Source of the DNA: a phage | DNA length: 43,091 bases | Assembly (NCBI GenBank): GCA_021146305.1 | Contig: GCA_021146305.1_4336.1 | Strand: one strand, 5' to 3' | Shown here: positions 1 through 43,091 of the stretch, one piece after another | How the letters are laid out: every line of letters begins with the position of its first letter | How positions within the stretch are numbered: the first letter of the stretch is position 1 | The notes under the pieces: model-generated | Databases searched by the model: none | The model's input: only the letters and a program-made list of their open reading frames with translations | What the model was told of the DNA's origin: nothing | Program-made: the position numbers and the translations under genes

Positions 1-1996
1 GCTGGTAGCGACGCCACGCCAGCCAGTACGCTTGCTGATAGTTACGTACACCCTTCGATTCGTACTCCTCGGTGTTCGCGCCGAGTTCTTCCGGGATATA
101 AATCGTCTCCTGTACGTTTGTATCCGGGTCAATGTACGAGAACGACAGGCTATCGTAGGTTGTCGAATCGTTGAACGTGCGCGTCCATTTCTCCGTACCG
201 GTCGTTTTGCTGCGGTGGGTGAAAACCATCTCAGGCCCCGCAACAGGACGGTCGAATCGCAGCATAATATCAGCACCTTTACGGTATGCCGTACAAAACA
301 CGGCTTCCGCGATGGTCTGAACGATGTCTTGCATGGTTGTGTCGTAGTCGTCGAATGTGTAGCAGAACTGCCCGGCTAATTCACTGTCAAAATACGACTC
401 AATTTCTTCCTGCACGGCAAGTAACTTGTCCATATTTGCCGTTGTCAGTTCCAGATTACCCACCACAGGGTCACGCGCCAGCCTGATTAGCGACTGCACG
501 GCCTGAGTGTTCGGTGTCATTACCGTATCGAATACGCCGTTACCTAAGTATTTGTAGCACATCTCGGTTGCAATCATGCGCAGTTCCGGTTCGGACACCT
601 CGGCTGCACGTGGGGTTTGTTTACGGGCGCAGTGTACGGTAGTACGGTTGCCGTAGTGGGGGGTTGTGTCCAGCGACTGCCCATACAGATTAGTGAAAGT
701 AACCTCGTCGCTAACAGTACCTTCAAAATCTTTATCGGTGTCCGAAACACGACGCATACGGGCGCGGAATCTGGAAGCAGTTGGTAAACTTCCGTAAAGA
801 GTAATCCCTGTGTAATCCGTGTTCCGGCCTGTTACGGTTCCTCGTACGGTAAATATGTCACCTACAGGCTGTTTCAATTCATCTACCATCTGGTATTGCA
901 GTTCGACTGTCACTGAAGCGCGGCTATAGTCGCCGTTGTATTTGTACATGCCGTTGCTGGCAGCCACATTGGCTACAACACGGTCGACGGTTCCGCGGGT
1001 GATGTACGCCCATTCAGAGAGGGAAGCCGCGTAAGTATCCGCCGGGCCTATAAGATGGTTGCCCTCTTCACCTATAAACCACACAGACGTCCCTAGCTGG
1101 TTCCATATTGATTGATTTGTACTGACGTCCACAATAAGGGTCGTTTCACTAACAGAAAGAACCGTGTACCTCCCGTCCAGGTTAACCTCATTACCCAAAG
1201 ACCCTGGGGTTGTATCTGCATATACGTTATCGAAGTATGCCAGGTCCCCGACCGCCAAAAACTCATCGAAACCAGCGTCATCGCCTACTACAACGCCGGT
1301 TGTTCCCTGCCGCTGGACAGTGTAGTCCTGCACGTCTATAGCGATATCATTAGGGGCGGGAAGAACAGCGCCATCGACATCGGCGTTTTTAAATGTAACG
1401 TACAACTTCTGGTCTATCGGGTCGCCAATATGCAATTGTGGGGCGTTGGTGTTATTCGGCGAAGTGTAAGGGGAATACACCGCCACCGACGAGCCAGTTA
1501 TCTCGCTGATTCGGGTATCTGCCTCAGTTACACCGTCTTCCTCAATATGCAGATACCCTCGACCGGCGTCATAGTACGCATATTCAATAAGTACCCCAGA
1601 GGCATTAAACACCTTATATGTTTGCATCAGGTCATTGGGGATGGTCTGCACTGTCCCGCAGATATCATAAGAACGCTCGTAAGGCCGTGGCTTGTTTGAG
1701 CGGTCAGTAAGACTGTTGTTAGGCGACGTAGCCTGATTGTTGGTAGCGGAATAATTAGCGTTAGCTGCTGTGTTTAGCCCGAACAATTTGGCAATTGGCT
1801 TAAGGATGAAACTGAATACACTACCGATAGCGTCGCCGATGCCGCCGCCAGCACCCTCTATAATATGATACACGGCGTCTTCGTCTTTAAGCGCTTCGAA
1901 GTCGTCTGTTACATCTGTATCATCGCCAATCTCACCGAGGTAGACGCGCACAGGCACCCCGTCAGGAATATGGTTAACGACAAAATCTATCGGCAT
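1..1996 (-). CDS. tail tip / host-specificity protein (lambda J-like position); 3' end runs off the window start
   Basis: Minus-strand frame open from ATG at 1994-1996 down to position 2 (about 665 codons) with protein-like composition; directly downstream of the NlpC/P60 tail gene; plus-strand ORF 1112-1699 is its antisense shadow. Function inferred from position and size only. Confidence 0.55.
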   Translation of the reverse strand, partial: MPIDFVVNHIPDGVPVRVYLGEIGDDTDVTDDFEALKDEDAVYHIIEGAGGGIGDAIGSVFSFILKPIAKLFGLNTAANANYSATNNQATSPNNSLTDRSNKPRPYERSYDICGTVQTIPNDLMQTYKVFNASGVLIEYAYYDAGRGYLHIEEDGVTEADTRISEITGSSVAVYSPYTSPNNTNAPQLHIGDPIDQKLYVTFKNADVDGAVLPAPNDIAIDVQDYTVQRQGTTGVVVGDDAGFDEFLAVGDLAYFDNVYADTTPGSLGNEVNLDGRYTVLSVSETTLIVDVSTNQSIWNQLGTSVWFIGEEGNHLIGPADTYAASLSEWAYITRGTVDRVVANVAASNGMYKYNGDYSRASVTVELQYQMVDELKQPVGDIFTVRGTVTGRNTDYTGITLYGSLPTASRFRARMRRVSDTDKDFEGTVSDEVTFTNLYGQSLDTTPHYGNRTTVHCARKQTPRAAEVSEPELRMIATEMCYKYLGNGVFDTVMTPNTQAVQSLIRLARDPVVGNLELTTANMDKLLAVQEEIESYFDSELAGQFCYTFDDYDTTMQDIVQTIAEAVFCTAYRKGADIMLRFDRPVAGPEMVFTHRSKTTGTEKWTRTFNDSTTYDSLSFSYIDPDTNVQETIYIPEELGANTEEYESKGVRNYQQAYWLAWRRYQ

Positions 1997-2052
1997 CCCG
2001 ACGTGTTTTGTACGGTCGAAAGCGCCTTCAGCGTTTCGCGTGTAGTGCAGGA

Positions 2053-2418
2053 TTATCGCCAAAATTCAATCTCCGTGTACGTGTCTCCGAGGTCCACCAG
2101 CCTGTCAAGCCGTACCTGACGGGATGCAAGCTCGCAATGACTCACCATCCCGTCGAAGTAAACTCCAGCGTGCCACACGATACGACCCCCGCGGCGATAA
2201 CCCATAAGCACCGCGCAGAAGTTTTCAGGCTTATCAATTTTTGTAAGCCCCTTCGTGTCACGGTGGCCTTCGTCAAACGCTTCGTTAATTGCCGTTGGGC
2301 TTGTAACGTCGAACGCAGGGGTTTCTAACCCGGCATCCGCGCGGACAATGCGCACGTGATGCCAGCAATTGCGCTTGCGAAAGTCGTAAGGTATGCCCGT
2401 GTAGTCGTTAATATTCAT
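2053..2418 (-). CDS. NlpC/P60-family tail assembly peptidase (lambda K-like position)
   Basis: 121 aa; Cys and His motifs compatible with a papain-like NlpC/P60 fold (RNCWHH ... WHAGVYFDGMVSH); sits between minor tail genes and the J-like gene. Confidence 0.55.
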   Translation of the reverse strand: MNINDYTGIPYDFRKRNCWHHVRIVRADAGLETPAFDVTSPTAINEAFDEGHRDTKGLTKIDKPENFCAVLMGYRRGGRIVWHAGVYFDGMVSHCELASRQVRLDRLVDLGDTYTEIEFWR

Positions 2419-2945
2419 GTGGTCAACAGGCCGCGTAATAACGGTATCTCTTTAGGTGTCATCAGTATACCAGTGCTTCGCTGGTTCAGCATAGGTGTAC
2501 CAACATCCGCGGAGAACTCGCCCTTCTCCTGGTTGATGGCCTGCAACTCATACATGACAGGACCGTCAGCCGGATAAGACAGGTCTGTGCTGACGTAACG
2601 ACGGAAGACGAACTTCGGCAACTCGGTGTTACTCATAGGGATTTTATCCATCTCATCGTCAAGTTGATTGAGGATATCCGGTAAAGTAAACGTAGTCGTC
2701 TGGTCCATATCACTGTTGTTAGCCGCCCCCGACGCCTCCATCGGGGTAGGTTCGAATGTGATAATTTCGCCTGTCTCCAGTGTTGCCGTGAGTTCCTGTA
2801 ACCCGCGCACAAGATAGTACGTCTTAGACAGCAACGGGTGGCTGATTTGCAACGTGATGTAGTCCATCTCGCCGTCGGGGTTGGAGGCCAGCTTACGGCG
2901 ATAGGCGGCTTCTACTGATTCCTGGCTCATTGCATCGGTTCCCAA
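2415..2945 (-). CDS. minor tail protein (by synteny)
   Basis: 176 aa; ATGA-type 4-nt overlap with downstream gene; located between tape measure and NlpC/P60 gene. Confidence 0.4.
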   Translation of the reverse strand: MGTDAMSQESVEAAYRRKLASNPDGEMDYITLQISHPLLSKTYYLVRGLQELTATLETGEIITFEPTPMEASGAANNSDMDQTTTFTLPDILNQLDDEMDKIPMSNTELPKFVFRRYVSTDLSYPADGPVMYELQAINQEKGEFSADVGTPMLNQRSTGILMTPKEIPLLRGLLTT

Positions 2946-3427
2946 ATTCGTGGAAACGTTGATTGTGCGGTTCCGTAGGCTTTAAGGAAACACCCCAGCC
3001 CGTCACCATAACAACCATACAAATCCGGCAGATTGTTAACAAGGCACTGGTTCTCAAGGTCCTGGAACGGCGATTTCTCGGCGGTTGCCGTGAAAGTAAT
3101 TGTCCAGTTAATCCCGTCTTCAGTGGACTCGGCGACGGTGGATGTAATGGTGACTTGATAATCCTCAATACCCATGCCGAAGTCGTGCGCCATCCAGAAA
3201 CTTGACGCGCCACCATCGACTTTCTCGAGGAACGACAGAAACGCCTGCCGCCCCATTGCGGATGTAATCAGGGTTACGCTTATCGGAAACACGTCGTAAT
3301 ACGTGTCACGGCCCTGACGCACCCCGCCGCCAGCTAAATCGACGCTCCAGACGTTGTTACGTCTGGTCATTGAGTAGCCTTTTGACACTATAGGGCGGAG
3401 GCTACGTGGGAAATATAATTCGGTCAT
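2927..3427 (-). CDS. minor tail protein (by synteny)
   Basis: 166 aa; start codon overlaps the tape-measure stop (TAATG coupling). Confidence 0.4.
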   Translation of the reverse strand: MTELYFPRSLRPIVSKGYSMTRRNNVWSVDLAGGGVRQGRDTYYDVFPISVTLITSAMGRQAFLSFLEKVDGGASSFWMAHDFGMGIEDYQVTITSTVAESTEDGINWTITFTATAEKSPFQDLENQCLVNNLPDLYGCYGDGLGCFLKAYGTAQSTFPRIWEPMQ

Positions 3428-5766
3428 TATTTAAACCCCGGCGCATTTCTTGTGGCCTTGCGGGCCTTGCTAATCTTACTGTTACTGTTCTGCAAAGAGG
3501 CAGCCACTTGCTCCTCGATGATGATACGCAAACGGCCTTCATCATCTTGCTCAGTGGATACGTTGCCGATTTGAGAACTCGTGTTGTTTACGATAGTAAC
3601 ATTAGACGGTCCGGAAGAAGACCCGTTTTGCCCCATAATTTCTTTCATCTGCTGTGCGGTGCGTACACGTGACGCACCAGCGGGCATGATAACTTCCGGT
3701 TTACCGCGTTCGGCGATGGTTGAAGCCTGCCCCGCGGATAACTGTCCGCCCTGTTCACGTGCGGACCTGATAGCGGAAATCTGCGCCATACCCGCCCCAA
3801 CGGCAGCGGCGGCAGCTACAGGAGCCAGGAATGGGCCAACTACAGGGATAGCCGCCGTGGACTTGTACGCCTCGATAGCCGCGGTGTAAGTGGCTATGGT
3901 GGCCTGTACGATAGCGAATGCCTTATACGCACCAGAGGCCTCGCCCAACGCAGACCCGATGTTTGAGGCCATGTTACCGAAGGCGGTTGCCGTTGCGTCG
4001 GCACGCTTGGTTGCGTATTGCTCATTGATGGCGTTAAGCGCGGCCTGATACTGCTTCTCACTAATAAGACCCTGCTCACGGTACTTATCGGCTACCGCCA
4101 GTTTCTGCTGTTCCTGGATGTCGAGAAGCTCAAGCTCAGTAGCGTTCTGGCCCATAATCTGAGCCATGAAGTCTTCACCTTTCTGGTTCTTTTCCTGCCG
4201 TTCTTTCTCTCGTTTAGCGAGTTCCTCCTGGCGAGCAGTGTCCGCTTCCAGCATAATCTGCGTCTTGGCGTTTTCGTACTGCTGGTCGCTAAGAAGCTGA
4301 TTGCCGTAAAACTCCTGTAGCTTGGTTAACTGCTGTTCCTGGTTGGCTTCTATTTTCTGGAATACGTCATCATTGAGATGAATTGACTGATAGTAGAAAT
4401 CCTCCGCGGCTTTCTTCTGGCGCTCGAACGCATCCGCTGCTTTCTTAGCGGCTTTTGCACCCGCGCTATCATCTTCAGATCCGCCGCCGGTACCAGTTAC
4501 CTTAAATTTACTAAGCCCTTCTTCCTTAGCGGCTTCTTTGTCGATGTCATACGCTGCGCGTTTAAGCGCGACGATATTTTGCTGAGCCTCCACCTGTTCG
4601 CGGAAACTTTTACGTGTCAGGTCCGCAACGTCGCGCTGAGTATCCAGTGCCATCCCCAGCTGGAAGTTAATATTTTTTGCTACGTCTACGGATTCCCCTG
4701 GTGTGAAGGCGGCCTTAACCAGCCGACCGGCATCCTGCGCCCCTTTAACCATATCCTCAAAGAAGCGCTCCATCGCGGTAAATTCTTCCGCGATGAAATC
4801 GAGCGCATCGGCGGCTGATTCCGCTATGGTTGTCGCCGTTTGTTCGCCGCTATCCGTGATACTTTTGCTACTAAAATCCCAAAGCTCATTTAGCCCGTTT
4901 ATCGCATCACCCACGAAACCAAATGCCGCGTCGAATGACATCTCTATTGCGCTTCCTACTTCCGACGCGATGTCACCCCACATACGCATCTCTGCGGCAA
5001 GTTCACCGGACGCAACCTGTGCGTTAAGTTCCTGGATTAAATCATCGATGTATCGGATAGGTTCGGCGAGCGCACCAACATCAAGACTGGTAGCCAGCGT
5101 CATTTTTAACTGCGACCATGAGTCGCTGGCACTGGCGATGGCCCCGTTAAGTGTGTTGGCCTGGTCCGCCATAGCCCCCGCGAAGTTTACGTTACCGATG
5201 TTGAGCAGGTATTGCTCGATGTCGGCAGCGCTCTTCTTAACTACCGTAGTAGTACCCTGGAATGTAAATTCAACATCGTTTTTGTTCTGTTTGGCCTTGA
5301 TACCAAATTCTTTAAGGCGCTCAAATTCAAAAGTACTAGCGTCTGCAACCGCCTCAATCATCTGATTCAGGTCTTTACCCATAGCAGCGGCGGTGTTTCC
5401 GTAGGAACGCAACGCTTCTTCTGACGGTGTAAGACCAAGCGCCACAAGTTTACGGAATCCCTCTACCGCCTGTTCAAGGCCATACGGAGTGTCGCGCGCG
5501 AAGTCTTGCAGGATGCTTAACGCCTGTCTTGCACCCTGCGTGCTTCCGGTTAGTGTTTTCAGGCTGGCGGACATCTTGTCCAGTTGCCGATGGGATTCTA
5601 CCAGTTCCTGTGCGGCCTTGTAAGCGGTAGCGGCGACGATGGAAGCGAGGCCCGCTACCGCAGCTCCGGCTACCTTTGCAGACTTGGAAAGGTTATCAAG
5701 ACGGTCTGATGTAGCTTTCGCGCCTTGCTCTGATACTTTTACAACTAAACTAGCTACATCAGCCAT
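3427..5766 (-). CDS. tail tape measure protein
   Basis: 779 aa, Ala/Gln/Glu-rich with extended coiled-coil character; largest gene of the tail block; preceded by two small chaperone-like ORFs and followed by minor tail genes. Confidence 0.85.
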   Translation of the reverse strand: MADVASLVVKVSEQGAKATSDRLDNLSKSAKVAGAAVAGLASIVAATAYKAAQELVESHRQLDKMSASLKTLTGSTQGARQALSILQDFARDTPYGLEQAVEGFRKLVALGLTPSEEALRSYGNTAAAMGKDLNQMIEAVADASTFEFERLKEFGIKAKQNKNDVEFTFQGTTTVVKKSAADIEQYLLNIGNVNFAGAMADQANTLNGAIASASDSWSQLKMTLATSLDVGALAEPIRYIDDLIQELNAQVASGELAAEMRMWGDIASEVGSAIEMSFDAAFGFVGDAINGLNELWDFSSKSITDSGEQTATTIAESAADALDFIAEEFTAMERFFEDMVKGAQDAGRLVKAAFTPGESVDVAKNINFQLGMALDTQRDVADLTRKSFREQVEAQQNIVALKRAAYDIDKEAAKEEGLSKFKVTGTGGGSEDDSAGAKAAKKAADAFERQKKAAEDFYYQSIHLNDDVFQKIEANQEQQLTKLQEFYGNQLLSDQQYENAKTQIMLEADTARQEELAKREKERQEKNQKGEDFMAQIMGQNATELELLDIQEQQKLAVADKYREQGLISEKQYQAALNAINEQYATKRADATATAFGNMASNIGSALGEASGAYKAFAIVQATIATYTAAIEAYKSTAAIPVVGPFLAPVAAAAAVGAGMAQISAIRSAREQGGQLSAGQASTIAERGKPEVIMPAGASRVRTAQQMKEIMGQNGSSSGPSNVTIVNNTSSQIGNVSTEQDDEGRLRIIIEEQVAASLQNSNSKISKARKATRNAPGFK

Positions 5767-6118
5767 CGTTTCTACCCTCGAAAATAGCGTCTAAGCTCAT
5801 GATGATGTCAGATTCAAACATGCCTATATTCTGGCCTGAAACGGTGCTATATGCCACTAAATCCGACCATCTTAACTGTTCACGCGGATACATCTTGATG
5901 CCATCATCGTCCACTCGGCGGGTGAATTTGATTTCCCTGTACTTCTCGAAGGTGGTTAATAGCTCAGGGGGGCATTCTGGCCCGGTGTCCTGCGTTGCTT
6001 CCGGCGCGTCTTGCATAACCCCCATAGCAATTAGCGCGGCTTTATGCCCGTCGGAGATACTGTCAAACTCCCGCCGTTTGTGGCGAGTTATGAAGTTCCA
6101 ACGGGCAAACTGGAGCAA
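5759..6118 (-). CDS. tail assembly chaperone, frameshift-extension ORF (T-like part)
   Basis: 119-aa frame whose first in-frame start is TTG; the frame stays open upstream into the 3' end of ORF 6124-6540, consistent with expression as a -1 frameshift fusion. Confidence 0.45.
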   Translation of the reverse strand: MLQFARWNFITRHKRREFDSISDGHKAALIAMGVMQDAPEATQDTGPECPPELLTTFEKYREIKFTRRVDDDGIKMYPREQLRWSDLVAYSTVSGQNIGMFESDIIMSLDAIFEGRNDG

Positions 6119-6123
6119 CGCGT

Positions 6124-6133
6124 CTACTTTTCC
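6124..6133 (-). other. candidate -1 programmed ribosomal frameshift site
   Basis: Minus-strand heptamer GGAAAAG directly followed by the TAG stop of ORF 6124-6540; the -1 frame is the open frame of 5759-6118. Non-canonical heptamer, so tentative. Confidence 0.35.
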
Positions 6134-6540
6134 TGCAATTGGTGAAGCTGTTCGTTGTGGAAAACAACAACGTGTTCAGCGAGGCGTTTATATTGTGAAA
6201 AAAGAGTATTCAGGTTCTCTTTATTAAATTCATCGTCGAGACTCCAACCGTTAACCAGTTCAAGTGCTAACTGGCGGTTAAGGTCCGTCGCGGCGTCTTC
6301 CATCTTAATGTTATATTCCGAGAAATCTTTCAGTTCCTCGCATTTATCACGAAGCGGCTTCAGTTTACCTAACGACGCGCGGTACGCCAGGGTAAATGCA
6401 CGCATGGCTTTAACCGCAACGTCTGCCTCCGGTGAAACAACGTTCAGCCACTCCCCTGAATCGGTGCCGTCTTTCAGTGGGATCGGCATACGGGCGCCTT
6501 TTTCTGCCTCAGCTTCGTAATAAAAATCAGAAAGTTTCAT
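6124..6540 (-). CDS. tail assembly chaperone (G-like)
   Basis: 138 aa acidic protein immediately upstream of the tape measure gene; canonical chaperone position. Confidence 0.5.
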   Translation of the reverse strand: MKLSDFYYEAEAEKGARMPIPLKDGTDSGEWLNVVSPEADVAVKAMRAFTLAYRASLGKLKPLRDKCEELKDFSEYNIKMEDAATDLNRQLALELVNGWSLDDEFNKENLNTLFSQYKRLAEHVVVFHNEQLHQLQEK

Positions 6541-6647
6541 TCTTTAATCCTTTGGTTAAGAGGTTACGGGTTAAGGTTAATGCGCCAGACGGGAACCACC
6601 CGCTTTTCGTGTGCGACACTAGGCGCAAAATTATTCTATCACATTAC

Positions 6648-6676
6648 TTGCACACCCCAATATAATAGTGTACTAT
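6648..6676 (+). promoter_or_regulatory. sigma70-like promoter with operator palindrome
   Basis: TTGCAC (6648-6653), 17-bp spacer, TACTAT (6671-6676); palindrome TAATAG-tgta-CTATTC (6663-6678) overlaps the -10; about 40 bp upstream of ATG 6718. Confidence 0.55.
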
Positions 6677-6717
6677 TCACTTACACCAACGATGTTATCC
6701 CAAACAGGAGCTACACC

Positions 6718-6909
6718 ATGACGGGTATTACTATGTTCTTCTTAATCATTATCGTTTTAGTTTATTTTATTCCATTTCTCGTGGCGCATATGCGCGACCA
6801 TAAAGCGAAATTAGCGATATTCATGGCTAATCTGTTTCTTGGATGGGTTCTGCTGCCGTGGGTATTTATTTTAATCTGGGCTTGCAACTCGAATGTCAAA
6901 GAGAAGTGA
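6718..6909 (+). CDS. small membrane protein
   Basis: 64 aa from ATG 6718 preceded by AGGAG; two hydrophobic helices (FFLIIIVLVYFIPFLVA and LFLGWVLLPWVFILIW). The track ORF 6580-6909 is longer, but the internal ATG has the RBS and promoter. Confidence 0.55.
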   Translation: MTGITMFFLIIIVLVYFIPFLVAHMRDHKAKLAIFMANLFLGWVLLPWVFILIWACNSNVKEK

Positions 6910-6946
6910 GCTAGTATAGGACAAATCCTAAGCACGAGGAATAAAC

Positions 6947-8077
6947 ATGGCCCGGAAGAAAATAACCGACGAACAGTTGCAGGAAGAATTGAACGCCGGT
7001 ATGAAGAATGTAGATATCGCCCGTAAATACGGCATCTCAGACCGCGTAATTCGTATCCGTAAAGCGAAGCTGGCTAAGAAAGGCGTGGGCCACGGGCGCG
7101 ACGTTAGCCACCTTGTGCCAGACGGCTACAAGATTAAAGGAACGTCGTCACTTGTGGACGAGTTCGGCAACACTAAGTTGCAATGGGTTAAGACTGATAC
7201 CGACGCCGAACGTCAGGTTGAATTGATGAAAGCCGTAATAGAGGGCATGAAGTCAGAGATTACGCCCGTTGCGCCTGTTAAAGCGGCGCGCGCCAAACGT
7301 GACGACAAGCTACTCAATCTTTACACTGTATCTGATTTCCATCTCGGTATGCTGGCATGGGCCGATGAGAGCGGCGACGACTGGGACATGAAGATTGCAG
7401 AAGACCTGTTCTCTCGGTGGTTCGACGCGGCGTTTCAGAAAGCACCGGATGCAGGAACAGGAGTTATTAACCTGCTTGGGGACTTCGCACACTTCGATAG
7501 TCTTGATGCCGTTACCCCCGAGTCGCGCCATGTATTAGATGCGGATACTCGCTATCAGAAACTGGTACGTTACATGATTCGTATGGTCCGCCGTGTTGTT
7601 GATATGGCGCTGGTTAAGCATCACACAGTAAAACTTTTAATCGTTCAAGGTAACCACGACCCTGTTGGCTCCGTATGGCTTGCCGAAATGTTCACGGTTT
7701 TATACTCAAACGACAGCCGAGTGATTGTTGATACGTCGCCGGATGTTTACAAGATGGTGCAACACGGCAAAACGACGCTGTTCTTCCATCACGGGCATAA
7801 AGCACGATTCGACGCTATCGAACCGGTTATGATTGCCAAGTTCCGTAAAGCGTTCGGCGAGAGTGTTTACAGCTACGCCCACGTAGGCCATCTGCACCAC
7901 CAGAAGATTGTAGAAAGCCGTAACATGATTGTTGAGCAACACCGCACCTTAGCGGCTAAAGACGCCTACGCCTCTCGCGGCGGATGGATGTCGGGCCGCA
8001 GTGCAAATGTAATTACTTATAGCGCCGGATATGGTGAGGTCGCACGTTTAACTATTTCACCGGAGATGCTGGGATGA
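6947..8077 (+). CDS. HTH-containing calcineurin-like metallophosphoesterase
   Basis: 376 aa; N-terminal helix-turn-helix-like segment, then ordered metallophosphoesterase motifs SDFHLG, GDFAHFD, GNHD, HHGH, GHLHH (motif I resembles SbcD/Mre11 DWHLG); AGGA RBS. Confidence 0.7.
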   Translation: MARKKITDEQLQEELNAGMKNVDIARKYGISDRVIRIRKAKLAKKGVGHGRDVSHLVPDGYKIKGTSSLVDEFGNTKLQWVKTDTDAERQVELMKAVIEGMKSEITPVAPVKAARAKRDDKLLNLYTVSDFHLGMLAWADESGDDWDMKIAEDLFSRWFDAAFQKAPDAGTGVINLLGDFAHFDSLDAVTPESRHVLDADTRYQKLVRYMIRMVRRVVDMALVKHHTVKLLIVQGNHDPVGSVWLAEMFTVLYSNDSRVIVDTSPDVYKMVQHGKTTLFFHHGHKARFDAIEPVMIAKFRKAFGESVYSYAHVGHLHHQKIVESRNMIVEQHRTLAAKDAYASRGGWMSGRSANVITYSAGYGEVARLTISPEMLG

Positions 8078-8562
8078 AAGATATTGTAATTTTCGATTTA
8101 GACGGGACATTGGCCGACGGTACCCATCGCTTACACCTGTTACCAAAAGATAACTACGGAGAAACGTGGGCGTGGAAGCCATTTAACATGGCCTGCAAAG
8201 ATGACGCTCCGATATACGACAATATCCATTTGTGTAGCGTACTGTGGCATTCCGGACTTACTATAATTATCCTTACCGGGCGAAGTGATGACGCTGAGGA
8301 GGAGACTCGCGAATGGTTACGAGAGAATAACGTTAGGTTTGACACGCTAATCATGCGCAGCAAACACGACAACAGAAAAGACATCGTAATTAAAGAAGAG
8401 GTGTTGCGTGCTTTCGGACTGGAAAGAATCTTGTGTGCGTTCGACGACTCTCCAGCGGTAATAAAGCATTTCCGTGACCTCGGCATAACCGCACACGCAG
8501 TTACCGAATACGACTGTAACGGGAACTCTACACACTTAAAACCACACGGGAGCGATAAATAA
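8074..8562 (+). CDS. HAD-superfamily phosphatase (polynucleotide 3'-phosphatase / nucleotidase-like)
   Basis: 162 aa; N-terminal FDLDGTLADG (HAD motif I, DxDGT) plus downstream RKD..KEE segment; resemblance to the T4 Pnk phosphatase domain is recalled from memory, not aligned; ATGA coupling to upstream gene. Confidence 0.6.
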   Translation: MKDIVIFDLDGTLADGTHRLHLLPKDNYGETWAWKPFNMACKDDAPIYDNIHLCSVLWHSGLTIIILTGRSDDAEEETREWLRENNVRFDTLIMRSKHDNRKDIVIKEEVLRAFGLERILCAFDDSPAVIKHFRDLGITAHAVTEYDCNGNSTHLKPHGSDK

Positions 8563-9116
8563 TGGCTAAGGTAATTATTCTTAATGGCCCTGCGGGTTGC
8601 GGGAAAGACACGCTTGCTATGGCGCTGGTAGAAATGGGCTTTGCGAAAGGAACTACCAGTTTCAAGAATCCAATGTTCAATATTGCTTTGGCAGCGTTAG
8701 GCCAGGATGCTTACCACGAATTTCTCGACGGCTACGACGACCGGGCGCGGAAAGAAAAACCCGAGGGTTTTCTTAATGGGTTGTCCCGCCGCCGGTTAAT
8801 GATTGCCATTTCTGAGCAATTCATTAAACCGGTATTCGGCGATGATTATTTCGGTAAGTATCTTGCTGAAAACTTGCCTGACGGCGACGAAGTTTTTGTA
8901 GTGTCCGATGGTGGATTCGCCAGTGAAGTTGCCCCTATCGTCGCCGCGGGGCATGACGTGCGAATCGTCCGCCTCCATCGTGACGGCTATACGTTCATCC
9001 GCGATAGCCGTGGCTATCTGTACGATGTTAGTGGTGTAAAAGATTACGACACCTACATCATACCGGGTGACGTTAAATCGAACGTTATAGACATTGCTTT
9101 AAAATTAGGTTTGTAA
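8562..9116 (+). CDS. P-loop kinase (dNMP kinase / polynucleotide kinase-like)
   Basis: 184 aa; Walker A GPAGCGKDT; overall pattern resembles phage dNMP kinase family (recalled, not aligned). Confidence 0.6.
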   Translation: MAKVIILNGPAGCGKDTLAMALVEMGFAKGTTSFKNPMFNIALAALGQDAYHEFLDGYDDRARKEKPEGFLNGLSRRRLMIAISEQFIKPVFGDDYFGKYLAENLPDGDEVFVVSDGGFASEVAPIVAAGHDVRIVRLHRDGYTFIRDSRGYLYDVSGVKDYDTYIIPGDVKSNVIDIALKLGL

Positions 9117-9146
9117 GAAAAAGGCCCCGAAAGGGGCCTTAGTTTT
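9117..9146. terminator. bidirectional intrinsic terminator
   Basis: aaGGCCCC-gaaa-GGGGCCtt hairpin (8-bp GC stem, 9121-9140) with A-run upstream and T-run downstream, between convergent genes 8562-9116 (+) and 9145-10317 (-). Confidence 0.8.
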
Positions 9147-10317
9147 ATGCGTAGGTGATACGTTGAATTACGATAGACGACTGGTACTGATTGCCGGTAG
9201 CCTGGCCTTCAATGGACTGAGTGATTGACTCAGGCCCACCAATCTCAGGTGTAACCGCCGTAAGCTCTGCACGTTTCAAACTGAAAGACATAGCCCCGTT
9301 TACCCCTGCCAGAATAGAGTTAATCTCTACCTGCTGCTCGTTGATAAACTTCTGAATCATAGCCATGTCGTACAGCTTGCCGGAGATGGAGAAGGTGTTA
9401 GCCGCGCGGCTACGTTCCACAAACGCTACGTTAGTGTTGCCGAGTTCGAACTGTGCGGACGCGCTGTTGTCGTTGGTGATGGTAAGGCTATCGCAACGCA
9501 ACGGGGTAGAACCGTCGAACACGGAAACGTCAACCGAAGAGAACGGCTCATCACCAAAAGTAACAGATGAGAAGTTGGAACCGGTCGGCGGCGTAGTGAG
9601 AATCTCCTGACTGCGACCGATGAATGGGAAGCTGCCAGTTACCATCGCGTTAACAGCCTGTTCGATGGTAAAACCAGAAACTTCCACGCCTTTGGTTAAC
9701 GTGTACGCGTCAGTACCGCCGCACTGGCCTTTGTACCAGGTAAGGATAGAGAACGTCTTACACGTGTTACCGGTTTCCAGCGTGTCGCCGGTTTTAGCCT
9801 TACTAGTTTTTGTCTCGGGGGTCAGGGTGTGTTGGATGCCCGCACCAGTAACAACCGTAGCCGTTACTGCAGTAACAATAAATGGTTTTGCGTTATCGCC
9901 TGTTAAATCGGTAAATGCAATCAGGTCGCCTATCCCAACTTCGTCAGCGATAAAACTGCCGGTAGCGCGTGTGAACGTCTTGCCTGCAGGCGCGACGGTA
10001 ATTGATAGCCCGGTCAGAGAACTACCGGATTGCCATGTAGAGCCTAAAGCACCCGCCAGCCAGTCGTCCTGGCTTTTCGAGCTAAGCTCAATAGCGTATT
10101 CTCCGCTAACCTGCTTGTTACCGGTGCGGATTGACGTAGTTTCACGGCTGCCGTCCAGTTCGTTGGAGGTCAGCGTGTCGCGGGTAATGGCAGGAACGCC
10201 ACCTGTGTTACGCAATGGCGACCAGACCGGGTTAGTCGGTGTTACGCCAGGGGTAGTTTCTGCCACATAGAATTGCGCAGTATTCGCGCCCTTAAAAGGA
10301 GTTGTAGCCATATTCAC
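9145..10317 (-). CDS. major tail protein (by synteny)
   Basis: 390 aa, Thr/Ser/Gly-rich; in transcription order lies just before the tail chaperones and tape measure; ends at a strong terminator. Confidence 0.55.
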   Translation of the reverse strand: MNMATTPFKGANTAQFYVAETTPGVTPTNPVWSPLRNTGGVPAITRDTLTSNELDGSRETTSIRTGNKQVSGEYAIELSSKSQDDWLAGALGSTWQSGSSLTGLSITVAPAGKTFTRATGSFIADEVGIGDLIAFTDLTGDNAKPFIVTAVTATVVTGAGIQHTLTPETKTSKAKTGDTLETGNTCKTFSILTWYKGQCGGTDAYTLTKGVEVSGFTIEQAVNAMVTGSFPFIGRSQEILTTPPTGSNFSSVTFGDEPFSSVDVSVFDGSTPLRCDSLTITNDNSASAQFELGNTNVAFVERSRAANTFSISGKLYDMAMIQKFINEQQVEINSILAGVNGAMSFSLKRAELTAVTPEIGGPESITQSIEGQATGNQYQSSIVIQRITYA

Positions 10318-10730
10318 AGCCTCTTGGTGAATGCAATAAAGTTAATTGACAATGGTCGTTTGGCCCATCCGTTTTCTACAATCAGCGGCCCCAGGCTAAC
10401 CGATTGAACCTCGGCGCAGATGTCGTTACGTGAAAATGACTTACCTGCTTTAAACGCCGTGTTAAGTAAGTCTGCCATTTTATTGATTGGCGCGCTACCT
10501 TTCACCGATGCGTAGTTAATGTCTATCTGATAGACACCGGCGCGTTGTTCCGTGAAGAATAAGTCAGCCTGCTCGGTATCCGCCAGCAACATGTAACTTG
10601 CCAGATACGGCGTATCTGTTGACGTCGGCGCGTCGACGTTTTCAAGCGCTACCTTGATGCCGTTGGTGGTTCCGAAGGCTACCAGCGGCACATCAAACGC
10701 TTTTGTTAAGTCCTCAAAGTAGCCCATCAT
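10314..10730 (-). CDS. tail completion / terminator-type protein (by synteny)
   Basis: 138 aa; ATGA-coupled within the neck-tail gene run. Confidence 0.35.
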   Translation of the reverse strand: MMGYFEDLTKAFDVPLVAFGTTNGIKVALENVDAPTSTDTPYLASYMLLADTEQADLFFTEQRAGVYQIDINYASVKGSAPINKMADLLNTAFKAGKSFSRNDICAEVQSVSLGPLIVENGWAKRPLSINFIAFTKRL

Positions 10731-11122
10731 CTCACCTTGCTAGCTTCTTCGTTAATGAGTTGCTGGAAGCGGGACACGTTAGTCCTGACGAATCCTTGCG
10801 GGGCCTGTTGCGACCAGCCATACTCCAGCCGTTGTGCATACGGCAGGTTATTTGTCAGCGTGAACTCATGCCAGTCGGTGGCTTTCAGCACGAAACTTGT
10901 AACGTTTCCGGTTGCTGTGTTTCCTGATTTATCCGTAGCATCCGTAATCCCGGAAGCAGGAGTACCGCCAGATGCCATCCAGTTCATGCGAAACCGACCA
11001 GTATCTACCGGACTCGCCTTTATAATAGCGGAAAACAGCTTGATAGACACCTGACGCATCACCTTCTCAGGGTTCTTCTTCGCCTTTTCCACGAACTTAG
11101 AGACGTCCAGCGCGAAACTCAT
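10727..11122 (-). CDS. head-tail joining protein (by synteny)
   Basis: 131 aa; translationally coupled with neighbours. Confidence 0.35.
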   Translation of the reverse strand: MSFALDVSKFVEKAKKNPEKVMRQVSIKLFSAIIKASPVDTGRFRMNWMASGGTPASGITDATDKSGNTATGNVTSFVLKATDWHEFTLTNNLPYAQRLEYGWSQQAPQGFVRTNVSRFQQLINEEASKVR

Positions 11123-11478
11123 TTTCTCACCTGAATAAAGTAGGCCACAACATCATCGTTAACCACCTTTTTCTCAATGGCTACGACGGACCATTGCTCG
11201 CCGCCGAATTGCACTTTGTCTTCCATCTTAGGAACGACGCTGTAATCGGCTTTAACAATCATGTCACCAGCCTGAATCGTCGTACCGTTCACCAGACCCG
11301 CATTAACAGGAACCGGAACGGCCTTCAACGGCAACACTTCATCCGCAGACCAGACGTACTCACCGAGAACTTCATCCCACACTTTCGAGCCAGCGCGAAT
11401 CAGAGATACCGTGCTACCGAATTTGGTTAACAGGCGTGTACCCACGCCTTGCATACGTTTACTGAAAGCTGTGCTCAT
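11119..11478 (-). CDS. head-tail joining protein (by synteny)
   Basis: Start chosen at internal ATG 11476-11478, which forms an ATGA overlap with the stop of 11475-12092; the track ORF extends to 11532. Confidence 0.35.
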   Translation of the reverse strand: MSTAFSKRMQGVGTRLLTKFGSTVSLIRAGSKVWDEVLGEYVWSADEVLPLKAVPVPVNAGLVNGTTIQAGDMIVKADYSVVPKMEDKVQFGGEQWSVVAIEKKVVNDDVVAYFIQVRK

Positions 11479-12092
11479 CGGGCGGCCTCCAGTCTCGAGA
11501 TAACCAGTAGCGCGGATGGTGCTGTACCCCATGCGGTTACGGTAGCCGCTTGCGGGTATACGCCGCCGAAGTTGCTTCCGGCGCTATCCCGCATAATCTG
11601 AACGGCAAACGTCTGGCCTGCTGTTGGGTTAATAACAACGCGAGATTCAATCTGGATTGTGGTGTCCGCGCTTACCAGTTTCGTGGCGGCAGGTGAGCCG
11701 TACTGAGCACCGTTCAGAAGAATGCGTGATAACAGGATAGACGTTCCGCTGGCACCTGTGCGGCCTGCCTGTAACTTGATGCGAACGGCGTAGTTACCGG
11801 CGGTGTTGAATGTAACCAGCCCCGCAGCATTAATCATTACCGGGTCGGATGCACTACCCTGAGCTGCACCGAAAGTTAACTGCAATGCCGTATCTACCGC
11901 GGTAGGCGCTTGGGTTACCGTAGACGCGGCACGGAGAACTTCAACCTCTTTAACACCTGGAGTGGCGTAAATAGGTGAGTCAGCCATCTGTGTCATTACC
12001 TCGCGCAACGCTGCTGGGGTAATAAGCCCGGTAGTGTTATCGGGGAGGTTTGCGCCGATAAGAGTAAACATCTCTGATTTAGTCTTCGCCAT
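11475..12092 (-). CDS. neck / head-completion protein (by synteny)
   Basis: 205 aa, Ala/Thr/Gly-rich. Confidence 0.35.
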   Translation of the reverse strand: MAKTKSEMFTLIGANLPDNTTGLITPAALREVMTQMADSPIYATPGVKEVEVLRAASTVTQAPTAVDTALQLTFGAAQGSASDPVMINAAGLVTFNTAGNYAVRIKLQAGRTGASGTSILLSRILLNGAQYGSPAATKLVSADTTIQIESRVVINPTAGQTFAVQIMRDSAGSNFGGVYPQAATVTAWGTAPSALLVISRLEAAR

Positions 12093-12094
12093 TT

Positions 12095-12607
12095 TTAACC
12101 CCGGTACACATTAAATGAGAAGCCGTTGTTAAGACCACCACACAGTAACGGGCGTAAGGCGTCGTCAGCGGCGGTAATCGCGGTTGTGGTCCCGCTGTTG
12201 CCGTTGTTGAAGTAGGTAACTGTTACCGCACCCTCTACACGCTCGGTCTGCACGGAACGTCCATCGGAGTTAGCCCGAACATCAGTGCCCGCTCCATAAG
12301 TAACAGCAGCGATTACCTGCGCACGGATTAACTGCGACGGAATAACATTATCAGCTACGGTGAAGCCGTTTAGTGTTGTCCCTGTACGCGGGTACGCCAG
12401 CGACTGTTCAGCGGATACACGTCTACCACACATCTGCGGTTCTGCAAGCCCGACATAAGTAGCGCCGTTGCGCAGGGCTACTTCGGCGGCGGTATCATCT
12501 GCCGGTAACTCAAGACCGTAATTAGCCGCTAACGCGCGGGCGTCAGTCAGACTAACGTAACTGTCAGCGTTAGGTACTATCGACCCGTCTTCCACGATTA
12601 GCGGCAT
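12095..12607 (-). CDS. head-tail adaptor (by synteny)
   Basis: 170 aa; start preceded by AGAGG. Confidence 0.35.
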   Translation of the reverse strand: MPLIVEDGSIVPNADSYVSLTDARALAANYGLELPADDTAAEVALRNGATYVGLAEPQMCGRRVSAEQSLAYPRTGTTLNGFTVADNVIPSQLIRAQVIAAVTYGAGTDVRANSDGRSVQTERVEGAVTVTYFNNGNSGTTTAITAADDALRPLLCGGLNNGFSFNVYRG

Positions 12608-12610
12608 AAA

Positions 12611-12790
12611 TTATTCCTCTGATTTACGGCGACGACGCTTAGCACCACCGCCGTTGTTGTGCGCTTCTTCGTTGTCCGGTTGAGTCGCAACCAGTTCATC
12701 CGCTTCTACCACACCGCGAACAGGCATCACCTGACCGTCTACAATATCAACGTGGGTGTACTTTTCGCGGATTACATAATTATCTGCCAT
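12611..12790 (-). CDS. small hypothetical protein
   Basis: 59 aa from ATG 12788-12790 to TAA at 12611-12613; basic C-terminus (KRRRRK); below the track size cut-off. Confidence 0.3.
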   Translation of the reverse strand: MADNYVIREKYTHVDIVDGQVMPVRGVVEADELVATQPDNEEAHNNGGGAKRRRRKSEE

Positions 12791-12826
12791 GACCTTTCCT
12801 TATTACGGCCCCGAAGGGCCGCTGTA

Positions 12827-13168
12827 TTAAGACACAGTTGCTACAGTGCTGCGGGAGATAATATTACCATACGCATCGTGAACAACCACTTTATACGTAC
12901 CGGAGTCGGCGGCAGTGGCCGATGCTTTAGCATAGGTAGCTGCGGTAGCCCCGGCGATGGCGTTGTTATTCTTATACCACTGGTAAGAATATGGCTCCAG
13001 ACCACCGGCTACCGTTACGGTCAGCGTCATAGTTTCACCTGTGGGCACTGCGGTAGTAGCCGCCAGCGCGGAAGAGAAAGACGCAGGAGAAATAGTCGCC
13101 ATGTCAATCTTAGCGCCCGGGGCGTCAGCGGAGACGCCGGTGATACGTCGCTTCAATACGTCTACCAT
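12827..13168 (-). CDS. Ig-like domain protein (possible capsid decoration)
   Basis: 113 aa; beta-rich motif TLTVTVAGGLEPYSYQWYKNN...SGTYKVVV typical of Ig-like (Big_2-type) domains; immediately downstream of the major capsid gene. Confidence 0.5.
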   Translation of the reverse strand: MVDVLKRRITGVSADAPGAKIDMATISPASFSSALAATTAVPTGETMTLTVTVAGGLEPYSYQWYKNNNAIAGATAATYAKASATAADSGTYKVVVHDAYGNIISRSTVATVS

Positions 13169-13185
13169 TTAGTAATCCTCTTAGT

Positions 13186-13212
13186 AAATGAAAAGAGGGA
13201 CCGAAGTCCCTC
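13186..13212 (-). terminator. intrinsic terminator after the capsid gene
   Basis: Hairpin AGAGGGAC-cgaa-GTCCCTCT (13193-13212) followed on the minus strand by a T-run (plus-strand A-run 13188-13192). Confidence 0.7.
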
Positions 13213-13229
13213 TCGATTATAGCTTAACC

Positions 13230-14279
13230 TTAAGCACCGACACCAGTTACCAGGAAGGCAATCGGTACGTGCTTGCGGTCAACCACACGGTTCCAGTTGG
13301 AGGCGTTCGCCAGGTCCTGCCAGGAAGCAGAGCGCGGGGTAGTCTCGGTGCCGTTGCCAGTGATTACTGCACTGGTGAAGCTGTAACCAAACGGATGTAG
13401 CAACCAGGTCTTACGGGTCCACAGGGTTTCAACGCCGCCGCCGTTGCCGCGGGACGCTTCGCGCTCGTATTCCAGCGGGTTGGACGGAGAACCTTCACCG
13501 TAACCGATAGCGCCGTTGCCGAAGATGATGGAGATGAACTTACTGGTCCGGCCAGCGCCGACTACGGTCATGCTGTCGTCAACAATCACGCGGTAGCCCT
13601 GGTAGGTGGCGAACATGGTGTTGTTGTCCGCGTCACGGATGAAGTCGATAAGCTGCTGCTTACGTGCCTGCGCATAAACGAAGCTATGCATCGCGATAGC
13701 CCCCAGCACTTCACCGCCGTTGCCCATCAGCGCATCACCCATAGTCTGGGTAGCGTCGATGAACGCACCGGAGTCGAAGCCCAGAGTAGCGGACACGTCG
13801 ATTACCATGTCATTCTGCTCGTGGTAAGCATCGGTAGCGGCTACGTTGTCGTTGTACAGACCGAGCGCGGTAGCAATAAGACGGCGTTGTGCCTGGCGCT
13901 GCCAGAAGTTATCCAGACGGGACGCTACGGATTGCAGCGGGTTCTGGCTGGTCAGTTCTACAGTCAAATCCGCCTGACCGAAACCTTCGTTCAGGTATGC
14001 AACGCGGGCCATCATCTCGCCGGTCTGCACGTTACGCGGGGTGGCGATGTCCTGGTATACGTCGTTCGAGTAGTTCGGCTCGATAGAGGTATCAATCGCT
14101 TTCCAGAAAGGAATATTAGCGACGTTGGACGGGCCGCGGGCAATCTCGGCGGCGTATGGGGTCGGGGTCAGAATACCAGACTGGAAGAACGCGGTTTTTT
14201 CTACCGGGTCCTCGGTCATATAAGACGCCAGGACCGGGATGTTGCCAGTTACGATATCGCCGATAGTGGTAATTGCCAT
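13230..14279 (-). CDS. major capsid protein
   Basis: 349 aa; abundant-protein context (own downstream terminator, preceded by scaffold gene); composition typical of HK97-fold capsid proteins. Confidence 0.8.
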   Translation of the reverse strand: MAITTIGDIVTGNIPVLASYMTEDPVEKTAFFQSGILTPTPYAAEIARGPSNVANIPFWKAIDTSIEPNYSNDVYQDIATPRNVQTGEMMARVAYLNEGFGQADLTVELTSQNPLQSVASRLDNFWQRQAQRRLIATALGLYNDNVAATDAYHEQNDMVIDVSATLGFDSGAFIDATQTMGDALMGNGGEVLGAIAMHSFVYAQARKQQLIDFIRDADNNTMFATYQGYRVIVDDSMTVVGAGRTSKFISIIFGNGAIGYGEGSPSNPLEYEREASRGNGGGVETLWTRKTWLLHPFGYSFTSAVITGNGTETTPRSASWQDLANASNWNRVVDRKHVPIAFLVTGVGA

Positions 14280-14281
14280 TA

Positions 14282-14983
14282 TTATTTCCTCAGGGCTTTA
14301 AGTTGCCGTTCAAATTCGGCAGGGTTCGATTTATACAGGGCTAAACGCTCTGCTTCACTCATGTCTTTAAACGCTGGTGCGGCCCCGCCGCCTTTGCTAC
14401 CGGAAGCCCCGCCGCCGGAAGCTGCATTTGCTTTGATCAAATGCGAAAACGCCTTGTGTTCGCGCAGGTATTTGCGGAACTGTTCCGGGTCAGTCGTGAT
14501 TACGTTACCGTCTGCACCAACAAACTTAGTAACCACATCATCGCCTTCGAACTCAGTCTTAACGAACGGCGCAAGAATGTCCACTGCTTCTGGGGTAATA
14601 AAGTCACCCGCGAAAGAGCCTAGCACCGCTTTACGTTCGCTGCCGAGGATACGCTCTGCCATTCTGGAGATGCGACCGTCTTTCTCGGCTAACACCGGGT
14701 CATACTGGCTACGAATCGTCTTTTCGAACTCATCCATCTTACCAGCGGCTTTTAACGCCTCCTGGTGCGCGCGCTGCCGTTCTTCTTCGGCCTCTTTTGC
14801 TTTGCGAGCGGCTTCTTTCTTCTCCGCCAACAATGCTTCCTGATTAGCCTTAAGCCCGGCAACTTCTTTCTCAATCAGCGCCTGAACTTCTTCAGCAGTG
14901 AACATTTTCGGCGCGTCACCGCCACCAGCTTTATCTTCTGCCCCAGCTTCTTCCTGGAACGGATAACGTAAAAAACGATTCAT
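14282..14983 (-). CDS. scaffolding protein
   Basis: Start placed at in-frame ATG 14981-14983 (MNRFLRYPF...); Ala/Glu/Lys-rich coiled-coil protein immediately upstream of the capsid gene. Confidence 0.6.
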   Translation of the reverse strand: MNRFLRYPFQEEAGAEDKAGGGDAPKMFTAEEVQALIEKEVAGLKANQEALLAEKKEAARKAKEAEEERQRAHQEALKAAGKMDEFEKTIRSQYDPVLAEKDGRISRMAERILGSERKAVLGSFAGDFITPEAVDILAPFVKTEFEGDDVVTKFVGADGNVITTDPEQFRKYLREHKAFSHLIKANAASGGGASGSKGGGAAPAFKDMSEAERLALYKSNPAEFERQLKALRK

Positions 14984-15065
14984 AGTCAGTATGTCCCCTG
15001 GACGTTGGAACCCGGGCCACCCGGATTTACATGTCAAGAATAAATTATTCCAACATGCAAGGCAA

Positions 15066-15329
15066 CTATTCCAGAATATTCCTCACATAATCCTGCAACT
15101 GGAATACTTTCAGACGCAGTTGCCGCACGCATTCGGCGTTCTGAACGTCTATAGCCAAATCCTCGTCAGCATCGCTACTTGGCGGGGCCAGTTTGCACGG
15201 CGGCTGCATCATCGTCGTATCCGGGGATGGAATTGGCGTTGGCGACGGCGCGGTACTTGAGCTGCACGCGCTCAGGGTCAAAAGTGCACACGCTGCGACC
15301 AGGCGTCTTAATGTACTTAACGACTTCAC
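15066..15329 (-). CDS. o-spanin (Rz1-like outer-membrane lipoprotein)
   Basis: 87 aa; signal peptide with lipobox LSAC, Pro-rich mature region; gene overlaps the 3' part of the i-spanin gene in another frame. Confidence 0.6.
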   Translation of the reverse strand: MKSLSTLRRLVAACALLTLSACSSSTAPSPTPIPSPDTTMMQPPCKLAPPSSDADEDLAIDVQNAECVRQLRLKVFQLQDYVRNILE

Positions 15330-15561
15330 GGGTGATTACCTCTGATTTCGTCTTGCCTTCGTTGTCAGCGGCTGCGGCCTTTGATTCATCCTGCTGCTGC
15401 CGTTGTGTTTTCTTCGCTAACTCAGCCTGTGCTTTCTGCTGCTGCTGAGAAACTAGATTCGCCCGGCCTTCGTTCCAGCCGCTGCGGTACTGATAGATGC
15501 CGTGTGCGTAAGCCAGGATGATGAAACATGCTCCCGCTACGACAGTTGCTTTAAGATTCAT
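15175..15561 (-). CDS. i-spanin (Rz-like)
   Basis: 128 aa; N-terminal transmembrane helix (VVAGACFIILAYA), Gln-rich coiled-coil periplasmic region; overlapping partner lipoprotein gene. Confidence 0.65.
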   Translation of the reverse strand: MNLKATVVAGACFIILAYAHGIYQYRSGWNEGRANLVSQQQQKAQAELAKKTQRQQQDESKAAAADNEGKTKSEVITREVVKYIKTPGRSVCTFDPERVQLKYRAVANANSIPGYDDDAAAVQTGPAK

Positions 15562-15671
15562 GTTTCTCCTTTCTCGATAAGTAAAGCCCCGCCATAAAGC
15601 GGGGCGCTAGTCCTTATCATTTAAACATAGAAACGGCGTAATCTCAGTAAACCAGTTACTTTTTACACAAG

Positions 15672-15826
15672 CAATAGAGTATGGCCCTTCCGAACGCGTC
15701 AGCGTAACTACACTCAGGACTTACGTCCCGCTCCGTTACCTGCCCGCGCCGCGGTCGCTTGTTCATACTTCACAAGCTCAGGTGGAGCTTAGCACATTTT
15801 TAGTGAAAAGTCAACTATTCGAATAG
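15672..15826 (-). promoter_or_regulatory. conserved promoter + structured leader module, copy 1
   Basis: Leftward promoter TTGACT (plus coords 15809-15814), 17-bp spacer, TAAGCT (15786-15791), with palindrome CTATTC-GAATAG (15815-15826) just upstream; about 110-bp conserved leader 15672-15778 shared with copy 2, including stem ggac-ttac-gtcc (15717-15728). Confidence 0.55.
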
Positions 15827-15880
15827 TTTATTCCAACATTTACAATTGAGTGGAATAACCGGAATACATAAACAAATAGT

Positions 15881-15909
15881 TTGCGCACCCCAATATAATA
15901 GGGTACTAT
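15881..15909 (+). promoter_or_regulatory. sigma70-like promoter with operator palindrome
   Basis: TTGCGC (15881-15886), 17-bp spacer, TACTAT (15904-15909); palindrome TAATAG-ggta-CTATTC (15896-15911); near-identical to the promoter at 6648-6676. Confidence 0.55.
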
Positions 15910-15936
15910 TCATTCTATCGAACCGGGGAGGCCGTC

Positions 15937-16038
15937 ATGTTAGTCGTTATTTCAGTAGTAATTGCAGTTGATGCGGTGATGTTTCTTTGGGCTTGTAGCG
16001 GTATTGGTGACATTGACACGGGTAATGGTGAACTATGA
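15937..16038 (+). CDS. micro-peptide, hydrophobic
   Basis: 33 aa (MLVVISVVIAVDAVMFLWACSGIGDIDTGNGEL); GGGGAGG RBS; stop overlaps the start of the next gene (ATGA). Confidence 0.4.
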   Translation: MLVVISVVIAVDAVMFLWACSGIGDIDTGNGEL

Positions 16039-16379
16039 AATATATTAAATTAGCAGTAGCAGGTGTTGTAGCCGTTTGTTTGAGTGGTTGCGTAAGGTCG
16101 TTGCCAGACCCGGCTTTACAGGTTTATCAGGCAGGGGATACAACGGCAACATGTAATCAGTTACTATCGAGAATCGCCACGACAAAACAAGCTCAAGCCA
16201 ACGCTACGCACCGTGTTAATAAGCAAATAGGTACTAACGTTGTACTCGGTGTTACAGGCGCATTCCTGATTGTTCCGCTGTTCTTTATGGACACGGGCGC
16301 CGGGCCTTCTATGGACGAGATGACAGCCGGTAATCGTCTGTCGCAGTTACAACAAACATACGACGAGAAATGCAAATGA
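16035..16379 (+). CDS. lipoprotein with internal hydrophobic segment
   Basis: 114 aa; signal peptide ending in lipobox LSGC; later hydrophobic stretch VVLGVTGAFLIVPLFF. Confidence 0.6.
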   Translation: MKYIKLAVAGVVAVCLSGCVRSLPDPALQVYQAGDTTATCNQLLSRIATTKQAQANATHRVNKQIGTNVVLGVTGAFLIVPLFFMDTGAGPSMDEMTAGNRLSQLQQTYDEKCK

Positions 16380-16447
16380 CAAATAGTGTGATGTTTTATG
16401 TTGTTTTGTGGGTATCGGCTGCGGTTATCACCGCGATGTTCATATAA
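16376..16447 (+). CDS. micro-peptide, hydrophobic
   Basis: 23 aa (MTNSVMFYVVLWVSAAVITAMFI); ATGA overlap with the lipoprotein stop; very short, so tentative. Confidence 0.3.
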   Translation: MTNSVMFYVVLWVSAAVITAMFI

Positions 16448-16451
16448 AAAT

Positions 16452-16474
16452 AAAGCCCCGTAAGGGGCCTTTTA
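16452..16474. terminator. bidirectional intrinsic terminator
   Basis: GCCCC-gtaa-GGGGC hairpin with A-run upstream and T-run downstream; closes the plus-strand island and the convergent gene 16475-16936. Confidence 0.6.
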
Positions 16475-16936
16475 TCATTCTGGCTTAGTAACCTTCGCCG
16501 CTTTGCTTACCGCCTCTACTCCATCGGCATCAGTAACTTTAACGAAGTATTCGCCGACCGCATTAACCGTCAGAGACAGAGCCTCCTCAGGCGCATTCAC
16601 CACTTCCTTACCGTCTTTGTACCAGGTCAGAGAATACGGCGCTTTGCCTGCCTTAACCTCGACAGTGATGGTTGCGCTGCCGCCCGCCAGTTCAGCGTCC
16701 TGCGGTTGCGCAGAGAAATACACGTCGCCAGCGTCCGCCAGATACGGAATTTCATAAAGCATACCTGCGGCGGGCAACGCAATACCGGTTTTATCTGCAA
16801 ACGGCATATCATCTACCGGTGTACCGAGTACACTTTCGTCCCCAATAAATACCACGTTCTCGCCAGAGCCAGACACGCGGGCGTACTGGACTACGCGACG
16901 AGACGGTACGTCAGTTACTTTGAAAAAGCCCATCAT
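16475..16936 (-). CDS. Ig-like domain protein (head or neck associated)
   Basis: 153 aa; C-terminal segment ATITVEVKAGKAPYSLTWYKDGKEV...GEYFVKVTD is Ig-like and similar in pattern to 12827-13168. Confidence 0.5.
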   Translation of the reverse strand: MMGFFKVTDVPSRRVVQYARVSGSGENVVFIGDESVLGTPVDDMPFADKTGIALPAAGMLYEIPYLADAGDVYFSAQPQDAELAGGSATITVEVKAGKAPYSLTWYKDGKEVVNAPEEALSLTVNAVGEYFVKVTDADGVEAVSKAAKVTKPE

Positions 16937-17979
16937 TATTCCCCTTTCAGATAATCAGCAACACGTTTATCGAGTTCCGCCATCTGCTTAAGCGTGAGCG
17001 GATTCCCGAAACCATCTACAGATATTACGCGAAACTCTTCCGGCGATATACCGCTGTTACGGAAAATCTTACCTCGCACCGGGCCGAGCGCCTGGTCCTG
17101 AAACCACGCCGGTTGTTGTTTAAGGAACTCGTAGTAAGTGGTGTCTGCGCTTACCTGAGTACCTCCGTCCGCACCCTTAGCCGCGCGTTTTGCGCCTTTA
17201 TCAAGGAAGTCGAACTCTGAACTGATTACCGGTGCAGTGGTACTTCGGCAATTAGGATGGGCTGGTGGCATCGGACCTTTACCGATTTCCCACGTCATTC
17301 CGTCTCTGGCCCTGCAAATCGTGCTGGTACGGCTGTCCAGCGTCGACACCCACTCGTATTTCTCGATGATGTCGTCGTTCTGGCGGTACGTCTCGTTACG
17401 GGCCTCGTTGGATACGTGTGACAGCGCGGTGCGGATTACCGTAGTCGCGTTACGTTCTGAGATGTCGGCTAGTCCACCAGCGCCAACAACATTCTTAACA
17501 ATCTGCCGTGTGGTTTGACCTTGCACAAAGCCCATCTTAACTCCAGTTACAAGACGTGCTACTTCCGTTTCGCCCCATCCAGACATCAGCTTGGTGAAAT
17601 CAACGGGCTTGTCGCTCAATGATAATGGTTGAAACTCGGCAGCGGCCCATACCTGCTCAGCGGTAGGCGTAACAAATTCCGCGTCTACGTTGGCGGTCAG
17701 TGTCTTTACGTTCCACTCAGCCTCATACGCGGCCAGTTCCTTAAGGTCTTCTGTCAGCTTTGTTTGCCAGTCACCGGTAAGGCCTGCCAGTGCTTCTTCG
17801 AGGTCGCGTAACAGTTTATTCAGCCGTGCGGTGCTACGCCCGTCGTCACCGAATAACAACACCTGCCGTTTGATTTCATCACGCATCTCCTGAATGAACG
17901 GTGTGAGGCCTTTCACTTCACCGGATGCGGTGCGTTGCAGCCATATCTGGTGGCTGATTAGAGATGTAAGTAAGCTCAT
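16936..17979 (-). CDS. head morphogenesis protein (minor head, Mu F / SPP1 gp7-like position)
   Basis: 347 aa immediately downstream of the portal gene with 1-nt coupling to the next gene. Confidence 0.6.
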   Translation of the reverse strand: MSLLTSLISHQIWLQRTASGEVKGLTPFIQEMRDEIKRQVLLFGDDGRSTARLNKLLRDLEEALAGLTGDWQTKLTEDLKELAAYEAEWNVKTLTANVDAEFVTPTAEQVWAAAEFQPLSLSDKPVDFTKLMSGWGETEVARLVTGVKMGFVQGQTTRQIVKNVVGAGGLADISERNATTVIRTALSHVSNEARNETYRQNDDIIEKYEWVSTLDSRTSTICRARDGMTWEIGKGPMPPAHPNCRSTTAPVISSEFDFLDKGAKRAAKGADGGTQVSADTTYYEFLKQQPAWFQDQALGPVRGKIFRNSGISPEEFRVISVDGFGNPLTLKQMAELDKRVADYLKGE

Positions 17980-18060
17980 ATACCCTCCTGTTTCGATATG
18001 ACAATCATATCAGTCGGTAACGTATTGGCATAATCATACGCATTTAAGGTTAAAAAGAGC

Positions 18061-18092
18061 TTGATTAAATTCTACATTCAAATGTAGAATTT
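18061..18092 (+). promoter_or_regulatory. promoter overlapped by a perfect 12-bp inverted repeat
   Basis: TTGATT (18061-18066), spacer, extended -10 TGTAGAAT (18083-18090); inverted repeat AAATTCTACATT-ca-AATGTAGAATTT (18067-18092). Confidence 0.55.
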
Positions 18093-18121
18093 AAACGTAC
18101 ACTTAAACAGGAGAAATACAC

Positions 18122-18775
18122 ATGAAACTGCAAACATTAGAGTTCCCTTATGGAGAAATCACTTTTGACCGTGAAAACTTTATTAACGTAAACGAGCTGG
18201 TTGACCAGATGAACCGTTGGCGTTTAGACAACGGCATGGGGGCCAGAGAGCTTCGCCAGGTCATGGCAACGGATGGCTTCAAGATTTTCAAGGAGGAATG
18301 CGAAAAACAACTCGGAATCGAGAATGCCATAAGGGCGACGAAAGGCCGAAACGGTCGCACCTTTGCATGTCTCCATCTGGCAGTATATATTGCTGAGCAA
18401 TACAGCGCCTATTTCCATTTCCTCGTTATCGACCGCTTTATCACGCAACGGCAGGTAGAACTACGAAACATTGGCGCGGTGAGCTTTGTCGAGCTTAACG
18501 CTGCCGTTAGTCGAATGATCGAGCGCACGGAGGGAAGAATTGGCCACAGTGGACACTTCATACAGGTGGCTAAAGCGGTAAAGGAATCCGTAGATATCCG
18601 CGACGTAACGGGTTTCGATACATGGGACTCTCAGGATGCGAAGACCAATCAGTTGCGAAGTGACATCCAGAAAGCTCTGGTGACGCTTCTTGACATGGAG
18701 GCCGTTAATACATGGGGTGAACTGAAAGAGGCGATACCTCGGGTTGTGCGTAAATGTGCGGCTAATATACGTTAA
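18122..18775 (+). CDS. KilA-N domain protein
   Basis: 217 aa; N-terminal ~100 aa fit the KilA-N pattern (GRNGRTFACLHLAVYIAEQYSAYFHFLV); AGGAGA RBS; plus-strand gene inside a minus-strand structural block. Confidence 0.55.
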   Translation: MKLQTLEFPYGEITFDRENFINVNELVDQMNRWRLDNGMGARELRQVMATDGFKIFKEECEKQLGIENAIRATKGRNGRTFACLHLAVYIAEQYSAYFHFLVIDRFITQRQVELRNIGAVSFVELNAAVSRMIERTEGRIGHSGHFIQVAKAVKESVDIRDVTGFDTWDSQDAKTNQLRSDIQKALVTLLDMEAVNTWGELKEAIPRVVRKCAANIR

Positions 18776-18776
18776 A

Positions 18777-18803
18777 ACTAAGGCCCCTAGCGGGGCCTTT
18801 CTA
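18777..18803. terminator. bidirectional intrinsic terminator
   Basis: AGGCCCC-tagc-GGGGCCT hairpin (18781-18798) flanked by A-run and T-run. Confidence 0.7.
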
Positions 18804-18804
18804 T

Positions 18805-20274
18805 TTACTCCTGTTGTTGCGCGGACTGCGGAATTTCTCCTGCTACCTGAGCAACCGCACCCAACGGCAGCGGTGCGTCCCCAATAGCGTTCTGAATGTC
18901 CTCATCGGTCCAGTCGGTTACGCCAGCCTTACGCAACGCGGCGTAGTAAGCAGTAGCTGGTAGCAGGCCTGCGTTAATGTCCGCCATCCACTGAGTGCGG
19001 TCCTGAGCTGTCATCGGTTGCAGGAAGAACTCCATGTTCAGCTTGAATTCAATCTCTGTGTCTTCGCGCAACCCTAGCATCGCCGCTACCCAGCGCAATG
19101 CATCGGTATACGCCATACTTACGTTACGTGCGATTGTCGCCATAACAGACGTATCCGCGCCACGTTGCAGGCGGGCGGATTCGGCGGTGATTTGCTGCGT
19201 CGGGGTGATAAGCTGCGCACCAATCTGAATGGCCTGATTCTCTTTATCCAGCATATTCTGTTTGGCGAGGTTGTTCTCTCCTGCCTGAACAAGAAATGCA
19301 TTGCCGCCGTAACCGATGTTATGGCCCGAACGCGACCCCATGCGCACGCCGTGAGGGTTGGCTTCTTTCCACTGTTCCATGCTCATGTTCTCGCCAGGGG
19401 CGATGAACAGAGTAGGCTGGCCTACAACGAAGCTGGATTCCTCGTTGTCCGCGCTGTTGCGGAAATGCCCGATATTAAGCTCAGCTAACGGCAGCAAAGG
19501 TGCATCATCAATGGTCACATCGTTGTTGCTTGCCCCAATGAACGTGAACGGGATTTTGCCCCGTAACTGTTCGCCAAGTTCCGGGAATATTTCGATTACA
19601 TCATCCTGAGCGCCACCTTCGGCATCGAAGCGATAGATTCGCTGGCGGTAGCGCCCGTCAATCAAATCGAGAACGCGGTATTGTTCACCGAACTTTGTTT
19701 CGAACTCTGCACTTGGTTCTGAGTATTCCCACACCTCACGTAACACGACCATCGTCACACGGTTCACTGAGCCGATGCGGGTCAGTCGCCAGTTGATGAT
19801 GTTCTCAGCAGTGTAGAATGCAATGACCGGGTTTAGTAACCCCGCGTTCTGTTCGGCTGCCGTCGCCGCGGCTGTCTCCGGGGCGTCCACCAGCAACCCG
19901 CCACGGCCTATCGAGTTAAGCTCCATCAGCGTATCCTGCGCGTGCTGCCACAGCCCGACACCTGAACCGTCAGCGTTGTGCAACAGGTACTCAAGTTCAG
20001 GCGGGATAATCTGCTCAGGGTCTTTGCGCATCACTGACCCCGTCATCCCCACCAGCGTGCGTTTGGTGAAATTGTAGCAGATAGCGCCGTTCTCGTATTC
20101 TTCCTGTCGCTGTGCTGCGTAGGTCTGGTCAGGCTCGTTCTTCCCGACGTTGCGCAGATAGCGGATAAGGTCGCCTTCAAGAGCGTGGCGTACCTTCTGC
20201 CATTTATCGAAGTGATGCAGCCATTCCCGGTGTTTTGTCTTAACACCCTGATTCTGACCGTTCATAGTTAACAT
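18805..20274 (-). CDS. portal protein
   Basis: 489 aa; immediately downstream of the terminase large subunit and upstream of the head morphogenesis gene. Confidence 0.75.
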   Translation of the reverse strand: MLTMNGQNQGVKTKHREWLHHFDKWQKVRHALEGDLIRYLRNVGKNEPDQTYAAQRQEEYENGAICYNFTKRTLVGMTGSVMRKDPEQIIPPELEYLLHNADGSGVGLWQHAQDTLMELNSIGRGGLLVDAPETAAATAAEQNAGLLNPVIAFYTAENIINWRLTRIGSVNRVTMVVLREVWEYSEPSAEFETKFGEQYRVLDLIDGRYRQRIYRFDAEGGAQDDVIEIFPELGEQLRGKIPFTFIGASNNDVTIDDAPLLPLAELNIGHFRNSADNEESSFVVGQPTLFIAPGENMSMEQWKEANPHGVRMGSRSGHNIGYGGNAFLVQAGENNLAKQNMLDKENQAIQIGAQLITPTQQITAESARLQRGADTSVMATIARNVSMAYTDALRWVAAMLGLREDTEIEFKLNMEFFLQPMTAQDRTQWMADINAGLLPATAYYAALRKAGVTDWTDEDIQNAIGDAPLPLGAVAQVAGEIPQSAQQQE

Positions 20275-20286
20275 TGAATAATCCTC

Positions 20287-21558
20287 TTAAAGTGCGAAAG
20301 TCACCGGGACGTTAATAACTGGTTTGCGAATCGGCATTTCATACGCGATAGGGTATGTGGTTCCATCATTCGGGTGGTCCACACCGCCTGATTTATCCGG
20401 TTCGCCGTTCTTGTCGTAAGCCTGTTGCTCCAGGCATCGTGCGGTAACAGGGCAAGCCTGTTCATTAATCATGACCATACCAGATTCAAGCGCCTTATTC
20501 ATCGCCGCTACGCGGTCTTTAACCGGTGGGTTTGTCGATTTAGCGCGCACTTCGAAGCCGGCCTGCTGTAACTGGGCAATATCAGATGTGCTGGCGTTGT
20601 TACTTTTACGGTTTTTACCGCTTGCGTCGGGGTACATAACGATATAGTGGCCCTTACTTTTCCAGCGCTCTGTTACGGCTCTCACCACATCGGGCGTATC
20701 GAACATATCCACCAACTCGGCGACTGCATGCCAGACTTTGCCACGTTGCACGTAAACTGTACTAGCCATGTGGCCTACGTTAAAGTCCTGCCCGATATAC
20801 AGAGTCTCGCCTGGTTTTATTGTTTCGCGGCTGCTGTTTTTCCTGCGGTCATAGGCGTAATAGACAGTCCCCGCCGTCAGGTTGACGAACTCGCCGTTGA
20901 TGTAGGCGTCAATCAACTGACCTGGGTATGTGTCGCGTAACGACTGCACATAATCTTCTGGCAGGAACGGGTTAGACAGGGTGGACGCCTGAATCATCTC
21001 GTAGCCTGGATTCTTTTTGACTACCCAGCGGTCATGTACGAAACGGAATCCTTCCGGGGTAGTGAACACGGAAACGGTATTAGCAGGTTTCGGTGTAATA
21101 GGTTTATATGTCCGCGGCAACTGGCGGTTACGGGCGATGACTTTGTTCCACGCGTGCTCGGCGTGCTCCATGTTAAGGGTGTCCAACTCGTCGATTTTCG
21201 CACGAAACGATTCGTAGCCAACGATTCGTGCTGGATTATCAAGTGTACGCAGAACAAAATCCCCAAATTGTCCGGAAGACGTATAGATTATGTTGTCAGA
21301 CTTGTTGTATTTGTACCGGATACCCCAGTCGGTGAGCTTTTCTTCCATACGCGGTGCAAGGATGAGGCGCACCAGGTCATAAGTCGGCTCATACATGGCG
21401 ATGATAGAATCGCTACCACCTTCCATGCTGTCGAGTAGTGCAGAGTTGCACATAACTTCGGATTTACCCGTACCGAAGCCAGCTACGAATGCCGGAAACT
21501 TGCAATGCATACCGAGAAACGCGCCTTGCGGCTCCGTTGCCGTGATATTAACGTTCAC
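20287..21558 (-). CDS. terminase large subunit
   Basis: 423 aa; N-terminal Walker A-like GFGTGKS, size and position typical; 11-nt overlap with the upstream small subunit gene. Confidence 0.85.
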   Translation of the reverse strand: MNVNITATEPQGAFLGMHCKFPAFVAGFGTGKSEVMCNSALLDSMEGGSDSIIAMYEPTYDLVRLILAPRMEEKLTDWGIRYKYNKSDNIIYTSSGQFGDFVLRTLDNPARIVGYESFRAKIDELDTLNMEHAEHAWNKVIARNRQLPRTYKPITPKPANTVSVFTTPEGFRFVHDRWVVKKNPGYEMIQASTLSNPFLPEDYVQSLRDTYPGQLIDAYINGEFVNLTAGTVYYAYDRRKNSSRETIKPGETLYIGQDFNVGHMASTVYVQRGKVWHAVAELVDMFDTPDVVRAVTERWKSKGHYIVMYPDASGKNRKSNNASTSDIAQLQQAGFEVRAKSTNPPVKDRVAAMNKALESGMVMINEQACPVTARCLEQQAYDKNGEPDKSGGVDHPNDGTTYPIAYEMPIRKPVINVPVTFAL

Positions 21559-22057
21559 CGGACACCACCTTAATTGTTACTTCGCTGATTGGCTCGTCGC
21601 GTACTTCTTCGGCGACAACTGTTTTATTCAGGCCCAGTTTCGCGGCAGCAAACGTAGCAGAGATGCCCGCGGCCCCCGTTTCAGTGAAGTATGCCTCTTC
21701 CAGCGCCTGTGCTGTCTCCCAGGCTTCTGCAAATGCGGGAATCTCACGCAGCCAAAGCTTAATAATCGGGATAGTGACTCCGATGTGTAAGGCGAAGCGG
21801 GCCAGTGACGGTGGTTTATCCTGAATCAGCGGGCGTTCGTCGCCCTTGGACGTAGGCACAAGTTCCCACGACGTGCGGTCGAAGAACTCGATTAACGCGT
21901 CACAGTAGTCCGGGTCCCACAATGCCGCAGAATTACGGGATGATTGATAAAGGCTCTGTTTACCACGCGGTCGTTTACGGCGACGGTTTGCGCTAACAGC
22001 TTCTTCATGTGCAGCTTGTACCACCTCTGGCGATGGCTGCTTAAGTTTCAGCTTCAT
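21548..22057 (-). CDS. terminase small subunit
   Basis: 169 aa from ATG 22055-22057 (AAGGGGA RBS); the track ORF begins at an upstream GTG; basic N-terminal region. Confidence 0.6.
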   Translation of the reverse strand: MKLKLKQPSPEVVQAAHEEAVSANRRRKRPRGKQSLYQSSRNSAALWDPDYCDALIEFFDRTSWELVPTSKGDERPLIQDKPPSLARFALHIGVTIPIIKLWLREIPAFAEAWETAQALEEAYFTETGAAGISATFAAAKLGLNKTVVAEEVRDEPISEVTIKVVSGER

Positions 22058-22152
22058 AGAATCCCCTTGCATATGCGTCTGACCATCAGAGCGCACCAGA
22101 CGCGCCCTACGCGTCTAAAGGGATTATATAAGGGGATTGGGCGGGATGTACA

Positions 22153-22175
22153 GAAAAGCCCTCCGTAGAGGGCTT
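22153..22175 (-). terminator. intrinsic terminator between early-left genes and the terminase genes
   Basis: Hairpin AGCCCTC-cgta-GAGGGCT (22157-22174) with minus-strand T-run. Confidence 0.65.
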
Positions 22176-22233
22176 GTATCAGTTATATAGGCCGTGGCGT
22201 GGCGCTCGTTTACCGTCGCCGCCGTAATGGTCG

Positions 22234-22506
22234 TTAGCTTCCGCTATAACCCAGGCATTCGGAAAGACTAAAAGTTGCATTAAATTCCTCAAGGTCTATT
22301 TTACGAATACATGGTGAAAGGCAATCAGCGAAAACCAACTCACCAGAATCAATAACGACGAATCGCCAGCCTTTGAATATGTTCTCGGAAATACCCTCCG
22401 CAACTTCGCGTACATTAGGCATGTGTTCTGGGAAATCGTGGAAGTTTCTGGACAAAAATTCAAGTGCCTCACACCGGTTTATGTGGTAGTTATCATATTC
22501 AATCAT
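22234..22506 (-). CDS. hypothetical protein
   Basis: 90 aa; ATGA-coupled to the upstream ORF. Confidence 0.45.
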   Translation of the reverse strand: MIEYDNYHINRCEALEFLSRNFHDFPEHMPNVREVAEGISENIFKGWRFVVIDSGELVFADCLSPCIRKIDLEEFNATFSLSECLGYSGS

Positions 22507-22763
22507 TCCCCGCTCTCCTCTCGCGCAATGCGTTGCTCTGTTTTAGTGATACCACGGCGCGTGAATAACACCGGGCTTGTCTTAACGTGCGTCATAAGGC
22601 GGTTATTATAAATTACATGGCGCTCGCATTTCACGTCTTTGCTGTACTTCGCAATAGTCATTTCGTTGAGGCCTGTTTGTCGGCACGTCTCCGCCATCGT
22701 GCCAAATTCTTTAATAAGGTTAGGAATGCTGGTAATCATCCTAAGAAATTCCTCGTCGTCCAC
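22503..22763 (-). CDS. hypothetical protein, possible HTH
   Basis: 86 aa; segment CRQTGLNEMTIAKYSKD is HTH-like. Confidence 0.4.
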   Translation of the reverse strand: MDDEEFLRMITSIPNLIKEFGTMAETCRQTGLNEMTIAKYSKDVKCERHVIYNNRLMTHVKTSPVLFTRRGITKTEQRIAREESGE

Positions 22764-22930
22764 ATCGCATTCGGATATTTGTTATCGCGGTCCTGCACTA
22801 CGGCGACCATGTTGCCGCGTTGCACCAGGCAGAAGTGCCGTTGCTGCTCGCCGTTGTAGCGTCGCCAGATTGCCTCTTCTATTGCTGCGTTGATGTCACT
22901 GAACACTGTCTCTACCCCACATAAACCCAA
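22736..22930 (-). CDS. hypothetical protein
   Basis: 64-aa track ORF overlapping its neighbour by 28 nt; start uncertain. Confidence 0.25.
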   Translation of the reverse strand: MGLCGVETVFSDINAAIEEAIWRRYNGEQQRHFCLVQRGNMVAVVQDRDNKYPNAMWTTRNFLG

Positions 22931-22992
22931 TCAATACGCCGATAAAATAACCTGCTGCTACAAGGCCAATAACCACCTCGAGACTCATACTC

Positions 22993-23184
22993 TTACCCCA
23001 CTATCTCATCACCGAGCCACGCCGTTTCTCGTATATCATCGACCACACAGGCAGCATGCTCACGGCTAATTGCAAAAATGTAGAAGCTGAACTTCTTCCC
23101 GTCGGCGTCGATGTGGCTAACCGAGTATGGTTTCCACAGGATGCCATCAATAACTACCGGTTCAGGCGCTTTCATACCCATCAC
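22993..23184 (-). CDS. hypothetical protein
   Basis: 63 aa; tightly packed with neighbours. Confidence 0.4.
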   Translation of the reverse strand: MMGMKAPEPVVIDGILWKPYSVSHIDADGKKFSFYIFAISREHAACVVDDIRETAWLGDEIVG

Positions 23185-23359
23185 CTGGGGCTTTGTTCAG
23201 GTTGAAGCGGTTAATCAGTTCACGGCGTGTCTCATAAAGCGACTCCACCATTTGCTCGGCTACCGCGATTTTAGTATTCAGGACGTGCATCACATGGCCG
23301 ATGTCTACGCCGCCGTTAACAGCCTCCACCATCATCTTTTCGTATTCACGGTCGGTCAT
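23162..23359 (-). CDS. hypothetical protein
   Basis: 65 aa. Confidence 0.4.
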   Translation of the reverse strand: MTDREYEKMMVEAVNGGVDIGHVMHVLNTKIAVAEQMVESLYETRRELINRFNLNKAPGDGYESA

Positions 23360-23514
23360 TCTTTACGCTCCCCCCACATGCGATTGAGATACTTGTTCTT
23401 GTCCGGCCCCGGGAAACTGTTACGTTTCATCAGTTCCTCGCGTGTCGGGAACGGGGTGTGACTGACTTTACGGCCTACTCGTAATGGTTGGCTTACTTGA
23501 CCTTGTTCGCTCAT
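23356..23514 (-). CDS. small hypothetical protein
   Basis: 52 aa from ATG 23512-23514 to TGA 23356-23358, read manually; ATGA-type coupling at both ends. Confidence 0.35.
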   Translation of the reverse strand: MSEQGQVSQPLRVGRKVSHTPFPTREELMKRNSFPGPDKNKYLNRMWGERKE

Positions 23515-23660
23515 TTCTTCTCTCCTGCATAAGCTGCTTTAAGTGTCTGCATCGCAGCGAACCAGAACGCGTCCGCTGGAATGCTGTTGCTCAGGTTACT
23601 AACTGCGATGCGCGCCATCAGTTGCGCGTCTTTGAATGCTTCGATATCTGTGATTTTCAT
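23511..23660 (-). CDS. small hypothetical protein
   Basis: 49 aa from ATG 23658-23660 (GGAG RBS) to TGA 23511-23513, read manually. Confidence 0.35.
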   Translation of the reverse strand: MKITDIEAFKDAQLMARIAVSNLSNSIPADAFWFAAMQTLKAAYAGEKK

Positions 23661-23857
23661 TAGTTATTCTCCAGTATTTCTAACGCTTTCACGATGTAAC
23701 GTTTACGTAAAACATCAGTCTGCGCGCTATTAGCCCTGCGTATGTAGCCCGCAGCAGCCCTCATCTGTAGTTTTTCCACCGAACCATTCCCTATAACTGA
23801 TGCGATACATTTAACTTCGAGTTCTTCGGTTATTTCTATCGTCGATACGTTGCCCAT
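23660..23857 (-). CDS. hypothetical protein sharing a domain with 25835-26275
   Basis: 65 aa; C-terminal AGYIRRANSAQTDVLRKRYIVKALEIL matches IGYIRRANSAMTDTLRRQYLSKALEEL in the other protein; GGAG RBS. Confidence 0.5.
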   Translation of the reverse strand: MGNVSTIEITEELEVKCIASVIGNGSVEKLQMRAAAGYIRRANSAQTDVLRKRYIVKALEILENN

Positions 23858-23891
23858 TTCTCTCTACTCCGTTCTCGTTGTCGATGAAGTA

Positions 23892-23920
23892 AATATAATA
23901 GGGTCGAGGATAATAGTCAA
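23892..23920 (-). promoter_or_regulatory. sigma70-like promoter (leftward)
   Basis: On the minus strand TTGACT (plus coords 23915-23920), 17-bp spacer, TATATT (23892-23897); directly downstream of the lysis-cassette terminator. Confidence 0.6.
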
Positions 23921-23942
23921 CTAGTCATCACAGAAAATAGAT

Positions 23943-23972
23943 AAAAAAAATCCCGGCTGGGTCAGGGCCGGG
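23943..23972 (-). terminator. intrinsic terminator after the endolysin gene
   Basis: Hairpin CCCGGC-(9 nt)-GCCGGG (23952-23972) followed on the minus strand by a run of 8 T (plus-strand A-run 23943-23950). Confidence 0.75.
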
Positions 23973-24038
23973 ATAAAACTGGAGAGCAGAGGGATGGAGC
24001 AGGAGGTGATTTAAGTATCGTCGGATTAGTCTTATGTG

Positions 24039-24578
24039 TCAACCTTTCACCGCGCGCCCGATAGCCTCAGCCTCCTGCCACGGTTTACCGTCGAACAGCG
24101 CCAGACGACCGGCGGTACGACGACGCAGTCCAAGTATCGGTTTGCCGTTCTGGTTGATGAACAGCGCCAGCTTAGCCCGCAGAGTCGTGACGTCACCAGA
24201 ACGCAGTGCCTTACCTGTGCCAGTAGTAGCCGCAATCACACCGGCACCAGCGTTATACACCAGGTCGCACACTGCGTCGAACTGTGCCTGTGTAAGCGAA
24301 TGGTGTGCTGCCGCATCAACTGCGGCTACAGCCTTAGCCATATCACGATTCAGTAACAGGAGTCCTTGTCCCTTCGTAATCTTCTGTCCTTCATACACAT
24401 GAGGGCCATAGCTTCCGTACCCAATAGTCAGGTACTTCTCATTCGGTGTAGCGCGATACGCGGTTCCGCGGAATCCCTCGAACGCGGCAGTGAATTTGAT
24501 GCCATTATCTGAAATATTTCGAGACACGCTTATGTCCTCCGTACGACAGCCACGCCTGACGAATCTGGCGCAGCGCAA
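24039..24578 (-). CDS. endolysin, GH24 lysozyme-like
   Basis: Catalytic-region pattern FEGFRGTAYRATPNEKYLTIGYG typical of T4/P22-type lysozymes; follows two membrane proteins; no N-terminal hydrophobic segment; true start may be internal to the track ORF. Confidence 0.75.
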   Translation of the reverse strand: MRCARFVRRGCRTEDISVSRNISDNGIKFTAAFEGFRGTAYRATPNEKYLTIGYGSYGPHVYEGQKITKGQGLLLLNRDMAKAVAAVDAAAHHSLTQAQFDAVCDLVYNAGAGVIAATTGTGKALRSGDVTTLRAKLALFINQNGKPILGLRRRTAGRLALFDGKPWQEAEAIGRAVKG

Positions 24579-24777
24579 CTAAAGTGATTAATGTCTCAGG
24601 TAGCGTAGGTGGCATGCTGCCCTGTAACAAGTGGATACAACCGGCGGCGCAGACAATAGCAGTTAGGATATACAGCACACGACCAAACAGGCCATCATCT
24701 ACGCTGGGGTGGTATACGTTAAACAGCGATGTGCTCCCGATTGCGAGCATACCACCAAACCAGAATAACTCATTCAT
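24505..24777 (-). CDS. holin-like / antiholin membrane protein
   Basis: 90 aa from ATG 24775-24777 (GGAGG RBS); two to three hydrophobic helices; between holin and endolysin. Confidence 0.5.
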   Translation of the reverse strand: MNELFWFGGMLAIGSTSLFNVYHPSVDDGLFGRVLYILTAIVCAAGCIHLLQGSMPPTLPETLITLVALRQIRQAWLSYGGHKRVSKYFR

Positions 24778-25078
24778 TACCGCCTCCGCGACGTGCGATG
24801 TATTCTCCGGCGACAAGGCCAGAGAGACGGGAATAGATTGGCATCCAGAGAATGGCAATGATGAATCCAAGGCCCGCTATTTCGCGTTCACCTGCGATAC
24901 CGAACCATTGAGCGGCGAGAGGCGCACCGAATACGGCGCACGCAAAGCCAGTGGCGAGAAAACAGAGAGCATCGACAGGGCCGGTAATAGTGGCTTTGTG
25001 TTGCCGTAAGCCTATTACCCCGCCAGCTAATGCGGCAGCGAGAAGCCATCCCGTCACTGTTTCAGTAAATTTACCCAA
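24770..25078 (-). CDS. holin
   Basis: 102 aa starting at TTG with GGAGG RBS; multiple transmembrane helices (TGWLLAAALAGGVIGL, ALCFLATGFACAVFGAPLAA, GLGFIIAILWMPIY); first gene of the lysis cassette. Confidence 0.6.
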   Translation of the reverse strand: MGKFTETVTGWLLAAALAGGVIGLRQHKATITGPVDALCFLATGFACAVFGAPLAAQWFGIAGEREIAGLGFIIAILWMPIYSRLSGLVAGEYIARRGGGNE

Positions 25079-25153
25079 GATGAATCCTCCAGGTGCGTAT
25101 TAAGTATGCAGTAACTGGAGGATAGCACGGTTAGGAATTATCTTAATAACGGT

Positions 25154-25447
25154 TTATTTATGACGCCAGATGTATTGTCGTCTCTGCGGTTTCGATGGAA
25201 TATCATCGTATCCCAGCGATTTCCAGTAATTAAATAACCGATTAGCGATAGCTGCGCGTTCCTGTGTTTTAAACTCACCGAGGTTAACGGCCTTCCCGTT
25301 CTGGAATCCACAGGCGCGGATAGCTTTACGCCGTTCTTGTATCTCTGGGTACAGCACGTTACGGCGACGCTTGTGTATACGTGTCTTCGCTCTCGGTGAC
25401 CGCGGCGCAAGGCCGCTTCGTTTCAGGATGTCAGTTGCAAGAGACAT
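25154..25447 (-). CDS. putative DNA-binding protein (AP2-like)
   Basis: 97 aa from ATG 25445-25447 (GGAGG RBS, TAATG coupling); basic; segment GFQNGKAVNLGEFKTQERAAIANRLF resembles AP2-type domains; low certainty. Confidence 0.4.
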   Translation of the reverse strand: MSLATDILKRSGLAPRSPRAKTRIHKRRRNVLYPEIQERRKAIRACGFQNGKAVNLGEFKTQERAAIANRLFNYWKSLGYDDIPSKPQRRQYIWRHK

Positions 25448-25635
25448 CACTCCACCCCCTCCACATGTGTAACCGACCCACAGTTCGCGCACTCGACGTA
25501 ATCAGGGTACTGGTCTTTGTATTTCTGTAACTCAGCTTCAAGTTTCGCGTAATCTTCGTAAAGCACTAACACGCCCTCAACATCAGGAGTAAACCCGAAT
25601 ATCTGGTCGTAGGTATATCTCTGCACCATAATCAC
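25447..25635 (-). CDS. hypothetical protein
   Basis: 62 aa; AGGAG RBS; C-terminal CANCGSVTH. Confidence 0.45.
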   Translation of the reverse strand: MIMVQRYTYDQIFGFTPDVEGVLVLYEDYAKLEAELQKYKDQYPDYVECANCGSVTHVEGVE

Positions 25636-25834
25636 TTCTCCTGTTTACCAAGTCGCTTAGGTGAGCAGATAGCGCGTACCTCTGAATCGTTTGGCTTGTC
25701 ACCCTGAAACAGAAAGTGCGCGTTCTCTGCAGCGCGTGCCGCTGACTGGCACGCCTCCATCGAGTAAAACGTTTCTGATGCCGCGAGTTGCATCTGGCCT
25801 GCGGACAATACTCATATAAAGAGGATGCTGGTCA

Positions 25835-26275
25835 TCAGAGGTATCTCCCGCACGTTTCACATATTTTTGTACCAAACGGCGCGGAGCCATCTGTTACTAC
25901 ATAATAGTAACTGTGGCGGCATTCCTGCGCGTCTTCTTTCCGGCAACCGGATTTCTCAGGCGCATCCTTACATCCGAGTTCCTCAAGTGCTTTGCTAAGG
26001 TATTGGCGGCGCAGGGTGTCAGTCATTGCACTATTTGCCCGCCGGATGTACCCAATCGCGCCTTTAGGGTCCAGGTCAACGATTGAACGAAGACACATAA
26101 CCTCGTTTTCAGCGCAATCCAGCGCACAGGTTAGTTCCTTAATCTGCGCCGACGCGTCACGTAACTGATTCTTTAGTGACTGCACTTCATGCACCAGGTC
26201 TTCGCACTGGTTGCTGTTTACCTGCTGCCGTAGTTGGTCAATCAGGTACTCGAATACTTCGTTTTTGTTACTCAT
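25835..26275 (-). CDS. coiled-coil protein with shared domain and C-terminal Cys4 motif
   Basis: 146 aa; GAGGAG RBS; N-terminal coiled coil, central IGYIRRANSAMTDTLRRQYLSKALEEL shared with 23660-23857, C-terminal C-x7-C ... C-x2-C zinc-ribbon-like motif. Confidence 0.55.
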   Translation of the reverse strand: MSNKNEVFEYLIDQLRQQVNSNQCEDLVHEVQSLKNQLRDASAQIKELTCALDCAENEVMCLRSIVDLDPKGAIGYIRRANSAMTDTLRRQYLSKALEELGCKDAPEKSGCRKEDAQECRHSYYYVVTDGSAPFGTKICETCGRYL

Positions 26276-26306
26276 CTTCTGTCTCTCCTCTAGTTTGTGT
26301 AAATGA

Positions 26307-26335
26307 ATAGTAGCCTATTCTATCTTAGTGTGCAA
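26307..26335 (-). promoter_or_regulatory. sigma70-like promoter with operator palindrome (leftward)
   Basis: Minus-strand TTGCAC (plus 26330-26335), 17-bp spacer, TACTAT (26307-26312); perfect palindrome GAATAG-tagc-CTATTC at 26305-26320. Confidence 0.55.
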
Positions 26336-26356
26336 GTAAATTTTATTGGTGTTTGT

Positions 26357-26446
26357 ATTGTCGCATTTCCTGCAATAGTCGCTTGGATTGTTGCATCTCC
26401 TGCAATAGTCGCTTGGATTGTTGCGTTTGGTGAAAGTGTCGCTTTT
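26357..26446. repeat. 30-bp tandem direct repeats (2 near-identical copies + 1 degenerate)
   Basis: attgtcgcatttcctgcaatagtcgcttgg (26357-26386), attgttgcatctcctgcaatagtcgcttgg (26387-26416), degenerate third copy 26417-26446. Confidence 0.8.
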
Positions 26447-26468
26447 TGACGACACTAAGTTAAAGTTG

Positions 26469-26490
26469 TACGCTGCTGTGTAGCAGCGTA
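26469..26490. other. perfect hairpin (9-bp stem, 4-nt loop)
   Basis: TACGCTGCT-gtgt-AGCAGCGTA; a second hairpin AGTGTCG-(8 nt)-CGACACT lies at 26435-26456; both downstream of small ORF 26513-26662 and may act as minus-strand terminator or protein-binding site. Confidence 0.5.
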
Positions 26491-26512
26491 AGTCACTAAG
26501 CCAAATATTAAC

Positions 26513-26662
26513 CTATTGACCTGTTACACCAGCTCCGGCTTGCACACCAGCTTTCCACGCCCGCCACGCGAGACGTGTCTTAACGTTCAGGTACTCTTTC
26601 TTCGAACCCTTGTTAACCGGCAGGCCCTCGACGACGGCCCACCGTTCGAATGCTTCTCTCAT
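26513..26662 (-). CDS. small hypothetical protein
   Basis: 49 aa read manually (MREAFERWAVVEGLPVNKGSKKEYLNVKTRLAWRAWKAGVQAGAGVTGQ); ATGA overlap with the upstream ORF. Confidence 0.35.
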   Translation of the reverse strand: MREAFERWAVVEGLPVNKGSKKEYLNVKTRLAWRAWKAGVQAGAGVTGQ

Positions 26663-26805
26663 ACCAGAACCTCGCATTCATCCCGATACACGAACAATAA
26701 TGACCCTTTGTACTCAATCATAAAACCATAATGGTTGCTGCTGAACGCCAGAAAAACATCACCTACCGAGATACCGAAATCTATAAGCCTGCGTCGAATT
26801 TTCAT
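26659..26805 (-). CDS. small hypothetical protein
   Basis: 48 aa read manually (MKIRRRLIDFGISVGDVFLAFSSNHYGFMIEYKGSLLFVYRDECEVLV); GGAGG RBS; TAATG coupling. Confidence 0.35.
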   Translation of the reverse strand: MKIRRRLIDFGISVGDVFLAFSSNHYGFMIEYKGSLLFVYRDECEVLV

Positions 26806-26993
26806 TAACGGCAACCTCCCTCAGAGTCGTCGGCACGAGCATCATGATTAGATGCCGTTCTCTCCCTCACTTCGACCATCCTTCCTACCTCTGCGGCGTA
26901 ATACACATACAGCTTTATTGCGTAATCTTTATTACTTGTCGTCTCTGAGATAACCCCGTCGACGTATACGTCATAAATTAATTCTCCCATCAC
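26805..26993 (-). CDS. hypothetical protein
   Basis: 62 aa, acidic C-terminus; ATGA overlap with the upstream gene. Confidence 0.45.
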   Translation of the reverse strand: MMGELIYDVYVDGVISETTSNKDYAIKLYVYYAAEVGRMVEVRERTASNHDARADDSEGGCR

Positions 26994-27175
26994 TTCGCCC
27001 CTTTGAATTTAAAATTGTTGCCGATGAGTTCTAAATCACATTTACGGAGTAACCCTTTGCCGTAACCTGCGACGCTATTAACCTCCACAAAACCGAACCA
27101 CATTAGCTTCGATTCTATTATCGTAAATAAATTGCCTGTAAATTTATTCCGCACCAATTGACCCTTCTTAAACAT
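26990..27175 (-). CDS. hypothetical protein, first gene of the leftward early operon
   Basis: 61 aa from ATG 27173-27175 with AAGGAG RBS; about 30 bp downstream of the promoter at 27211-27239. Confidence 0.5.
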   Translation of the reverse strand: MFKKGQLVRNKFTGNLFTIIESKLMWFGFVEVNSVAGYGKGLLRKCDLELIGNNFKFKGAK

Positions 27176-27210
27176 AACCCTCACTCCTTATGTCTCGTTT
27201 CGATAAGTGA

Positions 27211-27239
27211 ATAGTAGCCTATTATGTTGGGGTGTGCAA
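27211..27239 (-). promoter_or_regulatory. sigma70-like promoter with operator palindrome (leftward early)
   Basis: Minus-strand TTGCAC (plus 27234-27239), 17-bp spacer, TACTAT (27211-27216); palindrome GAATAG-tagc-CTATTA at 27209-27224. Confidence 0.55.
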
Positions 27240-27281
27240 GAGATTAGTTACGTTGCCGTTGTGATTCTTTTGTTTCTTTAA

Positions 27282-27337
27282 AGAGTACGCAACGCAGTGG
27301 GTGGGCGTTAGCCCACCCCAGCGGAGTGAAGTACTCT
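27282..27337. other. nested stem-loop in the early-left leader
   Basis: Outer inverted repeat AGAGTAC (27282-27288) / GTACTCT (27331-27337) enclosing inner hairpin GGGTGGGC-gtta-GCCCACCC (27299-27318). Confidence 0.45.
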
Positions 27338-27404
27338 CTACCTTGCTTACGGCAACTATAGAAACTTTTAATTATCAGTGACTTGAGTATTTAGGCGGGA
27401 TTAA

Positions 27405-27548
27405 CAATAGACTTTGGCCCTTCCGAAAGCGCCAGCGGAACTACACTCAAGTGCCTAATGGCACGCGTTGCGTTCCCTGCCGCTCCGCGGTCGCTTGCGA
27501 TATCTCACAAGCTCAGTGAAGCTTAGCATATTTTTAAGTAAAAGTCAA
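27405..27548 (-). promoter_or_regulatory. conserved promoter + structured leader module, copy 2
   Basis: Leftward promoter TTGACT (plus 27543-27548), 17-bp spacer, TAAGCT (27520-27525); leader 27405-27512 aligns with copy 1; stem gtgcc-taat-ggcac (27451-27464) replaces ggac-ttac-gtcc of copy 1. Confidence 0.55.
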
Positions 27549-27595
27549 TACCAGAAGCATCTTTTGTATCTTAGTAACTTTGTGTGGTGTTTTGG

Positions 27596-27624
27596 TTGCT
27601 TTTACATTCACGCTATCCTATACT
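27596..27624 (+). promoter_or_regulatory. sigma70-like promoter (rightward early)
   Basis: TTGCTT (27596-27601), 17-bp spacer, TATACT (27619-27624); about 30 bp upstream of ATG 27656. Confidence 0.5.
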
Positions 27625-27655
27625 CGTTTTCACCAAACAAACAGGAGATATAAAA

Positions 27656-27838
27656 ATGCAGCATTACATGACACAGAATGAAGTGGCTGAACGTATCGGG
27701 GTGACACGTCAAACCATTAATAACTGGTTGCGCAGCGGTAAATTCCCTGATTGCTGTATTAAGGTTATGGGTCGCCGTTTACCAGGAACATTTGACCGTA
27801 ATAAAGTTGAAGCATGGATTAAGGAGAACGTGAAATGA
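27656..27838 (+). CDS. HTH DNA-binding protein (AlpA / excisionase-like)
   Basis: 61 aa from ATG 27656 with AGGAGA RBS; helix-turn-helix VAERIGVTRQTINNWLRSG. Confidence 0.55.
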   Translation: MQHYMTQNEVAERIGVTRQTINNWLRSGKFPDCCIKVMGRRLPGTFDRNKVEAWIKENVK

Positions 27839-28047
27839 TTGGGCGTATGGGTTGTTACTTTGAAAACTGTAAAGTTAAATACTGGTTTAAGTTTGCGTCG
27901 GAAATTACTGACAGCGGATTCTATGCGGAAATATGTAAGCCTAATCATTTGTCGGAACCGACACGCATTATTAAGATGTCAGCAGACGTGTTAAGTAAAT
28001 GCCGCTTCTATGATTCCGAGCACGCGTGGTTTTCTGGTTGTAAATAA
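27835..28047 (+). CDS. hypothetical Cys-rich protein
   Basis: 70 aa; ATGA coupling to the HTH gene. Confidence 0.45.
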   Translation: MIGRMGCYFENCKVKYWFKFASEITDSGFYAEICKPNHLSEPTRIIKMSADVLSKCRFYDSEHAWFSGCK

Positions 28048-28115
28048 AAGAAACCCCAACGCCAGAACGTCGGGGCTAAAGTACAAATCATCAAAGTAAG
28101 CATAAGGATTATACA

Positions 28116-28244
28116 ATGACAAAGTTAATAGTTCCACAGCTACGCCGCCAGAAACACGGCGCTGATTTCTTCGCACCGGTAAAGATGAACCGCGCAATGC
28201 GCCGTATGCAGGAAGCCTTAGAACGTGCGGAGAAAAAGAAATGA
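28116..28244 (+). CDS. small basic protein
   Basis: 42 aa (MTKLIVPQLRRQKHGADFFAPVKMNRAMRRMQEALERAEKKK); AAGGA RBS; stop overlaps the ATG of the next gene. Confidence 0.35.
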   Translation: MTKLIVPQLRRQKHGADFFAPVKMNRAMRRMQEALERAEKKK

Positions 28245-30493
28245 ATATTGTTTTTGCAACGCTGCGTAACACATTCGATAAAAACCCTGTAGCGCGTGAA
28301 ATGCCGCTGGAGCAGTTCGTAGAGTATGTCTGCGATACATCGAAGCGTTTATCCGTGGATCCGTCGTGGTCTAAGGAAGAGTACGACGCTGCCAAGATTA
28401 AGCAGAAAGCTATTGCGCCTGTTGGTGGTCGCCGTAAGAACGCTATTCTTGAAGACAGTGTGGTTAAGTTCGACTTTGACCATCTCAACCGTACTCAGTA
28501 CCGCGACCTGACCCGCAAATTCAAGAACGCTCCGTTCTTCAATATTCTGCACACAACGGCGTCGCATCAGCACGCGTGTAAAAACGGTGATTACGCCTTT
28601 CGCGTTCTGGTTCCGGCTCGCACTCCGTTTAACTCTAACGACGCGTGGATGGTGCAACGTGCTATTTGTGCAGAGTTAGAAATAGATGAAGCCTTGCGTG
28701 ACCACTGCACGGAAGACGGCAACCGCCTTATCTATCTGCCACATAGAGAGTCAAAGATAACGGTTACAGAAGGGCGTGTTATCCGTGCCGAGCGGTACAT
28801 CAAGAAAGCCGAAGAGATGGGGTTGAGTAAACGTGAAGTTAAGACACTTGCCGCCGATGAGTATGGGCTTAACGCTGATATAGCGCATTTCTGCGAAGCC
28901 GAGCTTGGCCTTGACGCTTTATCTTCCGGGCGCGGGTACGAAGTCCCATGCCCTAACGAACATCTGCATACAGGCAAAGGCTCCACAAGCATCATGCTTG
29001 ATGGTAAAGAAGTGCGCTTTGTGTGCCAGCATACAAACAACGGCGCTTGCACCGAGCTTAACCGCCGACAGCATTTGGCCCTGCGTATGTGCGGCCTGCC
29101 AGACGAGCTTAACGTAGACAAGCAACCTATCAGTATTAACAGCATTCGTGCGGCTCTGCCTGATTTACCGGATGAAGAGATTGAAGAACTGCACCGCACA
29201 GAGAACGAGGAGCCTGTAACTTGCACGCTGGAAGACCTTGAAGAAGAGGACGAGTTACCAGAACCGGTAAAGGCTGATTTCGTCGTAGAAGGGTACATGC
29301 CGTCGGATTGTATCTGGGATATTGTCGGGGAATCCGGCACGTACAAATCATTCTATACGCTGGGGATGATGTACCTGAGCGCCACCGGGTACCGGTTTGC
29401 GGGGGCTGACACCCAACGTTGCCACCATTTCTATATTGACGGCGAGGGTGGTGCAGCTACACGAACACGTATTGATGCACTCGCGGCTAAATATGGCGAG
29501 GAAGGTAAAGATTATGTACATGTCATCGATATGGGCGAAATACTCGCTACGCATGGTGATAAAAAAATTCCAGCTCTAATCCGCAGGATGCGCGAAACCG
29601 CAGGGGATGAACCTATTGGCATGGTTGCCTTCGACACCCTTAACCAGACGCTGGCCCTGACGATTGATAAGTTCGACGAGAACAGTTCATCAACGGCAAT
29701 CGGTATGGGTAAAGTTATCGCCATCCTGAAAGAAGTGCGCGATGCAACTAAAGCCGCTGTCGGTGTCGTTCACCATACTCCGAAGGGCGGAAAGAAAGCC
29801 CGCGGCAGTGGAGCATTGTATGCGGGTGTCGACGTGGAACTGACAATCGAACGCGCTACCGACCGTCAGATAAACGTATACCACTCTAAATTTAAGCACG
29901 GTCCGCAACAGAAGACGGTTGGCATGGTACTGGAGTCTGTACAGTTCCGTGAAGCACCGCCGCCGAAAGAGTACCGCGCGGTTGAGTTCCTCGGTAGCAC
30001 AGAGGAATACGGCACAATAGTAAACCTTGACCTGCCTGAGCCGCACAAGGCGCTTGTATTGATGCCGTGGGGTTTCGAGCCGTTCAAAACTGACGAGGAG
30101 AAAGAGCGGGAAGAAGGGTTGACGAAAGAAGGTAAAGAAAATGTACGTAAAACCGTAGAGAACGCCGTCAACAGTTCGGAGGCCACGATACTCGCGGCGT
30201 TTGAACTGGCGGAAGGAACCTACAACGGCAACGAAGGCATCACGGTATCCGCAGCGAATAAGCTCGCGCAGTCTGGCCCCAACGCAAAGGCGTTTAACTC
30301 CAAAGAAGCCATAGAACGCGGGAAGATTAAGAAAATGGTTGAGGCTGGGTATCTTGTTCCGGGTACTGACGAAAACAATCAGATAATCCCAGGCCGTTAC
30401 AGACTGAACACCATGATAACAGATAACAAGATTCCGAAGACAATATACGAACCGAATGAAATGCTGACAGTGACCGAGGAGGATTTGGAATGA
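28241..30493 (+). CDS. replication protein: primase-like N-terminal region + RecA/DnaB-type P-loop ATPase
   Basis: 750 aa; Cys/His cluster (CPNEHLH...C..H...C) suggesting a zinc-binding primase-like domain; central Walker A GESGTYKS; acidic C-terminal region. Confidence 0.55.
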   Translation: MNIVFATLRNTFDKNPVAREMPLEQFVEYVCDTSKRLSVDPSWSKEEYDAAKIKQKAIAPVGGRRKNAILEDSVVKFDFDHLNRTQYRDLTRKFKNAPFFNILHTTASHQHACKNGDYAFRVLVPARTPFNSNDAWMVQRAICAELEIDEALRDHCTEDGNRLIYLPHRESKITVTEGRVIRAERYIKKAEEMGLSKREVKTLAADEYGLNADIAHFCEAELGLDALSSGRGYEVPCPNEHLHTGKGSTSIMLDGKEVRFVCQHTNNGACTELNRRQHLALRMCGLPDELNVDKQPISINSIRAALPDLPDEEIEELHRTENEEPVTCTLEDLEEEDELPEPVKADFVVEGYMPSDCIWDIVGESGTYKSFYTLGMMYLSATGYRFAGADTQRCHHFYIDGEGGAATRTRIDALAAKYGEEGKDYVHVIDMGEILATHGDKKIPALIRRMRETAGDEPIGMVAFDTLNQTLALTIDKFDENSSSTAIGMGKVIAILKEVRDATKAAVGVVHHTPKGGKKARGSGALYAGVDVELTIERATDRQINVYHSKFKHGPQQKTVGMVLESVQFREAPPPKEYRAVEFLGSTEEYGTIVNLDLPEPHKALVLMPWGFEPFKTDEEKEREEGLTKEGKENVRKTVENAVNSSEATILAAFELAEGTYNGNEGITVSAANKLAQSGPNAKAFNSKEAIERGKIKKMVEAGYLVPGTDENNQIIPGRYRLNTMITDNKIPKTIYEPNEMLTVTEEDLE

Positions 30494-30804
30494 ATATTTA
30501 CGATTTTATAGATAACCCGTTTAAAGCAGTGAAGGCAGGATACCGCCCGTCATACCTGACATGTGTTTCCGCTGTAAGCAACAACTGGTGGACTTTTTGT
30601 GTGTATGCAGCGGGGATTTTTGCGGAGTTTAAAGACATTTTAGACATGACGCTGGCAGAGATTATAAAGTGCCTTTTCAAATTAATTATATCGATAACTA
30701 TTGTTATAAGTTTTCCTGTAAGTGCGTGGTTTCTCGCCTGGATTCAGTACCTGAACGTGCAACACACTATTAAGAATTTGGAAGAACTCGATAAGTTGCT
30801 ATAA
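30490..30804 (+). CDS. membrane protein
   Basis: 104 aa with two to three hydrophobic helices; ATGA coupling to the upstream gene. Confidence 0.5.
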   Translation: MNIYDFIDNPFKAVKAGYRPSYLTCVSAVSNNWWTFCVYAAGIFAEFKDILDMTLAEIIKCLFKLIISITIVISFPVSAWFLAWIQYLNVQHTIKNLEELDKLL

Positions 30805-30827
30805 AAAGAAAGGGGCTTTAAGCCCCT
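30803..30827. terminator. intrinsic terminator (mainly minus strand)
   Basis: Hairpin AGGGGCT-tta-AGCCCCT (30811-30827) with A-run 30802-30810 on the plus strand (T-run on the minus strand); overlaps the last codons of the XRE gene. Confidence 0.5.
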
Positions 30828-31033
30828 TCACCTAACGCCAGCCACTTGGCGTCTACTTCCAGAACTTCCGCCAGTTTGAACAGCGTTGCCGGGCGGACGT
30901 CCTGAGTTACTCCAAGTGCCAGTTGGTTAATCGCGCCCTGGGAAACGCCGGTCAGGGCCGCCAAACGGCGCTGGGAGATGCCGAGTTCTTTACGGCGTTG
31001 TTCTACACGGATACCTAGTTCAGATGGTTGCAT
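30818..31033 (-). CDS. XRE-family (Cro/CI-type) HTH transcriptional regulator
   Basis: 71 aa; HTH ISQRRLAALTGVSQGAINQLALG; strong AAGGAG RBS; divergently oriented inside the rightward replication operon, with two operator palindromes just upstream. Confidence 0.75.
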   Translation of the reverse strand: MQPSELGIRVEQRRKELGISQRRLAALTGVSQGAINQLALGVTQDVRPATLFKLAEVLEVDAKWLALGEGA

Positions 31034-31062
31034 GTCAGTTACTCCTTAGTCAGTTGATATGT

Positions 31063-31126
31063 GAATAGTACCATATTAATTATTTTAGAAAAGCCCATTG
31101 ACATGTGAATAGTTCGCTATTATAGT
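31063..31126. promoter_or_regulatory. divergent promoter / operator region of the XRE gene
   Basis: Two palindromes GAATAG-tacc-ATATTA (31063-31078) and GAATAG-ttcg-CTATTA (31107-31122); rightward promoter TTGACA (31098-31103), 17-bp spacer, TATAGT (31121-31126); leftward promoter for the XRE gene has only a weak -35. Confidence 0.55.
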
Positions 31127-31154
31127 TAGCCCATACCAAACGAGAGGGGCAGAT

Positions 31155-31382
31155 ATGAACACAATCACTGGGGCCATAGCTAAAGGTTTTCGAGCAATTT
31201 TCGGCGCTCCGCAAGAAGTGTGCACAAAACATAAATTTGTACTTTCTTGCGTAGTAGGGGATGAGTTTGATGGGTTCGATAAACTTGTTGTCTGCGACCA
31301 TTGCGGGCAAGAAGCTATTCAACACTCAAACGGTAAATTTGAACTAATAGACGATAGCCTTACTGAAGGCGACGGTGAGTAA
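31155..31382 (+). CDS. hypothetical acidic protein
   Basis: 75 aa; Cys motif C..C...CDHC; first gene downstream of the promoter at 31098-31126. Confidence 0.45.
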   Translation: MNTITGAIAKGFRAIFGAPQEVCTKHKFVLSCVVGDEFDGFDKLVVCDHCGQEAIQHSNGKFELIDDSLTEGDGE

Positions 31383-31406
31383 CTTACACAAACAGGAGAG
31401 AAACAA

Positions 31407-31907
31407 ATGTTAGAGAAATTCTTAGTATTGCTGGAACGTTTCGTAGTTGCACATGAACTGATTGCCGCGAACAGTGCGAAACAAGTTGTTCAGGTTGCCA
31501 CGCCGCTGGAAGTAGAGACGGTATCGTACACCAAAGAAGCGGTAGCTGAGTGCGCTGAAGAAGCAACAAAAGAAATCCCGGTTGAAGGTGAAGACGTAGT
31601 TGACACTAAACCGGCGGAGGAAGAGAAGCCAAAACGCAAGCCGCGTAAAGCTAAAGTAGAGGAACCTGCGCCAGAACCGGAAGAAGAGAAAGAAGAAGTC
31701 GATTACAAGTCTCTGCGTGACCAGATTCAGGCCATCGACGATGCAATTAATGAAGGTCCTAGCGATGCCGCGTGCGATGATTCTGATGAACTGCTGGAAG
31801 AGTTCACAGGTAAGAAGATGAAGATTGCCGCGATTAAAGACGAAGACCTGGTTGAGTACCTGGAACGCCTGACAGCAATCAAGAACAAGTATTTCGGAGA
31901 AGAATAA
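31407..31907 (+). CDS. hypothetical acidic protein with Lys/Pro/Glu-rich linker
   Basis: 166 aa; AGGAGAGA RBS; central low-complexity KPAEEEKPKRKPRKAKVEEPAPEPEEEKEE. Confidence 0.5.
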   Translation: MLEKFLVLLERFVVAHELIAANSAKQVVQVATPLEVETVSYTKEAVAECAEEATKEIPVEGEDVVDTKPAEEEKPKRKPRKAKVEEPAPEPEEEKEEVDYKSLRDQIQAIDDAINEGPSDAACDDSDELLEEFTGKKMKIAAIKDEDLVEYLERLTAIKNKYFGEE

Positions 31908-31912
31908 CTATC

Positions 31913-31932
31913 AGGCGGCCTTCGGGCCGCTT
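31913..31932 (+). terminator. weak intrinsic terminator / attenuator
   Basis: Hairpin GGCGGCC-ttcg-GGCCGC followed by a short T-run. Confidence 0.4.
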
Positions 31933-31950
31933 TAACGGAGGGGCGGAAAT

Positions 31951-32223
31951 ATGATTTACCAACTCTACCGCGCCGTAGACAGGCGGGATAACACAGAGGC
32001 GTTGTGGCTGTTGCGTGCGCCGTCCGGTGCGCACCAGATGGAAGAGATGGCGTACTTAGGCAAAGTACCGCGTCCTAAAGATATAGGTCGTCACGTGTCG
32101 CGGATTAAACGCACGACATTCGCCAAGCCCGACTTTTATGTCTTCGAGTCGATGTATGGATGGGCCTTACATTGCGACCACAAGACACGGCATTTAATTG
32201 ACCAGTGGGAGAACAGAGCATGA
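31951..32223 (+). CDS. hypothetical protein
   Basis: 90 aa; GGAGGGG RBS. Confidence 0.45.
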   Translation: MIYQLYRAVDRRDNTEALWLLRAPSGAHQMEEMAYLGKVPRPKDIGRHVSRIKRTTFAKPDFYVFESMYGWALHCDHKTRHLIDQWENRA

Positions 32224-33461
32224 TTCTAAAAGAACGAGGCGGCAATAATGATGTACACGCCTTACTGTCACCGTCAGGCGCTAAAAAGTGGCTGTCATGC
32301 GCTGCGTCGCTGGCGTGTGAAAAAGATATCCCTAACACGTCGGGTAAAGCCGCGGTATTAGGAACCGCCATGCACACCATAGCTGAGGTCCATCTCAACG
32401 CCTATATACGCGGCACTGCGTTGCCGTTGGAGCGTGAAGTCGGCGCTTACGTACTGGATGAAGGCAAAGGTCAGATTAAGGCGCTAATCAGCCCGATGAA
32501 AGGCGCGGTACTGATTACGGCGGACATGATTGAGCAGGTGCGCAAGTACACCGACTACTGCAAAGCGATTATAGACGTAGCGACTTACGCCAAGCTGGAA
32601 ATGCGTGTCAATCTTACTGAGGTATTGCATCCGGGGTATGAAGGCGTTGAGACGTTCGGAACCGCTGACCTCGTTGCTGTCCAGGAACTGGCAAACACCG
32701 ACGAGCACATGCTCATTATCGGCGACCTGAAAACCGGGCGGCATCGCGTCGAAGCGAAAGAAAACAAGCAGCTTATGCTTTACGCGCTCGGTGTTTATCG
32801 TCGACTCAAGAGACGTTATAACATAACAACCGTTCGTCTGGTCATCTTCCAGCCTTACGCTGGGGGTGCGACAGAGTGGGGCATCTCGGTTGAAGGACTG
32901 GAACTGTTCGCTAAGTTCGCACAGAAACGCGCGCTGTTAGCGCTTGATGCGTATTTCCGTGGCAAGAAGAACCTGAAAGCGTCGGACTTCAAGCCGTCGG
33001 TAGATGGTTGTCAGTGGTGCCGGTTCTCTGAACAATGCGCTGCGCGTACAAAGACGGTTAATTCTGTACTGGCGGAAGAACTGGAAGACGACTTTGTGCT
33101 GGAACTGACGCCGGAGCAACTCGTAGCTGAGTATGAGAAGTTGCCGCTGTTGCGCCAGCACATCGACAAGGTTGAGAAAGCTATGGCGGCCGCGTTGCAT
33201 TCAGGTAAGAAAGTTCCTGGTTACAAGTTGGTTGAGGGCCGCCCGGGCAATCGTGCGTGGAAAGACGCAGAGAAAGTGGCTGGCAAGTATGGCATAGCGC
33301 TAATGAAGCAAGTGCTCATGACGCCAACCGAAGCGGCTAAAGTCATACCGGAAGATGAACTGAAAGACTTCATTACCCGTAAGCCAGGCGCACCATGTGT
33401 TGCAACGGCAGACGACAAACGTCCTGAGTGGAATAGGGTAACAGAGGAGGATTTAGAATGA
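32205..33461 (+). CDS. RecB-family (Cas4-like) exonuclease with Fe-S cysteine cluster
   Basis: 418 aa; PD-(D/E)xK signature (DLVAV ... EHMLIIGDLKTG) and Cys pattern C-x2-C-x5-C (CQWCRFSEQC) plus an N-terminal Cys, as in Cas4/AddB-type nucleases. Confidence 0.65.
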   Translation: MGEQSMILKERGGNNDVHALLSPSGAKKWLSCAASLACEKDIPNTSGKAAVLGTAMHTIAEVHLNAYIRGTALPLEREVGAYVLDEGKGQIKALISPMKGAVLITADMIEQVRKYTDYCKAIIDVATYAKLEMRVNLTEVLHPGYEGVETFGTADLVAVQELANTDEHMLIIGDLKTGRHRVEAKENKQLMLYALGVYRRLKRRYNITTVRLVIFQPYAGGATEWGISVEGLELFAKFAQKRALLALDAYFRGKKNLKASDFKPSVDGCQWCRFSEQCAARTKTVNSVLAEELEDDFVLELTPEQLVAEYEKLPLLRQHIDKVEKAMAAALHSGKKVPGYKLVEGRPGNRAWKDAEKVAGKYGIALMKQVLMTPTEAAKVIPEDELKDFITRKPGAPCVATADDKRPEWNRVTEEDLE

Positions 33462-33661
33462 TTCAAGTAAATGAAATGCCCACAGATAAAGATTTTGTGA
33501 TGATATGGCGCTGGGGCGGTTATATCCATTCGGAATCGTTTACGTTCCTGAACGGCACGATGGAGCGATACAACCATGTGGAGGATGAATTCGAACCCGT
33601 TGATATGAATGATTTCGAGAACATAGTCCGTATTGCGAAATTTTATTTGACACCTGAATAG
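33458..33661 (+). CDS. hypothetical acidic protein
   Basis: 67 aa; ATGA coupling to the exonuclease gene. Confidence 0.4.
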   Translation: MIQVNEMPTDKDFVMIWRWGGYIHSESFTFLNGTMERYNHVEDEFEPVDMNDFENIVRIAKFYLTPE

Positions 33662-33675
33662 TTAGCTATTATAGT
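33647..33675 (+). promoter_or_regulatory. sigma70-like promoter with operator palindrome
   Basis: TTGACA (33647-33652), 17-bp spacer, TATAGT (33670-33675); palindrome GAATAG-ttag-CTATTA (33656-33671); same architecture as the promoter at 31098-31126. Confidence 0.55.
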
Positions 33676-33742
33676 TCTAATCACTGGCCGGGCAGTTCCC
33701 GGAGTAAACTTTGAAATATAAACTGAAAAGCGAGAAATCAAG

Positions 33743-34369
33743 ATGGGTATTAAACTGAATCTGCGTAAAGTAAACACTGCTTGGGTTAACGTATTCGAAC
33801 GCGAAAAAGACCGTGAAAACGATGATGGCTCAATCACTAAAGGTCAGTACAGCGCAACCATTATCCTGCCGTCCGACCATGCTCAAATCGATGCGCTCTA
33901 CGACACTGTTTACGCTGTAGTTGAAGAAGCGTTGGGTGCTGCCGCTGCCGAGAAATGGATGAAGTCCAACTACGGCGAAGGTAAGCACATGGATAAATGC
34001 GCGATTAAAGACATTGCCGAGCGCGACAATCCATTTGAAGACTTCCCGGAGGGCTTCTACTTCAAAGCGAAGGCACAGAAGCAGCCGCTGATTGTAACCT
34101 CTAAAAAAGGTGAGACTCAGGTAGAACAGGACTTCAATGTAGACGGTGAACAGATTGAAGGTGAACAGGTTTACAGCGGCTGCGTCGCTAACGTAAGCGT
34201 TGAAATCTGGTTCAGCCAGAAATACAAAGTCCTCGGCGTTAACCTGCTGGCGATTAAATACGTTGGCGAAGGCAAAGCGTTCGGCGGTTCTAAAGTCGCT
34301 GCGAGCGTCAATGACCTGGAAGACGACGAAGAAGATGAAGCACCGCGCCGCGAACGTCGCCGCCGCTAA
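33743..34369 (+). CDS. single-stranded DNA-binding protein-like (tentative)
   Basis: 208 aa with acidic C-terminal tail (DLEDDEEDEAPRRERRRR); directly upstream of the DNA polymerase gene; assignment by analogy only. Confidence 0.4.
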   Translation: MGIKLNLRKVNTAWVNVFEREKDRENDDGSITKGQYSATIILPSDHAQIDALYDTVYAVVEEALGAAAAEKWMKSNYGEGKHMDKCAIKDIAERDNPFEDFPEGFYFKAKAQKQPLIVTSKKGETQVEQDFNVDGEQIEGEQVYSGCVANVSVEIWFSQKYKVLGVNLLAIKYVGEGKAFGGSKVAASVNDLEDDEEDEAPRRERRRR

Positions 34370-34388
34370 TATCTGAACCGATTTAACT

Positions 34389-34410
34389 AAGGCCCTTCAT
34401 TGGGCCTTTT
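34389..34410 (+). terminator. intrinsic terminator
   Basis: AAGGCCC-ttcatt-GGGCCTT hairpin followed by TTTTT. Confidence 0.75.
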
Positions 34411-34430
34411 TACTAAGGGTCGAAAATACC

Positions 34431-36614
34431 ATGCCAGAATTACTCTACTTAGACTTTGAAACCTACAGCGACATCGATTTAAAGAAAGTCGGTTCCTACG
34501 CTTACGCCGAACACCCGTCAACCGAAGTGCTTATCTGCACATATGCTTTTGATGACGAGCCTGTACAGGTATGGGATTGCACCGACGGCAGCGACATGCC
34601 GGGCGATTTGCACCGCGCGTTGCGTCGTCGGGTCAAACCCAACAGCCGTACCAAGATGGTGTGGCACAACGGCTCAATGTTCGACCGCCTCATCATGAAG
34701 AATTGCTGGGGCTTTGATATTCCGGTAAGCAACACCATTGATACGATGATTTGGGCGTTTCGCCACGCGCTGCCGGGTTCACTTGACGCATTGTGCGAAG
34801 TGCTTGGCGTGTCCGCCGACAACGCGAAAGACAAACGAGGCAAGGCGCTGATTCAGCGTTTCTCTAAACCGACGCCGAAGAACTACAAAATCCGCCGCTA
34901 CACCGCAGAAACTCACCCTGACGAGTGGGCGATGTTCATCAGGTACGCCGTGAGCGACATCACTGCGATGCGTGAAGTCTTCCATAAGCTGCCGCGTTGG
35001 GGTAACTCCGAGTTCGAAGACCGTGTACTGGAACTTGACCAGTTAATCAACGACCGCGGATTTAAGGTTGACGTCGCACTGGCGGAAGCCGCGATTGAAG
35101 CCGTAGAGAAGCACAAGGCACAGTTACAGGAAGAAGCTCAACGTAAATACGGCGGCTCGCTTACCGGTAAAGACTTCCTTCCGATTCTGCGTGAACTTGC
35201 GCCCGCGCACCGCATACACAATGCACAGAAGTCGACGCTTAACGACCTGTTGGCAGATGATGATTTACCGGACGACGCCCGGATGATTATCGAAATGCGC
35301 CTCGGGGCCGCGTCAACAGCGTCCACGAAATATAACCCGCTGCTGTTAGGCCGCTCGTCGGACGACCGACGCCGCGGTTGTATCCAGTACGGTGGGGCAA
35401 AGCGTACGTTACGGTTCGCGGGTAAAGGCTTCCAGCCACAGAACCTGGCGCGTGGGTACTATCACGATGATGAACTGGATAAAGGCATTTCAGCGTTACT
35501 TAAGGGCCGGGCGCACCGCCGATTTGACGTAGCCAAGCTGACGGCATCTACCGTTCGTAGCTGCATTATACCGGAAGCTGGGCATAAGTTTGTCGTCGCC
35601 GATTACTCTAACGTTGAGGGTCGCGGGCTTGCGTGGCTGGCAGGCGAAGAAACCGCGCTAGATACGTTCCGCGCCGGACTGGATATTTACTGCGTAACAG
35701 CAGGTAAGATGTTTGGCATGGAGCCGGATTACATTAAGAAAGAACGTAAAGACTTACGCCAGATTGGTAAAGCCTGCGAATTGGGCCTCGGATACGCGGG
35801 CGGTGTCGGTGCTTTCGTTCAGTTCGCTAAAAACCTCGGCCTTGACCTGGTTGATATGGCTAAAACAATGGACGGTACTTTCCCGGACCATATATGGGCC
35901 GCTACTGCACGCGGATATGAATGGGCGCGTATTCAGGAAGCAAAGCGACCGCCGCATCCGGGTGAAAAGGATGACCGACCATCATATATTCTTGATAAGA
36001 AAGTGTGGCGCACCTGTGACGCTATCAAGCGCATGTGGCGCGAGTCCCACCCGGAAACAGTAGCGTTCTGGCGGGATATTGAAGACGCCGCTATGGCAGC
36101 TATCCGCAATCCAGGTAAAGAGTTCACTGCGGGACCGCGGGGTGTTAAGTTTTCGCGTAACGTAGAAACGGACAACAACGGCAACAAAGTCGCTGGTTGG
36201 TGGTTGCGCATGACGTTGCCGTCGGGTCGCGTTATGTCTTATCCGGGCGTCGGGTTGAGCGTGTCGAAAGAAACAGATGGAGACGGGAAGGTGTCTACTA
36301 ACGTGCGCATAAAGTACCAGGGCGAAAACCAGTTAACCAGGCAGTGGGGCTTCCAGTACACCTACTCTGGTAAACTGGTGGAAAACTGTACTCAGGCGCT
36401 GTGCCGTGATTTGCTGGCTAACGCCCTGCTGAACGTAGAAGCAAACGGATACCCGATTGTGCTTCACGTACACGATGAGATTATCTGCGAGACACCAGAT
36501 TTACCAGAATACAATGTTGCAGAGCTTGAGCGGTTGATGTGCGAATTACCGGAATGGGCTGAGGGGTTCCCTCTTGTAGCAGAAGGTGCGGAGATGAAGC
36601 GTTATGCTAAGTAA
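34431..36614 (+). CDS. family A DNA polymerase with 3'-5' exonuclease domain
   Basis: 727 aa; Exo I-like YLDFETYSD; polymerase motif A VVADYSNVEGR, motif B RQIGKACELGLGYAGG, motif C HVHDEI. Confidence 0.85.
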   Translation: MPELLYLDFETYSDIDLKKVGSYAYAEHPSTEVLICTYAFDDEPVQVWDCTDGSDMPGDLHRALRRRVKPNSRTKMVWHNGSMFDRLIMKNCWGFDIPVSNTIDTMIWAFRHALPGSLDALCEVLGVSADNAKDKRGKALIQRFSKPTPKNYKIRRYTAETHPDEWAMFIRYAVSDITAMREVFHKLPRWGNSEFEDRVLELDQLINDRGFKVDVALAEAAIEAVEKHKAQLQEEAQRKYGGSLTGKDFLPILRELAPAHRIHNAQKSTLNDLLADDDLPDDARMIIEMRLGAASTASTKYNPLLLGRSSDDRRRGCIQYGGAKRTLRFAGKGFQPQNLARGYYHDDELDKGISALLKGRAHRRFDVAKLTASTVRSCIIPEAGHKFVVADYSNVEGRGLAWLAGEETALDTFRAGLDIYCVTAGKMFGMEPDYIKKERKDLRQIGKACELGLGYAGGVGAFVQFAKNLGLDLVDMAKTMDGTFPDHIWAATARGYEWARIQEAKRPPHPGEKDDRPSYILDKKVWRTCDAIKRMWRESHPETVAFWRDIEDAAMAAIRNPGKEFTAGPRGVKFSRNVETDNNGNKVAGWWLRMTLPSGRVMSYPGVGLSVSKETDGDGKVSTNVRIKYQGENQLTRQWGFQYTYSGKLVENCTQALCRDLLANALLNVEANGYPIVLHVHDEIICETPDLPEYNVAELERLMCELPEWAEGFPLVAEGAEMKRYAK

Positions 36615-36735
36615 ACTGATTATCGCGGTACTGGCGGGATTCGCCGCCGGTGTCTATTGTCACGAGGGCCAATACGGCATGATGGTCGCCGTATTGGGTA
36701 TGTTAGTAGCAATTTATCTGTGGGTGCTGGAATGA
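36604..36735 (+). CDS. micro-peptide, hydrophobic
   Basis: 43 aa (MLSKLIIAVLAGFAAGVYCHEGQYGMMVAVLGMLVAIYLWVLE); overlaps the polymerase stop. Confidence 0.3.
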   Translation: MLSKLIIAVLAGFAAGVYCHEGQYGMMVAVLGMLVAIYLWVLE

Positions 36736-36821
36736 AAATTTACTGGTTATACGAAGAAGACTGCCGAATCTGTCCGCGCTGCGGGATTGAGCATACGAAA
36801 CGTGAGGGGTGTGTATTATGA
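36732..36821 (+). CDS. micro-peptide with CxxC motifs
   Basis: 29 aa (MKIYWLYEEDCRICPRCGIEHTKREGCVL); ATGA coupling. Confidence 0.3.
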   Translation: MKIYWLYEEDCRICPRCGIEHTKREGCVL

Positions 36822-36967
36822 CAATGTTTGTATTTAGGACCATAGTAACCATGCTCGCACTGTTACTCGGCGCGGGAATAGCTGCGATGTTCTGTTACGG
36901 CCTGTTCTTTAAGTTTGTTGGCGTTGCCGTTCTCGGAGGAGCGTTTATAACCTGGGTTCTGCGCTCA
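36818..36967 (+). CDS. micro-peptide, membrane
   Basis: 49 aa, two hydrophobic segments; ATGA coupling on both sides. Confidence 0.35.
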
Positions 36968-37251
36968 TGACCCCGGAAGGCAAGATTCAGAAATACGCAA
37001 AAGAGCAATTCGAGGCCATTGGCGGCCTCGTTCGTAAACTTTCGTACGAGGGGCGCTCCGGCGCCCCTGACCTGCTGGTAATTCTCCCCGGCGGCATCGT
37101 CTGGTTCGTCGAGGTTAAGAAAGACGAAAACACGAAGCCAGACACGCACCAGTTACGTGAGCATGAGCGGATGCGTAAACGCGGTGCAAATGTTTTTGTC
37201 GTTGGTTCGTTCAAACAGGTTGACGACCTAATAGCGAACTATTATAGTTAA
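36967..37251 (+). CDS. VRR-NUC domain nuclease
   Basis: 94 aa; PD-(D/E)xK core GAPDLLVILPGG...VEVKK typical of VRR-NUC. Confidence 0.6.
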   Translation: MTPEGKIQKYAKEQFEAIGGLVRKLSYEGRSGAPDLLVILPGGIVWFVEVKKDENTKPDTHQLREHERMRKRGANVFVVGSFKQVDDLIANYYS

Positions 37252-37281
37252 TCACACACCAACAATATAAGGAATTGAGAA

Positions 37282-37473
37282 ATGAAACACGAATATGACC
37301 GTAAACCAGCACGTGACATCGTACCGGGTGACATGATTTTCAACGTTAAGACCCGCCAGCCTGTTGCCGTTGATACTGTGTTCGTCGAGTCAAACGGTAA
37401 ACTGGTTATCGAAGATGTAACTGGTAACGTTACGGCGTTCGGGCGTAAAGAGCTGGTGCTGGTGGCAAAATGA
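37282..37473 (+). CDS. hypothetical protein
   Basis: 63 aa; AGGAA RBS. Confidence 0.45.
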   Translation: MKHEYDRKPARDIVPGDMIFNVKTRQPVAVDTVFVESNGKLVIEDVTGNVTAFGRKELVLVAK

Positions 37474-38153
37474 TTGTCTGGTCATTGTTTGACGGTTCGG
37501 GCCTTATGGCCCAACCGTGGGCAGAAGCGGGCCATACTTGCTATTGTTTCAACTACGACGGTGCCGACCACGGCGACTACGCGCGATTGGGCGCAAAAGT
37601 TGAACACGAGAACATCCACTATATAAACGCGTGGATTGATAATAAGTTCGACTTCGAGGTTTCGCCAGATATTATTTTTGCGTTCCCTCCTTGCACAGAT
37701 TTAGCCGTTAGTGGTGCGGCGCATTTCGAAACGAAGCGTAAGAAGAACCCAACGTTTCAGGTAGAGGCTGTTATCACATGCAAAGTGGCGGCACGCCTGG
37801 CTAAAAGGTATAACGTACCTTATATGATTGAGAACCCAGTTAGCGTCCTCTCGTCTTTGTGGCGTAAGCCCGATTATGTGTTCAATCCTTACGAATACGG
37901 CGGCTATCTACCGGAAGACGATACGCATCCAATGTTCCCTGAATACATAAAACCCCGAGACGCGTACCCTAAAAAGACATGTCTTTGGACGGGTAATGGT
38001 TTCGTAATGCCGGTTAAGTCAGGTGTTGCCGTGGGTGATGGGTATTCTGACCGGCACAACAAACTTGGTGGTAAATCAGTGCGGACAAAAACAATCCGCA
38101 GCCTTACTCCTCGGGGTTTCGCAAAAGCAGTTTACGAGGCTAATCATGTCTAA
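37470..38153 (+). CDS. compact DNA (cytosine-5)-methyltransferase-like protein
   Basis: 227 aa; motif I LFDGSG, motif IV FAFPPC (candidate catalytic Cys), motif VI ENP; shorter than typical C5-MTases with no obvious target-recognition domain. Confidence 0.5.
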   Translation: MIVWSLFDGSGLMAQPWAEAGHTCYCFNYDGADHGDYARLGAKVEHENIHYINAWIDNKFDFEVSPDIIFAFPPCTDLAVSGAAHFETKRKKNPTFQVEAVITCKVAARLAKRYNVPYMIENPVSVLSSLWRKPDYVFNPYEYGGYLPEDDTHPMFPEYIKPRDAYPKKTCLWTGNGFVMPVKSGVAVGDGYSDRHNKLGGKSVRTKTIRSLTPRGFAKAVYEANHV

Positions 38154-39570
38154 GTTTCAAAGGCGCGAATATCAGAAGCTCATGACTTCGTTCATGCTAC
38201 AGCATCCGCGCTGTAATATCTGGTGCGGCATGGGAGGGGGCAAAACCTCCTCAACTATGTGGGTGCTTAATCGCCTGTTTCGCAACGGGCAGCTTACAGA
38301 AGATGACCGCGTGTTAATCCTCGCCCCGTTACGTGTTGCGTCCGGTACGTGGCCCGCTGAACAAGAGAAATGGCAATTCCCTTGTCTGCGTGTCGTAGAT
38401 GCAACTGGTTCGGAGAAGCGCCGCATCGCAGCGCTGGAGTCAGATGCTAACGTGGTGTGCACTAACTACGAAGTTATCGAGTGGCTAATTGACTACTACG
38501 GCAAAGACGACTGGCCTTTTACGGTTATCGTTGCCGATGAAAGCACGAAGCTTAAATCGTTCCGCAGCCGTTCGGGTGGTAGCAAGCGGGCAAAGGCGCT
38601 CAGCAAGGTTGCGTTCGGAAAGGTTAAGCGTTTCATCAACCTGACAGGCACACCGTCACCAAACGGCCTCAAAGACTTGTGGGGTCAGAACTGGTTTATC
38701 GACGCTGGCGAGCGCCTCGGCTCTTCGTACACAGCATTCACCGACCGCTGGTTTAACTCGGTACAGAAAGGTAAATCGGCCATGGCCCGCGAGTATCATG
38801 CACGACCGGGTGCGGATAATGAGATTCATCAGAAGATGAAAGACATCAGCCTGACCATAGACCCTGCCGAGTGGTTTGGTTGTGAAGCGCCTGTTATCGT
38901 ACCGGTGGAAATAGACCTGCCGAAGAAAGCGCGTCAGGCGTACATAGATATGGAGGAGAAGTTATTCGCAGAACTGGAGAGCGGGGAAGTTGAAGCGGCT
39001 AACGCTGCGGCGAAGACCTCAAAGTGCTTGCAGATTGCATCTGGTGCTGTATATGTATCCGGGCCAGACGGCGAAGCAACCAAAGAATGGGAGAAAGTGC
39101 ACGACACGAAACTGGATGCGCTCGAGTCGATTGTTGAGGAGTTGCAGGGTGCGCCGTTGCTGGTAGCCTATCAGTTTAAACACGAACTGGAGCGTATCCT
39201 TAAGCGATTCCCACAGGCACAGGCGTTCGCCAAAGGCGCTAGGGGGAACAAGCAGATGGAAGCGTGGAACCGTGGGGAAATCGAGATTTTATGCGTGCAT
39301 CCTGCGTCAGCCGGGCATGGTTTGAATTTACAGGACGGGGGTCATCATCTGGCGTTCGTCTCGCAAGGCTGGAACCTTGAGCACTATTTGCAGGTTGTTG
39401 AGCGCATAGGCCCAGTCCGCCAGAAACAGGCGGGTCACGAGCGCCCGGTGTTCCTTTATCACATCGTTGCTAAAGACACTCTGGACGAGGTTGTCGCCGC
39501 GCGTACCGACGAGAAGAAATCGGTACAGGAAGAGTTGCTTAATTACATGAAGAGACGAGGTAAGAAATGA
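38146..39570 (+). CDS. SNF2-family (DEAD-like) helicase
   Basis: 474 aa from ATG 38146 (GAGG RBS); Walker A GMGGGKT, DEST box, LTGTP motif; the track ORF starts upstream at 38023 in the same frame. Confidence 0.75.
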   Translation: MSKFQRREYQKLMTSFMLQHPRCNIWCGMGGGKTSSTMWVLNRLFRNGQLTEDDRVLILAPLRVASGTWPAEQEKWQFPCLRVVDATGSEKRRIAALESDANVVCTNYEVIEWLIDYYGKDDWPFTVIVADESTKLKSFRSRSGGSKRAKALSKVAFGKVKRFINLTGTPSPNGLKDLWGQNWFIDAGERLGSSYTAFTDRWFNSVQKGKSAMAREYHARPGADNEIHQKMKDISLTIDPAEWFGCEAPVIVPVEIDLPKKARQAYIDMEEKLFAELESGEVEAANAAAKTSKCLQIASGAVYVSGPDGEATKEWEKVHDTKLDALESIVEELQGAPLLVAYQFKHELERILKRFPQAQAFAKGARGNKQMEAWNRGEIEILCVHPASAGHGLNLQDGGHHLAFVSQGWNLEHYLQVVERIGPVRQKQAGHERPVFLYHIVAKDTLDEVVAARTDEKKSVQEELLNYMKRRGKK

Positions 39571-40082
39571 TGGATTTCGAAGAGTTTCTACTTAAAGCTC
39601 ATCTGCTGGCGCGTGGGTTTGACGCTGACCGTCTCCAGGTAGTCTTAGCCCCTGGAGTAGCTACGTTTTACCTGTGGGGGTTTGACGGTAGGCTTCGCGG
39701 ATACCAGCATTACAAACCACATGCCGAAAAGAACTGTAAAAACCCTAAAGACGCGCGGTACTTTACCAGAACAACAAGGCCGTGTTTATGGGGGCTTGAG
39801 TATTTGCCGGAAAGCGGGGTGGTATTTGTTACCGAAAGCATATTCAAAGCCGTAGCCTTGATGAATTGCGGGTTCAATGCTGTAAGCGCACTGGGGTCAA
39901 ATATATCAACAGACCTACGGCAGCAAATGTCACTTTTGCCGTATGACTGGGTGTGCGCTGGCGACAATGATAAAGCTGGATTAAAGTTCAGCAAAACATT
40001 CACCAGAGGATTTGTATCTAACGACCTTGATGAACTTTGTGAAGAAGAAATAACGTATCTTGCGAGGAAATTTACCAGATGA
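39567..40082 (+). CDS. TOPRIM-domain (DnaG-like) primase protein
   Basis: 171 aa; acidic TOPRIM-like motifs VFVTES and CAGDNDKAG. Confidence 0.5.
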   Translation: MMDFEEFLLKAHLLARGFDADRLQVVLAPGVATFYLWGFDGRLRGYQHYKPHAEKNCKNPKDARYFTRTTRPCLWGLEYLPESGVVFVTESIFKAVALMNCGFNAVSALGSNISTDLRQQMSLLPYDWVCAGDNDKAGLKFSKTFTRGFVSNDLDELCEEEITYLARKFTR

Positions 40083-40216
40083 ACATCATAGCCCCAATTC
40101 CGGCATTGCAAAAACGTATCAAGGAACTCGAAGAAGAGGTTCTGCGGCTACGTCAGCAAAGAGACGCCGCTAATGCGCAACTGGCGTTTGTACTGGAGAA
40201 GTTATCAGAAGAGTAG
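40079..40216 (+). CDS. small coiled-coil protein
   Basis: 45 aa (MNIIAPIPALQKRIKELEEEVLRLRQQRDAANAQLAFVLEKLSEE); ATGA coupling. Confidence 0.35.
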   Translation: MNIIAPIPALQKRIKELEEEVLRLRQQRDAANAQLAFVLEKLSEE

Positions 40217-40247
40217 AGAAAAGGCCCCGTTTGGGGCCTTAGTTTAT
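40217..40247. terminator. bidirectional intrinsic terminator
   Basis: AAGGCCCC-gttt-GGGGCCTT (40221-40240) then T-rich tract; separates the rightward replication operon from the convergent tailspike gene. Confidence 0.85.
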
Positions 40248-42584
40248 TTAACTGTTTGTCAGGGTAGCCACTAATGTCTCAAGCGCTATAATCCTTTTCT
40301 CTAACTGAGCTGCTTTACGTCGCTGTAACGCAGCCTCTAATATCAATACCTCATCATAACGAATACCATACCGCTCCCCTGCCGCCGTAGCTTTTGTTAA
40401 TACTTCCCCAGATTCCTCATCAATAATTTCCGGAGACGCTTCCCACTTATCGTAGCACAGGAAACCGTACTTAGTCGCGTCCAACCCGTGCCGGGTAAAC
40501 GCCTCAATTGCTCGTTGGGCTACTACTCCAAAGTGCCACCTAGCTGCATCCTCCCCCTTCTCTGCAACCCTATCCAGGTACTTATATTGAACTAAATTAA
40601 CTTCAGCCCAAGCGTCTAACATAGCGTCAGTTAATTCCAGGGGTAGTGTCTTGGCTCTCTCGTCAGACGTAACCGTAAACGCTGTTTGAGTGAATCCGCC
40701 GGACAAAGCTCTACTTGCCGACCCGATAGCGACGGTGTTTGCACTGGATGGTGTAATAGCCGTCGGGGCTATTTGAATATACGCCGATGCGTCAGAGGCT
40801 AAGCGTAAATAACCATTAACCAGAGAAATAGTTCGAGAAGTACCATCAGATGTGAGTAATTTTATCTGAGAGGTCGTACCTCCACCAATAGCCAAAGATG
40901 TAGCCCCGTCGGAAATTAGTCTGAATTTATCAGCTGTCACAAAAGGCAATGCAGAAGTATTTATATACTTAGTGAACCACTCAAACCTACCGGACATGGA
41001 CCCTATGTATTGTCCTATAGCGGGGGCGTGTACCACGTTACTGGTGGTAGTACCATCAATGCTAGAGACTCCGGTTATAGTAGATCGTGAACTAAGAAGA
41101 CTGTTCTTGGGTCCAGGGTGCTTTACTTCCACAAAGTTACGGGTAGTCCCTGTCTCTAGTGTAACAACCCCGGAAGCACTATACATAGGGAAAACCGATG
41201 CGTAGTTATTACTAGCTCCGTCTAAAAACCTAATAGAAGTCGCGGTTTGCGTTTGCCCTAAACTATTAGTTCCGCTGCACCCAACCATTAGAATATTATC
41301 AGCGGCATTATAGTTGCCTTGTAATGTAACGCCGTGTGCTTGCGTGGCCTCGGAGGAGGAGTAATCAGCTACAACATTTGTCACCAGATTACCTGAACCC
41401 TCGCCGGCGACCACAGCGGCATACTTAGCGTTATTAGCAACAACATTACTGATAATATTACTGCTAGGGGCATTGGTCGTCTCGGTGCCATTATAAACAA
41501 CGTGCTGACAGCTTTGCCCAATGACGCCACTAACAACATTACATTTAGCATCTGTTTTCAACTCAACCGCCCCGAATTGGGGGTAGTTTCGGGCGATAAC
41601 ATCGTTGATTATAGTATTACTTGCGGACTCAAACAGCACGCACCCCGCTTTTTTATTTGTAGCATACCCGGAGTAGTCACCCCGTATGCCGCTTACAATG
41701 TATCCAGACGGACCCCCATCGCTAGGGTATGCTACTAAACTAAATCCAGTTCCCTTTGCATTTTTAAAATCAATACCTTTAATAGTAACGTCCTGCCCAC
41801 CGGCGAAGGAAACCTGCTGACCCTGTGTGAAGTCCGTTGCCTTATTTCCTACAATACTCAGGGTGCTAAGTAGCCCTCCTGCAGGTTTATCAAAGATTAA
41901 GTGGTTTCCAGAATCGTTTGATTGTTTTAAAACCCCACCCCCTGTTCCGAATAGAGAGCATGTCGGGTGGGAGAGTAGCGACGTACTATACTCCCCTTGC
42001 GGTACAAGCACCCCGTTACTAGCTGTAAGCGCTCGGTTAAGGGCGTTTGTGTAATCAGGGTCAGTACCTAAATAGAAGTCCAGAACGGAAACTACTTCTC
42101 TATTTTTATCGTGTTGCGTCCTGCCGACAGCGTCGGTAAATGGTTGTCGGACGCCGACCATGGCATCACCTAATGTCGCATTGTCTGTGCTGGATAAATC
42201 ATTGCGCAAATCCGGGTCAGTCTGCGGCTTCCAGTTAGCGTCACCAACCGGGTTAAACGATGCGGGGACAACAACCGGCAGAGTCCCGGTATACGAGTAC
42301 CACGTCTTGCTTACAGGGTCATACACCACTTTGTCGCGGTCATTAGCGGTTAACGTACCACCAGTGGAAAAGTCCCATGACACCGGAGAAAAACCAGCGT
42401 CACGCAACACGGCTGGTAACGTCTTTTGGGTCTGCCCTGTAACGGCATTTGTCGCGTAATCAATATCGGCGCCACCTGCAATACCTCCAGATTTGCCAGT
42501 GATAACCTCGGCTTCGAAAATCTGGTGTTTCTTGGCGGTTTGTAAATCCGCCAGGCTTAAAACGTCACCGCATCCGCTTGACAT
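40248..42584 (-). CDS. tailspike / depolymerase-type receptor-binding protein with C-terminal intramolecular chaperone
   Basis: 778 aa; strong AGAGGA RBS; Gly/Asn/Thr/Ser-rich central region; C-terminal ~139 aa begins TSDERAK (S codon 40665-40667), the signature of the peptidase S74 auto-cleaving chaperone domain. Confidence 0.75.
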   Translation of the reverse strand: MSSGCGDVLSLADLQTAKKHQIFEAEVITGKSGGIAGGADIDYATNAVTGQTQKTLPAVLRDAGFSPVSWDFSTGGTLTANDRDKVVYDPVSKTWYSYTGTLPVVVPASFNPVGDANWKPQTDPDLRNDLSSTDNATLGDAMVGVRQPFTDAVGRTQHDKNREVVSVLDFYLGTDPDYTNALNRALTASNGVLVPQGEYSTSLLSHPTCSLFGTGGGVLKQSNDSGNHLIFDKPAGGLLSTLSIVGNKATDFTQGQQVSFAGGQDVTIKGIDFKNAKGTGFSLVAYPSDGGPSGYIVSGIRGDYSGYATNKKAGCVLFESASNTIINDVIARNYPQFGAVELKTDAKCNVVSGVIGQSCQHVVYNGTETTNAPSSNIISNVVANNAKYAAVVAGEGSGNLVTNVVADYSSSEATQAHGVTLQGNYNAADNILMVGCSGTNSLGQTQTATSIRFLDGASNNYASVFPMYSASGVVTLETGTTRNFVEVKHPGPKNSLLSSRSTITGVSSIDGTTTSNVVHAPAIGQYIGSMSGRFEWFTKYINTSALPFVTADKFRLISDGATSLAIGGGTTSQIKLLTSDGTSRTISLVNGYLRLASDASAYIQIAPTAITPSSANTVAIGSASRALSGGFTQTAFTVTSDERAKTLPLELTDAMLDAWAEVNLVQYKYLDRVAEKGEDAARWHFGVVAQRAIEAFTRHGLDATKYGFLCYDKWEASPEIIDEESGEVLTKATAAGERYGIRYDEVLILEAALQRRKAAQLEKRIIALETLVATLTNS

Positions 42585-42596
42585 ATAGAGTCCTCT

Positions 42597-43022
42597 TTAA
42601 TTAAAACCATTGCTGAATCCGTCGGAGAAACCGCTGCCGTATGGCGCGACGCCGTCGTATTTATAGAATCCGTCGTCATAGTTGTAGCCAGTAATCTTGA
42701 CCGTGCGGTCGTCGCCGGGGTCGATTGAAGAAACAACTATCTTCTGAGCATTATGCCTTGCTTCGTTGCCGAATGAAAACTCAGTTTTTAGTGCGCTATT
42801 CCCCGTGTAGATTGCTTCCTCCGGCGCGGAGAGCATAATCACCTCGCGGTCGTGGCTTCCTTTAATAACGGAGATACTCTGTACAGAGCCATCGCGCTTC
42901 TTAAGAATGATGGAATGGTCATCACCAGGAGTAAACGTAACAGGCTGAGACAGCGTCAGCGTAAGGCCATTGACGGCAACAACATAACCATCCTGCGGCG
43001 CGATACGCGAGCCTTTAACCAC
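42597..43022 (-). CDS. hypothetical tail-associated protein; start uncertain
   Basis: 141-aa track ORF beginning at GTG; the frame is open to the window end (43091) and continues in the same frame at the window start if the ends are joined; lies between the J-like gene and the tailspike. Confidence 0.4.
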   Translation of the reverse strand: MVKGSRIAPQDGYVVAVNGLTLTLSQPVTFTPGDDHSIILKKRDGSVQSISVIKGSHDREVIMLSAPEEAIYTGNSALKTEFSFGNEARHNAQKIVVSSIDPGDDRTVKITGYNYDDGFYKYDGVAPYGSGFSDGFSNGFN

Positions 43023-43091
43023 ACTGATTACGCCGCCGGGAGTAGCGAGAGCGCCTTCTTCGGTAGCTTCGAACTCTACGACAACTTTACT

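Follow-up and report, generated by a model that had tools for sequence, protein, structure and literature searches.

The window (the whole stretch of DNA analysed, 43,091 nt) is essentially the complete ~43 kb genome of a Kagunavirus-like (Guernseyvirinae) siphophage of E. coli. Two small open reading frames, designated here ORF A and ORF B, lie on the minus strand where the initial annotation had placed them (Table 1). Along this strand, several small ORFs are followed by two hairpins and a set of repeats, ORF B, three small ORFs, two holin genes and the endolysin gene (24039-24578), and then by a terminator, a promoter, ORF A, further small ORFs, the terminase and the structural genes. The 3.1-kb region around both ORFs is 88-95% identical to Escherichia phage records, the best match being OR594183. 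Although Kagunavirus-like in sequence, this record is classified under Autographiviridae/Kayfunavirus, and it includes an HNH endonuclease gene between holin and endolysin (L001, 3517-4032) that is absent from the window (about 24505-24580).

Table 1. Features of the ORF A and ORF B regions of the window.
Feature	Coordinates	Strand	Basis
ORF A, 65 aa: N-terminal ~27-aa module, then shared helical domain	23660..23857	-	ORF list
Shared domain in ORF A (aa 12-63)	23669..23824	-	BLASTP, profile-profile comparison
Hairpin core GYIRRANSAQTDVLRKRYIVKALEIL in ORF A	about 23672-23749	-	within shared domain
Sigma-70-type promoter TTGACT-17-TATATT before ORF A	23892..23920	-	promoter scan, 10/12 consensus positions
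Intrinsic terminator, 8-bp GC-rich stem, 9-nt loop, U8	23942..23974	-	-14.9 kcal/mol
ORF B, 146 aa, PHROG 6094 member	25835..26275	-	ORF list, PHROG match, AF2, family alignment
C-terminal knuckle module of ORF B, 'YYVVTDGSAPFGTK' type, C118-x-H120...C138-x-x-C141	25838..25924	-	alignment, AF2
Predicted disordered linker APEKSGCRKEDAQECR of ORF B	25919..25966	-	AF2 pLDDT <50, residues 104-119
Shared domain in ORF B (aa 56-101)	25973..26110	-	BLASTP, AF2, profile-profile comparison
Long N-terminal helix/coiled coil of ORF B (aa 2-68)	26072..26272	-	AF2
Putative ORF B promoter TTGCAC-17-TACTAT	26307..26335	-	read from leader, 7/12 consensus positions
Three tandem 30-nt repeats	26353..26442	+	upstream of putative ORF B promoter
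Two adjacent stable RNA hairpins	26435..26490	-	-29.2 kcal/mol, z = -5.0

ORF A heads a unit running toward the terminase, and its end overlaps with the beginning of the small ORF that follows (TAATG). The terminator just upstream of the ORF A promoter closes the lysis unit. It was absent from the output of the terminator scan, which was limited to loops of 3-8 nt, presumably because its loop exceeds this limit. In the AF2 model of ORF A, helices are formed by residues 11-22, 27-43 and 48-64, with a pLDDT of about 90 over residues 31-60; the models of both ORFs are of monomers, based on shallow alignments, with pTM values of 0.34 and 0.50. The hairpin of ORF A is precisely deleted in two related loci (L020, 3701-3949, and L029, 9855-10103; compare 23511-23857 of the window), and the N-terminal ~30 residues are fused there in frame to the next small ORF (MKITD...). 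Just the N-terminal ~27-33 residues of ORF A are left in Bas70-76, Golestan and other isolates.

ORF B consists of a constant N-terminus, a coiled-coil core, the domain shared with ORF A, a linker and one Cys/His knuckle module. At the N-terminus, where the initial annotation described a coiled coil, a long helix is supported by the AF2 model of the monomer, and this region (residues 2-68) gave many weak Pfam matches of coiled-coil type. The first helix of the shared domain is continuous with the long stalk helix in this model, and the hairpin is made up of helices 70-81 and 86-99. Across the ORF B family, the C-terminal modules are usually preceded by a conserved 'PEQSGCRKEDxQEC' joint.

The C-terminus of ORF B had further been read as a Cys4 zinc-ribbon-like motif. 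The cysteines found are C110 in the linker and those of C118-x-H120 and C138-x-x-C141, i.e. a CxH...CxxC site plus a linker Cys. Among 46 homologous modules, 16 have CxH and 30 have WxY as the first knuckle, and invariance is limited to the second (CxxC). Hence the data do not support a conserved Cys4 zinc site. Some variants of the 'YYVVTDGSAPFGTK-CxxCG' module keep just two Cys, and, as judged by these variants and by the frequent exchange of CxH for WxY, modules of this type are probably independent of zinc. In ORF B the module was modelled as a low-confidence beta hairpin of two short strands (pLDDT about 57-60), and its best Pfam match was of the ZnF_RZ type with E=0.049, below the cut-off of that family.

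Of the strong promoters that the initial annotation had assigned to each gene, that of ORF A was recovered by the promoter scan. The scan reported none upstream of ORF B, and the putative promoter there is the weaker match (Table 1). The leader that includes it is conserved among relatives, many of which have extra small ORFs between the leader and ORF B. The 30-nt repeat unit (TTGTATTGTCGCATTTCCTGCAATAGTCGC and variants) occurs nowhere else in the genome and is present in about 1.5-2 copies in relatives; these repeats could be regulator-binding sites or iteron-like elements. The two RNA hairpins lie right after the stop codon of the upstream 54-aa ORF and before the repeats, and neither has a clear U-tract. 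They may represent an atypical terminator of the upstream transcript, or may serve in its processing or stability.

ORF B is the first gene of a unit that apparently runs into the holin and endolysin genes, and no terminator was found by the scan between ORF B and the lysis genes. With the ORF B unit apparently leading into holin and endolysin and that of ORF A leading to the terminase, the early timing ascribed to both proteins is unsupported. Orthologues of the two ORFs could not be mapped in the available parts of the only transcriptome paper of this kind, on Kagunavirus K1B4 (PMC12645636), the text of which names few genes. The protein sequences of ORFs A and B were absent from those of its supplements that were searched, and the coordinates in one supplementary table extend beyond 180 kb, apparently referring to the host chromosome. 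The passages searched in the Kagunavirus section of the BASEL paper (PMC11990801) do not mention these genes.

Comparison of ORF A with ORF B by BLASTP gave 26/51 identities between residues 12-62 of A and 56-100 of B (E=8e-14). An independent profile-profile comparison of the A-family alignment with the alignment of the B segment gave a probability of 98.7% over 46 columns (E=2.7e-16). Thus, the 27-aa similarity noticed in the initial annotation is real. However, the homologous unit is wider, about 46-52 residues, since both alignments take in the helix ahead of the 27-aa motif, which is also homologous (ELEVKCIASVI in A and ENEVMCLRSIV in B). The last two helices have the consensus GYIRRANSAxTDxLRxxYLxKALExL, in which the invariant positions are G-Y-I-x-R-A-N-S-A-x-T-D-x-L-R-x-x-Y-L-x-x-A-L-x-x-L. 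As modelled, this GYIRRANSA domain is a ~50-residue up-down three-helix unit, the last two helices of which form a tight alpha-hairpin.

The shared segments of ORFs A and B are 53% identical at the nucleotide level, and the same codon is used at 5 of the 21 identical residues. For the 26-codon hairpin, pS is 0.96 and pN is 0.24 between A and B, and pN/pS is 0.23-0.26 inside each of the two families, which points to purifying selection on the domain. An explanation of the similarity by chance, by low complexity or by a recent duplication of DNA without functional meaning is refuted. The shortness of the motif is all that would favour such an origin, and it is opposed by the E-values of both comparisons and by retention of the domain in the Salmonella-phage orthologues of ORF A. 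A recent duplication is ruled out by the codon usage, the low nucleotide identity and the saturated synonymous sites. Taken together, these data indicate that the two copies derive from an old duplication that has been kept at the protein level by selection.

ORF B matched PHROG 6094 over residues 1-144 (E=3.7e-36). Beyond this match, Pfam, PHROGs, NCBIfam and PADLOC returned coiled-coil noise for ORF B, which in the PADLOC defence models was at E>=0.023, and nothing for ORF A, whose best PHROG match had a non-significant E=0.056. Helix-turn-helix (HTH) families gave no match at E<=10 in Pfam or E<=1 in NCBIfam, and none was found in the structure search. The DksA/TraR finger (PF01258) did not match ORF B in the Pfam search. 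The best match in a PDB sequence search with the domain profile, CLIC1 at E=1.5, was dismissed as chance. Matches in BFVD were confined to uncharacterised proteins of the same family. A precomputed PF28409 tag on one homologue (P0119) was not reproduced by a Pfam scan. When the domain profile was run against 1.84e9 representative proteins, all 8 matches belonged to the A or B family, with no third architecture or cellular homologue among them. The initial annotation had allowed that the motif might prove to be a known common one; the domain is recognised by none of Pfam, NCBIfam, PADLOC, PDB and the PHROG functions. As far as these searches show, the GYIRRANSA domain is confined to Guernseyvirinae phages.

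The ORF B family is mosaic. As many as 69 module architectures were distinguished among 121 family proteins of 107-252 aa, and only three of these proteins match the exact architecture of ORF B in the window (the homologue set includes P0001-P0120 and L004-L041). To the constant N-terminus and coiled-coil core are added optional coiled-coil cassettes, one middle cassette, and, at the C-terminal end, either one to four small Cys/His knuckle modules or a W-rich beta domain. The modules are exchanged at the joints QIKEL, PEQSGCRKEDxQEC and CxxCG, and the linker is at times repeated two to three times per protein. The middle slot is occupied by the GYIRRANSA cassette in 74 and by an unrelated 'ATGDVEAYKLIRKG' cassette in 38 of the 121 proteins, the two being mutually exclusive with one exception. 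Standing alone in ORF A and filling the middle slot in ORF B, the GYIRRANSA domain behaves as a self-contained cassette.

The W-rich module of ~60 aa (W-x-E/K-W-x-GG-x-CPV...RDG...W...DI-x-x-YR) replaces or adjoins the knuckles in some ORF B variants (P0066, P0074, P0063, L019-L021, L028, L029, L033 and L036); the two carriers scanned, P0063 and P0066, gave no significant Pfam match for it. A metagenomic ORF B (L005, 6944-7615) ends with '...VCDNCGSVTHVEGVE'; at CxxCG it passes into the C-terminus of a 62-aa ORF found two genes downstream of ORF B in the window (25447-25635, minus strand; …CANCGSVTHVEGVE). From this fusion, short CxxCG-coding stretches appear to act as recombination joints as well.

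Among 50,697 phage records, full-length ORF A is present in 28, comprising 18 from Escherichia/Shigella phages (86-98% identity) and 10 from Salmonella phages (64%), and the B-type domain in 2, while the ORF B family as a whole is represented in 253 Guernseyvirinae-type records. In most relatives the middle slot of ORF B is taken by the unrelated 'ATGDVEAYKLIRKG' cassette. In the Salmonella phages, ORF A occupies the same position after the lysin and retains AAGYIRRANSAMTDDLRKAYLAKALEIL at 64% identity overall. A B-type domain was also found in 1 of the 18 Escherichia/Shigella carriers of ORF A and in none of the 10 Salmonella carriers. Both positions were covered in 34 loci, of which two have both copies, three have the domain in B only (L002, L004 and L043), three in A only, two have the precise hairpin deletion that fuses the N-terminus of A to the next ORF, and 24 have neither. 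The two loci with both copies are the window and its nearest relative OR594183, which form one lineage. Within the Salmonella-type clade, A but not B contains the domain in GRNsp27, and the reverse holds for the related metagenomic contig L002 (P0146). The association of A and B in a 2x2 table of the locus counts is not significant (one-sided Fisher p about 0.15), and the rarity of co-occurrence rules out A and B as obligate partners.

This distribution of A-only, B-only, both, deleted and neither shows that the GYIRRANSA domain is a cassette gained and lost independently, and that the paralogous pair is peculiar to the lineage of the window rather than conserved as a pair. Being under purifying selection yet often absent, the domain is useful but dispensable, and its frequent loss shows that it is not needed for the basic lytic cycle.

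Tentatively, the domain is regarded as a partner-recognition head with one conserved protein ligand, a role that is quite possible though short of probable. The ligand would be a conserved protein of the phage or else a factor of the host. ORF A would offer the domain as a free small protein, whereas in ORF B it would sit at the tip of a coiled-coil stalk, probably a dimer, and be tethered to extra knuckle modules, so that both proteins would address the same ligand rather than each other. The suggestion in the initial annotation that such proteins may be host-factor binders is plausible as a working proposal. The invariant polar residues (N-S-A-x-T-D and R) cluster at the turn between the helices, and they could be helix caps rather than a binding surface.

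It is rather unlikely that the domain is a structural cap, the hairpin of which folds back on the preceding helix and so terminates and stabilises the coiled-coil stalk or a small bundle, with no ligand of its own. Its conservation would then result from the capping of helices and the packing of Ala and Leu. Such a role would suit the remaining invariants, which occupy packing positions and are small or hydrophobic (Y, I, A, A, L, Y, L, A, L, L), and the N-S-A-x-T-D turn, as well as the continuity of stalk and domain in the ORF B model and the acceptance of an unrelated cassette in the same slot. It is hard to square with ORF A, which has little beyond the domain and yet has been maintained by purifying selection in phages of both E. 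coli and Salmonella. Dimerisation into four-helix bundles is common among alpha-hairpins, and the hairpins of A and B might pair in this manner, ORF A regulating or capping ORF B as a dominant-negative or adaptor. The presence of both copies in the window and OR594183 agrees with such pairing, which is nevertheless unlikely given the rarity of co-occurrence, the B-only loci, the non-significant association and the single lineage with both copies. Still less likely is a nucleic-acid-binding function, in which a small basic tri-helical HTH-like domain together with Cys/His knuckles would make ORF B a DNA- or RNA-binding regulator. The domain is made up of three helices, the second and third of which carry several Arg/Lys residues, ORF B adjoins the repeat-bearing regulatory region, and knuckle modules often bind nucleic acids, but the searches gave no HTH signal.

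In a broader picture, itself rather doubtful, the ORF B family would be a fast-recombining host-interaction hub serving, for example, counter-defence or host takeover. Its exchangeable middle cassettes and knuckles, reshuffled at the conserved linker joints, would then each be directed at a different host target, and some phages would use the GYIRRANSA 'warhead' also in free-standing form, as ORF A. If this were true, nature would have provided in this family a library of small modules that bind targets, and the domain would represent a new family of inhibitor folds for which a host ligand is defined.

Phages of the Guernseyvirinae (Kagunavirus, Jerseyvirus) are common and serve in therapy and as chassis for synthetic biology; all of their small non-structural genes carry the annotation 'hypothetical'. 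Here the boundaries, fold class, selection and distribution of one orphan domain are defined, and it is placed as a mobile cassette in a mosaic family. In itself the domain is an ordinary uncharacterised accessory module of small modular phage proteins, less unusual than the mosaic ORF B family; discovery of a host ligand or of a phenotype related to defence would give it more weight. ORF A (65 aa), or the 50-aa domain, is a small target for interaction screens, with natural controls among the phages that carry the domain only in A, only in B or in both, and those in which it is precisely deleted or absent.

PHROG 6094, which matches ORF B over its full length, carries no function, and it fails to single out the shared domain as a unit of its own. 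The layout of ORF B, a long helix followed by a Cys module, is like that of the DksA/TraR proteins, RNA polymerase binders with a coiled coil and a C4 zinc finger. However, the CxxC-N17-CxxC site of the latter contrasts with the non-conserved CxH...CxxC of ORF B, which does not match zf-dskA_traR, and, unlike in DksA/TraR, the linker of ORF B is disordered and the number of modules varies in the family. The shared domain resembles simple tri-helical HTH domains in its length of ~50 residues, its number of helices (three) and the several basic residues on the second and third, but differs from them in the antiparallel hairpin that its last two helices form in the model, and it has no profile or structure match to them. 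Scores against the Vta1 C-terminal/MIT-like and PsbQ-like bundles were those expected for any small helical bundle and were accompanied by no sequence relationship; hence homology to these modules is not claimed. ORF B is small and non-structural, unlike receptor-binding proteins, but its family swaps unrelated cassettes at conserved joints as do the mosaic tail-fibre and receptor-binding genes.

Follow-up and report, generated by a model that had tools for sequence, protein, structure and literature searches.

What is the function of a short run of tandem repeats, accompanied by two hairpins, in the non-coding DNA between two genes of a lytic phage? The locus that raises this question occupies positions 26357-26490 of the window, by which we mean the whole 43,091-nucleotide stretch of DNA analysed here (GenBank assembly GCA_021146305.1). 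The phage is a Kagunavirus-like (Guernseyvirinae) lytic siphophage of the E. coli/Salmonella type. When searched by BLAST against GenBank phages, both the region 25800-27700 and the element itself match records of Escherichia Kagunavirus and Salmonella Jerseyvirus, several hundred in all, at identities of up to ~95% and in pieces. The window starts and stops inside coding sequence, which indicates a permuted or arbitrarily opened genome of ~43 kb. A first-pass annotation of this DNA had regarded the repeats as typical either of a replication origin or of a multi-site binding platform for a regulator.

Repeat units and their gene setting

The element sits in intergenic DNA between two leftward genes. 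Reading along the minus strand, a 54-aa gene (26677-26513) is followed by a hairpin with a 9-bp stem, a second hairpin, a degenerate repeat unit and two full units; past the full units come an A/T-rich stretch, a promoter-like box and a 146-aa gene (26275-25835). Genes point leftward from ~27.2 kb and rightward from 27656. The first rightward gene (27656-27838) encodes an HTH protein, and a primase/helicase gene follows at 28241. The HTH_17 protein of 60 aa encoded by 27656-27838 (plus strand) matches excisionase/Cox-type regulators as well as, in several small-terminase PHROG families, the DNA-binding domain at the N-terminus. The terminase genes lie farther to the left, both on the minus strand: that of the small subunit, TerS, at 21548-22096 (phrog_3064 'terminase', E=2.7e-75) and that of the large subunit, TerL, at 20287-21558 (Pfam Terminase_6N and Terminase_6C, and PHROG terminase large subunit families). 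A PDB sequence search with TerS returned no match; for its similarity to P22 gp3 we cite solely the report in the supplement of the paper on phage fEg-Eco19 (PMC9038960).

Three head-to-tail units of 30 bp had been described at 26357-26446, and both Tandem Repeats Finder and a second repeat search confirm them. In the output of Tandem Repeats Finder the period is 30 nt at 26353-26444, with 3.1 copies (2.4 copies at 92% identity), and the in-register copies at 26353-26382, 26383-26412 and 26413-26442 are 100%, 90% and 73% identical to the reference copy. In the register of the first-pass annotation (26357, 26387, 26417), the two full units do differ at 2 positions, and the third is degenerate, matching the first two at 22-23 of 30 positions. 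Full unit 1 (ATTGTCGCATTTCCTGCAATAGTCGCTTGG) thus spans 26357-26386, full unit 2 spans 26387-26416 and the degenerate unit 3 (ATTGTTGCGTTTGG^TGA^AAGTG, in which the carets mark the predicted cuts discussed below) spans 26417-26438, none of the three being assigned to a strand.

Tandem matches at 27 of 30 positions are expected ~4e-9 times by chance in 43 kb, and the 23-nt core of the unit has two matches in the window at ≤3 mismatches versus none in 100 shuffles. The unit is unique to the site: in the whole 43 kb it is matched (≤3 mismatches) at 26357 and 26387 only. Each unit is an imperfect palindrome, ATTGTTGCA-tctcc-TGCAATAGT, with dyad symmetry at 7 of 9 arm positions, a property that had escaped the earlier annotation. 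The annotation was right to exclude a CRISPR array, as the units abut without spacers. A 48-aa plus-strand ORF across the repeats (26303-26449) encodes an internally repeated peptide (AFPAIVAWIV/ASPAIVAWIV) and is almost certainly no gene; the relatives differ to the left, and we reject the ORF as an artefact of translating the repeats.

Conservation and mosaic flanks among relatives

Relatives of the element were collected by two pattern scans of IMG/VR, one with a hairpin pattern and one with a unit pattern, yielding 48 loci anchored on the degenerate unit. Variation in repeat number, which had been set as a check on the initial proposals, was indeed found: 45 of 47 loci carry exactly one full and one degenerate unit with no third box, and the additional full copy, full unit 1, is confined to the window. 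The GenBank phage records that best cover a 131-nt query span ~30 nt less than the query, and the extra unit is absent from all of these best matches. The linker reads CTTGG in both full units of the window versus CTTCG in the relatives. The extra unit is a lineage-specific local tandem duplication, and the two full units of the window have since diverged at 2-3 positions; full unit 2 is the copy conserved in the family. In a single relative, the metagenomic L018 (IMGVR_UViG_3300045988_006100), the full unit has a degraded left arm, ~100 nt left of the hairpin. Its right arm, linker and degenerate unit are all intact, a hint as to which half the unit can do without.

The repeat counts bear directly on the idea of an iteron-type origin, in which a phage initiator would bind the tandem units and open the adjacent DNA with assistance from the hairpins. 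Iteron origins, such as lambda ori with its O-protein sites and P1 oriR, have at least four conserved copies, AT-rich DNA alongside and a gene for the cognate initiator. The element resembles them in its tandem direct repeats of ~20-30 bp in non-coding, intergenic DNA, the cumulative GC skew reaches its minimum in the 26-27 kb bin, and the primase/helicase gene starts only 1.8 kb away, at 28241. However, none of the three hallmarks is found here. The relatives keep one full and one degenerate unit in place of an array. There is no mismatch-free DnaA box in 26000-27800, and the AT content is 53-55% over the repeats and 53-57% across and to the right of them, with no unwinding element. The neighbouring genes encode small proteins of unknown function and no Rep-like initiator. 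The skew turns where leftward genes give way to rightward ones, at ~27.2-27.65 kb, and this change in the direction of transcription explains the minimum without an origin. Finally, virion DNA ends map to the repeats instead, as detailed below. An origin at the repeats is highly improbable, and we do not retain that proposal.

The leftward and rightward operons are separated by a stretch of ~410 bp of non-coding DNA (27241-27655), which adjoins the cumulative GC-skew minimum. The bin that holds this stretch (27001-28000) has the lowest GC content in the window, 41.5%. The stretch contains several inverted repeats, e.g. GGGTGGGCGTTAGCCCACCC at ~27300-27320, and the Jerseyvirus T102 likewise has a long non-coding stretch with hairpins at the equivalent location. 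No Rfam or tRNA match falls within 27241-27655. As a candidate origin or regulatory RNA, this stretch is more plausible than the repeats.

Among 45 distinct sequences from two genera, all columns from the start of the full unit through GTGAAA are ~90-100% conserved, and the variable positions cluster in the centre of the degenerate unit. Mean pairwise identity over the 49-nt core (full plus degenerate unit) is 91% across the two genera. The surroundings are mosaic: the ungapped identity of the flanks is 36% over 100 nt to the left and 45% over 100 nt beyond the hairpin. In ~26 of the 45 distinct relatives the unit runs directly into a start codon, so that a variable gene takes both its Shine-Dalgarno sequence and its ATG from the unit; the minus-strand reading is gcaGGAGatgcaacaATG, and at least six unrelated coding sequences follow it. 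Some Jerseyviruses (L003, which is T102, at 1380-1500, and L009) have truncated remnants of the unit-initiated gene, e.g. ccaggttacgaggtcatttgg. These remnants lie between the unit and the promoter-like box and are traces of deletions at the joint.

Is the unit, then, a translation-initiation cassette at a recombination joint, kept for the GGAG Shine-Dalgarno sequence and ATG that it lends to whichever gene has recombined in, with a duplicated relic in the window? The many unrelated genes that start from it agree with this, as does the mosaic boundary, which falls exactly at the unit edge. However, 16 relatives and the window have no ORF that begins at the unit, and its conservation there is just as high; a ribosome-binding site needs neither 30 invariant nucleotides nor a degenerate second copy; and the virion ends at the unit would be left unexplained. 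We consider this account very unlikely. The use of the unit as a translation start is better seen as a secondary, opportunistic use of a sequence fixed for another reason.

In the window, the box next to the full units, TTGCAC-N17-TACTAT, lies at 26307-26335 on the minus strand, before the 146-aa gene (26275-25835). It had been annotated as an early promoter with an operator. The box is there, but only 7 of 12 positions agree with the sigma-70 consensus, and it is not called by a promoter and terminator consensus scan of 25800-27900, which reported no sites of either kind. Since that scan is empty, it is conservation in the family that points to promoter function. The motif has four matches in the window versus 0.26 expected (6648-6676 and 15881-15909 on the plus strand, 26307-26335 and 27211-27239 on the minus strand), each facing a gene cluster, and a 48-nt paralogue of the box at 26307-26335 is found at 27193-27240 (repeat family D2). 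The four boxes are probably the phage's own promoter class, possibly with a regulator site in common. Their spacer is conserved (ACCCCAAyATAATAGg), with an internal TATAAT or CATAAT in several, and a short dyad, AATAG-N4-CTATT, overlaps their TACTAT.

A regulator platform would have a dimeric HTH protein, such as the 60-aa product of 27656-27838, bind the units and control the leftward operon. The dyad symmetry of each unit, the location of the window's units ~20-110 bp upstream of the TTGCAC hexamer and the presence of an HTH_17 gene nearby are all consistent with such a role, which could also coexist with a function in DNA packaging. Yet the box adjoins the unit in just 16 of the 45 distinct relatives, whereas in most the unit abuts a start codon; no unit accompanies the other three boxes (6648, 15881, 27239), and the window has none outside this site; and the partners conserved with the unit are the site of virion DNA cutting and the hairpin, not the promoter-like box. 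The notion of an intergenic multi-site protein-binding platform survives from the first-pass annotation, while control of the adjacent promoter as its main role is not supported and appears unlikely.

The hairpins themselves are real. The one at 26469-26490 is TACGCTGCT-GTGT-AGCAGCGTA, with a 9-bp stem; the one at 26435-26456 pairs the arms AGTGTCG and CGACACT over 7 bp, around an 8-nt loop. The minimum-free-energy and centroid folds contain both hairpins, with z = -3.8 (RNA) and -3.4 (DNA). Searches with Rfam (in E-value mode over 25500-28300 and at the gathering threshold over the whole window) and with ARAGORN found no RNA family and no tRNA, so no known RNA family explains them. The 9-bp stem is GC-rich, lies 23 nt past the stop codon at 26513 and is invariant in 36 loci that had been chosen by the unit pattern and not by the hairpin. 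On the minus strand it is a candidate intrinsic terminator of the leftward operon that ends at 26513. The record of phage Schulenburg annotates a 'terminator' at the conserved hairpin, on the gene strand, and in most relatives a T-rich tail, TCATTTTTCTCATTTTTG, stands behind the hairpin on the minus strand. In the window the tail behind the 9-bp hairpin is ACAACTTTAAC, which is not T-rich, and the scan of 25800-27900 called no terminator. Since that scan is empty, conservation in the family and the relative's annotation are what argue for a terminator role; the conserved hairpin is probably, in the main, the terminator of the upstream leftward operon, and it may also belong to the packaging-start (pac) region.

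Between the degenerate unit and the conserved hairpin (26434-26468) the relatives carry one of two cassettes: an A/T-rich stretch in 37 loci, which is the T-rich tail that follows the hairpin on the minus strand, or a cassette with the second hairpin ('cassette A') in 10 of 47 loci, including the window, where the second hairpin (26435-26456, unassigned to a strand) stands in for the T-rich tail. Each cassette is found both with Jerseyvirus-like and with Kagunavirus-like flanks, the second-hairpin cassette having Jerseyvirus-like flanks in two loci. The occurrence of both cassettes with both types of flank marks the pac region as a recombination joint.

The 4-nt loop of the conserved hairpin (26478-26481 in the window) varies as reverse-complement pairs: GTGT in 32 and ACAC in 2 loci, ACTC in 9 and GAGT in 2. 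In fEg-Eco19 the loop is ACCC. Such pairs suggest inversion of the palindrome ('flip-flop') by template switching or by recombination between the arms.

Virion DNA ends of related phages at the degenerate unit

The GenBank record of the Kagunavirus fEg-Eco19 is organised on termini determined with PhageTerm, with which restriction digests agree (Arch Virol 2022, PMC9038960). The supplement gives the PhageTerm call as 'Redundant; Left 1; Right distributed; permuted; Forward; Headful (pac); P1' (PMC9038960). Position 1 on the plus strand has T=0.65 and p=2.35e-25, and minor end peaks lie at 45798-45802, 4-8 nt upstream of the main one (PMC9038960). The high T value suggests short packaging series, in which most virions have this end. 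The record starts TCACCAAACGCAACAAT, and its position 1 is window base 26433, reading downwards; 'Forward' in fEg-Eco19 is leftward on the window. Its opening reads TCACCAAACGCAACAATCAAAGCGACTATTGCAGGAG (in longer form, TCACCAAACGCAACAATCAAAGCGACTATTGCAGGAGACGCAACAATACAAACACC...TTGCACAC), and it finishes ...ACGCTGCTACCCAGCAGCGTATCATTTTTCTCATTTTTGTTCTATT, that is, with the hairpin and the T-rich tail.

The published pac of fEg-Eco19 is thus the same sequence as the element, ATTGTTGCGTTTGGTGA/AA (the slash marks the cut), with a full unit and the promoter-like box ahead of it, and the window is identical to it over 17 nt to the left and 2 nt to the right of the cut. The gene context is also the same: fEg-Eco19 has 18 small genes ahead of terS and terL (terminase is gene 19), which matches the gap of 4.3 kb between the element and terS in the window. 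The two differ in that fEg-Eco19 has one full unit and the window two, and in that fEg-Eco19 has the T-rich cassette between cut and hairpin, where the window has the second hairpin.

Three further records open at the same place. That of Ivi (Greece) starts at the same base as fEg-Eco19, which corresponds to a cut at 26433/26434 of the window; those of the Jerseyvirus T102 (China) and of fEg-Eco06 (Finland) start 3 nt further in, at 26430/26431. In the orientation of the window, the T102 and fEg-Eco06 records have '...ATTGTTGCGTTTGG' at one end and 'TGAAATAGAA...hairpin' at the other. The T102 paper gives no basis for its choice of record start. Two spread samples of 60 GenBank records contained 3 and then 0 that start at the site, and the addition of fEg-Eco19 makes 4. 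Four phages of ~400-445 whose records start within a 4-nt window compare with ~0.04 expected if the starts were arbitrary, though only ~1% of records start there. An assembly break at the repeats is an unlikely cause of these starts, because the shared word in T102 is only 8 nt long, there is no k-mer overlap at the record ends, and fEg-Eco19 is backed by read-start statistics and digests. The metagenome assemblies gave no independent support for a physical end: among the IMG/VR contig ends of the 48 loci, none lies demonstrably at the cut. One locus, L043, begins at ATTGTTGCGTTTGG, and its edge there may not be a contig end.

Other reports on the subfamily agree on the type of packaging. Jerseyvirus K47 is described as P1-like headful with pac initiation; its band in PFGE is broad and its restriction map of circular type. 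In published TerL trees, Kagunavirus and Jerseyvirus fall among headful phages, and terminase trees group the Kagunaviruses K1G and K1H with them. For two relatives no clear terminus was reported (fBC-Eco01, 'no obvious termini'; Se_F1, random ends), which shows that a pac signal is not always detectable.

Taken together, these observations make it probable that the element serves as the pac site in a Guernseyvirinae phage that packages by the headful mechanism; we put the probability at roughly 0.7. The argument draws on the mapping of virion ends to the unit in relatives, the conserved island, the single site per genome, the co-distribution with TerS and the gene context. In close relatives (not in the window phage), the ends lie on one strand and the other end is distributed. 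The window encodes a TerS and a TerL of headful type and a single recognition site. The element is present in 445 phage records, compared with 451 records that have TerS at ≥60% identity, and more distant TerS relatives, in groups such as Dhillonvirus, are not among the element-bearing records; this co-distribution is a weak test, as the whole subfamily shares most genes. A cos site is ruled out by fEg-Eco19, with its redundant, permuted ends and distributed right end; the broad PFGE band and circular-type map of K47 point the same way. Several points count against a pac site. A distance of 4.3 kb from terS is less common than a pac inside or beside terS; L018 does not have the left arm of the full unit; the unit supplies the ribosome-binding site and start codon in many relatives, and perhaps part of its conservation with them; and the cut in the window phage is placed by homology only. 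Because the element is always found with the site of virion DNA ends (four phages), terminase is the most likely user of the platform, ahead of a replication initiator or a transcription factor. By the same homology, the window phage would be cut where its relatives are. The full palindromic units, among them the family-conserved unit 2, are most likely recognition and docking sites for TerS.

How might the site work? On the replicated concatemer, terminase would make the first cut of a packaging series here, with the large subunit cutting within the centre of the degenerate third unit (26430-26434 of the window). The DNA would then be threaded into the head leftward, beginning with the full units and followed by the promoter-like box, the small genes, the lysis genes, terS and terL; terS lies 4.3 kb downstream of the predicted cut in the direction of packaging, with terL beyond it. 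The ATTGTTGC boxes of the full units, 30 bp apart, would present themselves on roughly the same face of the helix for docking of the small terminase, and the window phage would have gained one additional docking unit through the local tandem duplication. The 9-bp hairpin, just outside the cut, may end the preceding leftward operon, such that no transcript need span the genome end.

A more elaborate scheme would make the unit a multi-purpose module, in which terminase docking, the translation start of swapped-in genes and binding of the Xis/Nu1-like HTH protein of 27656-27838 all converge, thereby linking the silencing of the leftward operon with packaging initiation, with the cut in the degenerate copy. 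We hold this to be distinctly unlikely. If it were true, the extra unit would alter where or how often packaging series start.

Relation to known packaging sites and significance

Among characterized packaging sites, P1 pac is one point of comparison. It is cut by PacA and PacB, and clusters of hexamer repeats flank a cleavage region about one helical turn wide; it lies within the pacA gene and has seven TGATCA/G hexamers, control by Dam methylation and an IHF site. The element described here shares with it a unique site, repeated short motifs and unidirectional headful packaging (PhageTerm type 'P1'), and in both the cleavage is spread over a few nucleotides, as the minor peaks of fEg-Eco19, 4-8 nt from the main one, indicate. 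Repeated recognition motifs around the cleavage region are common to P1 and SPP1 pac sites and, putatively, to this one. Unlike P1 pac, the element is intergenic, lies 4.3 kb from terS, is built of 30-bp palindromic units with no GATC motifs, has only a one-mismatch IHF-like match nearby and has no sequence similarity to it.

In lambda, the cos region has the nicking site cosN beside cosB with its gpNu1 R-sites, directly upstream of Nu1, and the genome has fixed 12-nt cohesive ends at both ends. The arrangement of a cut followed, in the direction of packaging, by repeated small-terminase sites (here putative) is like that of cosN-cosB, and the cut is likewise partly two-fold symmetric. It differs from cos in that, going by fEg-Eco19, the right end is distributed and the genomes are permuted and redundant, and in that the cut site is itself a degenerate copy of the presumed binding unit.

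The position of a pac cut in a Kagunavirus has already been published, for fEg-Eco19; the paper gives the position and its statistics only, with no repeat, palindrome or hairpin anatomy (PMC9038960). The literature that we searched on pac sequences of Kagunavirus and Jerseyvirus makes statements only at the level of position or packaging type, and it contains no description of the anatomy of the site, namely the unit, the degenerate copy that bears the cut, the hairpin and the mosaic joint. A pac site is an ordinary kind of element, and the finding opens no new category of biology. Its interest is in the group of phages concerned: the Guernseyvirinae are small lytic phages of Salmonella and E. 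coli, much used in therapy, biocontrol and synthetic rebooting. Knowledge of the pac site and its direction would allow genome records in the databases to be oriented correctly, the risk of generalized transduction to be predicted, and packageable, cosmid-like vectors to be designed, and it would permit engineering that spares an essential site. For the biology of the subfamily, a 30-bp imperfect palindrome, a degenerate copy for the cut and an invariant hairpin, located at a hotspot of gene exchange, amount to a compact and testable model of how a small terminase may choose its site.

Follow-up and report, generated by a model that had tools for sequence, protein, structure and literature searches.

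The DNA segment at positions 27405-27548 appears to be an accessory copy of a previously undescribed, strongly constrained unit, the function of which we infer from sequence. The unit, called the module below, is 144 bp long and reads as a sigma-70-type promoter with an extended -10 element followed by a structured RNA of ~110 nt, both on the minus strand. The window (the whole stretch of 43,091 nt that was analyzed) is a Kagunavirus-like (Guernseyvirinae) phage genome, and it contains exactly two copies of the unit according to the covariance model: copy 2 at 27405-27548 and copy 1 at ~15672-15815. Copy 1 appears from the genomes compared to be the universal copy, present in Kagunavirus and Jerseyvirus, and to form the 5' leader of the late operon for spanin, scaffold, capsid and tail proteins.

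With positions 26900-28300 as a megablast query, 121 phage records were matched, mostly Escherichia Kagunavirus and Guernseyvirinae relatives. These phages (K1G-like Kagunavirus, SETP3-like Jerseyvirus) are common phages of E. coli and Salmonella and are used in therapy, biocontrol and synthetic biology. The genome map was transferred from the annotated relatives AV104, K1G and Jerseyvirus SP-101, and is as follows.

~27184 to ~16475, minus strand: leftward gene block 1, with small early-left genes, holins and endolysin, terminase, and portal
from 15561, minus strand: leftward gene block 2, with Rz-like spanin, scaffold, major capsid, and tail genes
from 27656, plus strand: rightward genes, with HTH_17 regulator, primase-helicase, and replication genes
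27656-27838, plus strand: HTH_17 gene (Pfam HTH_17, 1.6e-08)
28241-30493, plus strand: primase-helicase gene, adjoining the copy-2 region

In the transcriptome of phage K1B4, the HTH-domain gene vB_Eco_K1B4_008 is one of four early genes, and the paper gives per-gene classes only, with intergenic RNA unmentioned (PMC12645636). The window gene 27656-27838 is probably the equivalent of vB_Eco_K1B4_008.

The duplication had been proposed in the first-pass annotation, and it was recovered here both by alignment and by the covariance model. The repeat search returned the first 45 nt of the unit as a repeat, and pairwise alignment of the minus strands lengthens the shared stretch; the similarity between the paralogues begins exactly at the -35 hexamer and stops at CUAUUG. 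The covariance-model scores in the window are 134 bits for copy 1 (E about 1e-35) and 92.3 bits for copy 2 (E about 6e-24). The parts of the two copies are listed below.

27405-27518, minus strand (27518-27405): covariance-model match of copy 2, 92.3 bits
27543-27548, minus strand: -35 hexamer TTGACT of copy 2, the point where paralogue similarity starts
27520-27528, minus strand: extended -10 element TGcTAAGCT of copy 2 (TG 27528-27527, TAAGCT 27525-27520), with a 17-nt spacer
27405-27514, minus strand: structured RNA of copy 2, class B, ~110 nt, indicated by the covariance model, covariation and a single-sequence fold of -49.3 kcal/mol
27493-27512, minus strand: P1 hairpin GCUUGU/GCAAGC, six pairs, 100% paired
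27423-27490, minus strand: P2-P3 long irregular hairpin, indicated by covariation
27451-27464, minus strand: P3 apical hairpin GUGCC-auua-GGCAC, the pairing of which is kept among classes with wholly different sequences
15786-15814, minus strand: copy-1 promoter TTGACT-17-TGcTAAGCT, as read from the sequence
15672-15779, minus strand: structured RNA of copy 1, class A, 108 nt, covariance model 134 bits

The putative promoter is conserved as TTGACT-17-TGnTAAGCT in 30 of the 31 distinct upstream sequences, in agreement with the earlier proposal that the module has a leftward promoter of its own. Its variable base (C, A or G) sits exactly at the n, while the flanks are fixed. The discriminator is variable and precedes an invariant CUGA, and both RNA copies begin ~7 nt past the conserved -10. 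Transcription probably starts at this promoter, with 27514 or 27513 as the predicted first nucleotide of copy 2. The consensus promoter scan called none of three promoters (module, leftward early and rightward early), each having fewer than 9 of 12 matches, and the module -10 matches the consensus at only three of six positions; the case for these promoters is thus one of conservation. In copy 1, an operator-like sequence (15806-15819, one mismatch) extends over the -35. A palindrome, AAGCT(C)-N5/6-(G)AGCTT, covers the -10 and the start site.

Pattern scans of IMG/VR together with seven GenBank loci yielded 60 instances of the module, 31-32 of them distinct, in about seven sequence classes. 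The covariance model was built on 26 distinct sequences, and 73 matches (40 distinct) were re-aligned to it. In this alignment, which is fitted to the model, 91.8% of the cells form standard pairs, versus 30-47% after displacing the partners by 1-3 columns. Double-sided changes affect 58 cells versus 16 in shuffles, and none of 500 shuffles reaches 58; this covariation is drawn from only 5-7 independent sequence classes or events. The pair 36-102 (x-y) occurs as C-G 25 times, U-A 10 times and A-U 3 times, and the P2c pair 47-91 as U-A 22 times, A-U 5 times and G-C 3 times. The earlier suggestion of a structured, leader-type RNA is thus borne out by the pairing.

The single-sequence folds of every class concur in P1, the long irregular hairpin, a 5-bp helix and the apical P3. 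P1 is GCUUGU/ACAAGC across classes in these folds; its sole variation is U-A to U-G, with no double compensatory change. The base of P2-P3 is CCG[C]GG-x-GCG / CGC-y-UUCGG (UU(C/U)GG across classes), followed by CAG/CUG and then GGAAC/GUUCC, and its internal loops are GCAACGC and UUGAGUGUA. Four of the five P3 pairs are altered on both sides among classes. The internal loops and flanks are unpaired and conserved in sequence, more so than the stems.

The opposite strand pairs in only 81.4% of cells, owing to 133 G-U cells, and two G-U pairs are invariant. These G-U pairs indicate that the RNA is read leftward, from the minus strand, which matches the prediction from the promoter; together with the compensatory changes they fix the leftward transcription that had been assumed in the first-pass annotation. 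The classes differ by 1-4 nt in length, and no minus-strand ORF of at least 40 aa is present across 27240-27550, so that a coding reading is excluded. The module is a structured non-coding RNA, with compensatory pairs, strand asymmetry and no conserved frame.

Four further elements were considered and rejected. An outer helix P0, pairing a 5' ..GCCU with AGGC in the 3' tail in the class-D folds, would have its 5' arm upstream of the predicted start, in the variable discriminator. Pairing of the P1 loop AGUAUG with the tail CAUACU as a pseudoknot would be complete in the main class-A sequence, yet variants show all four bases at the tail position. A hammerhead-like CUGA..GA core and a tRNA T-loop (UUCGGAA) were compared by eye, and the conserved positions misfit. 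A small ORF past the GGAAGGG box would run from UUG starts for 3, 10 or 1 codons depending on the class, and none is conserved.

Copy 1 is the informative copy. Its position and orientation are shared by the window, K1G and SP-101, where it stands ahead of the genes for Rz-like spanin, scaffold and major capsid, and the covariance model finds one module copy in K1G and one in Jerseyvirus SP-101, both at this site. The structured RNA is followed by two elements.

15606-15671, minus strand: leader spacer of copy 1, 66 nt, conserved, with 26 variants listed
15586-15605, minus strand: intrinsic terminator of copy 1, GCCCCGC-uuuaug-GCGGGGC followed by UUUACUUAU, called by the terminator scan

This terminator directly precedes (~10 nt) the ribosome-binding site and ATG (15561) of the spanin gene. 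It shows one compensatory variant, GCCCUGC/GCAGGGC, and its loop is variable. The operon upstream of copy 1 closes at a terminator at 16471-16452, and from the module to the spanin gene the scan detected no further leftward site resembling a promoter; the late mRNA therefore presumably must start with the module RNA and must read through the terminator 15605-15586. Further downstream, a strong terminator lies past the capsid gene (13214-13193), and another at 9140-9121.

The whole copy-1 leader of ~250 nt is a peak of conservation between genera, 95-98% identical versus 80-84% for the neighboring genes. In the comparison with the Salmonella phage SP-101, the identity is 98.1% for the module RNA, 97.0% for the spacer and 95.5% for the terminator with the ribosome-binding site, versus 80.1% for the spanin gene, 81.6% for the scaffold gene and 83.8% for the capsid gene. 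Copy 1 is almost invariant, whereas the RNA of copy 2 varies in P2c and P3 (classes B-E, with at least five classes at the copy-2 site). In a metagenomic genome (locus L047), the copy-1 site is occupied by a class-E core, which suggests that cores have been exchanged between the two sites and are interchangeable there.

Copy 2 and the rightward early promoter stand back to back, and the operator-bearing leftward promoter is reached ~310 bp downstream of copy 2. The features around it are given below.

27338-27404, minus strand: spacer between module and nested hairpin, containing ACUGAUAAUUAAAAGUUUCUAUAG, a box also found after copy 1
27279-27340 (core 27282-27337), minus strand: nested stem-loop, -34.2 kcal/mol, z -4.81, none of 200 shuffles as stable
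27210-27239, minus strand: leftward early promoter TTGCAC-17-TACTAT (hexamers 27239-27211), as read from the sequence
27210-27223: operator palindrome AATAGTAGCCTATT, over the -10 of the leftward early promoter
27596-27624, plus strand: rightward early promoter TTGCTT-17-TATACT, upstream of the HTH_17 gene 27656-27838

Both early promoters (27211-27239 and 27596-27624), with the operator over the leftward one, were already placed correctly in the first-pass annotation, as was the nested hairpin with its outer arms AGAGTAC/GTACTCT (27282-27288 and 27331-27337) and inner stem GGGTGGGC-gtta-GCCCACCC (27299-27318). The operator palindrome AATAG-N4-CTATT occurs at 11 sites in the window, versus 1.08 expected. 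The two tandem leftward promoters that had been described do exist on paper, in that a predicted module promoter stands upstream of the operator-bearing one.

The same annotation had transcripts from the module run through the nested hairpin and suggested layered control of early-left transcription; comparison with relatives shows that the hairpin is not part of the module and that early-left control is not the module's core role. The block that starts at CACTGATAATT and takes in the nested hairpin and the leftward promoter is 92.7% identical between the window and K1G, and K1G has in place of the module a promoter TTGACA-16-TAAAAT with ~200 nt of unrelated non-coding sequence. K1G keeps the hairpin and the leftward promoter without the module, so the hairpin is to be assigned to the promoter block. 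In Jerseyvirus SP-101 the copy-2 site has a third kind of promoter and non-coding stretch, and the canonical terminator with which this stretch closes, GGGCAGG...CCUGCCC-UUUAG, is just as far from the leftward promoter. In class C/D Kagunaviruses, the hairpin position is occupied by a (CTCA)n tract and a GGUGCC-uucg-GGCACC hairpin. Copy 2 is thus an accessory second copy, dispensable in the subfamily, while copy 1 heads the late structural operon.

The nested hairpin has a strong stem but lacks a U-tract; the U run is consumed in the stem, AAGAAACAAAAG comes next, and the hairpin was not called by the terminator scan, falling outside its rule for intrinsic terminators. Conservation of a hairpin at this position while its sequence is replaced is expected of an insulator or terminator, and the hairpin looks like one that would shield the operator-controlled leftward promoter from upstream transcription. 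A boxA-like ACUCUUUAA (boxA being CGCUCUUA), which looks like a chance match, is found only in the 3' arm of the copy-2 hairpin and is missing from class C/D loci, and it was rejected as a candidate.

The module RNA may act in cis, as a leader governing elongation or termination in the manner of put, nut or the late leader of lambda, and this reading is tentatively preferred. It is favored because the fold and its loops are more constrained than the capsid protein and because read-through of the leader terminator appears obligatory. The terminator 15605-15586, maintained through compensatory change, separates the RNA from the ribosome-binding site, and cis-acting antiterminator RNAs of similar logic are known in put, EAR, canT and conAn2 (PMC9378689, PMC11658703). 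In the mechanism proposed, the nascent leader RNA would act in cis on the polymerase that made it, either working alone (as do HK022 put, Bacillus EAR and Tn916 canT) or loading a phage or host factor (as does lambda nut). The polymerase thus modified would pass the terminator of the leader and those inside the long late operon. The copy-2 transcript would reach the nested hairpin and either stop there or, with a modified polymerase, extend into the early-left, lysis and packaging genes irrespective of the operator. Every antitermination step here is presumed from layout and conservation. Against this mechanism, the module shows neither similarity to put nor an Rfam match, and the sequences of K1G and Jerseyvirus suggest that they run the same leftward operon without copy 2. 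The scan found no strong internal minus-strand terminator between 27.2 kb and 16.5 kb, so that, with the U-tract missing from the nested hairpin, the need for antitermination is weak at copy 2. A terminator past the capsid gene is also common in phages that have no antitermination system.

Among the known systems closest in layout is putL/putR of phage HK022. In both cases two paralogous copies per genome specify a structured nascent RNA just past a sigma-70 promoter, and no phage antiterminator protein has been recognized for the module either. The put RNAs also head a long operon with terminators, as the module does with those at 15605-15586, 13214-13193 and 9140-9121, and share a two-stem architecture with functionally important bulges (PMC9378689). 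The put RNA is about 70 nt long, with two stems and the conserved residues U28, G35, G45 and A64, and acts in cis without phage proteins via the zinc-binding domain of the polymerase beta' subunit; the module is ~110 nt long and matches it in neither sequence nor structure. The phages carrying the module are virulent Guernseyvirinae, not lambdoid, and its universal copy heads late rather than early genes. In a direct search with the module model R1 (E up to 10), the 10-kb HK022 immunity region, in which putL was located, gave no match, a test that runs in one direction, from the module model to the HK022 region.

The late leader of lambda (PR'-qut-6S RNA-tR', with Q) comprises a late promoter and a ~200-nt leader closed by a terminator, with the genes for lysis and morphogenesis coming immediately afterwards. 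Copy 1 resembles it as a series of promoter, 108-nt RNA, 66-nt spacer, terminator and spanin gene. Q acts via a DNA site and a sigma-dependent pause, and we know of no constraint by covariation on the 6S leader, whereas the fold of the module RNA is itself under selection and no Q homologue was found among the 10 ORFs tested. Lambda nutL/nutR, which act with N, are likewise two RNA signals in the leaders of divergent or long operons, and P1 of the module with its conserved single-stranded flanks could be a protein-loading site. The nut sites are, however, ~30 nt long, and the module has no boxB-like hairpin and no credible boxA; neither a Q-like nor an N-like protein was recognized by Pfam and PHROGs among the 10 small early ORFs, most of which are of unassigned function. 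Bacillus EAR, Tn916 canT and pLS20 conAn2 are structured RNAs in long operons of mobile elements or for surface polysaccharides that bypass terminators, including an insulating terminator beside a regulated promoter (PMC11658703). They are Gram-positive systems, with sequences unrelated to the module.

A narrower form of the proposal is speculative and rather unlikely as a whole. According to it, the module would represent a class of processive antiterminator that is new, consists of RNA only and shares neither sequence nor fold with put. It would bind the E. coli/Salmonella polymerase from which it emerges and switch on the late genes of virulent Guernseyvirinae, and the copy-2 site would be an exchangeable slot for polymerase-modifying RNAs.

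Among the alternatives, the main rival, conceivable though on balance doubtful, is that the unit encodes an abundant small RNA that is discrete and acts in trans, as a decoy for a host factor or defense system or as a regulator of polymerase. Counted from the module promoter to the downstream hairpin, the expected products would measure ~195 nt for copy 1 and ~235 nt for copy 2. In favor of a small RNA, each copy combines a strong-looking promoter of its own with a stable hairpin ~65-75 nt past the structured part. At the copy-2 site, K1G and Jerseyvirus each have a promoter-plus-noncoding cassette of another kind, and copy 2 itself exists in at least five classes, as would suit an accessory RNA locus open to exchange. 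The hairpin position before the early-left promoter is kept with three unrelated sequences, which suggests that upstream transcripts stop there. Copy 1 is more difficult to reconcile with a small RNA, since the ~10 nt from its terminator to the first late ribosome-binding site leave no room for a promoter and the same transcript must therefore serve as late mRNA too. In addition, the copy-2 hairpin lacks a U-tail, and blastn found no similarity in 5,426 complete E. coli genomes, so that there is no obvious host mimic at the sequence level. It is less probable that the RNA is a passive 5' UTR, which would protect the 5' end from decay, provide a site for RNase III or RNase E processing or control spanin translation, with polymerase unaffected. 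The RNA does lie in the 5' UTR of a highly expressed operon, P1 begins a few nt from the predicted 5' end, and the nested hairpin that follows copy 2 forms an extended, interrupted duplex of the type cut by RNase III. A protective hairpin would not, however, need a 250-nt leader that is 95-98% identical, nor loops and flanks more conserved than stems, and the unit was duplicated with its promoter to a site without an adjacent coding sequence.

A role at the level of DNA is improbable, whether as the replication origin that the first-pass annotation had considered plausible here, as a primer promoter or as a cluster of protein-binding sites. The cumulative GC-skew minimum falls at 27-28 kb, where the GC content is also lowest (0.44), the primase-helicase gene is next door, and a palindrome lies over the -10 and the start site. 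The skew minimum coincides with the switch of coding strand, however, and is explained without an origin. Matches to the DnaA box are at chance level, with none nearby, and there are no iterons within 27240-27650; the only tandem repeat lies elsewhere, and this 30-bp triple repeat (26353-26444) is a better origin candidate than the module. The compensatory changes, including G-U pairs, point to selection on RNA, and the module is missing from the copy-2 site in K1G and Jerseyvirus and duplicated amid late genes. Least probable of all is a riboswitch or attenuator that responds to a small molecule or temperature and toggles the downstream terminator by alternative pairing. A conserved structured RNA upstream of a terminator in a 5' UTR has that general arrangement, but ~65 nt of spacer separate the fold from the terminator, and on inspection the 3' part of the fold can pair with the 5' arm of the terminator over at most 5 bp. 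The hairpins after copy 2 are wholly different by class while the RNA core is constant, and there is no Rfam riboswitch match at E up to 10.

By blastn, the unit matches 181 phage records, all of them Escherichia, Salmonella, Shigella or Raoultella phages, and its absence from bacteria is shown for complete E. coli genomes at blastn sensitivity. A pattern scan of contigs from bacterial genomes and metagenomes gave seven true instances out of 240 among the matches listed, all in Kagunavirus-like contigs; the pattern used, GACCGCGG N48-76 TTYGGRAGGSYC, was too loose and gave chance matches in GC-rich genomes. At gathering thresholds, Rfam 15 has no match over the whole window, K1G, SP-101 or SP-031, and permissive scans (E up to 10) of both copies returned only noise with E > 0.8. 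The literature consulted on put-like antitermination, and on non-coding RNA, transcriptomes, promoters and terminators in Kagunavirus, Guernseyvirinae and Jerseyvirinae, does not mention the RNA, and no published account of late gene timing in Guernseyvirinae was found there.

The present analysis defines a conserved promoter-plus-RNA unit at the head of a late operon; its constraint exceeds that of the capsid gene, and Rfam contains no match to it. Should the unit modify polymerase, enterobacteria would have, in a genetically tractable host, a second case of RNA-only antitermination next to put. If its RNA acts in trans, the variable copy-2 slot would be a place to seek RNA-based counter-defense. 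Either way, it is a feature for annotators to mark in place of spurious ORFs. Several database records put such ORFs, annotated as 'hypothetical protein', on the module.

A homologous promoter region is present in both Cornellvirus SP-031 and phiEap-2, and the two share GACCGCGCGGAAGGG(U/C)C and a GUAAC/GUUAC + GUAA hairpin. The two were missed by the covariance model, and their single-sequence folds are no better than those of shuffles. It is possible that Cornellvirus SP-031 and phiEap-2 carry divergent relatives of the module.

In the K1G locus (L061, 36680-36900) and in Jerseyvirus SP-101 (L062, 35095-35400), the copy-2 site of the module, between the divergent early promoters, is occupied by inserts of about 200-300 nt that consist of a promoter plus non-coding sequence, are unrelated, and end at a hairpin. 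In its behaviour, the copy-2 site is like a slot in which non-coding transcripts can be exchanged. A metagenomic locus (L047, 2171-2480) carries a class-E RNA core at the copy-1 site, with the CTATTCGAATAG box on one side and the terminator of the spanin gene on the other. The class-E core is elsewhere found at the copy-2 site, and its presence at the copy-1 site of L047 is evidence for exchange between the two sites.

The Cornellvirus-type phages have the homologous promoter TGaTAACCT, followed by a leader different from that of the module (SP-031, L063 25470-25580; phiEap-2, L305 330-450). The leader and the module have GACCGCGCGGAAGGG(U/C)C in common, and the phiEap-2 leader also shares with the module a CGUAAC/GUUACG helix enclosing a GUAA-capped hairpin. 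The Cornellvirus-type leader may be a divergent relative that was missed by the covariance model.

Palindromes and an inverted repeat were recognized around the module promoters:

15774-15790, AAGCTC-N5-GAGCTT palindrome over the -10 and predicted start of copy 1
27509-27524, AAGCT-N6-AGCTT palindrome over the -10 and predicted start of copy 2
15815-15866 region, CTATTCGAATAG palindrome upstream of the copy-1 promoter, adjoining the -35
15815-15866 region, inverted repeat GTTATTCCA...TGGAATAAC upstream of the copy-1 promoter

The AAGCT-type palindrome could be a protein site; alternatively, it could form a hairpin competing with P1, the 5' hairpin of the module RNA, should transcription come in from upstream. 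The inverted repeat is also retained in Cornellvirus SP-031 and phiEap-2.

Another palindrome, AATAG-N4-CTATT, occurs at 11 sites in the window against 1.08 expected:

6664, 15897, 26306, 27210, 31108, 33657 and 37230, exact
15806, 23912, 26504 and 31064, one mismatch

Which promoter element it overlaps (-10, spacer or -35) depends on the promoter; in the promoter of module copy 1 it is the -35. It looks like the operator of a single regulator, distributed across most phage promoters. Two proteins are candidates for binding it, XRE (30821-31033, minus strand) and HTH_17 (27656-27838).

Immediately upstream of the second leftward promoter that carries an operator (26339-26302), the 30-bp repeat TTGGATTGTTGCATCTCCTGCAATAGTCGC is present in three tandem copies (26353-26444). 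These repeats look iteron-like, and they are a better candidate than the module for an origin or a regulator site.

Other hairpins were found outside the module:

13193-13214, minus strand, strong terminator immediately 3' of the major capsid gene
9121-9140, 16452-16471, 18780-18799 and 40219-40245, AAGGCCCC...GGGGCCTT hairpin family between convergent gene blocks
27279-27295, minus strand, 3' arm of the nested hairpin, GUACUCUUUAAAGAAACAA

The AAGGCCCC...GGGGCCTT hairpins look bidirectional. The nested-hairpin arm is similar to the rrn boxA GCUCUUUAACAA; this likeness is probably due to chance, because GUACUCUUUAAAGAAACAA is absent in the loci carrying other hairpins.

L035, L036 and L039, like several further GenBank records, have short "hypothetical protein" ORFs annotated over the module (for example, Snoke_056 and UTI89UKE1_063). 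Because the RNA covaries and the length differences break the reading frame, these ORFs are probably mis-annotations. The class C/D modules (L035-L040) are followed on the 3' side by a slippage-prone (CTCA)n tetranucleotide tract (about 920-960), which resembles a Rho-utilisation site in being C-rich and G-poor, and which is enlarged in Golestan (L038).

Follow-up and report, generated by a model that had tools for sequence, protein, structure and literature searches.

An archaeo-eukaryotic-type primase-helicase and a separate DnaG-type primase core encoded in the replication block of a Kagunavirus-like coliphage

INTRODUCTION

Replicative proteins of the PrimPol-PV1 families have been described as combining an archaeo-eukaryotic primase (AEP) domain, a ZnBD/PriCT module, a RepA/DnaB-like ATPase and a C-terminal WH, and loss of the motif II histidine is documented among them (PMC5862659). 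A fusion of a RepA-like helicase to an AEP domain is described for corynephage BFK20 gp43 (cited in PMC4889955). A 2016 survey generalizes that a virus encodes an AEP or a homologue of DnaG but not both, and Rhodothermus phage RM378 is given there as the only dsDNA virus reported to have both AEP and DnaG-type primases (PMC4889955).

The stretch of DNA analysed here (the window; 43,091 nucleotides) is that of a Kagunavirus-like (Guernseyvirinae) siphophage of Escherichia coli with a T7-style replisome, in which a family A polymerase is combined with a Gp2.5-type SSB and a primase-helicase. A first-pass annotation of the window had pointed to two distant primase-like genes, and had regarded a splitting of primase functions between them as unusual. 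We examined the architecture of the two encoded proteins and the distribution of their genes among related phages.

RESULTS

Replication block of the window

Both ORFs exist exactly as the first-pass annotation had placed them, at 28241-30493 and 39567-40082. They lie on the + strand within one replication gene block, with approximately 9 kb between the TOPRIM gene and the large helicase-primase gene. The features of this region were as follows.

28241-30493, + strand: replicative primase-helicase ORF, 750 aa (ORF list, PHROG, identity to phage SHAK7858)
28241-28840, + strand: AEP (archaeo-eukaryotic primase/prim-pol) catalytic domain, aa ~1-200 (fold searches, conserved motifs)
28913-29065, + strand: putative Zn-binding domain, aa ~225-275 (residue conservation)
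29222-29920, + strand: RepA/DnaB-type (SF4, RecA-fold) helicase domain, aa ~328-560 (Pfam AAA_25, profile search)
29921-30490, + strand: C-terminal region, aa 561-750 (conserved acidic tail ...TEEDLE)
32205-39570, + strand: rest of the replication block (synteny with SHAK7858, SSL-2009a, eiAU and VLCpiS11a)
32205-33461, + strand: DUF2800/Cas4-like exonuclease (Pfam and PHROG matches)
33743-34369, + strand: Gp2.5/Enc34-type SSB (Pfam and PHROG matches)
34431-36614, + strand: family A DNA polymerase (Pfam and PHROG matches)
37470-38153, + strand: DNA methyltransferase (Pfam and PHROG matches)
38023-39570, + strand: ORF of SNF2-type helicase (Pfam and PHROG; true start probably later)
39567-40082, + strand: stand-alone DnaG/T7 gp4-type primase RNA-polymerase domain (RPD), 171 aa (Pfam, PHROG, fold, alignment)
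40221-40240, no strand assigned: G+C-rich hairpin AAGGCCCC-GTTT-GGGGCCTT with T-rich tail (consensus scan only)
40248-42584, - strand: tail-spike gene, convergent with the + strand replication block

The stop codon of the SNF2 helicase gene overlaps the start codon of the TOPRIM gene (ATGA), and translation of the two genes would be coupled. The hairpin separates the replication block from the convergent tail-spike gene and, judged from its sequence, is likely to be a terminator closing the block. Over the whole scan, terminator-like sites were no better than in shuffled sequences (17 versus 17.1 expected), and the same held for promoter-like sites (17 versus 15.6 expected).

The window was 98% identical to published phages in which both primase genes are annotated. 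In phage SHAK7858, which had 98.2% nucleotide identity over the large ORF, the CDS is named 'replicative helicase-primase', and in GenBank records of related phages this label is used for the large gene and 'DNA primase' for the small gene. With 142 phage records matching the large gene (megablast) and both genes already annotated in related phages, the dual-primase arrangement is ordinary for this phage group and not the oddity that it had first been taken for.

Architecture of the large protein

PHROG 3228 ('replicative helicase-primase') covered the large protein over its full length (1026.8 bits). The protein consisted of an AEP domain followed by a Cys/His cluster, a RepA/DnaB-type RecA-fold helicase and a C-terminal region, which is the order of AEP, Zn-binding/PriCT module and P-loop helicase. 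The T7 gp4-type layout, with ZBD, TOPRIM RPD and SF4 helicase on one polypeptide, was absent because the helicase is fused to the AEP domain and TOPRIM is encoded 9 kb away. Single-sequence searches of PDB sequences gave no match for either the large or the small protein, and NCBIfam gave none for the large protein as a whole, for its last 190 residues or for the Zn segment. The relatives recovered by a first homologue search all had at least 84% identity, and a representative library was therefore used for the N-terminal domain; the family of this domain was narrow, with 15 relatives among 1.84 billion representatives.

An RRM-like AEP fold was detected for aa 1-200 by two independent structure searches. 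The best fold matches were active prim-pols and RepB', and weaker matches were obtained with Rep-type origin-binding domains (pMV158 RepB and the papillomavirus E1 DBD). The AF2 model of this domain, which rests on only 12 sequences, had a pLDDT of 85.6 and a pTM of 0.62. Motif I was VKFDFD (VVKFDFD; D78 and D80), the motif II region was HTTASH (aa 104-109), and FRVLVP (R121) and NRLIYLPH (aa 161-168) were also present; D154 was assigned to motif III by its position and not by structural superposition. D78, D80 and D154 were invariant in 12 to 13 sequences, down to 24% identity, and R121 and K114 were invariant or nearly so over the same range. The motif II histidine varied, with TTASH (H108) in the window versus TTTGD or STPGD in relatives. 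This primase domain, with its RRM-like fold and its DxD and D residues, is unrelated to TOPRIM/DnaG. Pfam gave no AEP or PriCT match for the N-terminal domain, BT4734-like_N matched one relative of this domain (E = 0.016), and a profile search with the domain against PDB sequences produced nothing meaningful. The domain searches suggested in the first-pass annotation were thus positive for AAA_25 and TOPRIM (Toprim_2) and negative in Pfam for PriCT.

The Cys/His pattern spans aa 237-270 and reads C237-P-N-x3-H243 ... F260-x-C262-x-H264 ... C270 ('CPNEHLH...FVCQH.....C'). C237, P238, H243, T249, E257, F260, C262 and H264 were invariant among 12 relatives with 24 to 71% identity, and C270 was nearly invariant in this same set. 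The model of the domain has short strands at 232-234, 249-252 and 259-262, and then helices. This conservation suggests that the cluster may bind Zn.

Pfam AAA_25 matched aa 328-517 with 75.6 bits (cut-off, 27). The Walker A motif GESGTYKS was present at aa 363-370 (nt 29327-29350), together with DGEGG (D400 and E402), a Walker B motif AFDTL (D465), VVHHTPK (H512 and K515) and RGSGAL (R521). K369, D400, E402, D465, H512 and K515 were invariant and R521 was nearly so; the Walker A lysine, Walker B aspartate, catalytic glutamate and arginine finger of SF4 helicases are represented by K369, D465, E402 and R521, respectively. The only PDB sequence matched by the family profile was the RSF1010 RepA helicase (1G8Y; E = 0.012). 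The Walker A motif has a tyrosine at the canonical glycine before the lysine (GESGTYKS, with GESNIGKS in distant relatives), and NTPase activity of the helicase is therefore assumed and not certain. The conserved cysteines and histidines and the AAA_25 score bore out the first-pass description of this ORF as a zinc-cluster, primase-like N-terminal half joined to a P-loop ATPase with a GESGTYKS Walker A motif.

Neither Pfam nor NCBIfam gave a family match for the C-terminal region. Its acidic tail was kept in 120+ close relatives and also in distant ones (DDDLKD, NADLED, DDLEDLA and others). By analogy with the families described in PMC5862659, this region is possibly a winged-helix/DNA-binding module.

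The small TOPRIM protein is a complete primase core

The small protein had an N-subdomain (aa 1-83) and a TOPRIM domain (aa 84-171) with the motifs E90 in ESIFK, D133-N-D135-KAG and D153-L-D-E. Pfam Toprim_2 scored 23.1 bits (cut-off, 22.1), PHROG 849 ('DNA primase') matched with an E value of 2.7e-48, and TIGR01391 (dnaG) remained below its cut-off (14.7 versus 283.6 bits). The AlphaFold model had a pLDDT of 94.5. T7 gp4 (1NUI) was the best Foldseek match (E = 1.3e-6; TM, 0.65; about 185 columns), and 1Q57, 1DDE, 1EQN and 2AU3, which include the E. coli and Aquifex DnaG cores, were also matched. The whole-length fold match was therefore to primase RNA-polymerase domains and extended beyond TOPRIM alone; RNase M5 was a weaker match (E = 0.016; about 93 columns). 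The first-pass assignment of TOPRIM was correct, but the statement that the ORF carries only TOPRIM motifs was not, as a whole RNA-polymerase domain including the N-subdomain is encoded. The two genes are nevertheless both primase-like, as had been proposed, with an AEP fold and residues in the large protein and a DnaG-type core in the small one.

Across 24 family members, down to 26% identity, D133, D135 and D153 were invariant and E90 nearly so. A DnaG-like signature of the N-subdomain was conserved in the family (G41, G45, Y49 and Y65 invariant; T67 nearly invariant), and hhalign aligned E90, DxD and D153 to EGIFD, DNDASG and DPGD of the canonical T5 primase. The Kagunavirus/T5 subgroup has a lysine four positions after the TOPRIM glutamate (ESIFK), whereas distant members have an acidic residue (EGxxD). 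The dN/dS ratio of the gene was 0.03 to 0.10, indicating that it is under purifying selection.

A CHC2/Cys4 zinc-binding domain (ZBD) was absent: the small protein has no Cys/His cluster and begins at the RPD N-subdomain. Also absent was a helicase-binding domain or helicase fusion, the protein ending about 20 aa past the last TOPRIM motif. All 50 family members found were 146 to 190 aa long or fragments, and none was fused to another domain (0/50). PADLOC detected only generic TOPRIM similarity. T7-type primase domains that lack a ZBD are known not to perform template-directed primer synthesis, and the small protein may therefore not prime alone.

Distribution of the two genes

The AEP-Zn-helicase was present in Dhillonvirus SSL-2009a, eiAU and Klebsiella phage VLCpiS11a, which have a syntenic replication module in common and in which no TOPRIM homologue was found. 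VLCpiS11a is a Klebsiella Guernseyvirinae phage. The TOPRIM genes of phiEc4 and of Jerseyvirus jersey were 98% and 91% identical, respectively, to that of the window, and the helicase-primase found next to the TOPRIM gene in these phages had an AEP module of another kind, in which the Cys/His cluster is missing. Among closely related Kenyan Jerseyviruses, a 'TOPRIM primase' is present in some and absent in others (PMC10783031). In T5-like, Schitoviridae and jumbo phages, the small protein occurred without the large protein of the window, and homologues were also detected in Erwinia jumbo, Vibrio, Proteus and Acinetobacter N4-like phages. In Vibrio phage F100 the gene abuts a tRNA nucleotidyltransferase gene; in metagenomic relatives it was surrounded by small hypothetical early genes, and Lar-like, GmrSD_N-like and acetyltransferase genes were located nearby. 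Since TOPRIM-less sister phages keep the AEP-Zn-helicase and the presence of TOPRIM is variable, the AEP-helicase is a conserved core and the TOPRIM gene an optional accessory gene.

DISCUSSION

These results make it probable that the large protein is a self-contained AEP primosome and that the small protein is a second, unrelated accessory primase core and not its missing half. The RepA/DnaB-type RecA-fold domain would presumably form a hexameric ring on the lagging strand, and primers would be made by the AEP domain (metal ligands D78, D80 and D154) with the Cys/His Zn module acting in cis. The acidic C-terminal tail, by analogy with T7 gp4, would probably dock onto the polymerase. The small protein, a DnaG/T7 gp4-type core with an intact TOPRIM metal site, would be the product of a mobile accessory gene that is functional where present, most likely as an auxiliary nucleotidyl-transferase or primase, and its engagement of template would most likely be partner-dependent or of low specificity.

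The splitting of primase functions suggested in the first-pass annotation would correspond to a divided T7 gp4-like primase, in which the TOPRIM protein would rely, in trans, on the Cys/His module of the large protein for zinc binding and template recognition. In T7 hexamers, the ZBD can serve the catalytic domain of a neighbouring subunit, which counts for this idea, as do the combination of a missing ZBD with a best match to the T7 gp4 RNA-polymerase domain and the resemblance of CPNxxxH...(S/T)...FxCxH to a DnaG-type CHC2 finger (e.g., T5 'CLNPDHDDKHPSL...HCLSCG'). We consider it very improbable. The two primase domains belong to unrelated superfamilies, and the pattern of co-occurrence argues against interdependence: phiEc4 and jersey have the TOPRIM gene with a helicase-primase devoid of the cluster, SSL-2009a, eiAU and VLCpiS11a keep the cluster without a TOPRIM homologue, T5 encodes a homologue of the small protein alongside its canonical primase, and the large protein is missing from T5-like, Schitoviridae and jumbo phages that encode the small one. 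The Zn cluster was rejected as the missing zinc finger of the TOPRIM protein on the basis of this distribution. Furthermore, a cis arrangement with the Zn module directly behind the AEP domain is already known (PMC5862659). A further proposal, that active priming in this phage falls to the TOPRIM protein alone and that the N-terminal domain of the large protein is AEP-like but catalytically dead and serves in origin binding or loading, is exceedingly improbable. The lack of recognition by Pfam, the variable motif II histidine and the weaker matches to pMV158 RepB and the papillomavirus E1 DBD would fit a dead domain, but all three acidic metal ligands, like R121/K114, stay invariant or nearly invariant in relatives with as little as 24% identity, the top fold matches are active prim-pols and RepB', and sister phages replicate with the large protein and no TOPRIM gene.

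That the small protein is no primase in vivo but an accessory factor with another role, for example in nuclease activity or RNA processing, counter-defence or host takeover, with the primase fold kept, is rather unlikely. Such a role would agree with the patchy, mobile spread over phage families that are unrelated and have a primase of their own, with the location of the T5 copy among tRNA genes at a distance from the replication cluster and of the F100 copy beside the tRNA nucleotidyltransferase gene, and with the early-gene setting of the metagenomic copies, but this neighbourhood evidence is weak and heterogeneous. The absence of a ZBD and the lysine in place of the EGxxD aspartate in the Kagunavirus/T5 subgroup point the same way, and TOPRIM nucleases exist, with RNase M5 being a weaker structural match; over its full length, however, the protein including its DnaG-specific N-subdomain fits primase cores far better than RNase M5, the N-subdomain signature residues are invariant or nearly so, and PADLOC showed nothing beyond the generic similarity. 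It is conceivable, although rather unlikely, that ZBD-less DnaG-like proteins of ~170 aa constitute a widespread mobile accessory family with a role other than routine lagging-strand priming. Candidate roles would be, for example, re-priming of a specialised kind, priming together with a partner in place of the zinc finger, and counter-defence or host takeover; the hosts of such a family would be Kagunavirus, Jerseyvirus, T5-like, N4-like Acinetobacter, Vibrio and Erwinia jumbo phages.

The Kagunavirus and Jerseyvirus phages indicate that the combination of AEP and DnaG is commoner than was found in the survey (PMC4889955). Genes of both types coexist in well-sampled coliphages and Salmonella phages, against the either/or rule. 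For annotation, the N-terminal half of the Guernseyvirinae/Dhillonvirus 'helicase-primase' can be described as an AEP plus a Zn module with named catalytic residues, which Pfam misses, and the small 'DNA primase' as an optional ZBD-less DnaG-type core and not the primase of the phage. Literature searches found no functional study of a Kagunavirus primase-helicase, of the small TOPRIM family or of its T5 member AAX12008, and no biochemical data were found for either protein or for close homologues. The mini-primase family, which is conserved, under strong selection and includes a T5 gene, thus has no functional test in the literature found. The system is easy to test: some natural isolates carry the gene and others lack it, and E. 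coli and Salmonella serve as hosts.

Comparison with known systems

The domain order of the large protein is that of PrimPol-PV1 (e.g., PrimQH; Kazlauskas et al. 2018) and BFK20 gp43. The likeness extends to a variable motif II histidine with retention of the motif I and III acidic residues, and to being a replicative primase-helicase encoded by a phage or mobile element. The large protein differs from these in having no Pfam AEP/PriCT match, a narrow N-terminal family and a deviant Walker A motif (GESGTYKS). In RSF1010, the RepB' primase (3H20/3H25) and the RepA hexameric helicase (1G8Y) are separate proteins, whereas they are fused in the large protein, and RepB' carries a helix-bundle where the large protein has a Zn cluster after the AEP domain.

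The best structural match of the small protein over its whole length is the T7 gp4 fragment 1NUI, grouped with the natural ZBD-less form gp4B; the N-subdomain and TOPRIM (Glu, DxD, Asp) are common to both, and the phage is also T7-like in its Gp2.5-type SSB, family A polymerase and acidic-tailed helicase. In T7 gp4, however, a Cys4 ZBD and the helicase are joined covalently to the domain, whereas the small protein is free-standing, shows 14 to 16% identity and carries Lys, not Asp, at the fourth position past the TOPRIM Glu. The 172-aa T5 'DNA primase' AAX12008 is a true homologue (48% identity over 166 aa) and has the same motifs (ESxFKA / GDNDxAG / D-x-D-E). It is additional to the canonical ZBD+TOPRIM primase of T5 (AAX12049), which has a CHC2 finger, and it lies in the tRNA region, whereas the small gene of the window is at the end of the replication operon. 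Phage RM378 resembles the window in that both primase superfamilies are encoded in one phage genome.

Organization of the replication block

The window spans 43 kb and represents an E. coli siphophage of Kagunavirus-like type in the subfamily Guernseyvirinae. A megablast search with the large ORF matched 142 phage records, and its DNA identity to Escherichia phage vB_EcoM_SHAK7858, in which the two genes are already annotated as 'replicative helicase-primase' and 'DNA primase', was 98.2%. The large and TOPRIM genes are located at opposite ends of a + strand replication block, with genes for a DUF2800/Cas4-like exonuclease, a Gp2.5/Enc34-type SSB, a family A DNA polymerase, a methyltransferase and an SNF2-type helicase between them.

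28241-30493, +: large ORF, 750 aa, matching PHROG 3228 'replicative helicase-primase' end to end
34431-36614, +: family A polymerase, 727 aa
37470-38153, +: DNA methyltransferase ORF, 227 aa, overlapping the start of the SNF2 helicase ORF listed next
38023-39570, +: SNF2 helicase ORF as mechanically called, GTG start at 38023
39567-40082, +: small protein, 171 aa, Pfam Toprim_2 (23.1 bits against a threshold of 22.1)
40221-40240: G+C-rich hairpin with T tract, between the replication block and the convergent tail-spike gene
40248-42584, -: tail-spike gene, with a TSP1/Gp66-like adaptor at the N terminus of the protein and a Peptidase_S74 (endosialidase-chaperone) domain at its C terminus

The SNF2 helicase stop and TOPRIM ORF start overlap (ATGA). 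Because the methyltransferase ORF overlaps the called 5' end of the helicase, the true helicase start is probably near 38146 (compare the 1,425-nt CDS in SHAK7858). SHAK7858 has no methyltransferase at the equivalent position, indicating an indel between these 98%-identical phages. The most variable gene relative to SHAK7858 was the tail-spike gene, at 2,337 nt versus 1,986 nt for the SHAK7858 tail fibre gene. Within the polymerase, Pfam DNA_pol_A covered only aa 372-472 and a PHROG 93 'endonuclease' match fell at aa 446-539, a stretch which may be an inserted domain or variable region; the ORF also varies in length among relatives (727 aa in the window versus 1,032 aa in Jersey).

Large protein

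The first-pass annotation had described two primase-like genes, and this was confirmed by the detection of an AEP (archaeo-eukaryotic primase) fold, a Cys/His cluster and an AAA_25 domain in the large protein and of a DnaG-type core in the small one. AAA_25 was the only Pfam match in the large protein (aa 328-517, 75.6 bits) and Toprim_2 was found in the small protein, while the N-terminal 330 aa of the large protein had no match in Pfam, NCBIfam or PDB sequences. A search of 1.84 billion representative proteins yielded only 15 relatives of this N-terminal region, and aligning 12 of them (24-71% identity) identified R64, D78, D80, T106, R121, D154, C237, P238, H243, T249, E257, F260, C262 and H264 as invariant and K114 and C270 as near-invariant. 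Since a Foldseek search with an AlphaFold model of the N-domain (pLDDT 85.6, built on an alignment of 12 sequences) independently ranked S-2L PrimPol first (E 8.5e-5), followed by RepB' (E 3.4e-3), the first ~200 residues have an AEP fold. Motif I is VKFDFD (D78, D80) and, by position, the acidic residue of motif III is D154. The His of motif II was not conserved, being SH in the window and GD in relatives; PrimPol-PV1 families likewise have a variable motif II His (PMC5862659). In the model, three short strands, with helices after them, carry the Cys/His cluster (C237-x5-H243, C262-x-H264 and C270), an arrangement compatible with a zinc ribbon-like module, and the conservation of these residues suggests that they bind Zn.

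In the helicase part, K369, D400, E402, D465, H512 and K515 were invariant and R521 was near-invariant. A profile of this family had a single match among PDB sequences, the RSF1010 RepA hexameric helicase (1G8Y, E 0.012). The Walker A motif, GESGTYKS (aa 363-370, nt 29327-29350), has a Tyr at the usual Gly position before the Lys and was fixed in 121 close relatives, with distant homologues having GESNIGKS or GKSGAGKS. The C-terminal acidic tail, TEEDLE (30470-30490), was conserved, being of DDDL type in distant relatives. At its C-terminal end (34300-34366) the SSB carries NDLEDDEEDEAPRRERRRR, in which an acidic stretch, NDLEDDEEDE, has a DLE core like that of the primase-helicase tail and precedes a basic tail. 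T7 gp4 and gp2.5 have acidic tails in common, and by analogy the acidic stretches of the primase-helicase and SSB are possibly shared polymerase-docking motifs.

The N-terminal AEP module (28241-29270, aa 1-343 of the large ORF) is swapped as a cassette. In phiEc4 (L009:787-1860), the helicase-primase was 99% identical over the whole stretch beyond aa 343, while its N-terminal ~350 aa form a different AEP module (LDFDS, TTASH, FRVVMP) that lacks the Cys/His cluster and has 25% identity to that of the window around motifs I-II. The same Zn-less module type was found in Jerseyvirus jersey (L011:24614-26797). The converse swap was seen in a representative protein (P0141), which joins a window-type N-module (69% identical) to a different P-loop domain (AAPNAGKT).

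Small TOPRIM protein

The small protein matched PHROG 849 'DNA primase' (E 2.7e-48), but only in the middle of the profile (positions 149-333 of 435). The best PDB match of its AlphaFold model (pLDDT 94.5) was the T7 gp4 primase fragment 1NUI (E 1.3e-6, TM 0.65), with near-whole coverage; full gp4 and the DnaG catalytic cores of E. coli, Aquifex, M. tuberculosis and S. aureus also matched near-whole length, whereas RNase M5, a pure TOPRIM protein, gave a much weaker match over ~93 columns only. As these matches span nearly the whole protein, it comprises the entire RNA-polymerase domain of a DnaG-type primase, the N-subdomain as well as TOPRIM. Thus, the first-pass assignment to TOPRIM stood but the description of a protein carrying only TOPRIM motifs was too narrow. 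At 171 aa, it has neither a zinc-binding domain (ZBD) nor a helicase-binding domain.

A profile search detected 50 family members, each of 146-190 aa or a fragment, and none was fused to another domain. Across 24 members, with identities down to 26%, G41, G45, Y49, Y65, G76, D133, D135, A137, G138 and D153 were invariant and E90 was near-invariant. By hhalign, E90 aligned with EGIFD, D133-x-D135 with DNDASG and D153 with DPGD of the canonical T5 primase. The Glu motif is the canonical EGxxD in distant members versus ESIFK in the Kagunavirus/T5 subgroup. The TOPRIM gene is under strong purifying selection, with dN/dS values of 0.03-0.04 against phiEc4 and 0.10 against Jerseyvirus jersey.

In several Kagunavirus-type contigs or records, the gene was called as 87- to 125-aa fragments or gave a three-piece match (proteins P0128, P0133, P0134, P0169 and P0176; hit H71 in PQ474795.1), and 'DNA primase' fragment families of 68 aa and 92 aa exist as separate entries in PHROGs. 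Frameshifts, decay of the gene or sequencing errors could explain these calls.

Distribution of the two genes

Co-occurrence was examined across a set of representative genomes. Dhillonvirus SSL-2009a, Edwardsiella phage eiAU and Klebsiella phage VLCpiS11a have the replication module in common with the window, including AEP-Zn-helicase homologues (29-39% identity in the N-domain, 38-40% in the helicase), and no TOPRIM homologue was found in them by tblastn. Despite its Zn-less AEP module, phiEc4 has a 98%-identical TOPRIM protein at the same location, and jersey combines a Zn-less module with a 91%-identical one. Among closely related Kenyan Jerseyviruses, only two have a 'TOPRIM primase' (PMC10783031). 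In T5, a homologue of 172 aa with 48% identity (AY587007 37201-37719; L002:8986-9504) is encoded within the tRNA region, and the phage also has a canonical primase of 296 aa, which bears a CHC2 finger and adjoins a DnaB-like gene and polymerase. Further homologues were detected in an N4-like Acinetobacter phage, in Vibrio phages (where they adjoin a tRNA nucleotidyltransferase gene) and in Erwinia jumbo phages, and among small hypothetical early genes of metagenomic contigs. This distribution indicated that the AEP-helicase is a conserved core primosome and the TOPRIM protein a mobile accessory gene, independent of the Zn cluster. The proposal that one primase is split over two distant genes was therefore unsupported, phages with the Zn cluster and no TOPRIM gene and phages with the TOPRIM gene and no Zn cluster both ruling against two halves of one enzyme.

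The Vibrio phage F100 homologue (L007:3896-4432) overlaps a tRNA nucleotidyltransferase gene at that gene's end; this neighbourhood, like the location in the T5 tRNA region, could point to an RNA-related role or be fortuitous.

Proposed roles and comparison with known systems

All enzymatic activities of both proteins are inferred. The large protein would form a T7 gp4-like primosome with an AEP plus Zn module in place of ZBD plus TOPRIM, in which fork unwinding would fall to the ring helicase and lagging-strand priming to the tethered AEP, while the acidic tail would serve as the contact with the family A polymerase. The small protein keeps the acidic metal site found in active DnaG-type enzymes (Glu, DxD and downstream Asp), the exception being an Asp-to-Lys change four residues after the Glu. 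Because it has no ZBD, it should not recognize template in a sequence-specific manner. It is probably a partner-dependent auxiliary primase or nucleotidyl-transferase; a non-priming accessory factor is a real alternative, although an unlikely one.

A literature search found no study on the function of the small TOPRIM family of ZBD-less mini-primases. Public records already annotate both genes, and the large-protein architecture is of a described type. PrimPol-PV1 primases of mobile elements comprise an AEP, a Zn-binding or PriCT domain, a RepA/DnaB-type ATPase and a C-terminal winged helix (PMC5862659); the large protein has this domain order, with a putative winged helix in its C-terminal region. 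AEP-fused RepA-like helicases are exemplified by corynephage BFK20 gp43 (PMC4889955). Kazlauskas et al. reported that a dsDNA virus carries an AEP or a DnaG homologue but not both, Rhodothermus phage RM378 being the sole exception (PMC4889955). Kagunavirus and Jerseyvirus phages are further exceptions to this rule, which may have been missed earlier because the AEP is too divergent for standard profiles.

What the first reader, a model, noticed from the sequence alone, without database searches (positions are those of the whole stretch)
30818..31033. Cro/CI-type repressor in a genome with no recognisable integrase, excisionase-attachment site or partition system
Gene content otherwise looks like a lytic phage (own family A polymerase, helicase, primases, no integrase), yet a classic XRE HTH repressor is embedded with its operators in the replication operon. 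It may time the early-to-middle switch rather than maintain lysogeny, or the phage may have an unconventional carrier state.
Basis: inference. Interest (0 to 1): 0.4.

Follow-up and report, generated by a model that had tools for sequence, protein, structure and literature searches.

The report
Cro-like repressor of a lytic phage
A small, 434-Cro-like DNA-binding protein in a strictly lytic E. coli phage (genus Kagunavirus) most likely binds a 14-base palindrome that sits on ten of the phage's own promoters, so it looks like a lytic-cycle transcription brake rather than a lysogeny repressor.

Summary
Window 30818-31033 (minus strand) encodes a 71-aa XRE/HTH_3 protein. It is under strong purifying selection and its best solved-structure matches are 434 Cro and the 434 repressor DNA-binding domain.

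The window is a complete, circularly permuted Kagunavirus genome. A Pfam scan of 81 predicted genes found no integrase, recombinase, transposase, partition or protelomerase gene. One small excisionase-family HTH_17 gene is present.

The new result is a palindrome, AATAG-N4-CTATT. It occurs 7 times exactly (0.03 expected) and 11 times with at most one mismatch (1.27 expected). Ten of these sites overlap the core of sigma-70-type promoters with 17-bp spacers. Two sites flank the repressor's own promoter in a lambda PR/PRM-like layout. The perfect sites sit on delayed-early and replication promoters; the promoters ahead of late genes carry one-mismatch sites. A divergent promoter pair at 27.5 kb has no site.

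Natural variants that lack or alter the HTH_17 protein keep the sites unchanged, which points to the XRE protein as the binder. Binding itself is inferred, not shown.

The most likely role is a Cro-like, self-regulating turn-down of phage transcription. A carrier state is not excluded: one related phage genome is deposited as a "plasmid". This is a moderately interesting new member of a known kind.

The parts
30818..31033 (-). XRE/Cro-like repressor gene (71 aa)
   Evidence: Pfam HTH_3 at E 3.9e-13. Best solved-structure matches are 434 Cro and 434 repressor at E about 1e-5. The AlphaFold2 model has mean pLDDT 81 and an XRE fold. pN/pS is about 0.09.
30809..30829 (-). Intrinsic terminator hairpin that contains the XRE stop codon. 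A T-run follows only on the minus strand.
   Evidence: 9-pair stem followed by CTTTTTAT; sequence
31082..31109 (-). Predicted promoter of the XRE gene (TTCACA-16-TAAAAT, 10/12)
   Evidence: conserved in 37 Kagunavirus loci
31064..31077 (.). O1, a weak operator (AATAGTACCATATT, one mismatch) lying about +1 to +12 of the XRE promoter
   Evidence: the same mismatch is kept in all 37 loci
31108..31121 (.). O2, a perfect operator (AATAGTTCGCTATT). It lies in the spacer of the rightward promoter and is centred about -40 of the XRE promoter.
   Evidence: arms invariant and centre variable in 37 loci
31098..31126 (+). Class A promoter P_R (TTGACA-17-TATAGT, 11/12), driving the 75-aa ORF, the 166-aa and 90-aa ORFs and the exonuclease
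33647..33675 (+). Class A promoter with a perfect operator at 33657-33670, upstream of the ssDNA-binding protein and DNA polymerase genes
37220..37248 (+). Class A promoter (TTGACG-17-TATAGT) with a perfect operator at 37230-37243, upstream of the methyltransferase, SNF2 helicase and Toprim genes
6648..6677 (+). Class B promoter (TTGCAC-17-TACTAT) with a perfect operator at 6664-6677 over the -10. It drives the superinfection-immunity gene and the exonuclease/phosphatase block.
15881..15910 (+). Class B promoter (TTGCGC-17-TACTAT) with a perfect operator at 15897-15910. It drives a small ORF and a 114-aa lipoprotein-like ORF.
26306..26335 (-). Class B promoter with a perfect operator at 26306-26319. 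It drives leftward early genes, beginning with the 146-aa ORF.
27210..27239 (-). Class B promoter with a perfect operator at 27210-27223. It drives leftward early genes.
23892..23925 (-). Class C promoter (TTGACT-17-TATATT) with a one-mismatch operator at 23912-23925 over the -35, upstream of small genes and the terminase genes
   Evidence: the same mismatch is present in Bas70, in IMG/VR loci and in Jerseyvirus SE2
15786..15819 (-). Class C promoter (TTGACT-17-TAAGCT) with a one-mismatch operator at 15806-15819 over the -35, upstream of the Rz/Rz1, scaffold and capsid genes
27520..27548 (-). Promoter without an operator (TTGACT-17-TAAGCT). It is a paralogue of the 15814 promoter but lacks the left operator arm. 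Likely an immediate-early leftward promoter.
27596..27624 (+). Promoter without an operator (TTGCTT-17-TATACT), heading the HTH_17 / helicase-primase operon
27656..27838 (+). Second small DNA-binding protein (HTH_17, excisionase family; 60 aa). It is the main rival candidate for binding the palindrome.
   Evidence: dispensable for keeping the palindrome

Best explanation
The gene encodes a single-domain protein of the 434-Cro type. It most likely binds, as a dimer, the 14-bp palindrome AATAG-N4-CTATT (extended form in Kagunavirus: TGAATAG-N4-CTATTAT).

Ten such sites overlap the core elements of host sigma-70-type promoters of the phage. Bound protein would therefore block RNA polymerase by occupying the promoter.

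Proposed sequence of events:
- The protein is made early from its own promoter.
- It first fills the perfect sites. These lie on the leftward early and accessory-gene (superinfection-immunity, lipoprotein-like) promoters (class B) and on the three replication-operon promoters (class A).
- At higher levels it fills the one-mismatch sites on its own transcription start (O1) and on the promoters ahead of the late genes (class C).
- The divergent promoter pair at 27.5 kb has no site and escapes.

The result is a self-limiting turn-down of phage transcription during lytic growth, comparable to what Cro does in lambdoid phages but without a CI partner.

Shown: the gene, its fold family, its selective constraint, the sites, their placement on promoters, and their conservation.

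Inferred: that this protein binds these sites, that binding represses, and the order of events.
For: Family:
- HTH_3 at E 3.9e-13.
- Full-length alignment to 434 Cro and the 434 repressor N-terminal domain at E about 1e-5 and about 40% identity.
- Same length as 434 Cro (71 aa; my own knowledge), and 434 also uses 14-bp operators (my own knowledge).
- XRE fold in the model.

Sites:
- 7 exact against 0.03 expected; 11 at one mismatch or fewer against 1.27 expected.
- It is the only strongly enriched palindrome that is not a terminator hairpin.
- All ten promoter-associated sites overlap a -35, a spacer or a -10 of promoters with 17-bp spacers.

Autoregulatory layout:
- O2 is perfect, lies inside the P_R spacer and is centred about 40 bp upstream of the predicted XRE transcription start.
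- O1 overlaps that start.

Footprint in relatives:
- In 37 Kagunavirus loci the arms are invariant while the centre of O2 varies (CGAA, TGAA, CTAA, CTAG, CAAA, CGAG).
- O1 always keeps its one mismatch.

Which protein binds:
- Loci L157 and L147 lack the HTH_17 gene at its fixed position. L142 and L160 carry a variant with a changed recognition helix. All four keep every class of site unchanged.
- The XRE recognition helix is nearly invariant in Kagunavirus; the single substitution seen (G33S in L030) leaves the sites unchanged.
- In Jerseyvirus the XRE is 48% identical with a different recognition helix, and the outer flank of the site shifts from TG to TT/AT.
- In Cornellvirus the XRE is 41-43% identical and the palindrome is absent.

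Expression: in Kagunavirus vB_Eco_K1B4, an HTH gene is one of only four genes that peak early (PMC12645636). That this gene is the XRE is my inference from gene order.

Lifestyle:
- No integrase or partition gene.
- No copy in 5,426 complete E. coli genomes.
- No enterobacterial prophage hit among GTDB species representatives.
Against: - No binding or expression data exist for this protein.
- Cornellvirus lacks both the palindrome and HTH_17, so on that comparison alone the site would track HTH_17 equally well.
- Kagunavirus and Jerseyvirus XRE proteins differ at four recognition-helix positions, yet the 5-bp arms are the same.
- L157 and L147 are partial loci (16.2 and 9.3 kb), so an HTH_17 copy elsewhere in those contigs is not excluded.
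- Sites also lie on the promoters ahead of structural and lysis genes. That pattern is what a whole-genome silencer would show, not only an early-gene brake.
- Promoters and transcription starts are consensus predictions only (notes that the number of consensus hits in the region is at chance level).
Confidence: 0.58

Rival explanations
1. The palindromes are bound by another phage factor (the HTH_17 excisionase-like protein or an unidentified small early protein). The XRE protein then has a narrower or different target, and its position next to two sites reflects being regulated rather than regulating.
For: - HTH_17 is 82% identical between Kagunavirus and Jerseyvirus, which share the palindrome, and is absent from Cornellvirus, which lacks it.
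- The XRE is only 48% identical between the two genera.
- Some proteins with the MerR-like winged-helix fold, such as RacA, bind 14-bp palindromes (fold match; RacA's site is from my own knowledge).
Against: - L157 and L147 have no HTH_17 at its fixed position, and L142 and L160 have a changed recognition helix, yet all site classes are unchanged.
- The 60-aa protein has no dimerisation helix, and its closest folds (BldC, Xis, RdfS) bind direct repeats head to tail (binding mode is from my own knowledge).
- The HTH_17 operon's own promoter has no site.
Confidence: 0.15
2. The protein is a working immunity-type repressor. It can silence almost the whole genome, late promoters included, and so allows a non-integrated carrier or pseudolysogenic state in a phage group regarded as strictly virulent.
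For: - Sites lie on the promoters ahead of the lysis-downstream, terminase and capsid genes as well as on early ones.
- The O1/O2 layout resembles lambda PR/PRM, with a site near -40 of the repressor's own promoter.
- A complete Kagunavirus genome (97.6% identical over the region tested) is deposited as the circular 44,086-bp 'plasmid' pC16EC0033-2 of a blood isolate of E. coli.
- The nearest relatives outside the subfamily are CI-type repressors with S24 peptidase domains.
Against: - There is no partition, integrase or plasmid-maintenance gene in the window or in that 'plasmid'.
- The protein has no C-terminal oligomerisation or cleavage domain (71 aa).
- Two divergent promoters at 27.5 kb carry no site, so the genome would not be fully silent.
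- There is one record among 72,556 plasmids and none among 5,426 complete E. coli genomes. Contamination or ongoing lytic infection of the sequenced culture explains that record equally well.
- Published isolates form clear plaques and are reported as lytic (PMC13216507, PMC7203180).
Confidence: 0.09
3. The protein acts mainly on other DNA. It might silence superinfecting relatives (homotypic exclusion), or regulate host or resident-prophage genes, rather than timing the phage's own programme.
For: - Two operator-bearing promoters drive a superinfection-immunity protein and a lipoprotein-like ORF, so the circuit is linked to exclusion functions.
- A repressor made early would meet incoming genomes that carry the same sites.
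- Others have proposed that temperate-like genes in Jerseyvirus act on resident prophages (PMC9409062).
Against: - The sites are on the phage's own promoters and are conserved there.
- No host target was sought or found.
- This role would add to self-regulation rather than replace it.
Confidence: 0.08
4. The gene is an inert relic of a temperate ancestor, or it is an antitoxin or a restriction-modification controller protein that merely shares the XRE fold.
For: - The fold matches include HipB and HigA antitoxins and C-proteins.
- A methyltransferase gene is present.
- Temperate-like genes in this virulent group have been noted before (PMC9409062).
Against: - Strong purifying selection, pN/pS about 0.09.
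- The gene is conserved across three genera.
- It is monocistronic, with its own promoter and terminator, and has no adjacent toxin or endonuclease gene.
Confidence: 0.03

Closest known systems
Phage 434 Cro (and the lambda and P22 Cro functional class)
   Same: - Single-domain XRE helix-turn-helix protein of 71 aa.
- Best solved-structure sequence match, about 40% identity over the full length.
- 14-bp palindromic sites with conserved arms and a variable centre.
- Sites overlap a rightward early promoter and the divergent promoter.
- Expected to turn down early transcription during lytic growth.
   Different: - There is no CI partner gene and no OR1-OR2-OR3 triplet.
- The gene is transcribed leftward from its own promoter, whereas cro is the first gene of P_R.
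- Sites are spread over about ten promoters across the genome.
- The half-site is AATAG, not ACAA.
- The phage has no lysogeny module.
Phage P1 C1 repressor, and the mycobacteriophage L5 gp71 repressor with its 'stoperator' sites
   Same: One small repressor with many sites dispersed over the phage genome. (This comparison rests on my own knowledge of those systems.)
   Different: - Those sites are asymmetric.
- Those phages are temperate, and the repressor maintains a prophage.
- L5 sites act within transcribed regions and depend on orientation.
- Here the sites are palindromic and overlap core promoter elements in a virulent phage.
Bacillus phage phi29 protein p4
   Same: A virulent phage that uses host RNA polymerase and a small DNA-binding protein at inverted repeats next to divergent promoters to switch off early promoters. 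(From my own knowledge.)
   Different: - p4 has a different fold.
- It works with p6 and also activates the late promoter.
- It acts at one control region, not at ten.
The 'phage promoter' motif tgAATAGTa-ccTATTat-T reported for Kagunavirus fBC-Eco01 (PMC9825357)
   Same: It is the same sequence motif, found seven times by the PHIRE repeat finder.
   Different: That paper assigned the motif to a phage-encoded RNA polymerase. No RNA polymerase domain was found among the window's genes. The motif is a palindrome embedded in sigma-70-type promoters, so it is better read as an operator.

Membership tests
XRE / Cro-CI helix-turn-helix family (Pfam HTH_3, PF01381) | Domain match above the curated threshold | tested here: met
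   49.7 bits against a cut-off of 23, E 3.9e-13, covering profile positions 2-55 of 55
XRE / Cro-CI helix-turn-helix family (Pfam HTH_3, PF01381) | Compact all-helical fold with the helix-turn-helix at helices 2 and 3 | tested here: met
   The single-sequence AlphaFold2 model has mean pLDDT 81 and helices at 5-17, 21-28, 32-39 and 48-68. Foldseek matches HipB, 434 Cro, 434 repressor, P22 C2 and SinR with TM about 0.6-0.7. The C-terminal 10 residues are of low confidence.
Cro-type lytic repressor of lambdoid phages | Small single-domain protein with no C-terminal oligomerisation or cleavage domain | tested here: met
   71 aa, and the HTH_3 domain spans residues 11-65
Cro-type lytic repressor of lambdoid phages | Palindromic operators that overlap the early promoter and the divergent promoter | tested here: met
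   O2 lies in the P_R spacer and O1 over the predicted XRE transcription start. Binding itself was not tested.
Cro-type lytic repressor of lambdoid phages | Paired with a divergently transcribed CI repressor that shares the same operators | tested here: not met
   The only other HTH proteins found are HTH_17 at 27656..27838 and an HTH-like N-terminus in the 376-aa exonuclease. No second XRE gene is present.
Cro-type lytic repressor of lambdoid phages | Sequence-specific binding as a dimer, and repression in vivo | not testable with these tools
   Needs EMSA or footprinting and reporter assays
CI-type immunity (lysogeny-maintenance) repressor | C-terminal dimerisation domain or S24 self-cleavage domain | tested here: not met
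   Absent. The relatives that have one are 202-246 aa long (loci L057-L060, L072, L073).
CI-type immunity (lysogeny-maintenance) repressor | Occurs together with an integrase, or with partition or protelomerase genes | tested here: not met
   None among 81 predicted genes, nor in the annotated relatives Bas70, SE2, VSiA and SE1
CI-type immunity (lysogeny-maintenance) repressor | Prophage copies present in host genomes | tested here: not met
   No match in 5,426 complete E. coli genomes. No enterobacterial hit among 185,579 species representatives. One extrachromosomal 'plasmid' record only.
XRE-type antitoxin (HipB/HigA) or restriction-modification controller protein | Co-transcribed toxin or restriction endonuclease gene | tested here: not met
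   The gene is monocistronic, lying between its own promoter and terminator. The neighbouring genes are on the other strand and have no toxin or nuclease domain.

The most novel reading that the evidence does not exclude
Kagunavirus and Jerseyvirus are treated as strictly lytic and are used for therapy and biocontrol. They may nevertheless carry a working whole-genome silencing switch. On this reading the Cro-like protein, through its roughly ten promoter-overlapping sites (including those ahead of the late genes) and a lambda PRM-like self-activating and self-limiting layout, can hold the genome in a quiet, non-integrated carrier state. That would explain a complete Kagunavirus genome deposited as a circular 'plasmid' of a clinical E. 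coli isolate.
Probability: 0.09. Interest if true: 0.75.

Novelty: new member of a known kind. Interest (0 to 1): 0.4.

Why it matters
Guernseyvirinae (Kagunavirus and Jerseyvirus) are among the small siphoviruses most often isolated for therapy and food biocontrol. They are also being adopted as small-genome models: Kagunavirus isolates are in the BASEL collection, whose authors call the small genomes attractive models for synthetic biology and cite the Kagunavirus-type phage CM001 as an example.

Their transcription programme is essentially uncharacterised. The repeated motif has been misread as a promoter for a phage RNA polymerase that does not exist.

A defined repressor-operator set of about ten sites would give:
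- a testable map of immediate-early, repressible-early and late transcription units;
- a ready-made orthogonal repressor/operator pair for engineering;
- a concrete test of whether annotations such as 'repressor' and 'excisionase' in these genomes pose any lysogeny risk. Present evidence says they do not, but the silencing potential deserves one direct experiment.

Tried and rejected
- HTH_17 as the protein that binds the palindrome. This looked likely at first, because Cornellvirus lacks both. I rejected it as the best candidate after finding Kagunavirus loci without HTH_17, or with a changed recognition helix, that keep the sites unchanged.
- A different palindrome in Cornellvirus that co-varies with its XRE. 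No enriched palindrome was found and none in its P_R. Only decayed versions of the site remain, plus 21-bp-period GTGAATAGTTATGC direct repeats downstream of the helicase-primase gene. The meaning of those repeats is unclear.
- More distant HTH_17 relatives in IMG/VR. Only Kagunavirus and Jerseyvirus copies at 80% identity or more were returned.
- Rfam and tRNA scans of the window. Nothing was found.
- Supplementary files of the K1B4 RNA-seq paper, to identify gene _008. They hold host tables only.
- The palindrome ATTGACATGTGAAT at 31097-31110 as an operator. It is explained by two back-to-back -35 hexamers.
- Sites with two mismatches. There are 25 against about 17 expected, so these are mostly chance. 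The one-mismatch site at 26504 has no promoter context and may also be chance.
- My first greedy gene call picked some antisense ORFs. I replaced it with a strand-aware call guided by the Bas70 annotation.
Full report
**What is at the coordinates**

Window 30818..31033 (minus strand) is an ATG-initiated ORF of 71 aa. It matches Pfam HTH_3 at 49.7 bits against a cut-off of 23, E 3.9e-13, and also HTH_19 and HTH_31. In PHROGs it falls in generic 'transcriptional repressor/regulator' families.

Against all PDB sequences the best matches are an engineered variant of the 434 repressor DNA-binding domain (dh434), then 434 Cro and the native 434 repressor DNA-binding domain. The E-values are about 1e-5 and the alignments cover nearly the full length at roughly 40% identity. 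P22 C2 follows. A single-sequence AlphaFold2 model (mean pLDDT 81) is all-helical. By Foldseek it resembles HipB, 434 Cro and repressor, P22 C2, SinR and the restriction-modification controller proteins. The fold therefore fixes the family but not the role.

Across 36 Kagunavirus loci the mean pN is 0.020 and the mean pS 0.218, so the gene is constrained. A 9-bp-stem hairpin followed by a T-run on the minus strand contains the stop codon. On the plus strand the same hairpin is not followed by a T-run (sequence).

**What the window is**

The region is 93-96% identical to E. coli phages of the genus Kagunavirus, subfamily Guernseyvirinae. Mapping the 83 annotated genes of phage Bas70 onto the window shows the same gene order, with the tail-protein gene running across the window ends. 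The window is therefore a complete, circularly permuted genome, which makes the 'no integrase' claim testable.

I called 81 genes with strand blocks guided by Bas70 and scanned them all against Pfam.
- Not found: integrase, serine recombinase, transposase, ParA/ParB or protelomerase.
- Found: family A polymerase, AAA_25 helicase-primase, SNF2 helicase, a weak Toprim match, a PD-(D/E)XK exonuclease, an Enc34-type ssDNA-binding protein, a superinfection-immunity protein, and the structural and lysis genes.
- No tRNA gene or Rfam family is present.

This gene has already been noted as a puzzling marker of strictly virulent Jerseyvirus (PMC9409062).

**The operators**

The 121-bp region upstream of the gene holds a 25-nt direct repeat and two back-to-back predicted promoters:
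- rightward, TTGACA-17-TATAGT, 11 of 12 matches;
- leftward (for the XRE gene), TTCACA-16-TAAAAT, 10 of 12 matches.

Each copy of the repeat contains a 14-bp palindrome, AATAG-N4-CTATT. Searched across the genome, this palindrome occurs 11 times at one mismatch or fewer, against 1.08 expected. In my own shuffles there were 7 exact copies against 0.03 expected and 11 against 1.27. In an unbiased count of all 4-6-nt arms at spacings of 0-10, it is the only strongly enriched palindrome that is not a terminator hairpin.

Ten of the eleven sites overlap predicted promoters, and all ten promoters have 17-bp spacers. They fall into three classes.
- Class A, plus strand (31098, 33647, 37220): TTGACA/G-17-TATAGT, with the site filling the spacer and touching the -10. 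These drive the three replication operons.
- Class B (6648 plus, 15881 plus, 26335 minus, 27239 minus): TTGCAC-17-TACTAT, with the site over the -10. These drive the leftward early genes and two accessory cassettes, one encoding a superinfection-immunity protein and one a lipoprotein-like ORF.
- Class C, minus strand (23920, 15814): TTGACT-17-TATATT or TAAGCT, with the site over the -35. These precede the terminase genes and the Rz/scaffold/capsid genes.

All seven perfect sites belong to classes A and B. Both class C sites, and O1 (which lies on the predicted XRE transcription start), carry one mismatch. None of these mismatches lies inside a promoter hexamer.

Two divergent promoters at 27548 (minus) and 27596 (plus) carry no site. 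The first is a paralogue of the 15814 promoter that lacks exactly the left operator arm.

O2 is centred about 40 bp upstream of the predicted XRE start and O1 at about +5. This layout recalls lambda PR/PRM. That comparison is my inference, because the transcription starts are predicted, not measured.

**Evidence from relatives**

The XRE protein is present throughout Guernseyvirinae: Kagunavirus 93-100% identity, Jerseyvirus about 48%, Cornellvirus 41-43%. More distant relatives are CI-type repressors with S24 domains in other phages.

In 37 IMG/VR Kagunavirus loci the arms of O2, and of the site upstream of the ssDNA-binding protein gene, never change. Their central four bases vary (CGAA, TGAA, CTAA, CTAG, CAAA, CGAG, and others). 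O1 always keeps its single mismatch. Conserved arms with a free centre are what a dimeric helix-turn-helix operator is expected to show.

Jerseyvirus SE2 has seven sites at the equivalent promoters, against 1.2 expected. Its outer flank differs in a consistent way: Kagunavirus has tgAATAG...CTATTat and Jerseyvirus has atAATAG...CTATTaa. This goes together with a different recognition helix, QGAINQ against QSLITH.

Cornellvirus (VSiA, SE1) has no enriched palindrome. Its homologous promoters keep the -35 and -10, but the arms have decayed.

**Which protein binds**

Cornellvirus also lacks the HTH_17 gene, and HTH_17 is 82% identical between the two genera that share the palindrome. For a while this made HTH_17 the better candidate. 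I then fetched longer flanks around the XRE gene and checked each locus.
- Two Kagunavirus loci, L157 and L147, have no HTH_17 at its fixed position. In its place are a 149-aa ORF and a 47-aa zinc-ribbon-like ORF, and the primase N-terminal domain is different. Both loci keep class A, B and C sites and O1 unchanged.
- Two others, L142 and L160, carry an HTH_17 variant with a changed recognition helix (STMTLNRW instead of TRQTINNW). Their sites are also unchanged.
- The XRE recognition helix is the same in all these loci. Across Kagunavirus the only substitution seen is G33S in L030, which leaves the sites unchanged.

The HTH_17 model is a MerR-like winged helix without a dimerisation helix. 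Its nearest folds are RacA, BldC, Xis and RdfS, most of which bind direct repeats (my own knowledge). I therefore put the XRE protein as the binder at roughly 0.7-0.75 and HTH_17 at about 0.05, with the rest going to an unidentified factor. Two caveats apply: the two HTH_17-less loci are partial, and the Cornellvirus comparison is a single evolutionary event.

**Lifestyle**

- A 5.9-kb query spanning the gene finds nothing in 5,426 complete E. coli genomes.
- Among 185,579 species-representative genomes the only close hit is a Jerseyvirus-like XRE on a scaffold of an unrelated bacterium.
- Published Kagunavirus and Jerseyvirus isolates are reported as lytic, with no lysogeny genes (PMC7203180, PMC9825357, PMC13216507). 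The BASEL study isolates and phenotypes Kagunavirus phages without reporting any temperate behaviour for them.
- The one oddity is CP088689.1, a circular 44,086-bp 'plasmid' of a blood isolate of E. coli. It is a complete Kagunavirus genome, 97.6% identical over the query, with no maintenance genes. This could reflect carriage, ongoing infection of the culture, or contamination.

**Published hints**

- The fBC-Eco01 paper reports the motif tgAATAGTa-ccTATTat-T seven times and assigns it to a phage-encoded RNA polymerase (PMC9825357). No RNA polymerase domain was detected among the window's genes, and the motif lies inside sigma-70-type promoters.
- In a time-course RNA-seq of Kagunavirus vB_Eco_K1B4, an HTH gene (_008) is one of only four genes that peak early, while a 'specific DNA binding' gene (_004) and the AAA-domain gene (_005) peak later (PMC12645636). 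From the gene order I infer that _008 is the XRE gene and _004 the HTH_17 gene. I could not verify this.

**Most likely mechanism**

1. Host RNA polymerase starts at all the phage promoters.
2. The Cro-like protein accumulates from its own promoter.
3. It first occupies the perfect sites on class A and B promoters, lowering transcription of the leftward early genes, the accessory cassettes and the replication operons.
4. At higher levels it occupies O1 (self-limitation) and the weaker class C sites.
5. The operator-less promoter pair at 27.5 kb is unaffected.

Rightward transcription that reads through the hairpin at 30809-30829, which has no T-run on the plus strand, would run antisense to the XRE gene and could oppose its expression. 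That last step is inference only.

This is the Cro principle applied in a phage that has no CI and no lysogeny module, with the sites spread over the genome.

**Verdict**

The gene is already annotated as 'repressor', 'Cro' or 'DicA' in many database records. What is new here is the operator set, its three promoter classes, its graded mismatches, and the argument for which protein binds it. I rate this a new member of a known kind, with interest 0.4.

Noticed in passing
window 15640-15790 and 27373-27523 (minus strand): Both TTGACT-17-TAAGCT promoters are followed by a leader of about 130-150 nt that is 82% identical between the two copies. One hairpin is kept through different sequences (GGAC-GUAA-GUCC against GUGCC-AUUA-GGCAC). 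This may be an RNA element, perhaps for reading through the internal terminators. Folding energies are not better than shuffled sequence.
   Followed up: partly
window 27520-27548 (minus strand) and 27596-27624 (plus strand): A divergent pair of predicted promoters without the palindrome, inside a non-coding stretch of about 470 bp (27185-27655) that also holds a GC-rich hairpin near 27300-27320. These are likely the immediate-early promoters; the stretch could also hold an origin of replication.
   Followed up: partly
window 26353-26442: Three tandem 30-nt repeats (TTGTATTGTCGCATTTCCTGCAATAGTCGC and variants) lie just upstream of the class B promoter at 26335. They could be iteron-like binding sites, or the repeats of a small Cys-rich ORF on the minus strand.
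   Followed up: no
window 31155-31382 (plus strand): The 75-aa Cys-rich ORF directly after P_R is an accessory insert. It is present in only a few Kagunavirus loci; in most, the 166-aa gene follows the promoter directly.
   Followed up: partly
CP088689.1 (loci L130 and L137): A complete Kagunavirus genome is deposited as the circular 44,086-bp plasmid pC16EC0033-2 of a human blood isolate of E. coli. It has no partition or integrase gene.
   Followed up: partly
L157 10559-11144 and L147 3624-4209: Some Kagunaviruses replace the HTH_17 gene with a 149-aa ORF and a 47-aa zinc-ribbon-like ORF that have no Pfam match. This comes together with a different N-terminal primase domain in the helicase-primase, so it looks like a module swap at the head of the operon.
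   Followed up: partly
L003 37038-37080; also L053-L056: Cornellvirus genomes carry two or three GTGAATAGTTATGC direct repeats, 21 bp apart, in a G-rich region downstream of the helicase-primase gene. The repeat shares the GTGAATAG half-site with the Kagunavirus operators. It may be an origin iteron, or the shared half-site may be chance.
   Followed up: partly
L003 34354-37005 and L004 4112-7002: In Cornellvirus the XRE gene heads the helicase-primase operon at the main divergent control region, the place taken by HTH_17 in Kagunavirus and Jerseyvirus. The helicase-primase segment is inverted relative to those two genera.
   Followed up: partly
window 6947-8077 (plus strand): The 376-aa 'DNA repair exonuclease' has an N-terminal stretch that looks like a helix-turn-helix, and its homologue is annotated as a winged-helix protein in CP088689.1. 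This is a third possible DNA-binding protein, and it lies under a class B promoter.
   Followed up: no
PMC9825357 (fBC-Eco01 paper): The palindrome motif is published as a promoter for a 'phage-encoded RNA polymerase'. No RNA polymerase domain was found in this window's genes or in the annotated relatives examined, so that attribution looks mistaken.
   Followed up: yes

Follow-up and report, generated by a model that had tools for sequence, protein, structure and literature searches.

Promoter-embedded dyads dispersed across a Kagunavirus genome as predicted operators of a Cro-like XRE protein

Why does one short dyad recur inside promoters scattered over a phage genome, and which protein would read it? 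The stretch of DNA analyzed here (the window, 43,091 nucleotides) is by sequence comparison a complete or near-complete genome of Kagunavirus (subfamily Guernseyvirinae), an E. coli siphovirus, and the 5 kb at 29000-34000 are about 94% identical to vB_EcoM_SHAK7858 and Bas70 and shared with 445 phage records. In annotated relatives the structural genes lie mostly on the minus strand and the replication module (31.1-40.1 kb) on the plus strand. A gene for an XRE-type regulator sits between the primase-helicase operon and this replication module, facing one or more divergent genes for small proteins of no assigned function and recombination genes. The phage group is reported to be strictly lytic (PMC9787291, PMC11990801). 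We considered a lambdoid immunity switch (a bistable CI-Cro module) at this locus and rejected it, as the complete annotation of phage Jersey and the 33-kb stretch of Bas70 that we examined contain no cI or integrase gene and no CI-type repressor divergent from XRE.

The initial annotation had placed the dyad GAATAG-N4-CTATT[A/C] at seven sites, all of which do hold it: six match exactly (6663(-), 15896(-), 26305, 27209, 31107 and 33656), while the seventh, at 31063-31078 (GAATAGTACCATATTA), departs from the motif by one base. Exact matches numbered 0.00 by expectation and did not arise in any of 100 dinucleotide-preserving shuffles, and the dyad at 26305-26320 has perfectly palindromic arms. 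Allowing up to one mismatch in the 14-bp core AATAG-N4-CTATT gave 11 matches (1.08 expected; shuffle maximum 4), including three further core matches at 37229, 23911 and 15805. The first two lie in predicted promoters, raising the earlier count of at least seven dyad-bearing promoters to at least nine. No clear promoter was found at 15805-15826, where the spacerless palindrome described previously (15815-15826) is indeed present. The eleventh match, at 26504 in the intergenic region 26276-26512, has no promoter at its position and looks like a chance occurrence.

We then counted all 6-mer dyads with spacers of 0-10 nucleotides, assuming no motif, and this dyad ranked at the top in the window and first in phage Jersey and in nearly all of about 30-32 Kagunavirus and Jerseyvirus loci. 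Jersey carries 6 sites, against 0.11 expected, at orthologous promoters. Distant XRE homologues in other viral contigs (L038-L067) were left out of this comparison because they belong to unrelated, GC-rich phages, in which the highest-ranking dyads amount to compositional noise. Two Kagunavirus relatives (L020 and L023) hold 6-7 copies of a different dyad, GTAACA-N5-TGTTAC, which is not among the top-ranked dyads of the window, and may carry a second regulator-operator set.

Table 1. Coordinates of the XRE gene and of the predicted promoters and dyads in the window.
Feature	Coordinates	Strand	Details
Promoter TTGCAC-17-TACTAT with operator 6663-6678 over the -10	6648..6678	+	First gene 6718-6909
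Degenerate dyad GAAAAGTCAACTATTC	15805..15820		Overlaps the CTATTCGAATAG palindrome; status uncertain
Promoter TTGCGC-17-TACTAT with operator 15896-15911	15881..15911	+	Predicted to drive a 33-aa peptide (15937) and gene 16035-16379
Promoter TTGACT-17-TATATT with dyad 23911-23926	23892..23926	-	After a terminator; upstream of small-gene, terminase and portal genes
Degenerate extra site TAATAGTCAACTAGTC	23911..23926		Overlaps the -35 of TTGACT-17-TATATT (-)
Promoter TTGCAC-17-TACTAT with perfect dyad 26305-26320	26305..26335	-	Predicted to drive 26275 leftward: small genes, then lysis genes
Promoter TTGCAC-17-TACTAT with operator 27209-27224	27209..27239	-	Predicted to drive 27184 leftward (small-gene operon)
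XRE / Cro-like gene, 71 aa, HTH_3	30818..31033	-	Pfam, PDB sequence matches, model
Operator O-xre GAATAGTACCATATTA	31063..31078	.	Covers the -10 of the XRE promoter
XRE promoter, extended -10 TGgTACTAT	31065..31073	-	Inside O-xre; poor -35 CTTTTC 17 nt upstream
Alternative XRE promoter TTCACA-16-TAAAAT	31082..31109	-	Consensus scan, 10/12
Rightward promoter TTGACA-17-TATAGT (11/12)	31098..31126	+	Predicted to drive 31155 onward: recombination and replication genes
Operator O-R GAATAGTTCGCTATTA	31107..31122	.	Spacer and first two -10 bases; 44 bp from O-xre
Promoter TTGACA-17-TATAGT with operator 33656-33671	33647..33675	+	Predicted to drive ssDNA-binding protein and DNA polymerase genes
Promoter TTGACG-17-TATAGT with operator 37229-37244	37220..37248	+	Predicted to drive methylase and helicase genes
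Extra site TAATAGCGAACTATTA	37229..37244		Inside TTGACG-17-TATAGT

The promoters listed in Table 1 are consensus predictions of the host sigma-70 type rather than mapped starts, and each is followed about 30-90 nt downstream by a ribosome-binding site and start codon. The initial annotation had sorted them into two architectures, both of which we recovered at their exact coordinates, but the dyad takes three to four positions relative to the promoter rather than two. Type A promoters (TTGC[AG]C-17-TACTAT at 6648-6676(+), 15881-15909(+), 26307-26335(-) and 27211-27239(-)) have a dyad that begins 9 nt past the -35 and spans roughly -20 to -5, the -10 included; those with TTGCAC match 7 of 12 consensus positions. 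In type B promoters (TTGAC[AG]-17-TATAGT at 31098-31126, 33647-33675 and 37220-37248, all on the plus strand; 10-11 of 12 positions matched) the dyad begins 3 nt past the -35, occupies the spacer and reaches into the -10, whose first two bases it provides. One arm of the dyad gives the whole or part of the -10 (TACTAT, or the TA of TATAGT), except at 23892-23920(-), TTGACT-17-TATATT, where the -35 falls within the degenerate dyad; the orthologous sites of this dyad (23911) lie at 42337 in Jersey and 16784 in St162. Dyad centers are near -12.5, -18.5 and -33.5, all inside the core promoter.

Downstream of the first type A promoter, gene 6718-6909 encodes a superinfection-immunity protein (PF14373, Imm_superinfect, E 1e-13) and is followed by nuclease-, phosphatase- and kinase-like genes. 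The product of 16035-16379, downstream of the second, carries an N-terminal LSGC motif that we read as a putative lipoprotein signal, and both cassettes look like candidate superinfection-exclusion genes. Plus-strand cassettes and bidirectional terminators lie in the path of the late structural operons, and directly upstream of the ribosome-binding site that serves the structural gene ending at 15561 (-) there is a terminator-like hairpin at 15586-15605. Two paralogous copies of an element about 120 bp long, some 80% identical, occur at 15700-15815 and 27433-27552, each upstream of a plus-strand promoter; one hairpin of the element differs in sequence with its pairing kept, folding z-scores are -1 to -2, and Rfam, tRNA and RNA-folding analyses of the element gave nothing significant. 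Just upstream of the 26307-26335 promoter, 26353-26444 holds 2.4-3.1 copies of an iteron-like 30-bp tandem repeat (TTGGATTGTTGCATCTCCTGCAATAGTCGC). The 33647 promoter is followed at 33676-33710 by a conserved 5'-leader hairpin (CCGGGCAGNTCCCGG, with TCACTGG before it) that is common to Kagunavirus, Jerseyvirus and St162-like phages.

At the XRE gene itself, the two dyads reported in the divergent control region both overlap predicted promoters: O-xre covers the -10 of the XRE promoter, and O-R lies within the strong rightward promoter. The poor -35 previously ascribed to the XRE promoter is present (CTTTTC), and we additionally found an extended -10 within the dyad. A consensus scan offered an alternative XRE promoter whose -35 overlaps the left arm of O-R and whose predicted start falls inside O-xre; by eye, the Jerseyvirus orthologue of the XRE promoter reads TTGCGT-17-TACTAT. 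A distance of 44-45 bp separates the two dyads in Kagunavirus, and one of 55 bp in Jerseyvirus (by eye), and we may speculate that such spacings, near whole helical turns, would suit cooperative binding. A type I-E CRISPR array in E. coli 2017.09.02CC (NZ_AP025214.2; locus L070, 1411-1988) carries two adjacent spacers against the XRE locus of this phage, one matching the control region between the operators (31070-31101) perfectly over 32 nt, with an ATG PAM by our own reading of the flanks, and the other matching the XRE gene at 30838-30869 with one mismatch.

To separate an operator from a promoter that is merely conserved, we compared relatives in alignments anchored on genes, having set aside an entropy analysis on motif-selected sites, which is biased toward conserved arms. 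For the XRE control region, 21 distinct Kagunavirus sequences were aligned from the XRE start codon, which keeps the choice of sites from influencing the outcome. In all 21 the two arms of the 31107 dyad are unchanged, whereas the linker from TTGACA to the dyad occurs in eight forms of 3 or 4 nt and the center reads TTCG, TTCA, TTAG or TTTG; O-xre is unchanged in all but two. Over the gene-anchored alignments as a whole, 2-4 bases at the center vary. Alignments anchored on the downstream gene gave the same pattern of fixed arms and variable linker at the 33647 and 37220 promoters, upstream of whose -35 there is no homology between lineages. The position of the dyad also varies while its sequence is kept, with distances to the -35 of 3-4, 6, 9 or 10 nt or an overlap with the -35. 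In Jersey the dyads begin 3, 6 or 10 nt past the -35, and at the immunity-gene promoter (6648) the window has a 9-nt linker and a TACTAT -10 where Jersey has a 6-nt linker and TATTAT, with the dyad intact in both.

Arms that stay fixed while linker, center and position vary fit an operator rather than simple promoter conservation. RNA polymerase makes no particular sequence demand on the spacer, yet it is there that type B promoters have their left arm, and the invariance of this arm likewise favors an operator. The variable placement of the dyad within the core promoter fits steric repression; neither RNA polymerase contacts nor position-dependent activation would tolerate it.

The protein encoded beside the paired dyads is a plausible reader of them. 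It matches Pfam HTH_3 (PF01381) over residues 11-65 with an E value of 3.9e-13 (49.7 bits against a curated cutoff of 23), as well as PHROGs transcriptional repressor/regulator families, and its best PDB sequence matches by phmmer are 434 Cro (71 aa, 39% identity, E 8.5e-6) and the DNA-binding domain of 434 repressor (E ~1e-5), with a weak match to P22 c2 (E 0.005). A single-sequence structure model, moderately reliable in fold detail, has a pLDDT of 81 and four DSSP helices, the last long and of low confidence, and Foldseek aligned it to 434 Cro (2cro), 1zug, HipB, C-proteins, SinR and P22 c2 at TM 0.6-0.7 (0.61-0.69). Like proteins of the 434 Cro type (about 65-75 aa), it is all-helical with a lambda-repressor-like fold and has no C-terminal oligomerization or peptidase domain; the sites, too, have the form expected for that type, a dyad of about 14-18 bp with conserved arms and a variable center, located on the predicted -10, spacer or -35 of nine promoters, two of them at the regulator's own gene. 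In a lambdoid Yersinia phage with a cI-cro-cII arrangement, cro encodes a full-length homologue (34% identity). In a coarse RNA-seq study of the Kagunavirus K1B4, an HTH-domain gene (_008) is among four early genes, and a "specific DNA binding" gene (_004), located just before an AAA-domain gene (_005), is among the middle genes (PMC12645636). From gene order we infer that _004 is the XRE gene and _008 the gene of a second small regulator (HTH_17, discussed below), and the expression data are then weakly compatible with regulation by XRE.

We found that operator variants follow the type of XRE protein. Homologues occur in 488 phage records and fall into discrete types: Kagunavirus proteins are 93-100% identical to that of the window, Jerseyvirus proteins about 48% and those of St162 / FSL SP-031-like phages about 40%, with recognition helices SQGAINQ, SQSLITH and TQSAISH (St162-like), respectively. 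The corresponding half-sites are GAATAG, TAATAG and TATTA[GC]. Kaguna-type genomes have one G-outer arm per site, or two at 26305 (outer base T 134, G 127), whereas TAATAG is nearly the only arm in Jersey-type genomes (T 142, G 3); St162-like genomes carry TATTA[GC]-N4-[GC]TAATA in a looser set (11 matches versus 3.95 expected). The clearest comparison comes from the 33647 promoter, where two upstream haplotypes are common to both lineages with an identical -35 and linker (TTGACA CCT), and where the first base of the arm is G in 20/20 loci with a Kaguna XRE and T in 13/13 loci with a Jersey XRE. This G/T co-variation could be a lineage effect, as few independent events underlie the pattern. 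Moreover, the Kaguna and Jersey recognition helices differ at 4 of 7 positions while the operator cores are identical (AATAG-N4-CTATT), so that the core is conserved more than helix divergence would suggest, a feature that XRE binding does not fully explain. The Serratia phage Otaku (Guernseyvirinae, XRE 42% identical) was tried as a fourth XRE-operator pair and proved uninformative, with no multi-promoter dyad, no genome-wide dyad enrichment and only two GATTGCT repeats in its control region.

Taken together, these observations suggest, with a probability that we put at roughly 0.65, that the dyads serve as operators, read by a dimer of the 71-aa Cro-like XRE protein that the phage itself encodes. 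XRE is favored as the binder by its HTH_3 and 434 Cro likeness, by the two dyads that adjoin its gene and by the operator variants that follow its type, and the initial annotation's choice of XRE as the candidate is in this respect strengthened, with arm conservation and variable positioning also in its favor. Most likely, XRE acts as an orphan Cro, repressing its own promoter together with most of those for early and DNA-metabolism genes. We propose that its preference for an outer G gives GAATAG wherever promoter function does not demand T. Binding, the sign of regulation as repression, its timing and the identity of the promoters are here what we infer from DNA sequence.

A different phage protein might bind the dyad, the candidates being the 60-aa HTH_17 (excisionase/MerR-like) protein of 27656-27838 and the product of 18122-18775, which has a weak resemblance to KilA-N. 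Across 443 Kagunavirus and Jerseyvirus records HTH_17 shows 80-100% identity, a closer parallel to the conserved dyad core than the 48%-identical XRE offers; it is absent from St162-like genomes, in which the dyad differs; an HTH gene, probably its own, is among the only four early genes in the Kagunavirus RNA-seq data (PMC12645636); and its own promoter is free of the dyad, none being found in 27596-27624 (TTGCTT-17-TATACT), the promoter of the 27656 HTH_17 gene and primase-helicase operon. Against this, four HTH_17 variants occur among genomes with a Kaguna XRE, one with a changed recognition helix (VSTMTLNRW) and another with a helix identical to that of Jersey, and all of these genomes retain Kaguna-type operators with a G outer base. 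In St162-like phages the dyads are still placed in promoters with no HTH_17 protein detectable, and the HTH_17 gene is 3.4 kb away from the paired operators. To our knowledge, small winged-helix proteins such as HTH_17 are not typical dimeric readers of dyads. The product of 18122-18775 matches KilA-N below the Pfam cutoff and belongs to a PHROGs amidase family. We therefore consider another phage binder unlikely.

HTH_17 was also evaluated as an AlpA- or Q-like antiterminator. AlpA acts as a single molecule on a 6-bp GGGACG element (PMC9371919), and antiterminators of the Q/AlpA type place one monomer of about 8 helices on a short asymmetric element between -35 and -10 and insert a ring into the RNA exit channel, whereas HTH_17 has only 60 aa and the site is a dyad; this possibility was rejected. 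As a separate observation, gene 18122-18775 has a predicted promoter (TTGATT-18-TAGAAT) containing a perfect palindrome, TTAAATTCTACATT-CA-AATGTAGAATTTAA (18065-18094), that looks like an operator for another regulator.

Alternatively, XRE could bind the dyads and also activate some promoters, namely the weak TTGCAC-17-TACTAT or divergent late ones, while repressing the strong TTGACA promoters, in the manner of restriction-modification C proteins or lambda CI at PRM. The poor consensus match of the TTGCAC-type promoters (7/12), the resemblance of the XRE fold to the controller proteins C.BclI and C.AhdI, and dyad spacings of 44-45 and 55 bp, near whole helical turns and suited to cooperativity, would all be compatible with this. 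However, the dyad centers fall within the core promoter, a position from which bound proteins usually obstruct RNA polymerase, and the variable distance to the -35 is hard to square with activation that depends on position. An activating role thus appears quite improbable.

We judge it very improbable that the dyad has no dedicated binder and is instead an intrinsic promoter feature (symmetric, -10-like and bidirectional) or a promoter cassette copied around the genome. Symmetric bidirectional sigma-70 promoters have overlapping -10 hexamers on opposite strands and divergent starts about 18 bp apart, and the arms here do resemble -10 hexamers, with dyads overlapping the -10 (at 23911, the -35). 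The opposite strand of CTATTATAGT reads TATAAT, although this hexamer has no -35, and the regions around the dyads at 6663 and 15896 are divergent, face structural operons and contain weak opposite-strand promoter matches (TTGGTG-16-TATTAT, by eye, and TCGATA-18-TATATT). Nevertheless, the bidirectional model leaves unexplained why the left arm in TTGACA-type promoters, which sits in the spacer, is invariant while the adjoining linker changes. Read on the opposite strand, GAATAG becomes CTATTC, which is not a -10; no divergent gene accompanies the in-operon promoters 33647 and 37220, and the dyad persists where the -10 shifts along it. The outer base, furthermore, switches with XRE type in identical promoter backgrounds. 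The flanks of paralogous sites are unrelated, which makes simple duplication unlikely. Finally, binding by a host transcription factor or resident prophage repressor, conceivable only because all the promoters are of the host sigma-70 type and with nothing found in its favor, is hardly credible given that operator variants differ between Jersey-type and St162-type phages, both of which infect Salmonella, and follow the phage XRE type, that none of 5,426 complete E. coli genomes contains DNA like the XRE gene and control region or a homologous immunity region, CRISPR spacers being the only matches, and that we know of no E. coli regulator with an AATAG-N4-CTATT site.

If the dyads are XRE operators, regulation would proceed as follows. 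Host sigma-70 RNA polymerase would fire the dyad-bearing promoters after infection, and XRE protein would be made from a weak, self-repressed promoter facing away from the near-consensus rightward promoter. As it accumulates, XRE would occupy the dyads with their -10-like arms, mask the -10 and spacer and thereby exclude sigma-70 RNA polymerase at about nine promoters, that is, its own and at least eight others. These targets would include the recombination, DNA polymerase and helicase operons, two leftward small-gene operons and the two exclusion-like cassettes. The net effect would be early shut-off, or negative feedback as genome copies rise, resembling the lytic role of lambda Cro with no CI partner. 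The dyads at 6663 and 15896 face structural operons, however, and if divergent late promoters overlapped them, a plain early-to-late switch would be too simple a description. A fuller version of the XRE reading, which we advance tentatively and at somewhat less than even odds, is that a CI-less Cro has expanded into a genome-wide regulator in a strictly virulent subfamily, its operator arms doubling as -10 hexamers in nearly all early, DNA-metabolism and exclusion-cassette promoters so that it competes directly with sigma-70 for global shut-off or copy-number-compensating feedback, with at least three distinct co-evolved specificities (GAATAG, TAATAG and TATTAG/C) and single-base re-tuning of recombinant promoters to suit the resident Cro. 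Repressors and promoters would then form naturally orthogonal pairs.

Therapy and biocontrol are widely proposed uses of Kagunavirus and Jerseyvirus phages, which are now represented in the BASEL model collection and include CM001, cited as attractive for synthetic biology (PMC11990801). Papers state that these phages lack repressors (PMC9787291), and the XRE gene is often annotated as "repressor," "DicA" or "lambda repressor-like," raising questions about lifestyle. A Cro-type lytic regulator with a regulon of about nine promoters, if true, would settle this annotation issue and provide the first transcription-control map for the subfamily. Engineering, too, would gain compact repressible promoters that come in natural variants of specificity. 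The searchable full-text literature (subscription journals being outside its coverage) holds no description of these operators, only annotation-level mentions of the gene and one coarse RNA-seq study. The class of mechanism is classical, either a Cro/CI-type repressor with promoter-overlapping dyads or a dispersed-operator regulon as for P1 C1, but its genome-wide version under Cro-like control has apparently not yet been described for this phage group. The mechanism is ordinary; what sets this case apart is that it would span the whole genome of a virulent phage, with regulator and operator co-varying cleanly.

Among known systems, phage 434 offers the closest likeness. The 434 operators are 14-bp dyads with a 5-4-5 layout and a variable, uncontacted center, and AATAG-N4-CTATT has the same layout; as at 434 OR and OL, operators overlap divergent promoters next to the regulator gene. 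The proteins are alike in having a single HTH_3 domain, in length (71 aa) and in sequence (39% identity), including the conserved first glutamine of the recognition helix. The half-site differs, however (ACAAG/ACAAT in 434, AATAG in Kagunavirus), and Kagunavirus XRE has no CI partner, lysogeny module or tandem three-operator array, its sites instead being dispersed over at least nine promoters and 31 kb with arms that double as -10 hexamers. P22 operators (AAG-N4-CTT core) share the N4 center and the 5-4-5 layout, and lambda Cro, which turns down PL and PR, and P22 Cro/c2 resemble the proposed XRE in being small, early, dimeric repressors that lower early transcription, their own included. Lambda and P22 differ in being temperate phages with two operator clusters, whereas XRE sites are on many separate promoters in a group reported as lytic (PMC9787291, PMC11990801).

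The controller proteins C.AhdI and C.BclI are likewise HTH_3 proteins of about 70-80 aa (TM ~0.62) with dyads in their own promoters and a role in timing after DNA entry, but they act at one locus through paired C-boxes and activate before repressing, whereas nothing suggests activation by XRE, and 37229, the dyad ahead of the methylase operon, is just one among nine. In genome-wide reach, the parallels are P1 C1 and the stoperators of mycobacteriophage L5 gp71, in which one repressor acts at many sites across the genome and controls unrelated operons. Those repressors maintain lysogeny, belong to other protein families and recognize asymmetric sites, and the L5 stoperators lie within transcribed regions, whereas the Kagunavirus dyads lie in core promoters.
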